Source: Rhizodiscina lignyota
Taxonomy: Eukaryota
NCBI GenBank assembly: GCA_010015805.1
Contig: ML978128.1
Coordinates: 1,426,001 to 1,490,000 of the forward strand
Direction of reading: 5' to 3'
Length of the DNA: 64,000 bases
Position 1 is the stretch's first letter. Every line of letters begins with the position of its first letter. The position numbers and the translations under genes are program-made. Under the pieces are notes generated by a model, which was given only the letters and a program-made list of their open reading frames with translations, was not told the origin of the DNA and did not search any database. Below, one piece after another: positions 1-64,000 of this stretch.

Positions 1-3000
1 CTCGGATGGCTCGCCGCGGCACATCGCCAGTTCGTTGTCCTCATGCCAGGTACCGTTGACTGTGCCTTTTCGTGTGCTCTGTGCACAGCACCCCTGAGCG
101 CAAAATGATTCACAGACAGGGCTGTTCAGATGCAAGCCGCACCAAAAAGGCGGTATACGATCGCCTGGCCCTCATTACCGACAACCTACACATTTTCCTA
201 GGGCTTTTTTATTGACTTCTGGAAATGTTGCTATTGGACAAAAGTCAACGAACTTGGCCGAATTGGGAGGCGCGCATCGCGCGTCTGACATGATGGTGAT
301 CTGGAGCGAATCACGAAGCGAGCTATAAGCTGACCGGGCCACGGGTGGCTTCTAGAGAAGCATGTACAAGCATGTACAAGATTGCTCGGCGTCGTCTATT
401 CACCGTGTATGCAAGAACACCTCCCAGCACTTGCCGTATAACGAATGGCACGACGTCGAGTCAAGCATCCGCGTAGCACCCACGAGATGAATCAAGGTTA
501 TCAAGCTCGCCCCCGCACAATTTGAGCAAGGGAGATCTGCGCTCTTTCGCGTTCTGGGATGGACTGTGCCCAGCGCTTGACCCCAGGAACGGACTGGAGA
601 TCGATTAAATTCGATGGGCTGAACCAGTGAACAACCCATGTGTTTCGCTCCCCCTTTACAAAATTGCATTTTGCAGAACAAGCAAAGACAAGGAGATCTG
701 AATTACAGAACCACATCTCGAGCCCATCAACTGCCTAGAATAGCAACATGTCCGAATGCGGATGCTAATATCTGAGGAGAGACGATGTCAAATGCCGATG
801 TCCTTTGCGTTGAGGCTATACACACTGGTCATAGACGTTGTGCTTGGTCCCGTAACTTTCCTCAGGAAGGCTCAGATGCGGGACGCAGATGAGCCATAGA
901 GTTCCAGGCACCAGGGGAAAAGAGTCAGCTCCTTCGTACACGTGTGCTCCAGGAAACGATCCCCCAAGTTTGCAGCCCCAGTGGCTGAACAGGGCTGAAA
1001 AAACTTTTTGATTAGGCGATACAGCTGGAAATGCGGCGACAAACATTTCAACACCCACTTCTCGTAGCGACTGCATTATTCGTTTCCGTCCAACTCCGAC
1101 TGCCTGTTGTTTTCTGTCAGCTTCTCCGTAAAGAAATGATTTTATCTAATAAAAATTCACAGCCGCCAAGTATTAGCTGACAAAGGTCGCCTCTTAGGCG
1201 CCAATATTGCATTGTCCGATTGATATCCGGGCCGGGTTGAGTACATAGTGTTTACTCGCCACGACGCCAAGTCGGGATTATTTGCTCCCATCAGGCGGCC
1301 AGGCCCCGGTGGACATGAGAGACACCAACAACACTAACTCCGGGGCTTTCGTACGAGAAATTTCAAATGCACATGAGGACCTGGATACATGGTGACACGA
1401 GCTTGGCCATAGGATTGAGCGCCTCGCACGGGAGGATGGAGGCTCAAAATCTGACACTGGAAATACCTCTCTGTGATTCCGTCAAGGTACCTTTAACGAC
1501 CAAACAGGAACATGCTTACGGAGACGCGGAGTTGTGAGAAGAGACCGTTTGCCTTTTAACGGTAGGTAATTGCCAAGTTTGTTTCTTTGCATGCAGCACC
1601 ATTGTTCACGAGCATGGCGATTTGGGCTCAACGCGCTCTTTGCTCTCACGCTTCATTCATTATCTCTTTTCCACAGCTAATTTCCACAGCTAATAATATG
1701 CTGTCTCGGACATTTGGATCAGATCATCAGACAATGCGGACAATCCCGCTAATTCTTCGAGTCGTGCAATTATCCGACGAGTTGGCATGTTATGCCTTTG
1801 AATAGAAACGTGTGGGATATTCTTTTTTTGGATCATCTAAGCAAACACTCAGTGTGTTTCTCTCGAGCCTGGAATTCGACTGTGCTTCCTCAATTTCGAC
1901 TCCTCTCTGCCACGGATAGACCAAGATAGGGCAGTCGCACTGGTGGAGAGTGTTGATGTCGATGGCCATCACTAAGTCTCGCTACAGGAACGTATGGTAG
2001 CTTATATACCATCGACCTTTTCTACATGCCGATCTGCTGGCCTTGACGCTTCGAAATCGATACAAATTTGATATCCAGATCACGACTGTTGCAGAAGACT
2101 GAATGGGACATCCTTTCGTAGCGCAACAAGCGATGCTCAAGAACATCACTGTGGAGTGTTCTATCATCTGTTATTCTCGTCGTTGATCAGACGAACTTGA
2201 GGATGTGTGTGACTTTACTTCAATCATCTCTAGGTCCAGGCCCTAGGACACACAGAACACCCTGATCGATAGAATATCGTGTCCGAGGCGACATTGCCTG
2301 TGGATGGAGAAGTTCACGGTCGATGGATCCCTCGGTCCGACCTGTGCACATCGTTGTTTTCGTTGTATCGAATCAGTCCCTCGCGGCCTCCACCCACAAA
2401 AAAACCACAAGAGTGGATATAACCTTAGTGCACGAGCTTTGAGCTAAAGCTCCAGCTACTATTTTTCTAGGCTTCAATTCATTTGGATCAGTAATTCTTG
2501 TTCTTGTCCGCGTCCTCCTGGAACGAGGGAGGAACTCCTGAACTTTCTGAGGAGGCACTGATGTTGCAACGCGCAAAGCGGCCTAGTCGTAACCGTGAGA
2601 CACCTGTCTTACTCTTGAACAAACGGCCGTCTACAATCGCGCTGTAGCAACCTTCTTGCGTACGTACTGTTCCTCGCGCACCGTTTCGAAGTCCGCGGAC
2701 TCACGAAAATACTCAGGAGGTCGGATCCCACGTACTCGGTACCGACGCACGTCTCGAGGCAAATTAAGCAATTCGTGCTGTAGCCGTAGCCTGTAGGCGA
2801 CCCACAAAAGTACTTTCCGAGGCAAATGAAGCTGGGCTATGTTGAGATGAGCGTCTGAGGACCGAGACACTCTCGATCATCACTTCGTCATATTATTTGA
2901 CATTTCATAAGCACAGATCAGACCGGTCCCGAAGATCGCCAAACCTACATTAAGATATCAAACGAGGCAGCAGCCGAGTCCCCACAGACTAGTTAGGGCA

Positions 3001-4056
3001 GTGTTGGTGTGCCGCAAAGCGGCAATTTTGAGCTGCATTGAAATGAGTCTGGAAACAGAACTCCGAGGACGGCGAGGACTGATCTGTTATTACATTGTTT
3101 TACCTTCAATGATTGTAGCTGAAGTCGAGTCCTATACTGGTCGATAAACCAATAGAAGAGCACGAAGCATGAGTGCAACATCGCACAGTTACGACAAATC
3201 GGAAGATAGTATAGGTATTACGTTGCGCATCTAACGCTCTTAGTGGACTCACGAACATAGTTAAAACTTGATGCGTGCAATTCGGAGATACAACACGACA
3301 CTATCTCCAGCAGAGCTTGTCGCCAATATTAGACCAAGCGGCGAGATTGCGATCTAGACTTCCTCTAACTCTGTCCGTCTACCACTGTCTTGAAGCCGGC
3401 TGTAGATTACAAACTCTGCAATCACAATAACGATAACAATACGCACCCACATACCCGCACCCGCTGCCCCATGATGCGAAGATTCTATACCCAAGTTACC
3501 CATCTACATGGTCGAGCGAATAAAGCAGCCATGGCACCAACCATCCAGACCGCAATCCGAGCGGAACTCTCCACCCTTCGACCCACGCAGATGCCGCGGA
3601 GTTGCAAAGCAATACTAATAGAATCTTGCGCACTGGGTTGTTGATTCACAGTTTGCAGCCTGAAAATAACGTGGGGTCGCGCCTAGGCGCGCTTATTGCC
3701 ATGAGGCCTTTGCGTCAGCCACACTGACTCGAATTGGGTTGTCGGTGTAAGATATTGTCAGATTGTAGTGCGGCTCCACGCTTGGCCACATAGCTAAAAG
3801 AGTACGTCAACTTTGTTTTTAGGCTCTCCGGCAGACTCTGCGACCGACAAAAGTATGTCCTGGATGTCGGCGGGATAAGCGCGGGTATCTACGGCCGGAG
3901 ACGGATCGGATGGCGAAGAATGTATCAATAGAACCTGGTGAAATGCGGCGTGGCAGTGATGGTGCTTGACAGAGTCTTAACCAAGAGCAAGGGCACGGCT
4001 CGCGACGTATCGTATGATGAATCCGGAAGTGACTCTGAGGCGCGAGGACCAAAACT

Positions 4057-4988
4057 TCAACCTTCATCTGGCGGGGTTGGTGGTTGCCGCTCTCCGAACA
4101 GCGTCTGCAGCACTTTGCAATTCAACCAGTTTCGCTGGGGAGTCTTTCGGGCACACTCAGTTGACCTGCCTTCTTCCTTCTGTATCCCTTCAGCGTCCAG
4201 TTCGCTCTCCGCCGCGATAGGCTTCCGCCAGAACTGCAGCGGCAGCTCTTCGTACAGATATATCGCCTTGGTGATGCCGTGCATCGCGCGCTCCAAGCTC
4301 TTGAAATCGCGAAACGAAGTCTCAAAGTACTCCCTATTGATGGTCTCTGCATATGCTCTCCCCTCGAACGTGGACACCTCGCGAGCGCCGGACGAATCGA
4401 CCTTGTTCGCGACTACACAGAGCGGGAAGGGAAACGGCCGCAGGTCTAGTGCAACCCTGAATACCTTCTTGACGTCGTCGTAGAGTGTCTGGATATACTC
4501 GAAAGACTCCCGCGACGTGACGTCGTAGACCAGCAGAATGCCGTCGCAGGTACGTAGCTGGTAATGATGGAGGGTCGGATATTCCGGCCTGAGCCTCAGC
4601 TGCCTCATTTCCACCTTGCACTCCTGTTGATTGAGACGCTGTAGATCGATGACCCTGTCCACTATCAAGTCTGATAGCTCCTGCGGGAGCTTGTTGTGGG
4701 TGATCTTCGAGACGATCATGTTTGCGGTGCGCTCAGTGTACGGTGAGACACGCTCGACGTTGATGGTCGTTTGGTGCGGGTTGGCGAATCCAAAGCCTTC
4801 GATGGCATGGTCGATGATGGTGCCAAAGATGTACTGTAGTAGCCTCGTCAGCCAATGATTCACTCCTCGGTGTGGTTGTAACGCCGTACCATGTCCAAGA
4901 TGGATGTAACTCCGACCTTGGAAGCACCGAAGACACCAACGGTATACGCGGGGTTTCGCTTTCTGGGTCGATGGGTTTGAAGTGCCAT
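4057..4988 (-). CDS. Ras-like small GTPase family protein with degenerate motifs (2 exons)
   Basis: Exon 1 MALQTHRPRKRNPAYTVGVFGASKVGVTSILDM, intron GTACGG..GCTGAC..TACAG, exon 2 with DGILLVYDVTSRESF, VVANKVD (G4), REVS, YFETS (G5). Confidence 0.75.
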
Positions 4989-5612
4989 GGTGGACGCATC
5001 TACCGTTCTACTTGTCCTCATGATGACTTCGAGATCGGATGCGTTATGAAATTCGCATTCCACATTTTGCGCGGTCAAAGGTCCGGACGTGAGAGTGGCT
5101 TGCAACGTAAGAGCTCACGAGGGCCTATCCGCCGCAGTCCGGTGAGTTGTCGGCGGCTTTTAAGGTGAGAGGAGGGCTGCTGGCTGCGGCGAGTTGTATA
5201 CAGTGCGTCGTCGGCGGCATAAATGGCCGCGTCCAAATGTGTGGAGCTCGATGATGAACACGAAACAAGCCAAGCACGCGAAGCTCGCCTGGGAGCTGCA
5301 TCCCACGTGGCCGCAACGTGTAGTATGCAGATCTCCCACGAATCAGCGCTCAGGAACGATAGGGTATATGCATGGTTACTATACTCTACAGGATAAATAT
5401 TGCACGGATCAATCCACGATCTTAATGTGTGGAGCAGGCTCCAGACGTCAATCGATGGAATCTGTATTTTCTAACCTCTCTTCGGAGTATGCTGTGAGTT
5501 ATCACTCCGCCCATGTCGGTCTACTTTCCCAACATGCATGAATGCTGGCAGCGTGGACGAATAATATATCATCGGGACCTCGCAATTCATCCCTTCTGCC
5601 AAAATTCACCCA

Positions 5613-8122
5613 TTAGGCCGACTTCCCGATCTCCGCTTGTACCCATTTCTCCAACCCTCCGCGAGCAATGATCTCTTGCACATTCGGCGGTAACTCGCCC
5701 ACCTTTTGGCTCCATTGCTGGCCGCTTTGCCCCTCTGTGATCGTCACTGTACTTCTAGCGACGTCCCATTCGAATGTCCAACCGGTCCGTCTTGTCAAGA
5801 CACTATCCTTCTCCGCGACTGGCGCCGGAGGTGGAGAATCAAGACTCTGCCTGTTTGCTTCTGGCTCCGTGATCGACTTCTGATATGCGCCTTGGCTGCT
5901 CTGTTGTTGGGTTGAAAAGACTTCGCGAAGCCTGTTGATTAACCTTGGTAGTTCGACGCCTAGGAGGGCGTTGTTGATGCTATTTCGACTGAAAATGTTT
6001 CCGAAGCTACCAGCTACCACGAGCGGTATGCCCTTAGCGAGTATGGCTGTGGCAGCTTGCTCTCTGCTGCTGCCAGTTCCAAAATTGAAGCCCGAGACAA
6101 GAATATCTCCCGCCTTTGCGACAGATCCGAACTCAGGATCGTAGTTCTCCATGCAAACTTCCGCCATCTTCTCCTTTGGCACGTCGTCCTGGTAAGTGTA
6201 CTTTCCGGGGTAAATCGCATCAGTATTGATGTTGTCCGCATCGCAAAGAACAAGTTCGCCAGTGACCTTTGATGGAAATCCAGGAAGGATAGGTGTGAGC
6301 CTCTCATCTGTTGAGGTTTGATTTGAACCACCAAGGCTGGCTTCCGCGCCACTCTGAATGAGCTCTTCCGCTTGAGCGACTATTTTGGCCAATTGCTCCT
6401 CGATATTGAGCATACGGTTCTCATCTTTGATACCGTCTCCTTCTCCTCGAAGCACTCCTTGAACGCCTTCAGGCCTCTCATACCAACCGGTGCCAGAGAT
6501 GGTCCCGTTCAATGCACTAGCGGCAACGACTTCGGGACTAGACAAATATGCCTTGGCGAGCCTTGAGCCCATTCGCCCTTTGAAATTGCGATTGCTCGCA
6601 CTGATACCGACTTCCCCATCCTGCAGGAGACCCGTGCCAAGGCCAATGCAGGGCCCGCATCCGGATGGTAGTGGTTGTGCTCCTGCTTCAAGAAGTGCTT
6701 GCCAATCACCCTGTTCCTCTGCTGCTTGCTGCTCTGGCAGAGAAGCTGCTGCAATGTAGAAATTGACGTGCTCCGGGATCTTGGGAATCTTGCCATTGTT
6801 CGCTGCCGCTGCATCTTTGAATACCTTTGCAGCAGCGGCAATATCAGACCGTCGTGAATTTGTACATGAGACGAGATATGCCCTGTCCACCTTGATATTT
6901 TGGGTTTGAAGCTCAGAAAGAGGTGTCGCAACCTTCACTGAGTTTGGTCCAGACACGTAGGGTGAGAGAGTCGAGAGATCCAAGTAGACCTCCTTTGCGT
7001 ATTTGGCACCCTTATCTGCTGACATGGGGTTTTCAAATAATGTGTCGAGACGTTGATGGTTAAACCGTTGGGCAGTCCCCGAGTTAGCAGCATAAAGTGC
7101 TGCATCTGTGGCTTTGCTACGCAGCCAACCTTGCAGAACCGAGTCTATTGGGAAAAGTCCTGACAGAGCACCCCATTCGGTGGTCATGTTGGCAATCGCC
7201 AAGCGGTCGTCAACAGGCAAGCTCCTCATGGTGTCCTCTGAGCCTGTGAATTCTATAGCGTGATTGAGAACCTCGTCGTTGTTAAATAGACCGCAGAGAG
7301 CTACAATTACGTCCTTGCCGGTAACGCCCTTAGGCAGAACGCCGTTTAGAGTTACTTTTGCGATCGGAGGTATTTGCCACCAGGTCCTTCCGGTTGCCCA
7401 TATGCTTGCCGCATCGGTTCGCACAACTGGCGTGCCTAAGCAACCAACTCCCCCATACATATTACTGTGGCTGTCTGATGCTACAGCAAGCGTTCCTGGC
7501 CATGCATAGCCTTCTTCGATCATTATTTGATGCCCGATCCCTCGTCCTGCTGGATAGAAATCTACCCCTTGATTCTGCGCAAACTGCTCTATGTTCTTAT
7601 ACTTCCGGAGGTTCGTCTCGCTCTTGTTTTGTACATCGTGGTCCAATGTCATTACTATTTGGTTCGGGTCATGCAGTTTGGTAGCTCCAATGCCCATGAA
7701 CTTCGTTGCGACAGGCCATGAGTTGTCGTGTGTCATACAATGATGCGGCGAAAGCGTGACATAGTCACCAGACTGTACAAACTTTCCATCTGGGAGGTCA
7801 ATTGAGAACTTTTGGACGATTTTCTCAGTGAGAGTCTGAGGTACTTGAGAGGTCTTTTTGGCGGTGGAGAGGAAGGAAGAGGCGACGGGATCGTTCAATT
7901 GGCTGTGAAACGCTGTGACATCTTGCCGTTGCCGCAGTGAAGTGGTATATGATCTATGTGGATAATTCGACCGCCATGGACGCGATGATACCGCTGATGG
8001 TCGGAGCGCACTTGGTACGCTGCGACGCTGAAGTTCTGTTAGCACAACTGAGGTGGTCCATTCGCAGATAGGCTCACCAATATGCTCGCTGTGCCTGTCA
8101 GTTTTCCTAGTGCTCGAACCAT
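5613..8122 (-). CDS. LYS4: Mitochondrial homoaconitase (lysine biosynthesis)
   Basis: Aconitase-family motifs [43 protein letters not shown]; short first exon [15 protein letters not shown] then GTGAGC..GCTAAC..CAG intron; Arg/Ser-rich presequence. Confidence 0.95.
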
Positions 8123-8463
8123 GGCAGCGCGTGGTGCGAGAGCGTGTGAGCTCTCCTTGTGTTACAGTAATTCTTTTCTTCTCACAGGTGGACAGTCACT
8201 GAACCTGGAGAGCTTGGCATGCACCCCAGAAATTGTCGTACCGAGATCGGCCAGAAATTTTTTGTGTTCCAACTCACCAACCAAACCCATGACTTCAAGT
8301 TGAACAGGGTCAAACTGAACTCAATCATTGCATTTGACTTCTCAAGATCAAAGTTTGCAAGCGCAATCTCGCCATCTACGGACTCATTTGAAGCTAGAGA
8401 AGAATCGGAACACGAATTGATCCCGCCCTAGGCCGAAACCTTCTGTTCCATTCTCATTGCTTT

Positions 8464-8470
8464 TGACTCA
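8464..8470. promoter_or_regulatory. Gcn4/CpcA-type element TGACTCA in the divergent LYS4-SER1 intergenic region
   Basis: Exact TGACTCA between two divergently transcribed amino-acid biosynthesis genes; near-match GGACTCAT at 8381. Confidence 0.5.
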
Positions 8471-8549
8471 TCTTCAATGGTCTATTAAACAGGTCTGCAA
8501 GTACAGAGACATACATCTTTCCTTCATCCTCAACCATTCCAACATCAGC

Positions 8550-9941
8550 ATGCCTTCCCGCTCGGACGTTCACTACTTTGGCGCTGGGCCTGCACCCTTG
8601 CCAACAGCAGTTCTGGAGCGGGCTGCTGGGGCTCTTCTGAACTACAAAGACATGGGTATTGGCATTTGTGAGATCTCACATCGCTCTCCAGAGGCAAACC
8701 AAGTCTTGGCCGACGCGAAGCAAAGCCTCACGACTTTGCTTGACATTCCTGATGATTATGAAATACTCTTTCTTCAAAGCGGCGGCAGTGGCGAATTTAG
8801 TGCAGTCGTGTACCACATGGTAGCCTTGTGGGTAGAGAGGAGGAGACTACGTGCCGAGGAGGACCTCCGCACGGCCATTGCGGATGGCAAGACTGAAGGT
8901 GGGCTGGAAGCAAACGTGCTGGCACGACTGAAGAAGGAAGTCGAGGAAGAGCTGAAGCTGGACTACCTCGTCACAGGATCTTGGTCCCTGAAGGCCTCAC
9001 AGGAAGCAGCAAGACTTGTTGGATCCAAACACGTCAACGTTGCTTTAGATGCGAGAGAAGCTAATGGAGGCAAATTTGGCGCCATTCCGCCGGAGTCGGA
9101 CTGGAGGCTAACACCAAGAATCCGAGAAGGAGGCTCGGGTTCAGCATTGGTTTACTATTGCGACAACGAGACCGTTGATGGAGTCGAATTTCCCTCATTC
9201 CCGCAATGTCTTGAGACTCTACCTGAGGACGCTGTTGACAACGATCCCCCACTGGTTGTTGCCGACATGTCTTCAAATTTTATCAGCCGGAAAGTCGACG
9301 TCAAGAAGTATGCTGTGATCTTTGGGGGCGCTCAGAAAAATGTCGGAAATACTGGTATCACTATCGTAATCGTCCACAAGTCATTGCTACCTCCTGCTGC
9401 AAGGCTTGCATCTCCGGACCTTCTTCGCCAACTGAATTTACCTGTTGGACCAGTTACCCTGGATTGGCCCACAATCGCGAAAAACAATTCTCTCTACAAC
9501 ACTCTTCCCATCTTTGACGTTTGGGTCGCTGGACAGGTCATGGGGGACCTCGTGCAGACATTTGGGGCCAAGAAAATAGCCGGCCAGGAAGACGTCTCAA
9601 TTCAAAAGGCAAAGCTACTCTATGATGCACTCGAGAGATATCCCCAAGTATATCGAATTGTGCCAGCGAAAACCGTACGAAGCAGAATGAATATTTGCTT
9701 CCGGGTCTGTGGGGGCGACGCGGACAAAGAAAAAGCGTTCTTAGCCGGCGCGGAGAAGAGCGGTCTTTTGGGATTGAAAGGTCACAGAAGCGTGGGCGGC
9801 ATTAGGGCGAGCAACTGTAGGTCACAAGGGATAGGCGAAATGAGGGAATCCATTACTGACTGCAAAACAGACAACGCGGTACCTCTCGAAGGAGCGCAAA
9901 AGCTTGCGGAATATCTCGAAAGCTTCGCCAGAGCTCAATGA
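8550..9941 (+). CDS. SER1: Phosphoserine aminotransferase
   Basis: YFGAGPAPLP, EISHRS, YYCDNETVDGVEF, DMSSNF, GAQKN (PLP lysine), GHRSVGGIRAS; short intron near 3' end (GTAGGT..CTGAC..CAG). Confidence 0.95.
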   Translation: MPSRSDVHYFGAGPAPLPTAVLERAAGALLNYKDMGIGICEISHRSPEANQVLADAKQSLTTLLDIPDDYEILFLQSGGSGEFSAVVYHMVALWVERRRLRAEEDLRTAIADGKTEGGLEANVLARLKKEVEEELKLDYLVTGSWSLKASQEAARLVGSKHVNVALDAREANGGKFGAIPPESDWRLTPRIREGGSGSALVYYCDNETVDGVEFPSFPQCLETLPEDAVDNDPPLVVADMSSNFISRKVDVKKYAVIFGGAQKNVGNTGITIVIVHKSLLPPAARLASPDLLRQLNLPVGPVTLDWPTIAKNNSLYNTLPIFDVWVAGQVMGDLVQTFGAKKIAGQEDVSIQKAKLLYDALERYPQVYRIVPAKTVRSRMNICFRVCGGDADKEKAFLAGAEKSGLLGLKGHRSVGGIRASNCRSQGIGEMRESITDCKTDNAVPLEGAQKLAEYLESFARAQ

Positions 9942-11109
9942 TACGAGGGTAATGACAGATCACAGGGTATTTGCTCCATGCCACAACTCACATCCATACC
10001 ATCCTATTCGAACATTGATTTAGGTACGAGCATCTCAAAAGTCAGTCAAGTTCTGAATCACATGTTTTCCGGAGGAATGAAATTGGCGTATCTTATTACG
10101 CATTGTTAGTGGGCTGTGTTTGTCTTGAAATATGCAAAGAATTTCGGTAGCCGTCCTTCCAGAAGCATATTCACATGTGGTGTACCCGAGCCGGAAGATT
10201 GGGCTTCATGCGTTTCAAGCTTTACGTTTCCAATGGCGTCTTGGGGACGCTAAATTTCAAATTGTCATCCTCCACACTGGACACGCAATTCGAATGCTGA
10301 CGAAGTGTTTTTGATCAGGGCTGCTCACTACACTACGGAAGGAGTTCAACACCGAAATGACGTTCATGAGTTCATCGAATCCCCATTCAACCAAGCCGCA
10401 ATTAAAGAACATGATTGGGCGTCGGAATCCTACTTGGAAATGATTTTTGTACGACGGGGGATCTTGCTTGCTTTCAAAGTGCTCTTATCTTTCAGAGTGC
10501 TAAATGGCTGGTTAACGAATTATTTCAAAATCAGTCGAGTTACCATGACTAAAGAGCTTGCAGCACCTGATTCGGCCAGAAAGTCCCTTCCTGTTCAAAG
10601 TTTGCCCTGTCTGCACGCACGACTCACTTGTCTAAATTATCCTACGTCTCGCATGAACAGGCATGGGTGTCTTTGCGCGAGCATCGCTCTTTTCGAGTGC
10701 CACCACGGTAGGATCGCATTTCTTGAGTCGCTATGACGGTACACAAAGTCGAAATAGTCTATTATGCACTGATTCTCCAGTTCATGCCAGCCCTTGATGT
10801 CTAGCGATCTTTAATATATTTGCCTTTCGAGAGTTTCCCTTGGGATCTGCGAACAATTGCTCGCCTCGCCACCCGAATGGCTTCTTAATCTATTGCATGG
10901 CGATCTGCCGTGTGCCCTCAAGTGCCACGGCTCACCAGTCCACGGAGTTTGGTCAGACTCGGTTAGCTCCTAGCCTTATGGATACAGAATTGAAACACAC
11001 AAGCTACTGCCACGCCCTGCCAAGTCCTGACAAGTTCCTGGTACCTGCATGGTGGTGAACATCGGGCACACATCGCCGGGAACATCTTGCAGAATTTGCA
11101 CCATGACCC

Positions 11110-12290
11110 GGAGGCCTTGAGACCTAGTAGTTCACAATCATATTTTGTAGCGAAATTCCATCTGTCTACGCGGCCATCAGTCCGATCAATGCGAGTTGTT
11201 CGGCTTGCGAGGGTCGTTGCGAAAAGGGGGATGCATGCCTTGCCAGATGGTTGAGAAAGACAATTTTTCAGATCTCTCAGAAATCCAACTGGCATTCGAA
11301 AAGTCCTTGAAAGTGAAGATTGTGATAGTGCTCTATTCCTCTAAGCCACCAAGACACACCAGCGCGTTAGGAGCGGATCCTATACGCCCGGTCACAGCTG
11401 CACTACTGACGCAAACGACGTCTCGACCCTCAGATTTGCCTATTCGGATGCGGTTCCGTTCCATTGGTCGTATCGCGTAGGGAATAGGCTTGTGGCAGAA
11501 GCAAAAATACCATTTCGAGGCATTTCGAGGGCTGGAGCGTTTCACCCTAACCCTCCCCAAGGCAAATGCCGCAGACTTCAACCTCCCAACGTAACAGAGC
11601 AGCTCACCAGCGTCGCCACACGTTACGGCCTCTTCCAACCGGGCAAGAGGGTCTCTCTGTCTACAGTGACACTAGCATTCAGCTCAGCACTCGATGTAGG
11701 TAGATGCTTTTCTTTTAGAGATATTCTTTTTGTTGATGGGATCTCATCACGTATCGGCTTCACTATTAGGGCTTTCGCTTGCCCAAACAATTCTCTAACC
11801 CCGTCAACCTTGCGCAAGTCCTTTTAATCTGACGACCGTGCTACAATCCACGGCCCGGCTGGGTAGTGATGCGGTACTGGCATGGTGCTGCGTCGTGACG
11901 CTACTGTGTAGGTCTTTCGGCAGCTCCTCCCGCTGTGCTGCGCCTGAGGACCCTGGGGTCTTGAAACCGTGGAGAGTCTGGATGAATTCCACGCTGCTCT
12001 TTCCATATTCCCCTACCCCAAGGATACCTGGCCAGAGCCCTGGGACGACCATGAGGAGCTGCACAGGGAATGGCCAAGTGTGCGCGATCGCCGTCACAAA
12101 ACTTCCGCCGCGGGAACTGGCCAGTTAGCATCCCCTCATATACCCTGAGCTGTCTCATAATGCATCTCTGAGAACATTAGCTGATGCTGCACCTTCTTTC
12201 GTTCACTTCTCTGCTGACTGGTTCACGCAACTTTGGCTCATGACAGACGGTCGAGCTGGCGTGCCTCTCGTCTTCAGGCCAATTTCTACT
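11110..12290 (+). ncRNA. Candidate telomerase RNA (TER); ends approximate
   Basis: Template-like ACCCUAACCCU at 11544-11554 one nt 3' of a helix (11413-11431/11527-11542); candidate U-rich/A-rich pseudoknot 11665-11798; enclosing helices 11389-11411/11802-11838, 11287-11293/12120-12126, 11275-11281/12167-12173, 11221-11235/12188-12200; no credible ORF. Confidence 0.62.
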
Positions 12291-12396
12291 TTCATGTTTG
12301 TTTAATCATTCATTCACTGAATTACCATTGCCGCTGGTATTCAGCAAGGGATTCTTCATTCATTGAGGAGGACACAGGCACTTTACATTCATCGGA

Positions 12397-14714
12397 ATGG
12401 CTGAATGGAATGGCCCATTCGCGGCGGCGAAGCCCATTGATCTATCGTCATCACTCCTGGTGATAAGGCATATGGAACAGCAAGATCATGCCGACTCAAA
12501 TCGTACGAAAGAGATCTTTGGAAACCTCATTCTGCAGTCGGCTCAGAACGTCCGCTTCATGCACATTGGGATGGGAGCGTTCAGCATTGTCCTGGCACTG
12601 GTTATCATCGCTCGAATCTTCTATGATAGTTGGAGAGCTAGCCAGCTCCAAGTCAGACTACGTCCCAAGTAAGTGTGGCATAGACTCTTGCCTTTACAAT
12701 TCTAATGACAGAATAGGCCGTTCTCTTGGATTACAGACCTGCACCCGGCAGAGGTGTTCCCTCTGGCCCTGTCAATCACTACAATTGTGCAACAGACAAT
12801 CTTCATTATTCTGCAAAGTTTTGCGATCAATTCCATAACAGTCAATGGCTGCGACAAGACTGTGCAGCTTGTATTCCCAAGTAAGTATGGTTGTCGCGAG
12901 CTGCGTGAGAACAGCACACTAATCTCAGATCAGCGATCTTCCTTCTAGGATTCATGCATCTGGTCTTTGGCGCCGAGTTCACCATTAGAGGCTTCCAAAG
13001 CCAGCGATTCGGACCTCGCAAACCATGGACTACGCAAATTTGCATCGCCGTGTTTTGTCTCCTTGTCCTTTTTACCTGGCTTCCGACAAACCTCCATAAG
13101 ACTCGTCCTAAGTGCTTTGGCGACATGATTATGCGACCGATCATATACAGCCCTATTGCGCTGGCCATCATGACGACATTGATTGCTGCTTTCATGGTGA
13201 TGGCGATCATTATCGGGATGCGATTAGTGCGGACTGTGAACATCGACCCGAATGAACGTATCGCTGCTTCAAGGATATTCTACTACCTACTCGCCTCGAT
13301 TGCACTTCATGTGAGTTGCCTTTCTCGGTTGGAAATCAAAAGCTAATGATTTTAGATCCTCATTCTTCCGTTCTTTATCCAAGCAATCCTGCGAGACTTC
13401 GACAAGAATCTCTCGTCCTCCAGAGTCGCCGAGATCACTCTCTTTGGCCAAGGCATCATTATATCTCTCATTCACATCTTCCTCCGCACCAACGCTCTTC
13501 GCACCGCCATTAGACCAATCCAGGCTGCTTGGTCGCCCACTCGCAAGTTCAGACTATTCGGTCCTAGTGATTTGGAGATCGTCAACATCAGCCCGCCGGT
13601 AAATCTACTTGGTCCACGCGAGGCGGAATATTATTGGAACGAGAATGAGAAGTCGAATACTCCAAGAGAGTTCCGCTTCCCTGACGAGAAGACGCCATTC
13701 CAAACAGAGGACCTCTACACAATCCCTCGCAGTGGTGACGAGCAAACCCGATGGCCGCTTCCTGCAGACCCGCTTCCCACGCCCAGAACCCCTGCGCCAG
13801 CTTCAATATCCTCACCAACCCAGCCGTCAATGACAACTGCAAATCACAGGAGAAAGCCAACCAACTATTCGTTATTCCCTTCCGAGGCAGAAGACGGCCC
13901 GAGACTGCCAGCAGCCGTTTATTCGCCCACATCCTCAGCTGCGGAGAAATCAAGAACGCCTGACAGTCCAAGACAACCCGTCCAAGTTGATCGGAGCATC
14001 AGCACCATACTTGACAGCTACAGGGCATCCTCAATCGCTTCTCCAACATCAGCTGGACCAGAACCTCTTACATTACTGCAACCTACCACATATACACCCG
14101 TGGAGTCACGCAGACCACAGGCTACCGATCCTCTTTTCCTTCAACCACCTGCGCCTTCTTTCTCCTTTCCCAGTCATCGCCGAGGTAGCAGTGCTTCAAG
14201 CAGTGCGACTGTACAGATTGGCTTAAGGCTATCCATGGCACCGTCCGCTATTGCTGCACCTGCTACAGCATCGATGATCTCAACTTCAGCAGGTCCCAGC
14301 GGCCTGAGGCATGCGATGACACCTCCTGCGGAGGAGCCAGAGGGCTCCTCAACAGTCAACACTCCTGCCGCTACTTCGGTCCCTGAGGAGTTTCAGATGC
14401 TTGAGAGTCCAGCGAAGCTACTTCAGCAGATGCAGCAAACAAGACAACAGACTGCTGCACTCTCAGAGTCGACAAGTCAAAACTATTCGAAGCCTACTGA
14501 TGACACGGGCTACTTCCCCGCCTTAGCTCCAATCAAGACGGATACTCCCCTCTGGACGGAAAAAGAGCTCCCTCCGACACCAAGGCGAGGCATCAGCGGT
14601 CTTGCCCTGAACCCTATCACACCTGATTCACCCAAACCGTCGCCTGCCATTGGTGTCGCACTTTCGTCCAGACCATCAAGCAAGGCGCAATCGCCTGGAC
14701 CTGGCTTCTTTTGA
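12397..14714 (+). CDS. Fungal multi-pass membrane protein with long Pro/Ser-rich C-terminal tail (about 4 exons)
   Basis: Several hydrophobic segments in exons separated by GTAAGT/GTAAGT/GTGAGT introns (near 12669, 12881, 13311) leading into the 380-aa low-complexity ORF ending 14714. Confidence 0.75.
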
Positions 14715-16210
14715 GTGCTATCCGTTTGGACTCCCTTGTAAAAATATATCCATCGTCTCCTTATAGAACTTTGTGCTTCGCTGCCTCTTTGCAAGCGATC
14801 TTCCGCCTATATTTTCCATTCGGCACAGTCGCTACTTAATCTCTTATTATATACCCACCCGAGCCCCTTCGTTTGATGGCTCTATTTGTACACGAGCGTC
14901 CATTTGCTCAAGCAGCTTTCGCGTATCTGCGCCTCGGCTTTCATATCCTTTAAGGGATCAGGAACATGTATGGAACTGTAGAAGGGATAGTTGGTGTTTA
15001 CGGATACGATCTGTATGTAGCGTTCAGGCAACTCGATTGCCTCTGATGACTCTTGTATATAACGACGAAAAAGAAAATACATCTATGGAGACAACACACA
15101 AGACCATGCCTGCGCTGACTCGCCACCCCATTGTCTCCAGCTTTCTTACTCCGCATATTACACCCGCTCACAGAAGCCACACGAATCCTGGAGGACAGTA
15201 CGGAGTCTCAGCTCGCCTGTCTGTCAGATTTGCTAACGCGCTTCTGGGCGTAAGACCCGGAGTTTGGTGACCACGTGCGGAGCACTTCCGCCGGGCAGGA
15301 TAATTTGCGGCGACATGATCGGTGCGCTTCCTCTATCCATGGTGTTGCACCGCTGGCACGAAGGGCGAACTCCGGGTTTCTGCTGCTTTAGGGAGTCCAA
15401 GCCGGAGCGGAAAATGACGCAGAGCAAAAGAAAGGCTCGTCGCCTGCGATTCGCAGAGGCCACCGTATTGCTATCTGCTGGCCTGTAGGTATGCCCTTTC
15501 GCACCCCAGACTGCATTTCTTACGGTCAGTTTCCTCCCGATGTGTGAAAATCAGGCAGTTCCTGAGTGGCCCGCCACTGGAAGAGAGGCTGAAAGAAATT
15601 TACGTTTCCCCAATCCCCACGCAGACGCCAACCCGTGCTCACGGCGGCAGGCAGGGATGGCATATCTTGGCTCCACACACGCTTATCTCCATGCAGCCTG
15701 GTTCCCTCCAGAAGCAATCGTTTCCAGCGCTGCTCCAACCACAGCCGGCGCCGGCCCAGCCACTTGACGTCGACCCACAGGCTGCTCGCGACTCCATCGA
15801 CTTTCTAGCGTCACAGTGGACCGTTGCAGCAATCCTGAGCAGATCATGGTGCCCGCGTGCCCGCTGTGCGAGCCCACTGCTCGCATCGCGGGAATCTGGC
15901 CTGCGAGAGAGGTGGGGACCTTGTCCAACTGCTGCCGCTCGTCTGTATTAAACCTGCGCCGGGCCGCTGGGAGCTGGCGCACATGGTTCGTCCCAGCGTC
16001 CTCAGTGATTCCCGTTCAACAATTCTTGCAGAGGGCAAAGGGCTGAGAGCAATCCCTTCATTCGGTGCCCAGTGAATGCAGGAAGCACGTGTGCTGCTAC
16101 TGCTTTGAGTCTTGTTGAGCATTCCCTCACGCAACAGCTTCCACGCCTGCGACATCTCCGCAGAGTGTAGACGGGACAAGAGCGTAGGAGTACAGGAAAA
16201 GAGCTCAGCA

Positions 16211-18190
16211 ATGGCCGACGAGTTCAAGCAAGATCCCTCGCCGGAGATTACGGGCGAGAAGAATGGCTTCAACAAGGACACTGGAGACTTCGGTGACCTC
16301 GAGCAGCAGACCTCGATCGTGGGTTCGACGAACAAGGCTGATGTTCTGGGTCTTGAGCACACCGATCCAGTCCTGAATGCTAAGATGCACTTGGTCAACA
16401 ATGTAAGGCTTTCGTAGGAATGCAGCATATGCGCTCCAGTGTCTACTTGAGCTTGGAGCTAAATAGATTCTTTGGCTAGGCAATTGACGAGATCGGCTTC
16501 ACCATGTACCAGGCGAAGCTGTTTTGCCTTAATGGCTTTGGATACGCGGTGGATTCGCTCATCCTGCTGATCCAATCTATCGTGGCCTTGCAAGCAAAGC
16601 TCGAGTTTAAGCCCAGCTTTGGGAACGGCTTGACGATCGCTGTGTACGTTGGTATGCTCGTGAGTGGGATCCTTACCTGTAATTGATAGTGGAGAAGCTA
16701 AATCCGGCTGACAGACGGGCGCGCTCTTCTGGGGCTTGTCTGCAGATATCATCGGCCGTAAATTCGCCTTCAACACTTCCCTAATGGTCTGCTCCATCTT
16801 CGCCATCGTGGCCGGATCATCACCCAATTGGATTGTACTCGGTCTGTTTACATGCCTGAGCGCTTTCGGCGGCGGAGGCAACCTGGTGTTGGATACTGCT
16901 GTGTTCTTGGAATACCTCCCGTCTCAACATCAGTGGCTGTTGACTCTGATGGCTGCCTGGTGGGGTGAGTCTCTCTTGTGCGAATGAGTCCTGCATTCAA
17001 TTCGGACTAATCACTATTCTCCAGGTCTCGGTCAGATGATTGCCGGCCTCTTCGCATGGGCGTATATTCCCAACTTCAGCTGCTTGGCTACCGAACCTTG
17101 CACATATGCTAATAACAAGGGCTGGCGTTATATTTGGTATACTAGCGGCGCCCTTGTCTTTGTCATGTCGGTCCTCCGTATCACGGTTATCCGCCTGAGG
17201 GAGACGCCGAAATTCCTTCTCGGAGAGGGCAAGGACGAAGAGGTCGTCGAGACGCTGCAGTTTATCGCGAATAAGTACAACCGAACATGCTCACTCACGC
17301 TCGAGCAGCTGCAGGCTTGCGGAGTCACCGCCGGCACTCAACAAAGTGACGGTCGCCGCGGATCTGTCACTCATGCTAGAAAAAGGGCTTCGGTCATGGA
17401 AATCTGGGTCCATTTGAAAGGTCTCTTCGTGACCAGGAGGATTGGACTCTCAACCAGCTTGATCTGGTTCTCCTGGCTGTTGATCGGTTTGGCCTATCCA
17501 TTATACAACGTCTTTCTGCCCACGTACCTTGCGACCCGTGGTGCGGATACTGGAGACAGCAGCCAGTACACGACATGGCGCAACTATACGCTGTCCAACT
17601 TTAGCAGTATCTTCGGCCCCATTCTTGCTGGATATATGTGCAAATCGAGGTGGTTCTGGGGTCGCAGAGGTAACGTCACTTGCAAAGGGGTTCACCCGTG
17701 CGCCTATCTGGACAGGTAAACTGACGAATCGTGACAGGTACTATGATTATCGGTGCTCTCATAACCATGGTGTTCTTCTTCTGCTACACGCAAGTCAGAA
17801 CTCCGTCAGAGAACGTCGGATTCACTTGTGCAATCTCTTTCTGCCTGGTATGGCTTCTCCGTGCTTGAATATCTGGAGTGCAGGCTAATTATCCATAGAA
17901 CATTTACTATGGCACTCTCTACGCATACACGCCAGAGGTCCTGCCCAGCGCCCACCGTGGAACCGGCAACGGTATCGCGATTGGTTTCAACAGAATCATG
18001 GGCATCATGAGCGCTGTCATCGCTACGTATGCTGATGTGAGTGTCCCAATCGCATTGGATTCGCACGTAGAGCTAATGACTGCAGACGAGCACACCCGTC
18101 CCGATTTACATTTGTGCTGCGCTATACGCCGTCATGGCAGTCGTGGCCGCATGCTTCCCATTCGAGCCAATGGGCCAGAGAAGCTCTTAA
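16211..18190 (+). CDS. MFS transporter (SV2/sugar-transporter-like), multi-exon
   Basis: AIDEIGFTMYQAKLFCLNGFGYAVD, ADIIGRK, GGNLVLDTAVFLEYLP, ETPKFL, YTPEVLPSAHRGTGNG motifs; several canonical introns. Confidence 0.9.
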
Positions 18191-18497
18191 GCCCAGCATC
18201 GATCCTCAAATCTCGTGGGGATCGGAATAGAAAGGGAATGAACGAGAAAAGCTTTACTTTCGTTGGATACCCCGTAACGACGACATGGAATTCCCATAAA
18301 AAGCGAAAAATGAAATTACAGCTTGTTTTCCAAGCCCCTAATTCGTGAAGCAAATTCCAGTCATTCCTGCTAAGACAATTCATCGTGTGATCGCTTAAAC
18401 GAGATACCCCCATTGCACGCCGGATCCGGTGTTGGGAATCTCCAATGCCCATTTGTAGCTTCTGTCTCCATACTCCATCTTCCATCATACGCCTTGC

Positions 18498-18908
18498 TCA
18501 AGCCGCAACACCCATCCCAAGCCCGACTCCCACCAAAGCAATCCCCATCATTCCCTCTACCCCCACCGCTCCAAATGTAGGCCTCGCAGCAACACCGCTA
18601 CTCGGGTTTGGGCTCGTTGGGCTCACTGTTGTCGGGCCTGAAACTATCGTATTTGCTGTATGCGAGTCCGATGTCGTCGCCGTGGTTTGCGTCGACTCTG
18701 TCGGGCTGACGGTCGTCGGGCCGGACACAATGGTATTCGCGGTGTGAGAGTCCGAAGTCGTGTCCGTGCTCTGAGTCGAGGTGGTCGGCGAGACTGTCGT
18801 AGGACCGGATGTCTGTGTGTTTGCGGTTCGGGACGACGTAGCTTGGGACGAGGCGAGAGTGAGGAGGAGGGAGAGGACGAAGAAGAGCGTGAAAGACCAG
18901 TAACGCAT
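18498..18908 (-). CDS. Small Ser/Thr-rich putative GPI-anchored cell-surface protein
   Basis: Signal peptide MRYWSFTLFFVLSLLLTLASS, three T-rich repeats (xTANTxxSGPTTVSPT), hydrophobic C-terminal GPI-type signal. Confidence 0.8.
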   Translation of the reverse strand: MRYWSFTLFFVLSLLLTLASSQATSSRTANTQTSGPTTVSPTTSTQSTDTTSDSHTANTIVSGPTTVSPTESTQTTATTSDSHTANTIVSGPTTVSPTSPNPSSGVAARPTFGAVGVEGMMGIALVGVGLGMGVAA

Positions 18909-19495
18909 CTTGCTAATTGACCTTGACAGGACTGGTAGTTTGCTCGAATGGATCGAGGAGCTCTCTTGTTCCGAAACGAACAGACAGGAGTAATACCTAC
19001 CACTCCAAATGGGTACGAGCTGGCTTTTGACAGCTTCGTCTACAGAGCTACACAGCACGCGACGTCATCTCTATGCAAGCAAAGGGCCAGAGAAGGCCCA
19101 AAGCAGCAAAGCTCTGCACATCCCGATCAACGGTGCGGTTGTATGAAGGAGCTGTACTTACCCCAGAGATTATAGATAAGGATTGCAACAGGGGAGCTTG
19201 GCGATGGTGGATTTGTCGAGAAATGAGAAATGCCATGACCGGGATATCGACGCTTTACCTAAATAAGAACTAGTGTCATCTGGGGCTATCAATTCAAATT
19301 GTATTGTGTTGCAATCTATGTATCAGACTCAGTTGTTTGTTCACTGCACTGCTAGAAGCGCCGAATCACTCGGTAACTTCTCCATACAGCTTGGTGTAAC
19401 GAGACTTCCCCCTGGCTACTAAATGATAGCCCGCCACACTGACGAATGAAAGAACTGGCTCTCTGAGCTATGTAATGTACGGGAGGTCCACCAGT

Positions 19496-22298
19496 TTAGG
19501 AAGACTTGATAGATATCTTAGGTAGAATCCACCACCCATGGTGTCGCTTTCCTGGCTCCGGGATTTCTAATATCACGTCTCGTATCTTCCGCTTGCGAAT
19601 AGCTGTGCGTAGATATGATACGGAAAGCTGCGTCGCTATGGTAGATGCTAAGTGACCATTGACGTCCTGTAGACGGCGTCAGTACTTCTAAAATGCGGCA
19701 GAGGAGCACTTACTGCAAGCCAAGCATGCTCTATCCTCTCAGCACCCATCTTCGCAGGTCCCATCCCCTTGAGATTGGAGAAAGCGGTGCGCGCAACACG
19801 TGCAGTGGTCTCGACAATGTCACAAAGGCCGTCTGCTTTGGCGCTCATATCTTCGTCTGGGCGATCGAAATCTCCAAAGGGTTGGATGACGCTATTCCAT
19901 TTTCCGAACATCTCCATGATGAAGCCCTCCTGCAGGGTAAGGAAGGGCTTCATACGAGCTTCGTAGCGCAGTGTTGGGTCGTAGTAAGGCTCCGTAGAGG
20001 CAACATTTGGGAGAAGGTGCAGATAATGCAGATGAGTGTACAGCTTCAAGTGGTGTTAGAAGTCGCTCGGCGGTTGAGGATATGAAGATGATGCTTACAG
20101 TGTAAAGTGCTTCCGCGAGCGCTTCCGTACCCTCACACAGCGCGAGTTGCGCGCGGCAAAAGTCTATGGTTTTCTGCACTTGCTTCAAGCGAGGATTAGA
20201 TCCATCCATGTTACTGTTGGACATGATTTGATGCCGAGCCTCTGCGAATGAGAAGATTGTCCGGAGAATGTTAATTCGAAGCCGTGTGATCGAGACAAGG
20301 ACCCAATACATTCCAGCCAGTTCATCAGTGAGGTATACGTCAAGCTCAAAGCCAAGTTGGACAATCCATTGCATGACTCTGAGCTTCTGATGATATGCCC
20401 ATCGAAATAGAGGCTCTTCCATGTTGGAATCGGCGTCATCTACGAATGTCTCCAACATCGAGTCCATGTCTTCGGCTTCTCGCTGCAATTCGTCGAGGCC
20501 AAGGATGACATGAGTGAGCTGCCGCCGCAGCCTGCATCTGTTTGAGGTCAATGCTCTCCAAAAGTCCATGTAGCCGCCGAAATCCGGAAGCGCTTTTGAA
20601 GTAAAAGAATCAATCAGTTGTGCCATTTCATATCGTGGATTTGGAGTGGATGAAAGCGGAGCCTCAATGGTCCAGTTTATAGGATCGAGAACTACGCTGT
20701 CCGGTAGCACCAATAATTCCAGGTCTTTCCGAAACAGATCAACAAAGTGTAATTCAACGCGAGCGAGGACGCCTTCAGAAACGCAGGATCTCGCATATGG
20801 CAGTGGCTCCGGTTTCCGAGCGCTGAATGCGAACAGGAAAGACCTTAGAGGCTCTGGGCCTTCCGAAATGCATTGGAACACGTCATATGCAGCCGTGCAG
20901 TCATCAGACAGTTGCTTCATCAGTTTCATAGCTTCGTCGAACTCCAAGTCGACTACGGGCCTCGGCGGGACCGTACTCGTTAATCGTCTCTGGATCTTTT
21001 GACTGAATGCCTGGGAAACAGGTTTTCCTAGTGGGTGTGAGTCCAAGATCGCCGATACCAGATTCGAAACCGGAGACCACTCGGGCTTTCGCTTGTTCAA
21101 GAGAATCGAGTCGAACGCGATGAGCACTGTTCGCCGCAAGAAGATTCTATCCGAGATTGCTTGAATCAAGTCCTTCTGTTGTCGAGATATATTCCTGCAC
21201 GACCTATTAATACTTTCTATTGAGAGAAATGACAGAAGTTGCTCTGGATTAGTGTCTTGATTGACTTACTCGTTGGCAGCAAGCTGATCGACAAGGTCGC
21301 TTGCCTCCCCCAGCGTTGGCAGAATGTTGTCCAACTCCACGCGTCTGAAAAGATCTCGGTTGTAAGTGTGCGTAGAGAAGTCTTCTTCTTCAAAGTAGTG
21401 GCTCCTCAAAATGAGCTCAATGACCAAGTCGCAGCACTTGATCAGGCCAATACAATACGCTCTCAATATACGAAGCATTGGCTTGCCTGCAAGATTAGAC
21501 GTGGACTGGCGATCGAATTGAGCATCCTCGAGAGACTTTGGTTCCGGCCATAGGAGTCTGTCAATGTAGTGAGAGGTAAATAGGGTCTGCGATAGAGGAT
21601 AGCCTTGATGCCACGCCATCTACAACTCAATCAGTACAATACTCGTGATTATGGATAGTTCAAGAGCAACCTCGTAGCACATTATTTGATCCATGATACC
21701 AATGACTTCTTCGGGTAGTAGCTCTTGGAGGACATCGTACGTATCGTAAAGGGTCTCGCCGGGAGCAAGAAATCCAGAGTCCATTTTAGGATCCATAATC
21801 TATCATAAATGAGCTCCAGACTTCCACAAGGTCTACTCTACCATACCTCAAGAGCTCCAACAGACTCAAAAAGAGTAAAATTCTGGTCTTTAATGAGTCG
21901 ACCAGTCGGCAGGCCTGGGTTTGCGTCAGTGTCTACGTTGTAAGGACTCTACATTGGAAGGGCGGATGATTCAATATCTAAGCGCAGCGAGAGTAGATGT
22001 TCATGGAAATGCAAATGCAAAGGATCATACGTACTGGAAGAAGCCTCTCTGAACTGCCTTGTAATATCCCATAGTCGCTTATTGCCGACTATGACAGGCG
22101 CCGGTTGTTGGGCCGCAGTCTGGGCGGCGTCAACTGTAGTTGTCACATCTGAGGCGCGTCAGTATCGATACGCAAGGATGTCAAGATTATTGGTAAAGTT
22201 GCAAGTCTCTGTCTGATGCTGATGGAAGTACTGTGTGTTGTGGACAGTGTATACATACCGTTGTCTATGTTGAGGCGTGCGGTCTCTGCGTCAGTCAT
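19496..22298 (-). CDS. MAK10: NatC N-acetyltransferase auxiliary subunit (Mak10/NAA35)
   Basis: FTLFESVGALE / IMDPKMDSG, MAWHQGYPLSQTLFTS, YFEEEDF, NRCRLRR, LGFELDVY, HGWWILP motifs across multiple exons. Confidence 0.9.
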
Positions 22299-22586
22299 GT
22301 TAGATATGGCTCAAATAAATTCAACATGGCCTCGTGTACCTTCTGTGAGACCTTCAGGGTCTGTCATGACTTATATTATAATGGAGCATGATAGTGGAGC
22401 ACGTTGTGGGAAATGCAAAGGAAATTAAGTTGCAAGCGTTGTTTTGTGTTTGATATTCGGGGGTGCATGTTAAAGCCCGCCGCAAAGCTGTTGCTACATT
22501 TTTATATACAGTCGGGAAACGCCCTGCCAGCCAACCAGTCTCTACTTCGCCCATCGGCCATCCTCAGTTCGAGATCTCTGATTTCC

Positions 22587-22929
22587 TTATGATGAACTTG
22601 AGCCTGCAGCTTCTGCCATTGCAGCCTCGTTCGCGCTCGCCAGATTTTTGTTCTCGCCCTGTTTGCCAGCCTGCTCTGCATCAGCGCTATTGTCCTGAGA
22701 ACGTAGGATGATGTTGTCGTAATATACTGACCTCCCACTTGGCGAATCGAAGGTCCATTTCCCCTCTCCTCTCTGCTTGCAATCGGAGGTCTTCTTTGAG
22801 GGATCGTCGGACAACGCGGGCTGCTACGGCCAAGTAGCGGTTATAACTGAGTCTACCGTCAGCTTCACCTGAATGGTCAATTGAGGTGCAAACATACGTG
22901 AGGCCTGCGGCTTTCCACGCAGCAACCAT
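22587..22929 (-). CDS. ATP15: Mitochondrial ATP synthase epsilon subunit (3 exons)
   Basis: MVAAWKAAGLT|YNRYLAVAARVVRRSLKEDLRLQAERRGEMDLRFAKWE|..GKQGENK. Confidence 0.92.
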
Positions 22930-23118
22930 TTTGAATGTGCTTGTGAGGGTCGAATTGAGTTGAATTGAGGTCTGGATGTTGCGCGAAGAGCTCCGAAGCT
23001 GCGGCAAGGTCTGAAGGAGAAGCCACCCAAGTTCCCGGGCTTGGCATGCCTTATGCGGCACAGCAGGGCTGCAATCAATCTCTCCAAAATTTCATCTGCC
23101 ACCAAAATCGACCATGGG

Positions 23119-24435
23119 ATGAGCCAAATTCATGGAGCTGGCCTCCCAGAGGACCCCAGAGGAAATTCTATGCAAAATGTCTCATCACAGCCGAGTTCGT
23201 CAAGAAATGGAAAGCTGGTACATTTGAAGACTCGAGCCGAAATTCTCACCGCACACGACACGGGTAGGATAATGAAGTTGACACTGGGGAGTGATGATAG
23301 CTGAGACAGACATTTAGTAGATGTTTACATCGTAAAGATACCAGTCAAGTCCTCAAACGCCGTCATCAAAATTCTCAAAGATGGCATCCCCGACCCATCA
23401 CCCACCGACCTCCAGCATCTTCGCCGAATAGTGCGGCCAAAATTTCTGCCACCGCATATTCTTGCGCAATTCCCGAATTCCGAGACTGGCCAGGATGTCG
23501 CATTCTTATTCGCCTGTCATACATCCCTAATCCCGCTTTCCGAGCTCCAGAAACTCCTCAACCAGCATGACAGCTCGCCCTTCCATGGCATCGACCGCCC
23601 TCCGCTTATTATCACAATAGCTGTGCCAGCATATGCACCAACTACATCAGTACAGGCTGCCGATTGGACTCAGCGGTATTGGCCAATTAGCTACAAGAAT
23701 ACCAATCCATATGGACCGCATCCAGCCTCTGTTGGCCGCGAGGAAGCAGAATTATACGGAAAGAGCTGCGTTGGAGTGAATGAAAAGATGGAATTGGCAG
23801 AAGATGTGGCTAGACAAGCTGAGGAGATTGGAATCGGAGAACGGACGGGGTGCATCATTGTTGCCCAGTCTCAAGAAGGGTTTGCCTCTGAAGAGACTGT
23901 AGCAGTCGCAGGTGATGCGCGCTGGTGCTCAGAAACTACATCCGAGGCAAAATGTGCCGATTGTCGTGGAGCTGGTAATGTTATGGCGCATGCTGTTTTA
24001 CGCGCGATTGCCATGGTAGCACAAAAGCGTCTCCGGATTGCTACTACACCTGTTGAGAGTAGTGATCGCTCTGCGTCAAGCCAGACAACAGAGAGGACTG
24101 TGTTCCGCGACCATCCAATGACGGCTCTCGAGTCGAAATATTTCGGCCTCGACAATCTCGCGCCCAACGGATATCTCTGTGTCGACCTCGATATCTACAT
24201 AACACACGAGCCTTGTGTCATGTGTGCTATGGCTATCGTCCATTCGCGGTTTTCGCGATGTATATTTGCTAAGCGCATGCCTCTTACCGGAGCTATGACT
24301 GCTGACGAGAAGGGGCTTGGCCATGGTTTGTTCTGGAGGCCTGCGGAGCTCAACTGGAAGTTAATGTGCTGGGAGTGGCAGTGCGACGAGGAAGGTGAAG
24401 AGAAGGACGACATTGACGAGAGATTAAATGTCTGA
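23119..24435 (+). CDS. TAD3: tRNA-specific adenosine-34 deaminase subunit Tad3
   Basis: LQHLRR, HAV pseudo-active site, GYLC, EPCVMCAMAIVHSRF, LNW; one intron near 23263. Confidence 0.9.
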
Positions 24436-24674
24436 ATACATTAAATGCCACACAAATTGCTAGAATACAATCTCTTGATCGCACAGCCTGTGATGAAGGC
24501 GACCCTTGTTGGAAATCGACCGAAACGCCCGCTTCCAAAACCCAAATATCCCAGCGATGCACCCGGCCCCTATCTATGTTACAAGAATTTTGACCATGCG
24601 CCGACAGGCTCATAAGTCGGGAAAGGCTAAAAGGGTGTTGTTCTGTTCGTCGATATCTCGAAGATGTGCATCGC

Positions 24675-25554
24675 TTAAACTGGAAGGTTGAATCTCTTGC
24701 CTTGCAAGACTCTGAAATGACATTAGCTAGTGCGAATAGCGGAAATCCAGCTTCGTGCTTACTTCGTGTAGTAGATATAGAAGAAGTCGGAATACAGGAC
24801 CGTCTGGATGATGCCTGCAACAACTGCAATGGGATCGAAGTAGCTATCGAAGAAGTACCGGTATATCCAGTTGGGGATGTAGAGCGCTCGATATATGCCC
24901 AGCGCAAAGATATAGTGGGTTGTAATGTTCTCTGCTTCGCCTGTCCTTTGCAGCATGAAGAGCTGTGGAAGAATGGCAACAGATTCAAGCCATATTGAGA
25001 ATGCCCAGAGCATCTGATAGCCATGTCAGCCTCGACCCTATTCGATGGACACACCACTAATTCGTACCTCAGCTGGATTGTATCTGTACGGAAACACGAA
25101 TCCCAATATGGCGCTTGCTCCAAGGAGATATTCCACTTTAAAGGTGTCCAAGTTGGGATCGTGCGTCGGCTTATATTCGTTCATCATCAAGTACACAACG
25201 TATGCTGAGGACCCGATGAAGATGATCTTGAAGACTGTATTATAGAGGGAGTCTGGCTTGTAGAATGTCCACAGTAGGTCCACGTATCGCGTAACGTAGA
25301 CGAGGAGGTAGAGGAATTGCGATTTGAAGGAGATGCCCGTCGCGCTCTGTATTCGCATCAACTCATTGCAGAAAGCCTGCGATATAGGGAACATACGCTC
25401 GAAACCTTCATCTTCTGAAGCAGGATCAGGATGGACACCAGATGTGCCAAATCGGCTGTTGAGCGCGTCAGTAGCTGTCATCTCAACGATCTCCTGGCAC
25501 GCCAAGAACGCGCCGCAGAGCTTCTGACGGACCTAATATCCTGAAAATGTTCAT
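24675..25554 (-). CDS. ERD2: ER lumen protein-retaining (HDEL) receptor
   Basis: MNIFRIL|ADLAHL..; [52 protein letters not shown]; ends ..FNLPV*. Confidence 0.95.
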
Positions 25555-25789
25555 TTTGGCGTTATGAGAAGGATTCCAGAGTTCAAGTAATCGTGCGCAA
25601 AGCTTTGGCGAACAGTGGTGATGAAGTTGTTTTGAGGTAGAGATTGTTCTGTTTAGAAGACACGAATACGTTTCTTGCGCATCCCCAAAACCTCAATTGC
25701 AGACGGAGCTTGCCGTCGGTCCGAACCACCCTTGTTCCAGTAGCGCCATACCCAATCCGTGCTTCACCATGACCAAGAACTGATAAATC

Positions 25790-27039
25790 TCATTTGTTTA
25801 GAGCGCGCTCTGTCCCTGCCTTTTCTCGGAGGCCGATTATAACTTGAGTGACCATCTTGAACATGCTTACTAGCTCCTCATCCTTCTCAGCGCTAGGCAG
25901 AGTGATGGCGATGTGGTCGGTATGCCACCGCCTTAATTCAATCCTCATTAGCTTCCAAACCCGGTTTGGATCGCTTGCATAAGGAGGCGCTTTGCTATAA
26001 AACTCCTTGATGGCATCAACAGTCAAGTCTTTAGAGTTGCCAGACTTGGAAGGCCATGGAATGCATTTCTTGCTTCTCTTGGACAGATCATGTTCGTCTT
26101 CGAGAGGTTATTAGTACTAGTGCCTTGAGAGACTAATGCGGCTTTTACGGAAGACTCACTTTCGAACGCATCCCATGCTTTAAGATATCTTTCCCATGCC
26201 TCTTCCCACTCCTGCTGCTCATGCTTTAACCGCTCCTCACGTTCTCTCCGCATCCTTTCGGCTCGCTGCCGCGCTCGCTCATTGAACTCTTCCTGTTCGC
26301 GTTGTTTCTTGGCCTTTTCCTCTTCTGCTTTCTCTTTGCGTGCCTTCTCTTTCCTTGCCTCCTCTTTCCTGGCTCTTTCGTTTTCTTCTTCTTCTCTTGT
26401 GCGCTCCTCTGCAGTGTGCTCTTCTCTGCTACTCTGCTTGGATTCAGGCTGGGTTTTTGGCATATCTTCGCTCCCCCTTGGGTCATATTGCATTTTGGCG
26501 CTAGAAGTCCTATTCTCTGGTGATGTTCGTGTTCCAGCAAAAGCGTCTGATGTACTTGGACTCTGCTTCTGCCGCTGTGCGTACCATGCCATAAACTCGG
26601 AGAAAAGATCTGCGTCGATTTCCGGGGAGCATTCATTTTTCGAACGACTTCCGAATGATTTAGATGTAGGCTCTGGGTATTTTGTCCCTCTTGCATGGAT
26701 CGCCGGGAACTTCGATTCGACCTTTCGTTCCCAGTCCATAGCCACGCTGCTCTGCTGATCTTGATGGTAGCGGAGGCACAACAATTTCCCAGCCAGTCTG
26801 TGGAGCAATGGTTTTACGTCAGATGCAGAAGGATCCAGCGCTGAGAGCTCGTTGAGAATATTCCGAGCATCGGATCTGTTATATTGATTGATCGGATTTC
26901 GGCAACGCCGCTTCATCGAGGGGGCGTATCCCACGCATGTCCAGTTGTCGCATCGATCAGGGTTCCTGATTTGAAGGAGATTTTCAGGATCCCGTTGAAC
27001 TGATGGTTTACGAAAATAAGAACCCGAGTGGATACCCAT
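25790..27039 (-). CDS. Hypothetical protein: Cys/His N-terminal domain, charged coiled coil, C-terminal IPWP..RRWH domain
   Basis: Long ORF plus intron GTGAGT..CTAAT..AG near 26100-26158 joining in frame to CIPWPSKSG..ELRRWHTDH. Confidence 0.75.
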
Positions 27040-27672
27040 GGCTGCGAAAAGAAGTGCCAATTAACAAAGCTTCAGCTAGAACGCGGGAAATTGCGTCGGT
27101 GAAAAGGTGATTGCGACTTTCTACGGATACACTTGACAGACGCTATCCTTATACTTACGACTTGTTCACAGCAAGATGTCGTCTCCATCGTGGCATGAAT
27201 GGTAGCGCACAGCCTCATTGCTTCACCTCGTCCGACAAATCCCGCACATTGGCTGAATGACGACACACTGGTAGAATGAGCCCGAAAACACCCCTGCAAG
27301 AAGGCGAAGCACGAATGCGACATTTTCCCTAAGAGTCGGGTGTACATGCGATTACGAACATTCGCTTGGAAAGGGAATGATTGGAGAGGAAGGAGTGTTA
27401 TGAAAGTGGCGCACATACTCGAGTATTCGCGACCTTTCTAATGCAGGGGATGAAACTCACAAAGCCTCCACGATGCAAGTGCTTCTTTTAGAATGGCAGG
27501 TGTTTACTTGAAATGACAGATGATAGGCTGGCAAAACGTAGGTGGTAGGGATTGAGCGCCACTACGGCACAGTCACCCCTTTGCTACATCACGTGATGTA
27601 TGGGAATGTCCCGGGTTTTGGTGTCCAGCGCCCACTCTGATTGCTTCCCCGCATATCCCAAGAATAGTACAC

Positions 27673-29478
27673 TCACAGCTCGTCAATTCTTCCCAAAACC
27701 CATTGGAGGTGCCTGTAGCTGACTCTCGGCTGGAACTGAGGCTCCATATGCCCAGAAAGGAGTGTTTCGGCGAACATCAAGCCTCTCTCAAAGTGTTGGA
27801 CGCCCATGATGCCTTGGGGATTATCCATGCCTCCAAATCCGTTCTTTTCAAACGTGGACTGATACTGCAAGTCTGGTAGACGGATGTCGATTGGCTTGCT
27901 CGGCCTCTCCTTGAAGCCCATCGTACCTCCCCAGGTCATGTTCTGGATCGAGATGAGGGTGCCGTTCGTGATGATGTCGTAGTCCAGAGCTCCATTCGCA
28001 ATCAAAACACGATTTGTGCTTTCGATCAAGCGCGGCAGCACCGACTGGATAGGGTCGGGGCTCAGGTCTCCTTCATCTTCAGGCCCGCCGTCACCGAGGA
28101 AGATTGGCGAGAGGCTACAGTCAAGCCAGCTGACGTCCATCGGAGCATGCATTGCCTTTTTGACATCTGTGCGATTAAAATATATTGGAAGCCCAGCATA
28201 ACTGTATTGTAAATCAGTCGGCCATCCAAGTGGGTCGCTTAACAATGGGCATTGCAGATTCGGCTCGTACACGTTGAAGCAAGGGTTGGTATGAAAAGCC
28301 TCGTTATGTGCAAGAGTCCACAGGTCACAATCTGCCTGTGATGTGAAGTTAAAATAAGCAGGCGCCTGCATGCCTGACGCCGGGAAGGTAAGATACTGCT
28401 CACGATAAGCAGCGTAGCCACATCGTTTGTCCTGGACGTCAAGGTGCTTGAGGAAGGTATCGTTGAAGCCAAGGATATTGTTGTTCTGTTGAATCCACGG
28501 TACTGCGATTGCCTGCTCTTGAGTATAGATCCACGATCCGATGCACGGGTCGTACATCAAAGCCCCTGTAGATTCATTAGATCTTGGTATACGGTGGTTG
28601 GAAATAAACTCGAACCTGAGACATTGAAATGCTCCGGATCATTGCGGCTCATCATTTCTTCGGCAAAGTAAGGGACGTAGATTCCCGCGTACGACTCCCC
28701 CGTGACGTATATTTTGTACTTTGAAATGCCGAAGATCTTTTGAAAGTTGAGAAAGAAATCAACAAAGTCCTTTGCAATGTCGGCTTCAGAAGTGGCTTGA
28801 ACTTCGCCAGTGGAGAAGCCAACTCCAACCGGCTGCTCGACCCTGTAATCTATCGTGAGACTGCCGGAAAGAGCAGCTACGATGTATGCTGAGGACGAAC
28901 CATAGCATGTTTGTTAAGTTGACCCAAGAGTAGGGGTTGATTGTTGGTGAATATTGACCCCATGTCCATATGAACAAGCCGTTCTCTTGCAGAAATCCTT
29001 CTAACGAGCTACAACCTTCGAATCATAAGCTTAATTGTCCTCTGGAGCCGTCATGTCGATCATACCAGGGCCACCATTCAACCAAATAGTGATCTCATCG
29101 ACCGGTGGACCGACAGTTGGTTGGAACACAAAAAACAGAGATCTCGATTTGTTCTTCATGTCAATCGGAATTACTCCAGAGTACATCTCCCCAATGTCGA
29201 ATGGAACATCCGGAAGCCTCTCAACGCGATACGCTGTCACATGTCAAGCAGGAGCCCCAGTGAGGTGAGAGTGAACAGCACATACGAGCTGTATCATCGT
29301 TTAAATATCGAAACTCTGTCCGATTCGCTCGAGTTTCGAGTCTGGGTTCGTTCAACTGATTGACAAAAGCTTCCGTAAACCCTTTCCGGCGACTTCTCTC
29401 GTGCATTCTACCGGCAGAAGCGATCGAGCAAAGAAAACTTGCCACGACAATCGCTTTACAAACGAACTTTGCAGCCAT
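27673..29478 (-). CDS. Secreted serine carboxypeptidase, family S10
   Basis: Signal peptide, WLNGGPG|CSS, GESYAG nucleophile motif, NGALD, SGHMEPQ. Confidence 0.93.
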
Positions 29479-29879
29479 ATTGTGCTGGTGTGGTTGTTTG
29501 CTCCAATGTACAGATTGAACAACATCCAATCTCTTGCGGAGTCGTACGAATGGAAGGCGGGGATTTAGTTGGGAGAGCGGCTCTCCCTTGGAATGCGGAT
29601 TGACCCATAGCGACTGTAGTCGGCTCTAGGACCATGTTTGTTTCTGCCGGCATTGTGAGTTCCTGGTCTCCAGCTTCCTTCAACGTCATAGCGTGCAGGA
29701 ATAGATAAGGACATGGGAATATGAACATCTGATCTCGCGAGATCAGAGCATGATATTAATACAGTAATCTGTACGTACCTGCCTCATAATTCCAGATCAC
29801 CAGCTCCTCAACTCGTCCAACCACGCTATATGTCATAGGATATCGCACTTTATGGATAGCTCGAAAAGCGCATGAAGAA

Positions 29880-31020
29880 AGCTATGTTCCAACCCGGTCC
29901 GGCTCCTTCAATGACAATCCCCGCTTTATCGGCGATATCGCGATGGTCAGTGCGAGAATCCGCAAGGGGTGACTGATACTCCGTAGTATGGATTAATACT
30001 TCATTCTAGTTCTGCAGGAGGAAAACAGAAGTCAAGAGGAAGAAGATATTGGAAAGAGATTCATAGGGTAAGAATAATATGTACAGTCTCTGTTTGACTT
30101 TTTTGGTTATTGGAATCAAGACCTACGCTAATCCGTATTCAGCTTAGCTCCGGTGCTAATGAAGGCCGCGAATTTGCAGAGCGATTAATGCAGTTCGACG
30201 ACATAATTGTAAGAAAAAAGCTGCCTCAGTCCGGTAGCCCCTTTACCGAAACACTCAGTCTGTCGTGAGTTGAAACGGAGGACATTCGCCAGTTGCCGTT
30301 CAACCACGATAAGGGAATGTCTTCCTGCTCCTCTCTAGTCATGTCCGACTTGATGAGGTCAGGAGATCATTCACAAACGAACACGCTGAGAAGACACGAA
30401 AGAAGATCAAGCTGACCACGGAACTGAATTCAATGCCAGACTATCTGCGAGTATTGTCTTGGCAGCTTATTGACACGGTCGCCGATGTTTGCCAGGAGAC
30501 TTTCATGTCTTGTTCTTTCAGGCTTCTGAGCTGCGCTTTCCTGAATAAATTCTACTATTTTCGATTTCTATCCACTAGATCTTCAGGATAATTAACCTGC
30601 TTTCTTTGCCGGCCATCGTTGTTGCAAAATCATATGACGTTTCCGATATATCTTAAGTGACTTGGATCGACACGATTACAACTCTCTCGTTCCCTAGCAA
30701 AAGTCCGCTATCCAAAGGCGGCAGCCCCGGATTTCCGCTGCATAACGTTAATGTTGCCTATAATGTATACTTCTTAGCGGGTAAAGTATAGATGACAGCC
30801 AAGTCTCCGCCCCTTTACTTTAATACGCACCCGGCAACGATCAGCAGAGATCATATTAATTATACAGCCTGTCTTCCCCTCCGGTGTTTATGTCGGCCTC
30901 GAACAATCCTCCGGACAGAACACTCCCACGTGATTATGGCATCGACTTGGCCGATATCGCTCTCCTCGACTATTTTCATGGCAACGACAATCCTTGCTTG
31001 CTCTTTCGCAACAGGTAGAG
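29880..31020 (+). pseudogene. Possible decayed gene remnant
   Basis: Protein-like open stretches (..VRLDEVRRSFTNEHAEKTRKKIKL..; ..RDYGIDLADIALLDYFHG..) broken by stops and frame changes; no family recognised. Confidence 0.25.
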
Positions 31021-31249
31021 GCAATATCTCAGGATATGGTAAGAAATTGGTGCTTCGCACTTGGTGGAGACGACGGCACTTCGAGTAGACTACTTTGCCG
31101 CTCCAGAAGTTGATGAGTTGGGTATATAAAGGGTCGTGGCATCTTGCCTGGAAGCTCAGTCAACAGCATCTTCAATCCGACTACTGCATCTCACGACACA
31201 ATTCGGTCTTCAAGTAAATTGTGATTCTTAACTCTTCCCTGCTTTCAGA

Positions 31250-31583
31250 ATGCGCTTCTCTATCTTCGTCACTGCGGCCTTTGGCATTGGGGCTCTAGCC
31301 CAATCCCTTCCTGGAAATTGCGCGAGTGGCAATCAATGCTGCGTGTTTAACGGAGGCGAATGCGTGAGTTGCGTAAGTGGTTCTTTCGAGCAGCAGAATG
31401 GCCGGGTCTGTTACTAAGGTATCGAATAGTCATGCACATGCAACGAAGGAGACTCCTGCACCGTGGTACGTCTCGTGTTGATGAGCCCGACGTTACAGTG
31501 GCTATATTGAAGCACCCCAACACTGTCTTATAATTGCTGTCCAGTTTTCCGCTCTTCCGACCGATGGTTGTATCTGTGATTGA
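31250..31583 (+). CDS. Small secreted cysteine-rich peptide, 65 aa, 10 Cys (3 exons)
   Basis: Exons 31250-31372, 31430-31465, 31545-31583 give MRFSIFVTAAFGIGALAQSLPGNCASGNQCCVFNGGECVSCSCTCNEGDSCTVFSALPTDGCICD*; TATATAAA at 31123. Confidence 0.82.
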
Positions 31584-31940
31584 GCGAGGCCGTAAGTGAC
31601 GCGTCCTGCTACTCGATTACCAGGAAACAAGGCTCACGTCCCAGTACAAAGGATCTCCGAAGGGAATATGAGTGGTTTACTACAGATTCTGGAGGATTGT
31701 CCTTTGCCTGACGTTCGCTGATTGAAAGGAATATGCGCTGAGATACTCTCACTCATTTACACTGCTGGAGAAACAGCTCAAATACAGAAATTCCGAGTCT
31801 GTTGCGCCGGTCCAAACATGGCGATCCGCTCTGATGAAATCGTGTGTATGATGTGATTTGTGTTTGCTACTGAGACAGACGTGAAAACGCTGTGGGACTG
31901 ACCTGCTAAATGCCAGAGCCCTCACCTCCTTGTAGATAGG

Positions 31941-33440
31941 TCAGATCCAAATTGGTTCTCGTCTCGTCCTGACCATGAGTACCCAGAGAGCCACCAGTGT
32001 GCCTGTCCCAAGAAGTAAGAGCAGCCCGCTCCAGAGCTGGACCGAGAGGTAGTTCAGCCCGCCGCTGGAGCCATTGCCGACTCGGATTAGTGCTCCTGCA
32101 ATAGGACTACCAACGAGAAAGGCGATTCCAGAACACAACCAACTCATTCCCATCCATGTCCCGAGCAAGTTCGGTGCTTTGCAAATCCGAGGGAAGACGG
32201 TTGGCGGTAGGGCAACTAACGCTCCAGAGAAGAACCCTACTTTGCCATTAGTCTATCACTGTGTCCGACGGAAAGATGACGACCCACCATAAAGGCCACA
32301 GAACGCAAAAAAGGCTGCGACAGAGGATATACGGATCCAGCAGAGACATAAAACGCCCGATAGAGCTCCGCAAGCAATCCATGGCATCATCGAACCCATC
32401 TTCTGGGCAGCCAGTGCGGCTCCAAGTCTACCGAAAATTGAGGTTGCTGATGACACTGCAAGAGCCCAAAAGCTCAGTGATCGAGAAGTTCCGAGAACAA
32501 TCTGCGCAAACGAAGGCATGAAGAAGAATGGAACCAGGTAGCCAAGGAAGATGAAGAAGGACGCCAGCGAATATACGAGAAATGGGCCATCTTTTAGTGC
32601 GTTCACGTCGAATATCTTGCGTGTCGTTTGCGATCTTTTTTGGCCGGAGGTACTGATCAAAAGCGCCGGAATTGAGAGACCGAACACTACTAATGCCATG
32701 AAGGCCAGAACCCTTACTGTCCAGGCAAAGCCCACCCGCGGAAGTAGCGACTGGAATGCGGCAGTATAGATTACGCCGCCTTTCAAGTTGTCAGTACCGG
32801 GAAACGCCACCTTGGATTCTCACGTACCGATACCGATGCCGCATGTTACAATGCCAGAAGCAATTGCGCGACGCCTTTTGAACGACCCGCTGATCAATGC
32901 TAATGAAGGGATGTATAGTAGCCCTCCGCCAATTCCGATGCAAACGCCCTGGCTCAGAAATATCTGGTAGTACTGCGATGATAGACTCAGGGTGAAAAGG
33001 CCGAGGAGGACAAGGAATGCGCCGGACAGTAGCATGAATCTGAATGCCCCAAGGTCATAAAGGGGACCGGCAAGAACGCCAACAATGCTTAATAGCGCTG
33101 ACTGGATGGTGCCGATCCAGGAGATTGAGGACTCGGACTCGGACGGCAGGTAGGATAATTGGTAGAAGCTTTGGAAAATACCAAATATGAAAGTGAAGCC
33201 CCTGAGAACATCACATTGTCAGTTCTGAATGTTTGACGATGGCAAGATGGCCTACCAGATATTCACGAATATCATGAAGCTGCCAAAGACCTGGAGCCAT
33301 GCGCGCCTCCCGCCGTCGACTTCATACGTGGAAGTTGGACGCTCAACAGTAGCAGATGGATGAGAATCCAGGGCACCTTCAGCCGTCTGATTGTGCTCGA
33401 AGCTTTGAAGGGCTAAGTCTGTTCCGCTCGCATGCCGCAT
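31941..33440 (-). CDS. MFS monocarboxylate-transporter-like (Mch family) protein
   Basis: DGGRRAWLQVFGSF..W|GF..FGIFQSFY, ISWIGTIQ, QIFLSQGVCIGIGGG, VGFAWTVR, GTWMGM motifs; 3 introns. Confidence 0.9.
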
Positions 33441-34156
33441 AGTGAGCTGATTAAGAGATGCAGGTGATGGAAAGCGGAAAAGTGCAGACGAGGCCGCAAT
33501 TGAAGTTGAATTTGAAGAACGGGAGAGCAGAATGTAAGCTCGGGGCACAGAGCACGACTTTATACCGCACCTGCCTTACCCACGGCCAAGCCTCCTGTCT
33601 TTCGATTGGAAGGAAGTCCATCATCAAGGCTCGATTAGAGGGCACTATTCTGCATCGAGATCAGTTGGTGGAGATCTAGAAAGATTGGCTTGCGCTAGGC
33701 CTCTTTGGGCCGATTTCACATGATGGTGGTCATGGAAGTACCGATGAATGCCGAAGTTTTCACTGCTACGTTGTCTGTAGATTGGCGGGTAATATACCTG
33801 AGACAAGCTTGTCATCAACGGAAAGGTAATATGATTGTTGTCGACTATCTGTCTCTCCATCTATTCCAGACATGCTCCAGCCAAAGTTCGAGCGTGCGGG
33901 AGTCTGGAAGGGCAGTGCTCACCATAAACGTTCCGATTAATGTCCTACGCTCAGCAATGTCTGAACTGATATAAATCTACTAAAGAGTAATTTACAGTAG
34001 TAATTCGAGAGTGAGTATTATACAAGAGAGTGAACACTGTCTATCGTACAGAAGACTTTCCGAGATTTCCTAAGTGGAGAAAATTCCGTGAAGAGGGGAG
34101 ATCTCTTTGAAGTAGGGAAATATCAATCGGAAAGTCAAGGGCAGTACCTCTGAGCT

Positions 34157-35416
34157 TTAATTCTCCCATTCATAATCAGGGAGCCCATATTTATCAGTGC
34201 CAAAGGAGCCGGCGAAGAACTTGCCGGCCCATTCCAAAATCCTGCTCCACGCGACAAAAGCGAAAAATGTGTTTCGTAGCCATATCCCCCAAGCCGTCTG
34301 TGGTGCCATCAGTGCAGGCATGCCGGGTGGAATCTTTTGCAGATCATTGATCATTGGCCTCATGCGTTCCTCGTAGCCCTTGAGTCCTGCTGCAAGGTCG
34401 CCCTTATGCCTGCTGATTTCACCCGCCAATGTATAAGCGCCGGCAATGGCTAAGGTTGTACCAGCACCGGTGAATGGACTCGGTGAGTAGCCCGCATCGC
34501 CAACCAGAACGAATCGCCCTTTGTACAAGCTTGGGGCTTTGACTTGGACAATCTCGGAGGCGTAGAAGTCTTCTGCACTCATCATGCCCTTGAGAATCTC
34601 TTCCGTCTTCCAGCCGGTGCCCTGAAAGTGCTGGGCTACGTAATGTTTGAGCGCATCGTCTCCTTGTTTCATGGCTTCGCGAAACGGCAGCGTAAGGTCG
34701 CGATTGTTGCGTGGATATATGCCTAGCACTCCAACTCGGTTCACGCCTGATGGGTCAGGTCCAAGACCGAGGGCACGGCCTCCAGTTGTGCTCCATAACT
34801 GTGCCATTTTGCTTCCTTCGAGAAGGTCTTGTTTTATGGAGAAGTATGTCGCCCAGCAGTTTAATGGTCGGATGTGGTCTCGGACACCGCAGCCAAAACC
34901 CATGGCACGAGTTCTCGAAGTTGCGCCATCACAGGCAGCGACAAGGTCATATTCCGAAGTCGGGAAGCCGTTCTCGAATTCCACTCTGATCGGTCCGTCG
35001 TCCTTTTGCTGCATCGAGGCCACTTGCTCGCCAAAAACGTACTTGATCTTCTCATTGTCCTTGGTCAGATCGTACAGGATCTGTGCGAGGTCTCCGCGAA
35101 AGATTTCGTACTCTGAAGTGAGTGTCTGCTGGTTGGGGTCTCCAGAAGCTTTCATGACTGCATACGGCCGGCCATCGTCGCGGACAAAGTTGATGCCCTC
35201 CTGCTGAGTCGTCTTGGCCCGTACAGCGGCCTCCATCCCCTGCATCTTCCGCATTACAGTAACTCCAGCGGTACGGATATCGATACTCTGTCCATTGGTG
35301 CGCAGCTTTGGGAAGCGCTCGATGATGGTGACATTTGCTCCGGCCTTAGCAAACCAGTAGGCCGCCGTCGGACCTGCAACGGACGCGCCCACGATGAGAA
35401 CCTTTAGATTAGACAT
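34157..35416 (-). CDS. FAD-dependent monooxygenase (intronless)
   Basis: VLIVGASVAG Rossmann motif, ACDGATSRTR (DG motif), VLVGDAGY (GD motif). Confidence 0.92.
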   Translation of the reverse strand: MSNLKVLIVGASVAGPTAAYWFAKAGANVTIIERFPKLRTNGQSIDIRTAGVTVMRKMQGMEAAVRAKTTQQEGINFVRDDGRPYAVMKASGDPNQQTLTSEYEIFRGDLAQILYDLTKDNEKIKYVFGEQVASMQQKDDGPIRVEFENGFPTSEYDLVAACDGATSRTRAMGFGCGVRDHIRPLNCWATYFSIKQDLLEGSKMAQLWSTTGGRALGLGPDPSGVNRVGVLGIYPRNNRDLTLPFREAMKQGDDALKHYVAQHFQGTGWKTEEILKGMMSAEDFYASEIVQVKAPSLYKGRFVLVGDAGYSPSPFTGAGTTLAIAGAYTLAGEISRHKGDLAAGLKGYEERMRPMINDLQKIPPGMPALMAPQTAWGIWLRNTFFAFVAWSRILEWAGKFFAGSFGTDKYGLPDYEWEN

Positions 35417-35911
35417 CGTAGAAGAGTAGATGCATTTATGCAATGAAAATTGTCTCTTGAAAGTTGAATTCTCTTTCGAAACTCAGATGTCGCAACAGCC
35501 TATCGAGAAGGTGGAGACAAAGGATCGCAGAGAGATGTTTGAACCAGTTGCTCGAATGAGAGAGAAATCTAGAAGAGAACAGAAACTAAAGAACGACGCG
35601 TACGTGCCTGGCGTAACACCTCCTGAGGGCCTATATATATTTTTAAGGCCATGACGCTGCCTAGTGTACGAATTAAGATTTAGTCTCAAAAGGTCGCAGA
35701 GCCTTGGAGTCACACCGATCGGACGCGAGTCACAAAAGGCGCCGTCGGGCCCGAGCCAGCTGGCTGTCGATTGGGCGGCCGAAGAAGGCTAGCGTAGCAT
35801 ATCCTAACGAGAGAAAAACTTCAATGCATGCGCTTTTCTACGCTACAAAACTACACATATCCTTTATACGGCTCATCTCGAATTTGCAAGACATGGGAGA
35901 GCTTGTCAATT

Positions 35912-38900
35912 TCAAGTCCACCCGAATACCTCCCCAACACTCAAGAAGGTCCACCTCAGCCCGCCAATCCCAACGAAGATACCCACAACCTGCACAACAG
36001 CTCCTACGACGGTTGCCATCAGAAATCTAGGCATAAACACTCTATACAGCATAAGATGTCGGCGCAAATGTCCAGCCCACAACGTTGTCGCAAGCCCAAT
36101 GACAGCATAAAACAGGAAGTGTTGTGTCATTGCCCTAGTCACACTGCCCATGAGACCTTGCTTCCTTGGAGGCACCTTCCAAAGCTGGGTTAAAGGTACC
36201 GCGATTGCACATAGGATCTGTGCACCAAGGCTGTTGAGTACGATGACTATGGGCGACCATGGGTATCGAACAGTTTTGAGGGGAATGAATGCAGTGTCCC
36301 ATTGAATGCTCGAAAATGTCGCTGCGTGACCAGTCTTGAAGAAGTGGTAGCTCCCCAGTAGAGCTAGGACAATTGGACCGACAGCAGTGGACCGCAGTGA
36401 AGGATTTGCTGCGATGATTTCAAGTAGGCAGAGGATCTGCCAGACAAGAATACCGATAACGCCACCACCTAAAGGCTTTTGGAGAAGGATAATTCCAAGC
36501 CCCCAGATGGTAAGGAGAATGAAATAGCGCGTGCCATGGACATTGTTGTACCCTTGTATGGAGATGGCTGAGCTACCGCTGTCAGAAGCAATAGCCTCAT
36601 CCGTAGGGTTACTGTCGTCACTGCTGTTCTTGCCGTTTGGAACCTGCTTCGCATCCTGTGCTCCAGGCTGTGATACTGTACGGATGTTTAGGAAAGGTGA
36701 AGCATAGCCAAACAGAGAGTGGCCTGCAGCGAAAGCAATTGCGAGGACGGTTTGGGCGACAAAGGTCTTGATTGTTTTAAGGGTATCCTTGTTCATGTCC
36801 AGCCAATCATTGTCATCAGCAGCATCGAGAGACCAAAACATCGCGGTCAGAACGAGGCCAATGCGGAAAGCGGAGCCTATCCAGAGGACCGCAGACCCTT
36901 GATAAGACTGTGTCGTGTCATAGTACGATTTGACAATGCTTGGAAGGAGAAAGGACAGCGCGAATGGAATGAGCAATGTCCATACGGCAGACGTGGACGA
37001 ACTTGCAGAAGCATAGTAGCTGGACCTGCAATGAGGCATTTGCTCCTCTCGGCAAAGTCTGGAGAACGATGCGGCTCGAGTAAGGATGATGAAGAGCACA
37101 GAGTGATAGCAGCCAAGGGCGCGGTTCGTCAAAGATTGCTGACCGATGGAAGAAGCAAGCATTAGTATGCCAAATGTTGCCACGAAGACAAGCAACGTCT
37201 GGTCTTCCCATATCGTGTACGAATTTGACGCGAATCCAATGGACAGCAGGAGTGTTAAAGTAACAGCAGTCCAACTCCATAGGGATTTTGGGAGAGGGAC
37301 AGTCAGCCTTCTCCGGGCGTACCAGTAAGCGGAGCCTATGCCGATGAGACCTCCGACGGCTGTGCAATATACGGTCGTGTGTATAGCAGGGAGAGTTGAA
37401 ACCGAAAAGGCAAGCGCAGAGCCGACGGCTGCACCAGCCGCTGTACCAATGAATCCCCGAGCCACAAGTAGAGGACTGAGCTCAGTAGTGTCGCCGTCGA
37501 TGGCGCAGCCATACACTATTAGAGCGATGAGAGATGCTAGCAGAATCTCTACCCCGTGTAGCATGCTAATCAAGTCGAATCGAGCCCAGAGATCTCGGCA
37601 CGTCTGCAAAGTCTGGCGCTGGTACTCCCCGAACTCTTTGGCGATATCAGTCCACGGCTTCGATACGACAGATTTCAGGGAGCCAAGTGTTGCCCAGGTA
37701 GATGTTGCCTTGTCCCACATACTGTCTGCACCACCAAATGCTCCACTATCAAGGCCTCGAACTTGTTTATATTCGTTCATGTACCTGTGTATTTGAGCAG
37801 CTGCTAGACGATGGACTCTCGCTACATTTTCATAGTTCTTCCCAGAAGAACCGATGAAAGCCTCTTCGATCGGCTTGCCAAGGTTATTGAATGGGATCGG
37901 AAGACCAAGAAGCAGCGCAAGTGTAGGAACGAGGTCAATCTGTGCCACTGGTCGCTCCTTGGCAGTCCTAGGAGGCTCCACGAATGACGGATCTGAGCGG
38001 CCAAAAATACCTTTCTTCGAATACATCCACAGAGCAGCCTCTACTTCGTCGTCCGACTCCCCACCATGGTCGCCTTTCGAGTCCATGCCATGATCTCCAA
38101 GAATCACTAGCAATGTGTCGTCATCGACAGTTGCAATTAACCGTCGGAACACATCGTCCATCTGTTCTAACTTTGCGGTCATTGCAGGATGATCCGGGCC
38201 ATATCGATGGCCTGCGTGATCAACGCCCAGGTAGTGGCCAATGATTACATCCCATTTCGAGGAATTTTTTGGATCAAGCAGTGGAAAGATATGCTTGGAA
38301 ACGCCATTGTCTACTGTATGCAAGTCCCAGACATTGAAAGAGTCATATGGCTTTGTCAGGTTCGCATCGAAATACCCAGGAAACAAGGAATGCCAAGTAT
38401 CATCGCCCAGGTGGACAACGGTCTTGCTCGCATTAAGGAGCTGCGCAATCAGATTGTCCTCGTCTATGGCAGTGCCAGCAAAGTTTGACCCTGCATCTAT
38501 AAAGGTTGGCAGGGTCCCCGTTGTCAAAGCCTTTAGCCGCTGTAATGTTGTAGTGGGAGGGTCGGCAATGAATGGAAGGAGGAACGCATTATTTGGCTGT
38601 TGAACAGAGATTTCATGTAAAATCTTCAGCGTGTTGTGGTAGTGGTGAGGATCTGAGGACAGGTAAGGCACTGTGAAATCGTAGCGCAGCGCATCAATCA
38701 GGATGATGACGGCTCGGTCGAATGTTTTTGGATGCCAGCAGCCATGCTCGGATGTGGATAGGCTAGTCGATTGATCTAAAGGCACTGGAGGCACATCACA
38801 TTTCGACTTGTGGTCTAGGACAAGCCTTGTGAGGAGGAAACCAGAGGCGAACAGGTAGACACCTAGGAGTTGAAGAAATCTGGTGCTGGTGAGTAGTCAT

Positions 38901-39120
38901 AAGGACAAATGACGCAATTCAAATCTCACAGTAAAAGACAGAAAAAGGCGATCAGGAGCGCATGGCTCGCGGAAAACTCAATCTCTTTCTGCTTGTTGAA
39001 GGCTTTGGCGTTCACCGAGGAGTCTCGCAGACCTTTTGCTTCTTCCTTGTCTCGCTCTGCCCTCGCTTTGGCGAACTCCGCGGCAATGCCGGTGTACTCT
39101 GTCTGCACCCCATCGTCCAT
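35912..39120 (-). CDS. GPI13: GPI ethanolamine phosphate transferase 3 (PIG-O)
   Basis: IDALRYDF, ADPPTTTLQRLKALTTGTLPTF, GVDHAGH, GDHGMD..GDHGG; multi-TM C-terminus with FFKTGH and RRHLMLYRVFMPRF; one intron near 38880-38930. Confidence 0.95.
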
Positions 39121-39345
39121 TTGGAGCGCTACCGAATGGGCATATCGAGGAAAAGGCGAGAAGACTGCTGGCTCTCACATTAAGATCTGCGACTTTCGCA
39201 AAACAAATGACACCGGACAACACGGACGTATTCGGTGAAACCTCGGTGAATGACGCGACGCGATTAAACGCCGCAGTTGCACCTTGATACCGCTTGTTTG
39301 TAAACTGATGTCCTTGAAGAAACTTTCATTTTAATTAACCTCGCA

Positions 39346-40300
39346 ATGTTATCTCTCCCTCTTATCACTCCTCGTGATGTAAGTATCACTCAATAACTGC
39401 TCCGATCAAGACATAAAATGCTAACAGGCCGCAAAGGACGTGACAATATGGCTTCATCCGACCCATCGCCAGACCAATATTCTCGATTCCACAGACTCGC
39501 ATGAACATCCACACGCACCCAATTCCTCGCGCCGAGGCCAAAGCCGAACTCATTCTGCGCTTGCGCAGCTAGTCGCCGACGAAAATGCAATCGAGCAGCG
39601 CAAACAAAATGTCCGTCGCTTTGGTGCCGGCTGGATACGCCCGCCAGGGATTGCAAAGACTTATCAAGCAACAATGGACGAGCTTGCCGAGCGTGAGGAG
39701 CAGGAGATGCTCGCGAGACGCGACGCGCAGATGCAGGAGCTAGCCAATGCGCAAGAAATGGAAGCGCGGAGGCAGCAGGCACTCGAAGGTGGCGGGGATA
39801 TGGATGGTCAGGGTGAGGTGGAAGGGGACGAGGCGGGAGAAAGAGACTTGGATGACGATGTGCCAGAGGCGGAGGACGTGACGTTCAATGAGGAGAGCTT
39901 GTTGGAGGGCAGCATAGTGGCCGGTGAAGGGGATGGAACCGGCGTTGATCTGGATGCAGACATTGACGTCGATGTGGACGTCGAGAGGATTCTGGACCTG
40001 GAAGAGGCGGAGATGACCGGGATGTTAGAGGATGACCGGGACTTGGATGACGATGTCCCAGAAGCTGGCAGCTACCAACATACGGACACGGAGCTTGAGG
40101 ATGAGAGCACAGACGAGGAAGAAATCGGTGAGGCGAGCATGGTGAGAATGAGCGGAGGTAGAGCGAGACAGAGTATGCTCAGCGAAAGCGATGCGCAGAT
40201 GATGAGCAGCTCTTTTCTGAGCAGCAGTCCAGCTGCTCGGCAAGGTCTTGCGCGAGGGAATGCGTTTCGGGAGAGACTAATGCAAGGAAGGCAGCAATAA
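39346..40300 (+). CDS. Apc15/Mnd2-like anaphase-promoting complex subunit
   Basis: Exon 1 MLSLPLITPRD, intron GTAAGT..GCTAAC..AAG; LAQLVADE..RKQNVRRFGAGWIRPPGIAKT; acidic tail with RDLDDDVPEA repeated twice. Confidence 0.8.
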
Positions 40301-40522
40301 GACCTTATTGCTGCAAGTGGGGATGACGAAAACATGATGGTTCAGCTACTTTCAGCATAGCATGGCGCTGGTGAGAACCTCCCGTTGTATAGCATATGAT
40401 ACCCCTTTCGCACCCTGCGGTGCTTTATGTACAGCTCGTGCCCCGTAACGCCATGCTCTGGATCCAACGGTATGCTATGTGATGCATATGCGAAAATTGC
40501 TTTTGAGTAGCACCATATGCAC

Positions 40523-41187
40523 CTAGAAGAGCCAGACGTACCAGAACAGTATTATCACAGCAGCGAAGAAGCCCAACCATACCTTCCAGCCGACGCCCGT
40601 TTTCTCCGCCATCCGGAGCATTCGTCTCATTGTGCCACGTAAACGTTGTCTCGCGCTATCGAATGTATCATTCATCGTGTCTGCCAGTTTTGAAGAGTCG
40701 CGAATTTCGTCTCCGATCGCTACAGTGATCTGCAGATGGCCCGTAAGCGATGTGGGCCTATAAGTCCATGTCCATCAAAGGTGTACCCACATCCTTCAAC
40801 ATTTTCACCTTCGCGCTCATTCCCTCTATTTGCTCGTCGTTTTGGCTTTCCAGTTCTGATAGCACCGCGTCGCTATATTGGCCCTTGGCATTTGGCGTTG
40901 CGGATCGGAAACCAGCTCCTGCTGTCGAGGGATACGCAGAGAAGGCGGCACCTCCACCACCAGGACCGTATGGCCCACCGCCATTTGGCTGAAAGCCGTA
41001 GCCACTACTCGGTCTGCTTCCCCCAGCTGGTGATTGTGAGGACGTGCGGGCTTCGTAGTTACCGAATAGGGCGGAGCGAGAGTCGCGCTGGTGGAGGTTG
41101 GCGTTGAATCTGATCGTCATTGTTAGTCCTTGGGGATTCTCAAGCGCGTATGAGCAGGGAGAGGTAGAGAAGGTACCTTGAAGACAT
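40523..41187 (-). CDS. BET1: Qc-SNARE of the Bet1/Sft1 family (3 exons)
   Basis: MSSR|FNANLHQRDSRSALF; LESQNDEQIEGMSAKVKMLKD|ITVAIGDEIRDS SNARE motif; C-terminal TM. Confidence 0.88.
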
Positions 41188-41466
41188 CACGGAGGCTTTG
41201 TACGAGGCAGCAATGACATTGTGCGATATTGGATAGCTGGCCTTTCAAACGTGGAAACTTTGTGATGGGACAACGAGTACCGAAGCGATGATGTGCTACA
41301 GGGATCCACGACACGGATTCGCGATCTGGATGCCAAGGCGACCATGCCGTTGGAACGTCATTGGAACGTGACACTCTCAATATAGATACAGATAGCTCTG
41401 ACGGGAACGACTACCTTTTAAACTCTATTAAAGATGGCTATGATGTAGCACAGAACACAAGCGCTC

Positions 41467-44160
41467 ATGATGTATTTGGGAGCAGGAAGAAGCTCTTGCA
41501 GGGCAGCCTTTGGGGCCAGTCAAGCGCGTCTTCGCCAACTCCAACCTGCCCTTTCGAGGAAGTCAGCGTAAGTATATAGCGTTTGAGGATGATATATCTA
41601 ATCTGACAGATCCCAGACCTTTATCGAGCGCCTTCGTGCGTCCCGTACCACCTCTTATTCGTTATGCAAGTCTCGAAGCAGGTGACGACAAGAGCGGTCA
41701 TATCAAAGCTGGCCCAAATGAAGGCATTCTGTTCTTCGATAGTAAGTATAAATGTACTTTATGTCATAGTTAATCTAACATGGTACACAGCTGTTTTCCC
41801 CTTGAGATTACGGTGGCTGTTCCGATTGCCATTCCAAGAGACGAAACTCGATAGCTTAACGAAGCAACTTGAACGGCCTGCAATTGCAGGTGTCGATCCC
41901 CTTGATGTGATATCCAAAGTGAACCTCGAAAGAGCAAACTTTGACGTCGTAGAGTTGCTACCAAGATTGAAGGAGGGCGGGGCTTTTGTCAAGTTCACCC
42001 ATAATCAAAATGTCTCCTTGGAGACAATTGAAACCGCGGTCAAGGCATACCTAAAGGAAACCAGACCTCACCCATGGTGGGCGCCATTTACACGAATGCG
42101 AGCGAACCGTGTGCAGGGAAAGCCATGGGTCGAAGATCTCTACTCCAGGCTTCCTTCAACAAGAGTAAAAGTGGAGTTTCTTCCACCGAATCCAGGAGAA
42201 ACGGCAGCAGAGCTCTCTGAGGAACAGCTGTATAGCTTCTTTAGACGTTATGGAAAGCTTGCAAATATTGTCCCTCAACCATCCGATTCCAAGGTTTTAC
42301 CGCGATTCGCTTATGTTGATTTCACGGCAATCCGACGTGCCATAATGGCCAAAAACTGCATGCATGGCTATCTGGTATCAGAGGCTGAGGGAGGTGGTAA
42401 AACGGGTACCGTTCTGCGATTAAGTTATGAGGCGAAAGTCAAAGCCCACTGGATTCGAGACTGGATCTTTGGTCATCCGAGAATCGTCATTCCCGCGCTG
42501 ATCGCTATTGCTGGTGCCATCACTGTTGCAGTGTTTGATCCGTGAGTTCCAGCTCTAGGTATCATTTTTGTGATTCCATTATGCTAACGACTACAGGATC
42601 CGTACTTTCTTCATCAAGGCCCATATATTAGGCACTTTTCATATCACCAACAACCGAATATGGCGCTGGTTTAGAGCACAGGCAGCTGATTTGTTCACCT
42701 TCCGTCGAAGACGTGATGAGGACGCCGGTATGCAAGCCATCTGGAGCGAGCGGAACGAAGACATTGAGAAAATCCGGACATGGCTCATGGAGACGGCGGA
42801 TACCTTTATTATTGTGCAAGGTCCACGTGGCTCTGGTAAAAGGGAGTTGGTTCTCGATCAAGCTCTCAAGACAAGAAAACTGAAGCTCGTCATTGACTGT
42901 AAGCCAATTCAAGAAGCTCGTGGAGATTCTGCAACCATTTGCGCTGCAGCGGCAGAAGTAGGGTACCGCCCAGTCTTCTCCTGGATGAACAGTATCAGCG
43001 GTATGATTGACCTTGCGGCTCAAGGAGCGGCTGGGGTCAAGACTGGATTCTCCGAGACGCTTGACTCTCAACTTGCAAAGATTTGGAATAACACAGCCAC
43101 GGCTCTGAAACAGATTGCCCTTGAAGGGAGAAGCAAGGACGACAAGGATGCTCATATGAGTGAAGATGAGTACCTCGAAGCACACCCAGAGAAGCGCCCA
43201 GTAGTCGTGATCGACAACTTTCTCCACAAGGCTCAGGAGAGCAATGTCGTTTACGATAAAATCTCGGAATGGGCCGCTCGCCTCACAACAGCGAATATCG
43301 CTCATGTCATCTTCCTGACAAACGACGTTTCTTTCTCAAAGTCACTGAGCAAAGCGCTACCAGACCGAGTCTTCCGACAGATCTCTCTGGGCGACTGCTC
43401 ACCAGAAGCAGCGAAGCGCTTCGTTATTAGCCATCTAGATGCTGATCCCGCCGAAGCCGAGGCTGAAGTTGATGGAGAGAAGAAGCTCACACCATCTCAG
43501 CGTCGGAAGGACCTCGTAGAGCTTGACGAATGCATCAATGTACTTGGAGGGAGACTAACAGATCTCGAATTCCTCGCACGACGAATCAAAACTGGTGAAA
43601 CTCCAAAAAGAGCCGTCGCCCAGATTGTCGAGCAGAGTGCTTCCGAGATTATGAAGATGTACATCTTCGGAATGGACGATGCAACGCGGAAGTGGGGTCC
43701 GGAACAAGCATGGCATTTAATCCGCCAGCTCGCTCAGCAAGATGCGCTTCGGTACAATGAGGTGCTGTTATCTAGCCCGTTCAGTTCCAATGGCGATGCT
43801 GTTCTCCAAGCCCTGGAACAAGCCGAACTCATCTCTATCGTCTCCACCAACGGTCGTCCGCAAGCTATCAAACCAGGGAAGCCGGTTTTCCAACCGGCGT
43901 TCCGCATGTTGACAGAAGATAGAGTATTAAAAGCGAGGCTTGACCTTGCGATCTTGTCGGACCAGATCAAGTCAGAGAACGCGAGCATCGACAAGTGCGA
44001 GAACGAGTTGAAATTGCTCGGTGAGTTGCCTAGGCGGCCGTCTGAGATTTCCGGGCGGATCGTTTGGTTGTTGGGCAAGCTGAAGGCGAGTCAGGAAAAG
44101 GTTGAGGCCTTCGAGATGGAGAGCGCAGGACTCAAGAAGATCTTGCAACAGGAGTACTGA
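41467..44160 (+). CDS. YME2: Mitochondrial escape protein 2 (RRM plus P-loop domain)
   Basis: PRLKEGGAFVKF, GKPWVEDL, RRM, HPRIVIP TM, QGPRGSGKRELV, IDLAAQG, GGRLTDLE; 3 introns. Confidence 0.93.
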
Positions 44161-47144
44161 GTAACAATTCCATTTACACGGAGGACCATGCAGGAAATAC
44201 CACAGAATTCGACTCACTTGGTCGCGAATGTACATATATAACATCTCTGTATGAATAAACGTGTTCGAAACTGGTTTGGTACAGCTCTCACGTCACATCC
44301 ATGTTGGGGCACTAATCGGGTTTTAGTATACTTTACAGTAGTCTGAGCTCGTATTCGAATGTCGCCTGGATGTACTTGCTATGCATAGTTCGGACTTTGA
44401 AAATTGTGCAATGTTGTACGATAATTGCATTCTCCAGCAGCGCACAACACCAGACCTTTCAATAATTGATTGTCATCTGGGGCCTATCATGTACTTTCGT
44501 ACACCAAACCGTTGGCGCATGTGCGAGCTCTTGAGGTTCGTCGCCGATCCAGTCTCAACACTTCCCATAGATCCTTGGTGGCACCACTGGCTCTTCCTCT
44601 TTGCGTACTTTTGGATCGCTCTGACAGCTGGCTCAATCACCCCGAGTTTTCTGAGGCTCTTCACGATGGGTACGACCCGCTTCCTGTAATCTTTCCGCAT
44701 GGCCTAGCCATGTTACTACATGTGCCCTATTGTCGCGCATGGTTGCAGCAGCATGGCTCAAGAGCTCTGTCTCATCCAGTGATACAGCATAGCCGGGTTT
44801 GCGCTGTTTGGCAGCCTCGTGCGTCTATCGCCTGAAGGCTCCTGTAGAAGTCCGCGACGTCGATAGAAGGGTCGATCTGTTATTCGGCAGGAGTTCTTTC
44901 ATGCCGCTCGCGCTTGTTGACACTTTCATACACCCATCATTAGAATGCTTCTGCGGCCGGGTAGCGCGGTGGATTGAAGGCTCGTTGTGCGATCACTGGG
45001 AGCTCCTTCTTCACCACTCGCACCAACTTGAAGCTCGTTACGCAACCCAGCTAAAGTTCCTACTTGGCCGCCGTGTGCCAATGGAACTCTTGCTATGATC
45101 GCCCAAATACCCGTTTGACCGGCCTACAACGTCGGTCGGAGGCTTGTTGCGATGCATCAGGGAGGCCCTTTTTGTGACATGAACGCCGACTGGAGCATTG
45201 CTTCCATTAGCCGAGCCCTTCTGCTGCTGGCCTGCAACGCCAACCGAAACCTTGCTGCGCAATCCTTTGGGTGTTCCACTTCGGTAGCTCACGCTGATGG
45301 GAATATTACTTCGATCATCCGAGCGTTTCTTCTTGCGAAGCCCAAGGTCGACTGGAGGCTCGTGCAGCAGCATCCTCAAGTGAGGCTCTCTGGGGACCTT
45401 GATATCATAGATCGCCCGGTAATGTTCGCATGTTCGCCGCGCCCACCTCTCCTTTGGATTGAGATGCTTGTTTGTTCTGGTCTTCAGGCCCCCGCCGATG
45501 CTTGTTGCGGAGCCAACTGAGAGGAGGGAGGATATATATACCTCGAAACACTGTATCCCTAAGTGCGATATCGGAAAAGAGACGGTGAGTAGCTACCAAT
45601 GCCCAAAGTGGAAATGTTGATGTCGTCCTAAGAAGCGTCAGGTCGAGTTATCGCCGAGATCGGTTCGTCGCCCGGGTCAAAGCTCGTTGGTGCTGTAAAT
45701 ATTCTTGCTGAACAAATGCCTGCATATTCATCCAGTGCTGAAAGCGCAATCATGGCGTCGTAGACAGGCAGGAGGTAGGAGGAAGCGAGATCGTTGTTTG
45801 ATGATAGAGGTGATAGGGGTGTATATATCTCGAAGAACCCTTGTGTTGATACGGAGATGAGAACGGTGCTAGTCCAGTTAGTTACTATCGTCCATTAGAG
45901 AGCAAGAATCCAAATAAGCAAGTCAGCTCCAACTACCAAGCAGCCAACCTAGCTTTGTAGAACCGCAGAATTGCTTATGCTCTAGATCCCATCTGACCGT
46001 TGCCTTGAGGAACCCCTTGGTCCAACAGCCACACGCCAGCCATACGCCTAAATTAGATGGCAGCTTGATCAGTCTTGGCCGGAAAGCAGTGCGCCGTTGT
46101 CGATTGGTTTGCAGAGCTAGAATCTTAAACAATATATTTGCGAAGGCTACGACTGGCATGAACGACTAGAAGAGGCTCTAACTGGATTATGTAACAAACG
46201 GTCAATGAATAGTATGAACTGGTCGTAGAAGTGTTATGTCGATCGGAGTATGAAGTTCCCACGGACACAAAACGACAGAGATGGGGCCTCCACTGAGTAG
46301 CGCAAGAGGCCTTCAATTGACGTTCCGGGTTGTTTGCAGAAGAATTCCAAGGGGGGGAACTGAAGCCAACGACCGCGGTAGGCAGCCTTTGATGTAAAAG
46401 ACTTCATTATAAGCGATTACCATGAGCGTGATGGAGATTCTGTGTCGGAGATAAATGTCGGTTCAGACCTTGAGGCAGTTGATAATAGTCGACTTGACGT
46501 CGGCATTAATGTGAAACAGTTTCGGACTTCTGTGTCAGGTCAAAAAGAGGCCTTCGGGGACGGACATGGATTTCAATCCCTGCACTAAGACGTCTTACCC
46601 TGCAGGCCCTCGAATTGTTAATGCGTTTGTTGGAGCTCATGAACATGCCAGCTCCGACTATGGCATCGATCCAATGCATGAAGAGTGATCACTCGTGTTA
46701 TTGTCGTCTCGGTAGCCCGCTGTCTAGATGGAAAAGTGGCTTGGCCGGGTCACTCTAGCGTAACGCTTCGACCCGTGAACTTTTATATTAGACCACTACC
46801 CAATTCATTAGAGATCTTTCAAAAATAGTTGAACAATCGTAGAAATAAAATACTTCAGAGTAAAATGAGAATTATAATATATTCAACATAGTTGTGAGAT
46901 ACGGCAGCTAGAATGTTGGGCCCCGTTTTTGCCCAAAGGGCCATTTTCCAGCGCCACATCAACGCTGGATTCTGCTGAGCCGATAGAGTATGCCTGACTA
47001 AGGAAATATGTACTCCGTAACCGGTAACAAAAATCCCTGACAGCTGATTGGACAAGGCCACAGTTTAAGTGTGGGGTGAGCGAGATGGCTATATATACTA
47101 ACTCGACATTCCAACAAGCTGTACTTTCGGGATTGTGGTGTAGT

Positions 47145-47195
47145 GTGGGTAGCTCCAAAATTCGTCAAATAAACTCAAATTCTAACGTCCAATAG
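47145..47195 (+). other. Spliceosomal-type intron 1 in the tRNA D-loop (51 nt)
   Basis: GTGGGT donor, TTCTAAC branch site, CAATAG acceptor; removal restores the AGTGGTA D-loop. Confidence 0.8.
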
Positions 47196-47215
47196 GGTAG
47201 CACGTAACGTTGTGG

Positions 47216-47240
47216 CTTATGCTTCGACATGGACTCAGTT
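47216..47240 (+). other. Canonical tRNA (TSEN-type) intron at position 37/38 (25 nt)
   Basis: Starts one nt after the GTG anticodon; removal restores loop TTGTGGC; its 3' part CTCAG can pair partly with TTGTG. Confidence 0.8.
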
Positions 47241-47253
47241 CCGTTCCGACCCC

Positions 47254-47310
47254 GTAAGTTCTGGTCTTATTGGCTCTTTGTTCCACCAAATTCTAACGGT
47301 AAATGGATAG
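47254..47310 (+). other. Spliceosomal-type intron 2 in the tRNA T-stem (57 nt)
   Basis: GTAAGT donor, TTCTAAC branch site, GATAG acceptor; removal restores the CCCGG/CCGGG T-stem. Confidence 0.82.
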
Positions 47311-47857
47311 GGTTCGATTCCGGGCAATCCCACACTCTTTTTTTGCGCTTTCTTTATCATATATCTCCGCCCATTCCATCCAGGTTCGCACTTGAAGAGA
47401 AATCCTCTCTATTTTTTTTGGCTGCGAGAATGAATGTGAATCTTGCATATTGAAAGGCTGATGACGCGGAGGCAAATTTGTGAAATAGTATTTTATTTTT
47501 GGACTGTAGTGGACTGCTGTGCCTCATCTCACAGGTGATCTTTGAATATGCCTGTCGCGCTTAACCATAGTGGTATACCCGGCGGAACAGCAAATAAATA
47601 CTGGAATAAAAGAGAAACCCTTTGAATGCTGCAAGTTTGATGATTACTGTTCATAGGTGTCACGAAGGAAGAGATTCTGCATGACTACTATGTATGTGAG
47701 GTTATTCGGCCGTGATACGAACATCGCAAAGAACGTTCTATTGATGAAAAGACGAAGAAACGAAGAGACGGAGGGAGAAATAACCCAGATAGTACGCTAA
47801 AGCGATTCAAGATAGTTAGGTTGGAATATATCAACACTCCTCAAACTCTGCTCCAAC

Positions 47858-47928
47858 AACTTACGGGGTCGGAACGGAACTGTGTCCATGTCGAAGCATT
47901 CCACAACGTTCCCGTGCTACCCTATTGG
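47858..47928 (-). repeat. Inverted copy of the tRNA-His middle exon with flanking splice sites
   Basis: Reverse complement reads ccaatag|GGTAGCACGGGAACGTTGTGGaatgcttcgacatggacacagttCCGTTCCGACCCC|gtaagtt and matches 47189-47260 with three small differences. Confidence 0.88.
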
Positions 47929-48429
47929 GAGCAAAAGCAGCCATGAGAGGGACACCCGATAAGGATAATTAGTTGCTCGGCTCGAGTGTAGCGTGGCAGG
48001 TCATGTTGCAAACACATTTGGTAGCAGCCAAGGTATAGCAAGACAATCGGTCTGTAGTACATGCACAGAATGCCAATTTAAATTTTGTAGACTAGTCCGA
48101 GAGTGAATCTGGGATCTGAAGTACACGAAGTTTGAAGATCGGGTAATGCCCAGACGAAAAGGCTCCATAGCTATGCATTGCATCCTGAGATCCACTTTTT
48201 GCGTCAAAATCGGACTGAAACCCCAGCATATGCTTGAAGTGCGCTCAGATGCTTGAAACAACGGAATTTGAAGAGAAGGAAAAGGCAACCGCTGCGACCA
48301 TACCCGTGCCTTCCGAAATCATGGTAGGTCGCCGCACAAGAGTTCTATGTCCAAGCCTGGTGTACAAGTCGTCGAAAGTAATTGGAGTTGGGTTGTTCGG
48401 AGGTCAAGAGTGCCTCGGATTTCGAGGTC

Positions 48430-50049
48430 TTAGTGCTGAGGGGCGTCGCGGCCACGTCCACCCCTGGAACCGCCTCGGCCACCACGATATCCATCGCCAC
48501 CGCGATCGCCACGGAATCCTCCACGGCCACGTCCACGACCTTCTCCACGAGGTCCTCCCCTACCACGGTAGCCTCCACGATTGTCGCCTTGGGGACCTCC
48601 TCGTCCACGGGCTGGAGCGCGATGGTGGACCTCATGGAATCCGTCGCTGCCATTCGTGTTGACTGTCTTGATTGTGTTCGCCTCCATCTCAGCAGCGTCG
48701 TCCGCCCAACTCTGTGTGCTCTGCACCGGTGCGGGTTCGTGGGGGCTCTCAGTCTCAGCCGGGTCACGGGGAATCATCTCGAAGCTCTCCGCCAACGGAT
48801 CCTCATCGCCGGGTGCTTTGGTGTCCCACTGACTCTCTCCCGCTGCGTTCGCTGCATCATCGCCAGCGCTTGCTTCAGGTGGTGCCTGCGGTGTATCCGT
48901 AACATCAGCTGCTTCCGTGCCATTTGGTATCTGAGTTACCGTATCAATCTCGGTGAGTCCAGCGTGCGCCACTGTTGGGTCGGTGCCAGTCGCTATCGTC
49001 TCTTGCTCTGGTGGCGTAGGGTCAGCAGCAGCGACATCATCTACCCATGCTTCCTCTGCGGCGAATGGTGCTTCTTCGAGGGCGGATTTCTTGATTTGGG
49101 CGTCTGTTTTGACCCAGTCAGCCTCAGTCCTATTTGCATCATCAACTTGATACGCACATGTGATGTTCAGGACGGTTCCTTCAGTAGAAGGAACACTCTC
49201 CTCGGTACCGTCGATGAGCTTCTCCGCAGCAGCCACGGCAGCAGGGTCACCACCATACACGAGGAGTAGAGCACCCTCGAATGCCTTTGTCTCCTCTGAA
49301 TCATCGTCCTCTCGCTGCCTTCTCGCTGCCGCGGCGCGCAAGAACCTAGAGAGCACCAGCAAACGCTGCTTGAAGGACTTCTGTGCCTCGATAGCAGCCT
49401 CCGCCTTGACAGTCTCCTTCATCTTCTCCAATTCTGCCTTATGTCCCGTTTGTAGAAGCTCTTTCTCTGCTGATAGCCGGTGCTGATACTCCTGCTCGAA
49501 CTTCTTGCACTGCGCCAGCTGTTCCTCAAATTGGGCGAGCTGAGCCTGTAGGCCGGGTTTCTTGAGGGCTTGAGCTCTCTGATCGGCATTGATCTTGCGG
49601 GTATTGACGAGATCATCGAGAGAGAGATCTGGGAATTCGGCTATGATGGCATCGACTTTCTGCATGAGGTTCTGCGACACAGTTAGTGCCCTGCAAACTG
49701 GTCGCGTGATAGCGCGTCAAAATTTGACAGAGGCCGTACAAGCTTCTTGTTGACATTGCGAATGTTCCTTGACGCGTCCAGTTAGAATATGGGCTCTGGA
49801 CCATGAATATCATGAGATCGGAGGCTTGTTTACTCACTTTTGCAGCTCCTTGATGTAAGGATTCTCAGAGCCTCCTTCGACACCGTTGGACTTTCCATCC
49901 TGGCTTGGGGTATCTGGACGATTTTCTGATGTAGGAGTAGCTACAGAGCTCACTGCCGCTGCCTCAGCCTTGGCCTTCTTCTTGCGAGCGCTCTTAGATT
50001 CGGAGGCCGCGGTGGAGTTCGGTGGGTTCGAGACGGCGTCTGCGGACAT
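48430..50049 (-). CDS. Caprin-like RNA-binding protein (YAG7/Cpn1-type) with C-terminal RGG box
   Basis: SKSARKKKAK, YIKELQK|NIRNVNKKL, KINADQRAQALKKP, FLRAAAARR, SWADD, DGFHEV, RGG repeats. Confidence 0.75.
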
Positions 50050-50506
50050 GGCGAGAGTTGATAACGCTAGTGCAGTGGATTTAAGAGATCTGAGTAGAGT
50101 AGAAGCTGATAGGGTTGTCTGATTTTGTTTAGAGTGTGTGAGTGGGAAATTGGTTTGTGGATCAAAAGGCTCATGACGGAGCTCAAAAGCTCGAAATGAG
50201 GCCTGCCGCGGCAAACTCCGTTGTCAGCCCAAGTCGCGAACTGTTGATCCCGGACAGCAAGCCCTGCACAACTAAACGTTCGATGCTTCAGCAAATAATT
50301 GCAACTTGTTGTGAACTTAAGAAGATTTGAATATGCATCTTTACAGCAGGCGCGCTGAGCGTCATCTACAGGGTATCTCTTCTATATGACCCTAAACAAG
50401 TAAAAACAGTGCTAGAACGCTCCAAGCTTCGACTCCGTGTAAAATCAGAAAACCGAACGCCTTGCCGCGCGAAATCATATTGTCTCCCTTCTCCGGCCAA
50501 CTCGTT

Positions 50507-51579
50507 CTACTCGTTCGCGTACTTTAAGCCGAAATTACCACCTGTCACCTTTCCCAAGTCCACAGCGTACATAGTCCTGCCATCCGCAACTTGCGAGTTC
50601 GCGTGGAAAACGAGCTGTGTCCCATCTCCGGTAACATCTGCACCGCCCGGGCTTGCCAGAGTGTTATCGCCCGTACTAAGTAGAGGCCCAGTCTTGGTAT
50701 ATGGCCCCGTGATGCTGCTCGCAGTTGCGAAGTTAATGTCGTAATCAGGGCTGTTCCAGCAGTTGCTGCTGAAGAACAGGTAATAGGTTCCGCCGACCTT
50801 CGCTAGACTTGGTGCCTCGACGAGAGGTCCATCGGCTGTAGACCGGTCGAGGATTTGTGTCGCAGAGCCCATCAAAGTGAAGCCATCTGCTGCGACCTTT
50901 TGCAGCATGATGGGGGTAGGGATGATCGGGGTATTGGTGTTGCCACACGAGCCACCATTGCCGATGGAATTGCCGTCGACTTTCCAAAGGAGGTAACGGG
51001 TGCCGTCCTCATCTTTAAAACCCGATGGGTCAATGGCACCACCCTGCTCGAGGGGGCAGGCGAGTGGTTCATCAGATATTGGCGAATACGGGCCTTCAGG
51101 CTTCGATGACAGCGCGTGGCCAACGCAGTGAAGAGTCCTGTTGATCTGTCCCTTTTGGGGAGTATGGAGAGCAGTGTAGTACATCAGATATTGACCGTCA
51201 TCCTATTCAGCTGTCAGTGAGGATCAAGCGACCAATTGTAAATGTGACCACGTACCCTTTTGAATACATCTGGTGCCCACACCTGAGGATCCGGAGTGTG
51301 TACCCAGGGAGGAAGTTTTGGAAGTGCATCGTAACCGTCTTGCACTGACCACTTCGAAAAATCACTGGACTTCGCCATTTGGATATGAACTCCATTGCCA
51401 GATGTTGCGAATGCAAACCAGGACTTGCCATCCTGGAGTATGCTTGGATCGGGGAAATTTGTCTGAAACACCGGGTTGGCAGAGATTCCAGGGGCTGCAG
51501 CGTCCCTCTTCATAGGCAACGCGGATGCCAGGCCAATGAGGGCGGCCAATGCGGTCGGAAGGGAGAATATAGAGCGCAT
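50507..51579 (-). CDS. Secreted glycoside hydrolase family 43
   Basis: Signal peptide, NFPDPSI, VWAPDV, GGAIDPSGF, LVEAP, SPGG; one intron near 51204-51254. Confidence 0.92.
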
Positions 51580-53315
51580 CGTTACAGAGCAAATAATATG
51601 TACAAGTGAAAGTGTGGAGCGAATAATATGTACAGGACCGGAAACTTCAAGCAATGATTGGATGAATGTAAATTAGCGAGAGAATGATAGACTTTGGATT
51701 CAGATGATCATGCTCTTCTTGACGCTGATACTGCAGAGTATTTAATAAACAATCAAGTCGAAACTGTGCCGTCGGACTTCGGTGAATGCTGTGAACCAAA
51801 TTATTTTGCACAGCAAGCAAGCGAGCCTCTGCAAGGCGCGTTTGAGGAGCTTGGGGTGGAGGAGTTGCCGCAGCAAAGCCACAGCAAAGCGGAGGATTGA
51901 CTGTGGTTCACACAGCCCAACGTGCGGTAATCTGGTAGACGATATCGCGAATGAAGATTACTAGCGCAGATTGATGATAATGGTGGAATTTGAGAAAGAC
52001 GTGAGACCGGAAATTCGAAATATCCAAGCTATTTACCTTTCAATTGAATGTTCCTGCCTCAATGTCTACCAGGTGGTGATGCTGTAAACAACGTGTGGCG
52101 GAAAGCAAGGATTCCACGCTGGGAAGAGATCTTCACCAGGTATCGTCCGGCCTACTTCTGAGCCACCGTTTCTTGCGACATCCAATGAAGACTCGAGAGG
52201 CGAGAGCGAATCTTGAAACTTTGAAACCATCCAAGAAAGCAGCGGTAGCTTGGCCTTCGAAATTCACCCTATTGTGGGTGGCGTGGGGCTTCGCCGGACT
52301 GATTGCTGGAAAGCGAGTAAGTCAGAAGGCTACGCATTCCAGTTTCTCGCATGCCTCTCCTGCACGACACTAAGGTCTCTAAAGACAGACCCAAATAAAG
52401 AAGTCCGGGGCCGCAGACAGTGGTTGTCGGAGTCCGATGAGCGGACATATTGAAAGCAATGCTCTCGAAGGAACGGAGGATGGTTTCTGTGGGGGCTGCG
52501 CAATCGCACCGCCTTACCGCCTTGTACACTGAAACAACATGTTCCCAGGAATAAAACAAGGTGTGGCTGAAATTGCTATTCAGAGCGCTGTTTCGATTAC
52601 GCTAAGGCAGGGTCGAGTTAGTGCGTTCGACTGTCGTCTATCATTTTGTTTCGAGTCTCCAAGATTGATGGCGAAGAAGAACCTGCTCAGTGCCAATCCA
52701 TTCACATCGTTCGGAAACCGACAATGCCGATGCATACACGGTGAAGACTGGAGGGTAGTGGGGCCTTTGAGCTCAGTGACTGGCAGTGCGCATTCGAATA
52801 CATATGGCGAAGTGGGTTAAAGCATGTGCGGGGCTCAGGTTGAGGAAAGTGAAGAAACTGAGAGTCGGAAGTAATGTTCAGCCGCATACCTAAGACGGGG
52901 ACGGGAGGCTGCATGGCGTACGCGTGGAGCCCAACGCCGGATCGCTTCGGGGGTCACGCACCGAGAGGCTGGAAGGCCAGGCACCGCGACCTAGGTGCTT
53001 GCGGCCCTGGATTTTTGGAACAGGGCGCTAAAGTCGCTGCTTCCCTTCCTGCCAAGACTCGAGAGACCTTATCGCAATGACTTTTCCGCACTGATATCAA
53101 CTCCGCGACCTCGAGACTTAGCTCTGCCAGCGTGTGGTGGAGTTATCTGGAAACGCCAATGAATTCACGAATAACTTGATATATTGGTCTGTCCGCAGCC
53201 TCTCATACCTCTGCGCGGCGCTTGCAAAGCGATCATGTTGACGCTAGTCGACCCAACACCATCACCACCGCGATTATTTCAAAGGGGTTCAGAATCACAA
53301 CAATAGCCATACACG

Positions 53316-56300
53316 ATGGACACCGCGTTGCAAAACCATGGCTTTGGATACGTCGACGAGTCTCCAGAGAGTTCAAACGTCCCAGTCGGCGTAGATGAGG
53401 CCGAGATGATGCTCTCCGGTGAGGCTATTTCAGCAAGAAGTGGCGCGAACGACGCTGCCAGCGACACCGTCGACTTGGGCTCTCAGCCTCCAACACTAAG
53501 AGAGAAGCCAGGGCTTCCAGCTCGCCCTGGTGTGCGACGAGACAGTACAGTTCCAGCGCCCCATCAGCCTCCCCCGCCTGCCCCTCCTCAACCGTTGCAA
53601 GATGCTGGGCCAGAGGATTCGCTCTCCCTCATGCAGCTTAAGAAGCTGGTCCATGAGATGCCGAAAGTTGAACCTACACCTTACGCATTTGTATACAAAG
53701 ATGCGTCCATAATTCCAGAAGAGTTGGAAGAATGGTTCTCATACAACGCGGAGGAGCGCGCAATGGTATTGAAAACAAGGGCGACATTCTCAGATGAATG
53801 GGCGAATTTCAATGGAGCTGGCGACCTTGGGGTATTACCCTATCTTGGAGGTGATCTGGACTGGACAAAGGCATCTACGGAGAAGAGGAAGACATTCATG
53901 AAGAAGGTCCTTGGGGGGTTGGAATCAGAGAATATTGCAACCCGTGCCAAAAATCTAGAGTGCTTGACTTATATGATTTTCGGCTGCTGGCACGAGACAG
54001 CAAGCGTCCAAAGGCCCCAGGAAGAGACTGGATGCACCATCATAAGCGAAGATAAGGCCTTGTCGGATTGGATGTCGTCACACCAAAATTCGCTTTTCCA
54101 TCTCTCGGAAATATGCGGGAATGTCGCTCTTTTGGTTGATCTCAAGGGCCTTAAGACCCTGTGGGGAGCTGTCCAACGAGCTTGTGTACGAGAGGCATCG
54201 ATTCAGGCAGCATCTGAGGAGCGCAGTCCCAGCATCAAAGACTTGGAAAGGTCCGAGCTATGGTGCTCATTGACGATCATGTATTTCACTTTGGAAGTCA
54301 CGAGGACTAGGCCGGGCCTCGATTCACAGCTCAAAGGACGCGCGCAGCTACTGCAGCTGCAGCCGGACGTGTTAATCTTTCTCTCTGAGATCATGGACAA
54401 GATACGATGGGACGATACGATTAATCTGCCTCTTACGAAACTGTTGCTGCTTTACTGGAAAACAATTCTCGTCGCGTTTGGAAGTTCATCTGAAGTGAAT
54501 GATGCGAAATCATCGTTCAACGAAGAAGAATTAGAAACCTCCGATTCAAAGGGCTACCCTATTATCACCGCCTCACCTCTTGACTATCACCTCTTTCGAC
54601 AAGAAATAAGTTCGAAATACCCAGCGTACAACCCACCACCACCGCTCTTTCCCCTCGAGCCAGACAACAATTCAATATTACCTCCGCTCAAACCAAGCCT
54701 TGCAAAAATGAGCGACATCAATGCTCCAGGTCTCGCAAGTTTGCAAGGTCACGGCACATCGATCCTAAATCAACCGGTCCACATTGCTACTCCCGCGCCA
54801 TCACCGCCGCCCTCACCGGCGGGAGGAGGCAAGGGCGGAAAGAAGCAGAACTATCAGACCAACCAACTGTTTCCGTTTTTGTATCCACCGTTGGATGAGA
54901 CGAGTAATCAGCTTGGCGGCAAAGGGAGCACCGGGCTCCAGGATGCTCTTGTTGGACGTAAATGGGAGGGAGCAGACATTCCAGCGTCCATTTTAGAGGC
55001 TGCAGAACTCTTTGCAAAACGAATGCGGGCGACAAGAGCAATGAAGCAGCTCTGGGAAGAAAGAGTTGAATTCATGAAATATGAACGAGGTTGGAAAGGG
55101 TCGGAAGAGGATGTCGACATAGAGGGAATGGATCTAGAGGAAGAGGAAGAGGTCGGCAAGGGAGTTGTCAAGAAACAACAGGATCTAACACCTAGAGAGC
55201 ATGATGGGAGCGTTGAAGATAGATTGGATGCAGTAGAATCCTTTTACGTTCGTTATTCCTCTACTCTGAACCTGAGCACAGCTAACAGCTTATAGAAAAA
55301 TGGCCTGCCGCACTTGCAATCTGTTGTAATGGTGTTCTTGAGGGTCATTCTGTCGAACGTGACAGCGTTGATAACTCAGATGAATGGCCAGAATGGACTG
55401 CAGAGTGGCTTTCAGTTCCAGGAAGGCCAGAATGGAGATTCCAGCAAAGGCGATCTGGCGAACGGGACAAACGGTGCCCACGCGGCACAGCCGTCATCCA
55501 TGGACGAGCTAGACACAAGCCGCTCACATGAGATCACTGCAAAGGCGGTGTCCGGAATACTGATCATGCTGCTGAAGTGGTTCAAAATCTCCCGTACGTC
55601 TTGAAAATACCCACCGCTTGAATTTCTGCTAACAAATTTCTTCAGACATTCTCAAGTTCGAATACCTCACACAACTCCTCGTGGACGCGAACTATATCCC
55701 TATGATCCTAAAGCTCATGCAAAGCCAAGAGTTCGAACGCATCGTCAACTACCGCTGCGATTCTGAAGAACTGAGGTAAGACTTCAGAGATCAATTCCCC
55801 TTCTCGCCTTCACAAGCTAAGACGAGTTGTCCTAACAATGCAAACAGTTTCTTCCACATCTGTCGCGCCAACTCCCGCGCCGGAATCGCCAATCCTTCTC
55901 CAATCGCTCCCGATGACGAGACGTCATACATCCACCAGTCCTCTTCTGAAGACGAAGCCGCTCCACCCCCCATCAAACGGCATCGCTCCCCGCCAAAGAA
56001 CGCTCCACCAGATCCTCCCACCTCCGTTCCTCCATCCGCCCCTCCAACCACTTCAGTCCCTCCACCCCCAACCGCCGCTCCACCAAATCCACCTCCCCCA
56101 GCCCCGCGGCCCGCACCCACCATCCCGCCACAAACACCAGCCCTCCCAGAAGTCGACGAGCTCGGCATCCCAACGACCGCGCTCCCGACCGCACCCATCA
56201 CGACTTTCTCCTGGCGCAACTTCTTCTCCAGCATCACCTTCCTGCGCATCCTGCGCAAGATGTGCGCGCGCCACGCCCACCGCAACCTGCTGCTTGTTAG

Positions 56301-56871
56301 CTACAAGTCGACGCCTCTGCTGCGCCGCGCGCTCAAGGTCCCGCAGCCGGAGTTGCGCCGCTACGCGCTCAAGCTCGTGAAGGCGCAGGTGCCGTTCTGC
56401 GGGCGCAAGTGGCGGCAGGCGAATATGCGCGTCATCACGGCGGTGTGGTTGAGCATTCGGCCCGAGCTGAGGGACGAGTGGCTGGCTGGGGGAGATGTGG
56501 ATGCGCTGGTGGAGGAGAGCGTGCCGAGGGAGCAGGCGGTGAGGGGGTTGGTGCATTGGTGGCATTTGAGGCAGTATTGGGATGTTGTGGGCCCGCCTGG
56601 CGGCTTGGAAGGGCTTGCTGACAGCATCGAAAGTGAAGATGCGGAGGGCGAGGAAGGTGAGGTAGAGGTCAAGTTGAAGGGGAAGGCAAGGAGTAAGGAG
56701 GAGCGGAGGAAATGGCTTGAGGAGGAGAACGATTTCTTCAGACGAGAACTGGAGAGGATGGAGTGGAACTGGGGAACAGGCGAAGAAGGCATTGATGAAG
56801 CTGACCACCAGCAGGCGCAACGCGCGGCTGGCCAGGTCTGGGACGCTGGGATGCAAATGGAAGCATGGTAA
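53316..56871 (+). CDS. FAR11: STRIPAK component Far11/HAM-2/PRO22 (STRIP1/2 family)
   Basis: EELEEWFSY, ITASPLDYHLFRQEISSKYPAY, VHIATPAPSPPPSP, YQTNQLFPF, LKWFKIS|..ILKFEY, FSWRNFFS, GRKWRQANMRVITAVWL..RPELRDEWL; 3 introns. Confidence 0.93.
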
Positions 56872-57260
56872 CCAGTGCAGGAATGGTTCTTTAGTTTTGC
56901 CTCACAAATACCATAGCGATGATTGAATGGCACGGTGAGGTAGAGTTCTGATGTTTATTCAATGGCATTTGAATGAAGTCCTTTACAACTAGCTACTTAG
57001 CAGAAGTTGACTCACTGCATCCTCGTCCCAAGTTGAACGCCACTCACGTGCAGCGAGATGACATCCCCTCCCAAGCCTGGAGATGTTTACTAGCAATCAC
57101 TGCACTTATGGAAAACAGAAGCCCGACATGTGAAACGGTCGGCTAAAATGAAGAAACCCACGCGAATTATCAAGGGGTAAAGAACAAAAAAGTGTGACGA
57201 AGCAAAGGGAATTCGTGCGAAATGCAGATCGTGGGTCGAACAGAAAAGCCGTCCCAGTGC

Positions 57261-58200
57261 TCAACTGTCACCACCACCATCGGCGTTCTCTCGATTGCGA
57301 ATCTCATCCGGAATGATGCCTGCGTTGTTACACGCGGTCTTGTATATTTCGACTTCCTGCCAAGCGCGCTGGCATTCATTCTTGAATTTGTCGCAGCTGG
57401 CCGATAGTTCTGCAATCGCTTGTTCCGTGAGAAGCTTCTCCAGCGTCCACTTCTCGATGTTCTGCGCTTCGTTCTCTTTGAGCTGCGTAATAAACTGAAC
57501 GGCACGCTGGAGGATGGAGCCTTTATTCTTTTCGCAACCCGGAACGATCTTTGCGAGCTCGTTGATGCCTTCATTAATAGTTTCGCGGCGGCGACGCTCC
57601 ACTTTACTAATATGTTAGATCAAATGTGGTCTTTCAAAGATTCCGTGGGATCATGTACTAACCTTCTTTGTGATTATCTCTTCGCACTCGGTGCCATTCG
57701 TCCGAACCGACGGCGGGCTTGTGCGTAGGGCTGCCTTGTGTAGCAGATCCAGCACTGCCTTGTGCGGGGGAATCTTTCAGCGCATCCAAGCCGAATTGAT
57801 GACTGCCACCCAGGTCGAAGGAACTGTTGTGGTCACCAGCTGTTGGCTGGTTCTGGAACTGCATCTCCGTCGGCTGTGGCACGGTCATCCCGTTATAGGC
57901 CGTGAGCGCGGCAGCGGCGGTGTCGCTAGCATCACGAACGACATTGGATCCATTCGACTGAGTGCTGTGATCACCGCCATGCTGCGCGAGGGCGTTGAAG
58001 TCGGCTTCTGTCAGGTGCATGCCCTCCTCTGGATTGCTTGGGAAATCCATATCGTTGTTATTGGTATTCCCTGGGCTGCGACTGAAACCTGGAGCAGGTC
58101 TGACAGGAGCAGTATCGAGCGAGGTTCGCTTGCGCTTATTGTTGGTGGATGGCATAGTATTGTCTTCTTTTGCAGGGGTGTCAAAAGCAGCTTCCGCCAT
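57261..58200 (-). CDS. CBF1: bHLH-zip transcription factor Cbf1
   Basis: KPAVGSDEWHRVRRDNHKE|VERRRRETINEGINELAKIVPGCEKNKGSILQRA..NIEKWTLEKLLTEQAI. Confidence 0.93.
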
Positions 58201-59881
58201 TGTGTTAAAAGCTCACTTCAGAGTGCTTAGTGTTGGTGTCGCGAGAGTGAATCGAAAGGGACTAGAGTTGCGCAGCAGGACTAGTCTAACGTCGTGTAGG
58301 TGTCGCGTTCGCGTCCTCGGGTGTATTCACGAAGTCGACGCGTGTTGGAGATTGGCATCAGCACTTGCCGGTCGTGTTCGACGAGGTTGTGTAGTCTACA
58401 CATCATATATTGTTAGTAACCCTTCAAGAATCTTCTCCTGTCGCAAGTCGAGTGCATGAGAAGCAAAGGTGGAAGCGTTTGCGCTCAAGGCATTGGCCCA
58501 CTGGATGAGCAGAGCACGTCTTCGGTGGTCTTGAATCGCGCCATGGGCTTTCATGTAGCTGCTGAGGAGCGAGCAAGCTCATGCGATCCACGAGCGAAAG
58601 TCATAATGCGACGCGACAGCCCGACAAAGCTGTATAGCTCTGTCCACTGAGCGTCGACATTGAGCTTCTAGTCATGACGATGATGCCGATAACAAGACGC
58701 GCTCGGTGCTCAGGCAACGTGGACGCATGCTCCCGAGGACGTTGTAGCTTTGCTAGATGCGCGCAGCATATTGCGCCGCCGCCCCTTGACATGGAAGGGG
58801 ATGGGATCGATGGTGGAAGGAAGATACTAACCTCAAAGCACGTGCAGGCCAGAGTCCGGACCTCCACTTGAAGCAGTGCACGCGGATGTCCCTCGAAACT
58901 CGAAAGATAAACGCGCAACGCGGGCCAAATTTTCGACAGAACTCCGGCGGGGAAAGAGGGACGCGCGGCGCGGCAGGAAAACTGGAAAACGCGATGTTTG
59001 GAGCGATAATAGCAGCGCAGTCGCGATATCAGGATGATGGTTGACGAAGAGTACTTCACGTGAGGGTGCGCTCAGCTGACCGCGAGGGTTCCAAGGCTTT
59101 AAGTGAAAAGTGAGAAGGGCTGCTCCGCTTACGCGATCCGTTGCCGAGCCTGCCCCAGAGCCTCCATTCATTACACTGCATTATGCTGCTATGGCCACCT
59201 AGTCTGCCGACAAAAGCCTCCTATCGAAATAATACACCCGTTTCCTTCGGCCGAATTCGCTCACGGAACGCCCCGTGACCTTCTGTCAGGCTTCCGGTGC
59301 ACCCTTCACCTCGAAAGGGCAGCACATCTCAGCTCGCAGTTCCCCTTCTGCTATACGCTGAAACATTTCAGAATCCATCTTCGATCGTCGCTGCTACACA
59401 CACAGCCAGGGCCGGAAGGCACATGACCTGCAGCCTTTATCCACTAATGAGCGTCCAAGAAAGACACCACACCATTGTCCTCAGCCGGGAGTAACCCCAC
59501 GTCTGCCTTCGGCCCTGTAGAACCCCACGACCAGAACATGTGAATCTCTCTGCTTTCGGCAATAGCCGGGGTAGATCCCGGAGAGTGCTCCTCGTCCACG
59601 AGCTGTGGGCAAGCCAGGCTGCAGTGCGAGGATGGGCTGAAGCTGCCTTTGGCCATCTATTTCCGACGTGCTGGCAATCGGGCATAGCCTTCTGTGCCGA
59701 GCTATTCTGCGTTTATCAGAGTAAAGATCCACTATCGGAATGGGAAAGAGTAGGCATGATGCTCTTGATTCAACAACCAGTCTAAATTCTAGGGGTATCC
59801 CAAGACCGAACAAAATCCAAGAAAGTAATATATACAGAGAAGTCAAACCTGGAAGATGCACTGCAGTTGTACAGCCGTCAT

Positions 59882-61376
59882 TCAATGCACTCCGTCACAA
59901 GCATGCTGGAAATCCCCGTCCAGCTTCGGAAACCATCCCTCCTCCACGCCCTGCATGAAACTCCACGTTCCTTGGCCCTTTGCACTCCACACGAAGTAGC
60001 CACTCCCAGCTGCCTCAAAGGCACTCAACTGCGCTTCGACAAACTTCCTAACTGCAGACTTGGTGCTGTTGCTCCACTGGCTCGTCGGAGTATCGACAAT
60101 GCACTGGCATCCTGGGACTTTGCAATCGTTTTGGGTGCTCGTGCCGTTGATGCTGCTGCCATCTGGGTTGATACAGGCGTTTGTAGTGGCCGTCCACTCT
60201 CCTGCGTAGATTGGGAGGCCAGCTTGTTGAGAGGGAAGCAGGGCAGTGGTTTGCCAGTCGCAGGCCTTGGAGATGTGACCGTCTTGGTCTAGATAGCTGT
60301 CTGTGGCCACAAAGACTTGGTAGAGATGGGTGTCGAGCGCGAAGCCGTAGAAGTCTGTACTGTTGCCACTGCTGCCGTATCCACTTGGCGAGTTGCCGGT
60401 ACTGGATTGCGCGTTCAGCTGCTTGCTGTCTCCGAACCAACTGCTCGCCGGCTCGAAACTATCATGCGTGATGATTTGAAGATCCTTGTTCGCGGCCGCG
60501 CCACGAACAGCGTTGTACGCCTGCACCGCCCATGATATTGTCTTGCTGACGTCGTTGTTCCCATAGTTGATGGGCTCGTTGACGAGCTCGATTCCCGCAA
60601 CAACGTCTGCGTACTTCTCGGCACCGTATTTGGTTGCTATTGTAGTAAGAACGCTGATGCTGCGGTCCATGTTGTTCCCTTGCTGCCAGTCGACGTCGCC
60701 CTCACGACCAGAGTTATCGAAGCCATTCTGGCTGCCCGGGTGGCCGTGCAGATCGATCCAGACGAGCATATCGGCGTCGCGAGCCCACTCAAGAGCCTTG
60801 TCAAGGTATTGTTCGGCTCCCTGGATGTATGGTGTGTCTGCATTGTCCCAAGTCCAGAAGCCGCATGGGATGCGTAGCCTGTACCGTGTTAGAAACATTA
60901 TGAGTACATTGAAGCTGAAGGACTCACGCATTCACGCCATACGACTTGAGTGTCTTAATATCTGCCTCGGTGAAATAGGTCGACCAGTGCTGTTGGAGTT
61001 TGTCTTTCGCTTGTGGCGTTTGGTCAAAGGTGTATTGATCTACAGCATTTGTGCCATCGAACACATCCGGTACCATCCACTTCTCGAGAATGAGCCAGGC
61101 ACCAAGGTTTACTCCCCTAAGGAACTGCGAGTTGGGGTTGACGATGCCTTTCATCCATGCAGGCTTGGTCGTATTGTCGTATGGACTGCTGCTGCTGGAC
61201 GCTGGGAGACCAGTAGAAGAAGGCATTGCAGTGCCCGTACCATATGTCGATATTGTGTGTGTGAGCGTAGGTACCGCACCAGTGCCAGTCGTTGCTTGTG
61301 GCGCTGGCAAGGCTGTTGTGCAGGAGACGAGCAGGCTTGCACCGACCAGCAGCACATTGGACCATTGGACTCTCAT
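59882..61376 (-). CDS. Secreted GH5 exo-beta-1,3-glucanase-like enzyme
   Basis: Signal peptide, LRGVNLGAWLILEKWMVP, IDLHGHPGSQNGFDNSG, ELVNEP acid/base, DTHLY, AGEWT nucleophile; one intron. Confidence 0.93.
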
Positions 61377-63287
61377 TTTTCTTGTTTTGGAAGGTTGTTC
61401 AAAGTATCAAAAGATTTCCGAACAGTGGATGCGTCGTAGGCCTAAGATCGTACCCAGGTGTTATCAAGAAAGGAATGAATGGTGTCCGCCAGCGTACGAA
61501 TGAATGACTTCAGTGAGAATGTAATGAATGGACGTCAAGTCCGCGGACAGTGAGTATAGCACGGTGACGAAAGAGAGGAGAAAAGAGACAAAGATTGAAA
61601 CGAAACAGCAAGCGCCGATGCGAAATCTATGGGTATCTCAGGGGAAATAGGAGAATAATCGTGAAACAGCGTCAGATCCTTTTATTCGTGTGGAAAAACG
61701 GGAGATGGTTTGCGCTTAACATGCATACAAATGACTTTCCTGTTCATATCCGCAAGGCCATCACAGCGGAGATTAAAGCATAGAAGAGGAATCTGGTCGA
61801 AACAGCCGTGGAGGCTTGCTGCTGGAGTACCCACAGTGAACCGCATAGGAAAAAGCTAAGAAAGGAATCCACTGCCTCGCAGGAGCCATGTTCGCTGAAT
61901 CCAATGAGGCTTCTGTCTCTCCGCGGCTGCTCGTTTGCCTCTGTCTTTGATGCAGTGGAGGCGGTGTTCGCTCAAAAGTTGCCGCTGGCTTGCGCTGCGC
62001 GGATGTTCGACCTTCAGCCGCGAGGCGTGGGAGATAAATTTAGCCCCATGTTTCGAAACATGTTCACGAAACAGCCAAACAACGGCGGCAAACCTCACAG
62101 GGAATAAGTCCGAAATGATTGATGACGGGGTATCGAGCTCCTCCATGGAGTAGTCGTTAACTTCCTGTTCCTATCGAAAGAGAAAAGAGAGTTTGCACCG
62201 TGCGCCTCCTTTCAAATGCCGGCACGTCGGCGCAAATCTTGTCAATGCAGATCTGCGGCTCCTCAAAGCTTGAACGCACGTCCTGAGGCTCGACCGTTCT
62301 CTTGAGGCTCTGCTTAGCTGCTACTTGGTCTTTTATCCTGTTTCAATAAGTCGGTGAGTTGTTGGAGAAGTCCGAGAGTGGAGGCTGCGGCCGCTGAGGC
62401 CGCGATCAATCGCTCACTGATCCAGCAACTTGCGTGACAAGACGTTTATTTCTCAATCATCATGGGCTCTCCCAGATTTCAGCAAAAAATCATTCAGCGT
62501 TGTTATTGTACTCAGACCTACAATCCGTTTTGTAGCCCTCAGCACTGGTTTTCCTATTCGAGGATTGGAGCAGTCCTCACCGGTGACATGCTGAGAAAGG
62601 CCTTGTTATATTTCAAATTCTCACAATCATTTTCGCAGATACAGGTATAACGAAAGTTGGGATTTAACAAATTTACCATTGATCGGCGTGGTTTATCAAC
62701 AAATCCTCGACTCTTTTCAATTTCACCAGTTTAGTACACTCCGAAGAACATTGAACTAAGCTTTCAGAGATAGTTTCGTCTACTTTAACTCGTCCTGAGA
62801 CCAGCTGGGAGAAACACCTTCTTCTTTCGCTGCTATCCCACTCTCGGTGATGGATACAGTTAGCAACTATTCTCTCAAGGCCAACCGCCATCGTCCCTGA
62901 CACCGACCTCCCGGCTGAGCAATCACGACTTTTACGATGTCGATGCTCGACCCTCGAGCGCAACAATAGCAATGAAGCAGAAGGACGCGCTAGGAATTCC
63001 GCGAGCGACCGAGTATAGTCACTAGTCACGGCGAGTGAAGCAGCAACAGCTCAAATTTTAAGTCTGGCTCTGCCCCAATTGTCATTTGTAAAGGGCGTGT
63101 AGGAGTCGTTGCTCGTGACTTTGCATCCGAAACACCTATATCCAGCGCTGTACAGTGCTCTAATGGCGCTGCCAGGGCCTCTGTAGTCATGACAGTCAGT
63201 CCGATCTAACCACCATGCTCGGTGAAAGTGCTCGGCTAATGGTGAATCGATGCCAAGAAGTTCGGACGCCTTGCCAGTAAAAGGCCA

Positions 63288-63393
63288 CTTGAACACTACT
63301 TGAACACCCTCTTAAACACACCCTCTTAAACACGCCCCCTTAAACATCTCTTGAACATACTCTTTAAACACTACTTGAACACTCCTTGAACAC
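63288..63393. repeat. Degenerate minisatellite of about 8 TT(G/A)AACA-cored units
   Basis: cttgaacacta cttgaacaccct cttaaacacaccct cttaaacacgcccc cttaaacatct cttgaacatact ctttaaacacta cttgaacactc cttgaacac. Confidence 0.75.
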
Positions 63394-63798
63394 CAAGCCG
63401 TTGATGCCTAATACACAATGGCACTGCCTGCGGAGGCAGCAAATACGGAGACATAGTTAAATTCGAATGGTGTGTAGTTAGAGCCAAGTTCAGGAAATAT
63501 GTTCATAACATGTTAAGCGGAAGGCTGGGAAACTTGCAGAATAAGGATCGCTGGTGCATATCAACGATCTTCATGGCGAGTCGTTGAGTCAATAGCATGT
63601 ATAGTTATTATTGCATTCTGTATCGCCCATGGGTCCCAGTACGTGCGGAGCGGAAAAGTGATCAACACCTCTGTGAAGACAGATTGCCGTCAGTGGTCGG
63701 CATGTCTGGGTCTAATGCCATAAAACCAAGAGAAGAGTGGAGAAGTCCAATCCATGCATCTGTCATGAAGGCTATGAAGAGATGATGTCCAGCCCCAC

Positions 63799-64000: not shown

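Follow-up and report, generated by a model that had tools for sequence, protein, structure and literature searches.

A tRNA-His gene apparently interrupted by spliceosomal-type introns in Rhizodiscina lignyota, with split relatives in other fungi

The window analysed here is a stretch of 64,000 nucleotides from contig ML978128.1 of Rhizodiscina lignyota, and the pieces of a tRNA-His gene lie on its plus strand between positions 47129 and 47332. When the segments 47129-47144, 47196-47253 and 47311-47332 are joined by a script, ARAGORN reads them as a tRNA-His(gtg) of 72 nt. In the predicted molecule, the acceptor stem (GGGATTG/CAATCCC) comprises 7 bp, A73 is present, the variable loop is 4 nt long, and an intron of 25 nt occupies the canonical position. 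A first-pass annotation had proposed that these three pieces form a tRNA-His(GUG) cloverleaf, and the program returned that tRNA at the exact coordinates. Read in this way, the tRNA coding sequence contains three introns, which belong to two unrelated types.

Exon 1 (47129..47144, 16 nt) provides tRNA positions 1-16, consisting of the 5′ acceptor strand GGGATTG, U8 and G9, the 5′ strand of the D-stem (GTGT) and the D-loop nucleotides AGT. It is followed in the D-loop, after position 16, by insert 1 (47145..47195, 51 nt), a spliceosomal-type insert that opens with GTGGGT, carries TTCTAAC with 9 nt to the end and closes with TAG. The first part of exon 2 (47196..47215) continues with the D-loop GGTA, the D-stem strand GCAC, G26, the anticodon stem strand TAACG and the loop nucleotides TTGTGG, which include the anticodon GTG. 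The canonical tRNA intron, of the TSEN type, is placed by ARAGORN at position 37/38 (47216..47240, 25 nt). The second part of exon 2 (47241..47253) holds C38, the anticodon stem strand CGTTC, the variable loop and the T-stem nucleotides CCC (positions 49-51), bringing the exon to a total of 58 nt (47196-47253). Insert 2 (47254..47310, 57 nt) is likewise of the spliceosomal type, starting with GTAAGT and ending with TAG, with TTCTAAC 13 nt from the end. It interrupts the T-stem at 51/52, immediately 5′ of the B box. Exon 3 (47311..47332, 22 nt) completes the molecule with the T-stem nucleotides GG, the T-loop TTCGATT, the T-stem strand CCGGG, the 3′ acceptor strand CAATCCC and A73.

The hallmarks of a eukaryotic tRNA-His are A73, a variable loop of 4 nt and a G-1 that is not encoded in the gene and is later added by Thg1. 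In the window gene, the variable loop reads CGAC and the base preceding position 1 is C. The acceptor stem is unique and perfectly paired, with its two strands approximately 190 nt apart in separate exons. Exon 1 measures just 16 nt, which counts against reading the locus as a working gene. The anticodon stem contains one non-pair, U27:C43.

The sequence around and within the gene has several features that bear on its transcription. A TATA-like element, TATATATA, can be read from the sequence at 47090..47097 (plus strand), 39 to 32 nt ahead of the first tRNA base. It is a putative part of the promoter, and TATATA is found about as far upstream in the unsplit relatives L001 and L018. The B box, GGTTCGATTCC (47311-47321, plus strand), is intact inside exon 3, and no other strict B box occurs in the window. 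A run of 7 T resembling a Pol III terminator is located at 47338..47344 (plus strand), 5 nt past A73; in related genes, split or unsplit, T runs are found at the same place. The A box is cut by insert 1 in the DNA. As the start of this insert (GTGGGTAGC) duplicates the start of exon 2, the DNA is still A-box-like, and the interrupted box, TGGTGTAGTGTGGGTAGC, resembles an A box in which the D-loop is longer. The spacing from A box to B box is approximately 175 nt, as compared with the usual few dozen.

A partial inverted copy of the gene lies 600 nt away on the minus strand (47858..47928), with 92% identity over 73 columns. It comprises exon 2, the canonical intron of that exon and, from each flanking insert, 7 nt (CCAATAG...GTAAGTT), and exons 1 and 3 are absent alongside. 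This copy is probably a dead fragment. The presence of a decayed, inverted piece of exon 2 so close to the gene indicates that the locus has been rearranged in the past.

Both inserts fit GTRNGY from the first base (GTGGGT and GTAAGT), and both contain a CTRAY branch motif near a YAG 3′ end. Over both strands of the 64-kb window, 6 of 895,244 segments of 51-57 nt carry all three splice signals at fixed ends, and the two inserts are among these six. The window also contains 19 candidate mRNA introns that bridge open reading frames. Their median length is 53 nt (range 42-115 nt), a range that takes in the 51 and 57 nt of the inserts, and their 5′ sites include GTAAGT (6), GTGAGT (6) and GTGGGT (2). 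Three introns of a neighbouring gene, verified at the protein level, measure 54, 68 and 70 nt and have the branch motifs TTCTAAC, CACTAAC and GGCTGAC. It had been suggested earlier that the inserts match the mRNA introns of this genome, and this was upheld by the shared lengths and the shared signals GTRRGT, TTCTAAC and TAG. It appears from these signals that the inserts are U2-type GT-AG spliceosomal introns, which would be removed by the spliceosome.

Introner-like elements are expected in many near-identical copies, a pattern not seen for the inserts within the limits searched. Allowing up to 20% substitutions, no second copy of insert 1 or insert 2 was found in the window, and a multi-copy state was also absent from a 34.2-Mb DNA run at a likeness of at least 80%; older, degenerated copies may lie beyond these limits. 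At that threshold, a single contig of the run aligned to positions 46900-47600, in addition to the inverted fragment. This contig is identical to the window across all 701 bases aligned, and the run may be the window's own source.

In the unspliced DNA of the window, no tRNA match is obtained with ARAGORN and nothing reaches the gathering scores of Rfam. For positions 47050-47400, the sole Rfam match at E ≤ 10 is a chance match to an unrelated family (E 2.3). The removal of one insert with the other kept results in spurious, badly paired ARAGORN calls (Arg-tct and Thr-cgt). Two further statements of the first-pass annotation held here, namely that removal at GT/AG restores the D-loop and T-stem to the nucleotide, the joined product being a full cloverleaf in ARAGORN, and that standard scanners would probably miss the gene.

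Metagenome contigs were scanned with a 20-nt family core, the 20-mer of 47196..47215. The core is present in 39 metagenome loci, and 27/39 are tRNA-His genes, in which the 20-mer is identical to that of the window. The same 20-mer has 0 matches in the genome-contig collection and 0 in the viral-contig collection, and the 22-mer of exon 3 has 0 metagenome matches. A scan of relatives for split tRNA genes had been proposed from the window sequence, and such genes were found: GT..AG inserts interrupt 3/27 of the fungal metagenome tRNA-His genes (L002, L032 and L033). L002 has inserts of 53 nt at 48/49 and 52 nt at 61/62, with the 5′ sites GTAAGT and GTGAGT. L032 and L033 have one insert each, of 52 and 53 nt, both at 49/50 and with the 5′ site GTAAGC. 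All of these inserts contain GTRAGY, CTRAC and YAG, with the branch motifs GCTAAC, CCTAAC and TACTGAC and with TAG or CAG as 3′ ends. Counting the window gene, the GT, branch and AG signals are complete in 6/6 inserts of four split genes. The five insert positions (16/17, 48/49, 49/50, 51/52 and 61/62) all leave the middle of the B box undivided. The presence of TTTT in the inserts was also tried as a sign of Pol III transcription and set aside. None of the inserts contains it (0/6), yet it occurs in only 3/19 candidate mRNA introns, so the test is without power.

Following removal of the inserts, L002, L032 and L033 each yield a full cloverleaf with ARAGORN. The program labels the joined genes Leu(taa/caa) through an alternative placement of the long canonical intron, and alignment with the family identifies all three as tRNA-His. 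Both core matches from the metagenome of L032 and L033 are split, the number of unsplit core-motif genes from this metagenome being 0. The 1-kb loci of the three genes contain no convincing coding ORF. As judged from these alignments, split tRNA-His genes related to that of the window exist in other fungi.

Positions 8-65 of the window tRNA-His are identical to those of the unsplit gene L035, and a single D-loop difference separates it from L002, L032 and L033. An intron at 37/38 is present in 25/25 complete related genes, at lengths of 11-48 nt, in agreement with the earlier description of the 25-nt intron as canonical. Across the nine distinct family members, A73 is present in 9/9, covariation is seen at acceptor pairs 3-7, and 62/63 cells hold standard pairs. 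The U27:C43 mismatch had been put forward as a possible sign of decay, but 9/9 distinct family members have either U-C or U-U at 27:43. On this comparison, the mismatch is a trait of the tRNA-His family and not decay.

A word of 12 nt is common to the 48/49 insert of L002 and the insert of L032 and L033, a similarity reached in 1/20,000 shuffles. These inserts therefore descend from a single ancestral intron. Between the two lineages, both borders of the insert are shifted by 1 nt and the joined 9-mer is unchanged. Their acceptor stems differ in three pairs, all of them compensated (GGTGATG/CATCGCC vs GGTGCCT/AGGCGCC). The exons and the canonical intron of L032 are identical to those of L033; the GT-AG inserts of the two differ at approximately 5-6 places but preserve the signals, and their flanks have diverged. 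The alignment of insert 2 of the window with the relatives' inserts at 48/49 and 49/50 is confined to the shared signals. The pattern of these changes indicates that selection acts on the joined product of the split tRNA-His genes.

The reading preferred here, with a probability of about 0.7, is that the window holds a working tRNA-His(GUG) gene, probably transcribed by Pol III, whose product would need the spliceosome and then TSEN. Pol III would use the TATA-like element, the A-box-like sequence and the B box, which is intact, to transcribe the gene, and would terminate at the T7 run. The spliceosome would then remove the two GT-AG introns in the nucleus. Only after this step could the tRNA body fold, its ends be trimmed and export take place. 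TSEN and tRNA ligase would subsequently take out the 25-nt intron, and Thg1 would add G-1. Within this scheme we infer, from sequence, transcription by Pol III, removal of the inserts by the spliceosome and the order of spliceosome before TSEN. Several points count against this reading: Pol III transcripts do not carry a cap, the A box is interrupted and lies far from the B box, and in the MFE structure of the joined precursor the acceptor and T arms form but the middle is not a clean cloverleaf (z = -1.9).

The same sequence could be a dead copy, in which two intron-like insertions, arising for example from reverse splicing into a tRNA and subsequent reverse transcription or from a mobile element that generates introns, inactivated a tRNA-His gene, with intact genes elsewhere supplying tRNA-His. 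This is regarded as unlikely, although the decayed fragment of the same gene nearby would suit it. Recent intron gains by introner-like elements are known in Dothideomycetes (PMC4457414), the class of R. lignyota, but the inserts are not multi-copy in the window or, at a likeness of at least 80%, in the 34-Mb run. The contig comparison at 80% likeness would pass over an intact tRNA-His paralogue, as the pieces of any such gene are too short for it. A dead copy sits poorly with the match of positions 8-65 to an intact relative and with an acceptor stem that is lineage-specific and perfectly paired. In the relatives, an inherited insert has persisted alongside three compensatory stem changes and a 1-nt slide of its borders that preserves the product, and two paralogues (L032 and L033) have both retained the insert with its signals. 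If intact copies were correcting the gene by conversion, the process would have to reach exons of 12-22 nt and leave the inserts in place. A slightly less probable alternative accepts the gene and its spliceosomal introns and assigns transcription to Pol II, which would make a longer capped precursor from which RNase P and RNase Z release the tRNA after splicing. The recruitment of the spliceosome is usually tied to Pol II and the cap, and the A box of the window gene is interrupted. In addition, a conserved word of 19 nt, ATGAACGCACAGCGWTTCA, recurs upstream of L002, L032 and L033 (at approximately -45 to -27), and TATA-like sequences lie approximately 65 nt upstream of these genes, unlike in the unsplit ones. 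The window gene nevertheless has the layout of its unsplit relatives, with the TATA-like element at approximately -35, an intact B box and T7 at 5 nt past A73, and T5-T8 runs are located close behind all four split genes (4/4). That Pol III transcripts can be spliced is shown by the U6 of S. pombe (PMC5855946).

Removal of the inserts by a protein enzyme is very improbable. In this case the inserts would be ectopic tRNA-type introns with a bulge-helix-bulge-like fold, as in archaea and Cyanidioschyzon merolae, and ectopic and multiple introns do occur in the nuclear tRNA genes of C. merolae (PMC3728597 and PMC3978253). The GT, branch and AG signals present in 6/6 inserts are not needed by a structure-guided endonuclease. 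The fold energy of the 205-nt unspliced precursor is no better than that of shuffled sequences (z = +0.99), and no bulge-helix-bulge, two 3-nt bulges separated by a 4-bp helix, is found at either border of the inserts in its MFE or centroid structure. Least credible of all is a chance resemblance or an artefact of assembly. The single public DNA run that covers the stretch, possibly the window's own source, leaves some room for an artefact, but its contig matches the window at all 701 bases aligned, and split genes of the same kind occur on independent contigs from other samples. Chance is opposed by the rarity of segments with the three signals (6/895,244) and by a cloverleaf restored to the base.

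The preferred reading of a working gene spliced by two systems has several implications. If it is true, the spliceosome processes, in addition to U6, a second class of Pol III transcript, and one small RNA requires both eukaryotic splicing systems in sequence. The annotations of such fungi would be wrongly without tRNA-His, because ARAGORN and Rfam both overlook the gene. These loci would also offer a natural system for the study of intron gain, 1-nt sliding and splice-site choice, with exons of 12-22 nt and a product known to the base. The literature search found no report of mRNA-type introns in tRNA genes, and the non-coding RNAs listed with spliceosomal introns in section 14 of a review (PMC5855946) include snRNAs and rRNA but no tRNA.

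A broader proposal is held at somewhat better than even odds. In a filamentous ascomycete group, tRNA-His, perhaps in every copy, may be encoded only in pieces joined by the spliceosome, with introns old enough to slide and to pass across lineages. If this is so, tRNAs would form a new class of natural spliceosome substrate, and an essential 72-nt product of Pol III would rely on the spliceosome as well as on the tRNA splicing endonuclease. The supply of the only decoder of one amino acid would be tied to the capacity for pre-mRNA splicing. Standard tRNA finders would fail to detect such genes.

Broken tRNA genes have been described in other organisms. The nuclear tRNA genes of C. merolae and those of archaea contain ectopic and multiple introns (PMC3728597 and PMC3978253). 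Like the split tRNA-His genes, they are broken at non-canonical sites in the D-arm and T-arm, sometimes repeatedly, and are missed by standard scanners. Their introns form a bulge-helix-bulge fold and are cut by the tRNA splicing endonuclease, whereas the tRNA-His inserts carry spliceosomal signals and are not predicted to adopt this fold.

Spliceosomal introns are known in fungal genes for U1, U2 and U5 snRNA, U3 snoRNA and nuclear rRNA (PMC5855946 and PMC5832005). As with the tRNA-His inserts, these are GT-AG introns in structural RNA genes that were found computationally, mostly without direct RNA proof. They are also lineage-specific and located at a few preferred positions, which is a further likeness. 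Their hosts differ in being mostly Pol II or Pol I transcripts, and none among those described is a tRNA.

A close parallel is U6 snRNA. [quoted passage not shown] 2016, cited in PMC5855946). U6, like the split tRNA-His, is a small, structured, non-coding Pol III RNA, Pol III being the putative polymerase for the tRNA. [quoted passage not shown] Up to four introns are described in one U6 gene, at insertion sites that vary by lineage, and this adds to the likeness. In contrast to U6, a tRNA is not part of the spliceosome, and the explanation offered for U6, reverse splicing at the active site, therefore does not obviously apply to it. The tRNA-His precursor also bears an intron of the TSEN type, and thus two splicing systems would be needed on one 72-nt RNA.

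The tRNA-His gene lies in three pieces, at 47129-47144 (16 nt), 47196-47253 (58 nt) and 47311-47332 (22 nt). The pieces are separated by insert 1 at 47145-47195 (51 nt; GTGGGT, then TTCTAAC with 9 nt to the final TAG) and insert 2 at 47254-47310 (57 nt; GTAAGT, then TTCTAAC with 13 nt to the final TAG). The first-pass annotation had placed pieces and inserts within 47129-47344; coordinates and signals were re-read identically in the DNA, and the observation of a split gene is confirmed. When the three pieces are joined by coordinates with a script, ARAGORN returns the claimed tRNA-His(gtg), a product of 72 nt whose acceptor stem has 7 bp and whose variable loop has 4 nt, with A73 and a canonically placed intron of 25 nt. 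Removal of one insert alone gives spurious, badly paired calls. ARAGORN makes no call on the untouched DNA, and Rfam reports no tRNA in the whole window at gathering scores or on 47050-47400 at E<=10, as expected if standard scanners miss such genes. The three splice signals at fixed ends occur in 6 of 895,244 segments (all segments of 51-57 nt in the window), and the two inserts restore the cloverleaf to the base; the arrangement is therefore not due to chance.

The inserts had been likened to the mRNA introns of this genome, and this likeness holds. A YAG7-like gene (475 aa; minus strand, 50049-48433) neighbours the split gene, and every aligned residue of its exons is the same in a protein publicly named Rhizodiscina lignyota, which places the window in that species or in a very close relative. 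Exact spliced alignment of this protein defines minus-strand introns at 49837-49768 (70 nt; GTGAGT..TTCTAAC..AAG), 49739-49672 (68 nt; GTACGG..CACTAAC..CAG) and 49157-49104 (54 nt; GTGCGT..GGCTGAC..CAG). Further open reading frames in the window belong to the fungal housekeeping families RNA12/YME2, N1221 and GH43. A census of the window, which required a 5′ site, a branch motif and YAG in segments bridging open frames of at least 50 codons, gave 19 candidate introns, with GTAAGT as the 5′ site in six, GTGAGT in six and GTGGGT in two. Their median length is 53 nt, against 51 and 57 nt for the inserts; only the lengths are an independent comparison, because the signals served as the filter. In length and in every signal, both inserts match the usual introns of this genome. 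Within the reach of the data, they are not multi-copy introner-like elements.

An inverted partial copy of exon 2 lies at 47858-47928 on the minus strand, 92% identical to the gene and approximately 500 nt downstream of the stop codon of the YAG7-like gene. It holds exon 2, the canonical intron (2 nt shorter than in the gene) and, on either side, exactly 7 nt of the adjoining GT-AG insert, with no exon 1 or exon 3 nearby. It has GG for T27 of the gene, which makes the stem GAACG/CGTTC perfect and adds one base. The copy is probably a short templated inverted duplication, and its ends coincide with the splice sites.

Relatives were sought in metagenomes. The 22-mer of exon 3 had no match there, and a second scan, which used the first bases of exon 2 and left 2-3 positions free, found 39 loci, comprising 12 unrelated chance matches and 27 fungal-type tRNA-His genes. 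Two of the latter are cut by contig ends; the remaining 25 and the gene in the window, parsed against the family layout, yield nine distinct mature forms, each with A73 and, at 37/38, an intron of 11-48 nt. Of the 27, ARAGORN recognises 19 as His. A different placement of the long canonical intron leads it to label L009 and L013 as Ser and L035 as Ala and to leave L038 undetermined; it makes no call on unspliced L002 and L033 or on the two truncated loci. Its anticodon labels are unreliable for this family. One contig (L026) also carries a tRNA-Phe(gaa) with a 17-nt canonical intron (31-120, minus strand), approximately 365 nt from the tRNA-His.

Similar inserts interrupt three of the 27 genes and none of the other 24. 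L002 has one at 48/49 (53 nt; GTAAGT..GCTAAC..TAG) and one at 61/62 (52 nt; GTGAGT..CCTAAC..TAG). L032 and L033 each have one at 49/50 (52 and 53 nt, respectively; GTAAGC..TACTGAC..CAG in both). Together with the gene in the window, this makes five insert positions in four genes. L032 and L033 lie on two contigs of a single metagenome, one of them 1.07 Mb long, and both matches from that metagenome are split genes. Once the inserts are removed by script, all three give complete ARAGORN cloverleaves, labelled Leu(taa/caa) because the program assigns the long canonical intron to another site; in the alignment, they have the family's anticodon loop, TTGTGG. Their canonical introns (35-48 nt) open with CACAAC, the complement of GTTGTG in the anticodon stem-loop, and hold a conserved 7-bp hairpin, CGTCCTC/GAGGGCG, with a loop length that varies by lineage. 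The 25-nt canonical intron in the window has neither the start word nor the hairpin.

It could be argued that the split gene is a dead copy and that intact paralogues supply tRNA-His. The U27:C43 mismatch had been flagged as a possible sign of decay. The topmost position of the anticodon stem, 27:43, is U-C in five of the nine forms and U-U in four, and never a standard pair; the mismatch is therefore a family trait. The joined product is identical to the uninterrupted gene L035 at positions 8-65, and its acceptor stem, with strands in exons 1 and 3, is unique within the set and perfectly paired. Across the nine forms, acceptor pairs 3-7 covary, with standard pairs in 62 of 63 cells, and the three base pairs that differ between L002 and the L032/L033 lineage are each altered on both strands. 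The 48/49 insert of L002 and the L032/L033 insert have a similar branch region and a common 12-nt word (reached by one in 20,000 shuffles), and are most simply read as one inherited intron. Their borders are shifted by one base on each side with the joined exon 9-mer unchanged, a pattern expected to persist if selection acts on the spliced product. Between L032 and L033, exons and canonical intron are identical, the flanks have diverged, and the GT-AG insert shows approximately 5-6 differences with all signals kept. In principle, exons could stay alike through concerted evolution with intact paralogues; conversion would, however, need to copy exons of 12-22 nt and leave the intervening inserts in place. 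A dead copy fits these comparative data poorly and is unlikely.

The gene in the window appears to have the same layout as its unsplit relatives. A TATA-like element lies 39-32 nt upstream, as at a similar distance in L001 and L018, the B box is contiguous, with no second strict one in the 64 kb, and a run of seven T stands five bases behind A73, with T runs behind all relatives, split or unsplit. Insert 1 cuts the A box and raises the A-to-B box spacing to approximately 175 nt. Its opening bases (GTGGGTAGC) match those at the start of exon 2, and an A-box-like word with a longer D-loop is thereby retained in the DNA, which may be the reason why this insert has the rarer 5′ site GTGGGT. The direct repeat GGGTAGC (7 nt), found near the beginning of insert 1 (47147-47153) and across its 3′ border (47194-47200), preserves this A-box-like word and could also be a trace of intron origin, by duplication or as a target-site repeat. 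TSEN, the tRNA splicing endonuclease, measures from the folded tRNA body and, in yeasts, acts after export; for these reasons the spliceosome is placed before it. Pol III would transcribe the split gene and the spliceosome would take out both GT-AG inserts in the nucleus. The tRNA body would then fold, have its ends trimmed and be exported, before TSEN and a ligase act at 37/38 and G-1 is added. U6 of S. pombe, likewise transcribed by Pol III, offers a precedent: the spliceosome removes an intron from it (PMC5855946).

Alternatively, the precursor could derive from a Pol II host transcript. A 19-nt upstream word is common to L002, L032 and L033, whose TATA-like sequences are more distant, so their promoter may differ; an origin of this kind is nonetheless judged improbable, at about one chance in ten. 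The word, ATGAACGCACAGCGWTTCA, lies approximately 45-27 nt upstream of the tRNA (L002 ~456-474, L033 ~455-473, L032 on the minus strand) in otherwise diverged flanks, is absent upstream of the gene in the window and of unsplit genes, and may serve as a promoter or leader element specific to the lineage. Removal of the inserts by an endonuclease would be a further route. The unspliced precursor is predicted to fold no better than shuffles, and its MFE and centroid structures show no bulge-helix-bulge at the insert borders, which would speak against a protein-endonuclease route. This route and an assembly artefact are both unlikely, the former strongly so and the latter even more.

The reading as a tRNA-His gene with spliceosomal-type introns is thus supported on sequence and comparative grounds, by the joined product and the split relatives; expression and mechanism are putative. 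The first-pass annotation was aware of no spliceosomal intron in a tRNA, and a full-text search spanning few subscription journals found no such report and no match to the exact phrase "spliceosomal introns in tRNA". A review of U6 lists such introns in U6, U2, U5, U1 and rRNA genes only (PMC5855946), and a fungal survey adds U3 (PMC5832005). Two further reviews, one of tRNA and one from 2026 on non-canonical splicing, present tRNA splicing as spliceosome-independent. The inserts described here are of the same kind as the known mRNA-type introns of non-coding RNA genes, but the host is a tRNA that also carries a TSEN intron, which would extend mRNA-type introns to tRNA genes and combine the two intron types in one gene.

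Follow-up and report, generated by a model that had tools for sequence, protein, structure and literature searches.

Which polymerase makes a tRNA whose gene is interrupted by introns of the spliceosomal type, and what would have to happen to the transcript before it could fold? The question is raised by a tRNA-His(GTG) gene on the plus strand at 47129–47332 of a 64-kb stretch of the Rhizodiscina lignyota genome (the window, here always the whole 64 kb), where the mRNA splicing machinery may have to act on a type of transcript that it is not thought to handle. Usual accounts assign spliceosomal introns to Pol II transcripts, with the fungal snRNAs as oddities (10.1101/2025.06.17.660180), and hold that tRNA introns are removed only by protein enzymes, the word stem 'spliceosom' being absent from the excerpted text of PMC4090602. 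A natural tRNA gene needing both splicing systems would blur that separation.

We read the locus, with a confidence that is about evenly divided, as a nuclear tRNA-His(GUG) gene of the ordinary Pol III type, from a member of the Pezizomycotina, in which two spliceosomal-type introns were probably acquired atop an inherited canonical intron. What the sequence shows is the anatomy of the gene, the signals in its introns, Pol III-type signals on both sides of it and its homology to a tRNA-His gene that is not split; transcription, the choice of polymerase and splicing we infer.

Anatomy of the split gene and its introns

The gene escapes standard detection in its genomic form. ARAGORN calls no tRNA in the genomic sequence, and RF00005 has no match at the gathering score in the whole window and none at E up to 10 in 47000–48000, where the relaxed Rfam search hit only a viral family, at 13 bits and on the other strand, a match that was dismissed as meaningless. 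When introns 1 and 2 (Table 1) are removed in silico, ARAGORN calls a tRNA-His(GTG) with a 25-nt intron at 37/38, which bears out the first-pass annotation of this locus as a tRNA-His gene split by two introns of spliceosomal type. Because both ARAGORN and Rfam miss the gene, tRNA genes listed as 'missing' in fungal annotations may deserve a recheck.

Table 1. Coordinates of the split tRNA-His gene, its flanking elements and the nearby partial copy (window numbering)
Feature	Position	Strand	Description
ATTGG (reverse CCAAT)	47047–47051	+	probably not part of the gene
Upstream TATA element TATATATA	47090–47097	+	32–39 nt before the first tRNA base, 47129
Exon 1	47129–47144	+	16 nt; 5' acceptor strand, U8, 5' D-stem strand, D-loop to position 16
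A-box-like TGGTGTAGTGTGG	47136–47148	+	exon 1/intron 1 junction; starts at +8
Intron 1	47145–47195	+	51 nt, spliceosomal type; D-loop, between positions 16 and 18
Exon 2	47196–47253	+	58 nt; remaining D-arm, anticodon arm with GTG, canonical intron, variable loop, first three T-stem bases
Canonical tRNA intron	47216–47240	+	25 nt, after position 37; ARAGORN
Intron 2	47254–47310	+	57 nt, spliceosomal type; T-stem, between positions 51 and 52
Exon 3	47311–47332	+	22 nt; B box/T-loop, 3' T-stem strand, 3' acceptor strand, discriminator A
T7 run, Pol III-type terminator	47338–47344	+	5 nt after the discriminator
T8 run, possible back-up terminator	47412–47419	+	74 nt beyond T7; not in the first-pass annotation
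Inverted partial copy	47858–47928	-	exon 2 with 7 nt of the splice site on either side; exons 1 and 3 absent

In the spliced tRNA 20 of the 21 stem pairs are standard (pair table), the exception being a U-C at the top of the anticodon stem that is common to an unsplit homologue on a metagenome contig (locus L013, described below). The eukaryotic histidine identity set consists of A73 as discriminator together with an unencoded G-1, and the gene fits it, with A at 47332 as discriminator and C as the base at -1. MFE folds of the precursor did not reproduce the cloverleaf and were not used as evidence, and apparent pieces of tRNA-His at 22392–22409 and 36084 proved to be chance motif matches.

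Introns 1 and 2 have the features of filamentous-ascomycete U2-type GT-AG introns (5' GTRNGT, branch CTRAY 8–14 nt before YAG, length about 42–60 nt) that are also found in the window's own introns, for which the reference was a set of 23 ORF-supported candidates from 17 donors, all within the window. In intron 1 the donor is GTGGGT, and the CTAAC that starts at 47182 places its branch A (47185) 10 nt from the 3' end; in intron 2 the donor is GTAAGT, and the branch A (47296) of the CTAAC that starts at 47293 lies 14 nt from that end. Both have a TAG acceptor. A different donor for intron 1, GTAGCT at 47149, also leads to a tRNA-His call, with a larger D-loop, and was rejected because it is without G at +5. 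The strict composite intron pattern occurs six times in the window compared to 0.5 ± 0.8 times in 30 shuffles, and two of the six matches are introns 1 and 2, both of which delimit tRNA exons exactly. The two also have a 12-mer in common, CAAATTCTAACG, that is found nowhere else in the window. Intron 1 is bracketed by a 7-nt direct repeat, GGGTAGC (47147 and 47195), a length reached by 2.6% of random window pairs; at intron 2 a search for a target-site duplication gave only 4 shared nucleotides, which is the chance level.

Introns in these positions need not belong to the spliceosome. They could be ectopic tRNA-type introns, cut by the tRNA splicing endonuclease through bulge-helix-bulge (BHB) motifs; ectopic D- and T-arm introns of eukaryotic tRNA genes are known and their excision has been shown (PMC4090602), and the 37/38 intron of this gene already relies on the endonuclease. 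We nevertheless regard this explanation as hardly credible. A crude scan of 49 registers per intron, which is not a validated predictor, gave no full 4-bp central plus 3-bp outer helix, and its best result, 6 of 7 pairs, came only in registers 1 or 3 nt off the cuts that restore an L013-like tRNA, while MFE folds do not join the two junctions. In fungi, moreover, this endonuclease is generally regarded as taking its measure from the mature domain and cleaving only close to the anticodon, and the GTRNGT, CTAAC and YAG signals, together with the typical fungal lengths of both introns, would be left unexplained.

Promoter and terminator signals

All sequence features listed in the first-pass annotation were recovered in place when re-derived by direct reading. 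The TATA element that it had pointed out upstream of the gene, TATATATA, occurs six times, and the looser TATAWAW 22 times, on both strands of the window (128 kb of strand), so that its presence here goes beyond chance. In yeast, tRNA transcription starts 10–12 nt before the mature end (PMC5356446), and with the start site placed by this rule the TATA begins 27–29 nt upstream of it, which is where TBP would sit for Pol III.

The introns had also been described as leaving the internal Pol III signals intact. This is correct for the B box, since GGTTCGATTCC, at 47311–47321, starts at the first base past intron 2 and is the sole exact match in the window; the B box, as GGTTCGANTCC, is uninterrupted in the DNA over these eleven positions and lies wholly in exon 3. 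For the A box only part of the claim can be kept: the donor does re-create an A-box-like TGGTGTAGTGTGG, and the box is nearly uninterrupted, but intron 1 does not avoid it and lies inside it. The first 9 nt of TGGTGTAGTGTGG are exonic and fit the usual A-box consensus, and its final four coincide with the start of the GTGGGT donor, which supplies the GG standing for G18 G19, after two extra bases. Both boxes double as the D- and T-loop nucleotides without which no tRNA could function, and they are therefore no evidence for one polymerase or another.

The gap between the boxes is 162 nt (175 nt start to start), outside the natural range for tRNA genes of S. cerevisiae, where the A-to-B spacing is 31–93 nt (PMC5356446). 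This gap, and the interruption of the A box by intron 1, count against Pol III transcription followed by spliceosomal splicing, which is the reading that we prefer. The spacing is conceivable because TFIIIC is elastic, with the B box as its main determinant, and because yeast SNR6 works with a B box in its 3' trailer (PMC5356446).

A T7 terminator had been noted after the gene, and its position is not random: there are only four runs of at least T7 on both strands of the 64-kb window, two of which are the T7 and T8 behind the gene, and the probability that a run of at least T7 starts within 12 nt of a random site is P = 0.0004. The longest T-run in 47129–47337 is 3, so that gene and trailer are without T4 or longer; the locus has in this respect the layout of a tRNA-type (type 2) Pol III unit, in which no oligo-T stop lies inside the gene and one follows within 20 nt of the mature 3' end. 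It is thus true that neither intron has a T-run of more than 3, but the conclusion once drawn from this, that the introns are constrained to lack T-runs, finds no support. Both introns are without T4 or longer in 9605 of 20000 shuffles (48%), and the same holds for 14 of the 17 ORF-supported donors in the window; the absence of T4 or longer is the default for introns of such size and composition. Fungal Pol III is in any case reported to need T5 or T6 for termination (PMC5356446). What can be retained is the weaker statement that read-through by Pol III is physically possible, because the boxes are kept, the B box whole, no stop lies inside the gene, and a TATA and a strong oligo-T terminator flank it.

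The same TATA could drive Pol II instead, giving a capped transcript that would be spliced co-transcriptionally like an mRNA and from which RNase P and RNase Z would then release the tRNA. As a rule, splicing by the spliceosome goes together with Pol II, and spliceosomal introns have been called a feature of Pol II transcripts (10.1101/2025.06.17.660180); longer terminal exons would ease the splicing of tRNA exons of 16 and 22 nt, and the tRNA-Sec of Trypanosoma brucei is an example of a tRNA made by Pol II (PMC2943599). Nothing visible at the locus, however, would exclude TFIIIC, TFIIIB and Pol III, given that the B box is intact, that the A box at +8 is nearly so and that a TATA lies at about -28, and half of the window's four runs of at least T7 follow the gene closely on its sense strand, where only Pol III would have a use for them. 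The reverse CCAAT that had been cited beside the TATA is present but carries no weight as a signal, since CCAAT/ATTGG occurs 141 times in the window, or 2.2 per kb, which is the chance frequency. Among eight ORFs tested only one matched Pfam, a GH43 ORF at 50510–51202, and since no Pfam-matching ORF overlaps or adjoins the locus, it does not resemble part of an mRNA host gene. Taking both sides together, we consider transcription by Pol II improbable.

Working gene or relic

The flanking signals could also have outlived the function of the gene, as the T-runs and the TATA may be relics inherited from an unsplit ancestor. The locus would then be a dead or dying copy, one of several tRNA-His genes that was inactivated by two insertions; Pol III may even still transcribe it, with the product left unspliced and degraded. 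The failure of ARAGORN and of Rfam, up to E of 10, to see the genomic sequence speaks for this explanation, and the GGGTAGC repeat around intron 1 is of the sort that a DNA-level insertion would leave.

The homologue L013 allows the two possibilities to be weighed. It is unsplit, scores 47.2 bits with RF00005 against a threshold of 29, and agrees with the product spliced from the window at 65 of 71 positions; outside the acceptor stem, which leaves 57, there is no difference. Exon 1 is identical to the aligned part of L013 except at acceptor positions 4–6, and the mature positions of exon 2 match it at 33 of 33. The six differences make up three acceptor-stem pairs, all of them Watson-Crick in the window gene, although their strands are split between exon 1 and exon 3. 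By comparison the canonical intron, which is 26 nt long in L013 and occupies the same site, aligns only in part. Identity at 57 of 57 non-acceptor positions despite a diverged canonical intron, and a perfectly paired acceptor stem, are hard to reconcile with a dead copy. The flanks of L013 have no similarity to the window and no convincing ORF.

L013 comes from the second of two metagenome scans. The 22-nt exon 3 as query gave no matches, and the second scan, with the anticodon loop, a gap and the stretch from the 3' anticodon stem to the start of the T-stem, gave 14 loci, L013 among them and none of them split. Ten of the others (L001–L003, L005–L009, L011 and L014) were chance matches in unrelated, mostly GC-rich DNA, and three (L004, L010 and L012) represent one intron-less tRNA-His from another organism. 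Support for the split state comes from one locus in one genome, and L013 attests the unsplit state only.

A second source of evidence is the inverted partial copy (Table 1), which lies 525 nt downstream and is 91.8% identical to the gene over 73 columns (blastn), with no sequence resembling exon 1 or exon 3 near it within 2–3 mismatches. As a fragment it suggests local duplication and decay, which speaks for the dead copy, and since a partial duplicate lies nearby the region has been rearranged. Compared with L013, however, the inverted copy has two changes in 33 mature positions and the gene copy none, a contrast that points weakly to selection on the gene copy after intron gain. When contigs of a set that is possibly the source of the window itself were aligned at 80% likeness to 46900–47500, one contig covered the stretch with no differences, and a second piece of this contig gave the inverted exon-2 copy; the short exon pieces of an unsplit paralogue would probably escape such an alignment, so that it has no bearing on paralogues or on intron copies elsewhere. 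The nearby rearrangement, and the dependence on a single locus in a single genome, count against the preferred reading.

The introns themselves also argue against decay. Random filler would not hold GTRNGT, CTAAC and YAG in correct spacing twice, the strict pattern being expected 0.5 times in 128 kb. It is also unlikely that a dead target of 71 nt received two insertions independently, except if the transcript had become a substrate for the spliceosome through the first of them. Terminators and TATA are intact. We consider inactivation rather unlikely, and tentatively suggest, somewhat short of an even judgement, that this is a working and possibly the sole tRNA-His gene. Its 71-nt RNA, made by Pol III, would then have to go through both splicing systems, losing two introns to the spliceosome and the third to the tRNA endonuclease and ligase.

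Proposed maturation and known systems

Transcription by Pol III combined with spliceosomal splicing, to which we give roughly half of the total weight, would proceed as follows. TFIIIC would bind both boxes, of which B is intact and A almost so, across the 162 nt between them, and TFIIIB/TBP would bind the TATA; Pol III would then pass through both introns, as the interior of the gene has no T4 or longer, and stop at T7 or T8 after about 220 nt. The spliceosome would take the 51-nt and 57-nt introns out of an uncapped transcript, as in the intron-containing U6 of fungi, and only after this step could the cloverleaf form. RNase P and RNase Z would process the two ends, the 25-nt intron at 37/38 would fall to the tRNA splicing endonuclease and ligase, and G-1 and CCA would be added, the former by Thg1.

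If the gene does work in this way, the locus would provide the first natural spliceosome-dependent tRNA, and the spliceosome of filamentous ascomycetes would routinely take uncapped Pol III transcripts besides U6. Any abundant nuclear RNA would then be open to colonisation by spliceosomal introns, with one intron favouring the gain of the next, and the gene would offer a simple system in which to study splicing without its coupling to Pol II and the cap, and would bear on the origin of new introns. Our literature search, thin on subscription journals, found no paper on spliceosomal introns in nuclear tRNA genes.

It counts against the preferred reading that the 5' exon has only 16 nt behind a short leader, with no cap to aid U1 binding. 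Sisodia et al. in 1987 reportedly found Pol III transcripts to go unspliced in mammalian cells. On the other side, Kohrer, Vogel and Domdey (EMBO J, 1990) are said to have engineered a yeast tRNA gene with the actin intron, which was spliced by the pre-mRNA pathway; this would be proof of principle for a Pol III pre-tRNA as spliceosome substrate, as proposed here, although that construct is artificial. Spliceosomal introns are also said to have been described in ascomycete rRNA genes by Bhattacharya et al. in 2000. These Pol I genes resemble the window gene in being non-Pol II genes of Pezizomycotina with introns of spliceosomal type (PMC5855946; PMC8527467), and differ from it in polymerase and host RNA.

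The closest natural parallel is fungal U6, rightly named as precedent in the first-pass annotation (PMC5855946). U6 of S. pombe is made by Pol III and spliced by the spliceosome, and fungal U6 genes may have up to four such introns, although most of these genes are still said to await experimental validation (PMC5855946). Like these, the window gene is a short non-coding Pol III-type gene with canonical splice sites at both intron ends and a canonical branch site, several unrelated introns, and a TATA plus internal A-box-like and B elements. Unlike them, its host RNA is a tRNA and not a component of the spliceosome, so that the usual explanation for U6, reverse splicing into the RNA of the catalytic centre, is not obviously applicable, and the same RNA also needs protein-only tRNA splicing. 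The Rfam U6 model has no match in the window.

Genes that resemble this one in outline are found in Cyanidioschyzon merolae, in the nucleomorphs of cryptophytes and chlorarachniophytes and in Archaea, where tRNA genes have up to three introns, in the D and T arms too, and are missed by standard finders (PMC4090602). The introns of these BHB systems are short (3–24 nt in the nucleomorph example), and are defined by an RNA structure that the tRNA endonuclease cuts (PMC4090602), whereas in the window gene they measure 51 and 57 nt and have the form GT..CTAAC..AG, and the crude scan gave no full BHB in the register that restores the tRNA.

Anatomy of the tRNA-His gene and an unsplit homologue

ARAGORN called no tRNA in the window with its intron option on or off, and Rfam gave no match at gathering score in the window and no tRNA match over 47000–48000 at E up to 10. 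When introns 1 and 2 (see table) were deleted by coordinates with a script, ARAGORN cleanly returned a tRNA-His(GTG) whose canonical 37/38 position holds a 25-nt intron, while deletion of just one of the two gave distorted calls only. The calls on spliced and part-spliced sequence thus define a layout of three exons and three introns. At the level of sequence, this tRNA-His gene, which carries one canonical and two mRNA-type introns and retains a complete complement of Pol III signals, is real, and it is unusual.

Features of the tRNA-His locus and its surroundings (window coordinates)
Feature	Position	Strand	Length (nt)	Details
YME2/RNA12 homologue	41568–44160	+		476-aa piece at 42730–44157
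ATTGG	47047–47051			reverse CCAAT
TATA element	47090–47097			TATATATA
tRNA-His(GTG) gene	47129–47332	+
Exon 1	47129–47144	+	16
A-box-like element	47136–47148			TGGTGTAGTGTGG
Intron 1	47145–47195	+	51	donor GTGGGT; branch CTAAC; branch A to 3' end 10 nt; acceptor TAG
GGGTAGC, first copy	47147–47153	+	7	5' end of intron 1
12-mer, first copy	47176–47187	+	12	CAAATTCTAACG
GGGTAGC, second copy	47195–47201	+	7	across 3' junction of intron 1
Exon 2	47196–47253	+	58	includes the canonical intron
Canonical intron	47216–47240	+	25	37/38 position
Intron 2	47254–47310	+	57	donor GTAAGT; branch CTAAC; branch A to 3' end 14 nt; acceptor TAG
12-mer, second copy	47287–47298	+	12	CAAATTCTAACG
Exon 3	47311–47332	+	22
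B box	47311–47321			GGTTCGATTCC
T7 run	47338–47344	+	7
T8 run	47412–47419	+	8	sense strand of tRNA gene; 74 nt past T7
Inverted partial exon-2 copy	47858–47928	-		91.8% identity, 73 aligned columns
Minus-strand gene ORF	48430–49716	-
GH43 gene	50507–51672	-		ORF 50510–51202

A metagenome scan with exon 3 as the query yielded 0 loci, and a second, with a query running from the anticodon loop and 3' anticodon stem to the start of the T-stem, yielded 14: ten chance matches, three representing one intron-less tRNA-His of another organism, and one metagenome contig, L013, with an unsplit homologue. The three (L004, L010 and L012, about 572–650) carry the same gene, whose anticodon arm and variable loop are those of the window gene. 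On L013 the tRNA-His gene is continuous apart from a canonical intron of 26 nt; it scores 47.2 bits with Rfam RF00005 and has T5 three bases past the discriminator. With canonical introns removed it is identical to the spliced window product at 65 of 71 positions, including 57/57 outside the acceptor stem, and both have a U-C mismatch atop the anticodon stem. In the alignment L013 is uninterrupted exactly at the ...AATAG/exon 2 and exon 2/GTAAGT... junctions, and this sequence comparison confirms the exon junctions of the window gene. The six differences make up three base pairs of the acceptor stem; the window gene has Watson-Crick pairs at all three, L013 an A-C at one of them, and the strands are split between exon 1 and exon 3. 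The canonical introns align only partly, thus the two organisms are not close, and conservation of the mature positions at such a distance indicates selection along most of the lineage. ARAGORN mis-called the L013 gene (573–669, forward strand, on a 2.4-kb contig) as tRNA-Ala with a 5-nt intron; one tRNA finder is already confused by the long canonical introns of this family.

Type and possible origin of the two extra introns

As a reference we took intron candidates in the window whose removal opens a 100-codon reading frame absent from the unspliced sequence (23 candidates, 17 donors). Their donors are GTAAGT (5), GTGAGT (4), GTGGGT (2) and others, their branch motifs CTAAC, CTAAT or CTGAC, with the branch A 8–14 nt from the 3' end in the shortest variants, and most are 42–60 nt long. 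A strict composite pattern (GTRNGT, 25–45 nt, CTAAC, 5–12 nt, YAG) matched six times on both window strands, compared to 0.5 ± 0.8 (never more than 3) when dinucleotides were shuffled block-wise 30 times, and the six include both tRNA introns and three ORF-supported protein-gene introns. Judged by these signals, introns 1 and 2 are of spliceosomal type. Ectopic introns of the endonuclease type, as described in C. merolae and nucleomorphs (PMC4090602), are unlikely here, since a crude scan found no full bulge-helix-bulge in a tRNA-restoring register.

The two introns have in common a 12-mer around the branch point, CAAATTCTAACG, which is absent from the rest of the window, and therefore may have a common origin; no similarity was found between them beyond the 12-mer. 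The 7-nt direct repeat GGGTAGC could have been left by target-site duplication or by DNA repair during intron gain, but 2.6% of random window pairs share a repeat as long. Intron 1 begins as if the D-arm carried on, with three extra bases.

Proposed transcription and splicing

The oligo-T and TATA signals flanking the gene are clearly non-random. Runs of T7 or longer number four on both window strands, two of them downstream of the gene on its sense strand, and for a random site the probability that such a run begins no more than 12 nt away is 0.0004. The first-pass annotation was right about the T7 run, the TATA element, the intact B box and the absence of T-runs longer than 3 from the introns, which extends to all of 47129–47337; it did not include the T8 run, a possible reserve terminator for Pol III. 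TATAWAW has a density of 0.17 per kb of strand and, if the yeast rule of a start 10–12 nt ahead of the mature tRNA end applies (PMC5356446), the TATA begins 27–29 nt upstream of transcription initiation, the place expected for TBP within TFIIIB. These are the signals of an ordinary Pol III tRNA gene, and may be inherited from an unsplit ancestor. The ATTGG proposed as a reverse CCAAT is present but at chance level (CCAAT/ATTGG, 2.2 per kb).

The proposal that the introns are constrained to allow Pol III read-through did not hold. Both interiors lacked T4 or longer in 9605 of 20000 shuffles, thus T4-free introns are not evidence of constraint, and 14 of the 17 ORF-supported donors likewise have introns without T4 or longer (16 of 17 without T5 or longer); to terminate, fungal Pol III reportedly requires T5 in S. 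pombe and T6 in S. cerevisiae (PMC5356446). Nor do the introns avoid the boxes, as the A box itself is interrupted by intron 1 (between positions 16 and 18). The A-box-like TGGTGTAGTGTGG does exist, its GG supplied two bases late by the donor GTGGGT, but with two of 17 reference donors being GTGGGT its 'recreation' may be luck. The A and B boxes double as D-loop and T-loop nucleotides kept by any functional tRNA, so their integrity in the exons does not discriminate between polymerases, for which the sole informative property is that they are contiguous in the DNA.

Judging from PMC5356446, nothing visible would keep Pol III off this locus: the B box, which mainly determines TFIIIC binding, is intact, the A box starts at +8, a TATA is present near -28, the gene contains no stop and its terminators are strong. 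Only the A-to-B gap departs clearly from the pattern, at 162 nt compared to 31–93 nt in S. cerevisiae tRNA genes, although TFIIIC is described as elastic and the yeast SNR6 B box sits in the 3' trailer (PMC5356446). For S. pombe U6, a Pol III transcript, intron removal by the spliceosome is established, and it is predicted for many U6 genes of fungi, which hold up to four introns; genes for U1, U2 and U5 and the rRNA genes of ascomycetes are likewise reported to contain spliceosomal introns (PMC5855946). Given the Pol III signals and the U6 precedent, we prefer Pol III transcription followed by spliceosomal splicing, a chain to which, taken whole, we would give an even chance. In work by Kohrer et al. 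in 1990, a yeast tRNA gene engineered to carry an actin intron was reportedly spliced by the pre-mRNA pathway. Pol II transcription would agree with splicing being generally coupled to that polymerase and would result in longer terminal exons, but leaves the two oligo-T runs unexplained, and we consider it improbable. Polymerase identity and splicing are now within reach of simple RNA and ChIP experiments.

Full-text searches of mostly non-subscription literature, and hence short of proof of absence, found no paper on spliceosomal introns in nuclear tRNA genes. The word stem 'spliceosom' is absent from a tRNA-intron review (PMC4090602), and a 2025 preprint (10.1101/2025.06.17.660180) attributes spliceosomal introns to transcripts made by Pol II. 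The known kind is spliceosomal introns in Pol III or other genes for non-coding RNA; the host here is a tRNA, and the locus does not belong to the U6 family.

The inverted copy and the surroundings

The inverted copy contains 57 nt of exon 2 including the canonical intron, plus exactly 7 nt of each splice site (CCAATAG, GTAAGTT), and therefore arose after both introns; no exon 1 or exon 3 counterpart was found near it. Its similarity ends sharply just beyond the splice signals. This fragment marks the region as rearranged and the GGGTAGC repeat brackets intron 1 as expected from DNA-level insertion, both of which would suit a tRNA-His gene that is itself a dead or unspliced copy. Yet the exons are perfect, the acceptor stem is compensated and the flanking signals are intact. 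Moreover, the inverted copy has since acquired an extra G and a T-to-G change at mature positions, at which the gene copy is unchanged compared to L013. Two clean introns in a 71-nt target would be hard to obtain by chance in a dead gene, while a second would be easy if, owing to the first, the transcript was by then reaching the spliceosome. We regard a dead or unspliced copy as unlikely, though less so than Pol II transcription.

The window is of nuclear origin and comes from a filamentous ascomycete (Pezizomycotina). The tRNA locus lies in a 4.2-kb stretch between the ORF end of the upstream gene (44160) and the minus-strand gene ORF; no ORF in this stretch has a Pfam match, and among eight tested ORFs the one match is that of the GH43 ORF. 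A 476-aa piece of the upstream gene matches 'mitochondrial escape protein 2' in many Pezizomycotina (best identity 76%), so the matches include no close relative. This YME2/RNA12 homologue, with short GTAAGT/GTGAGT introns, and the glycoside hydrolase family 43 gene are both ordinary-looking.
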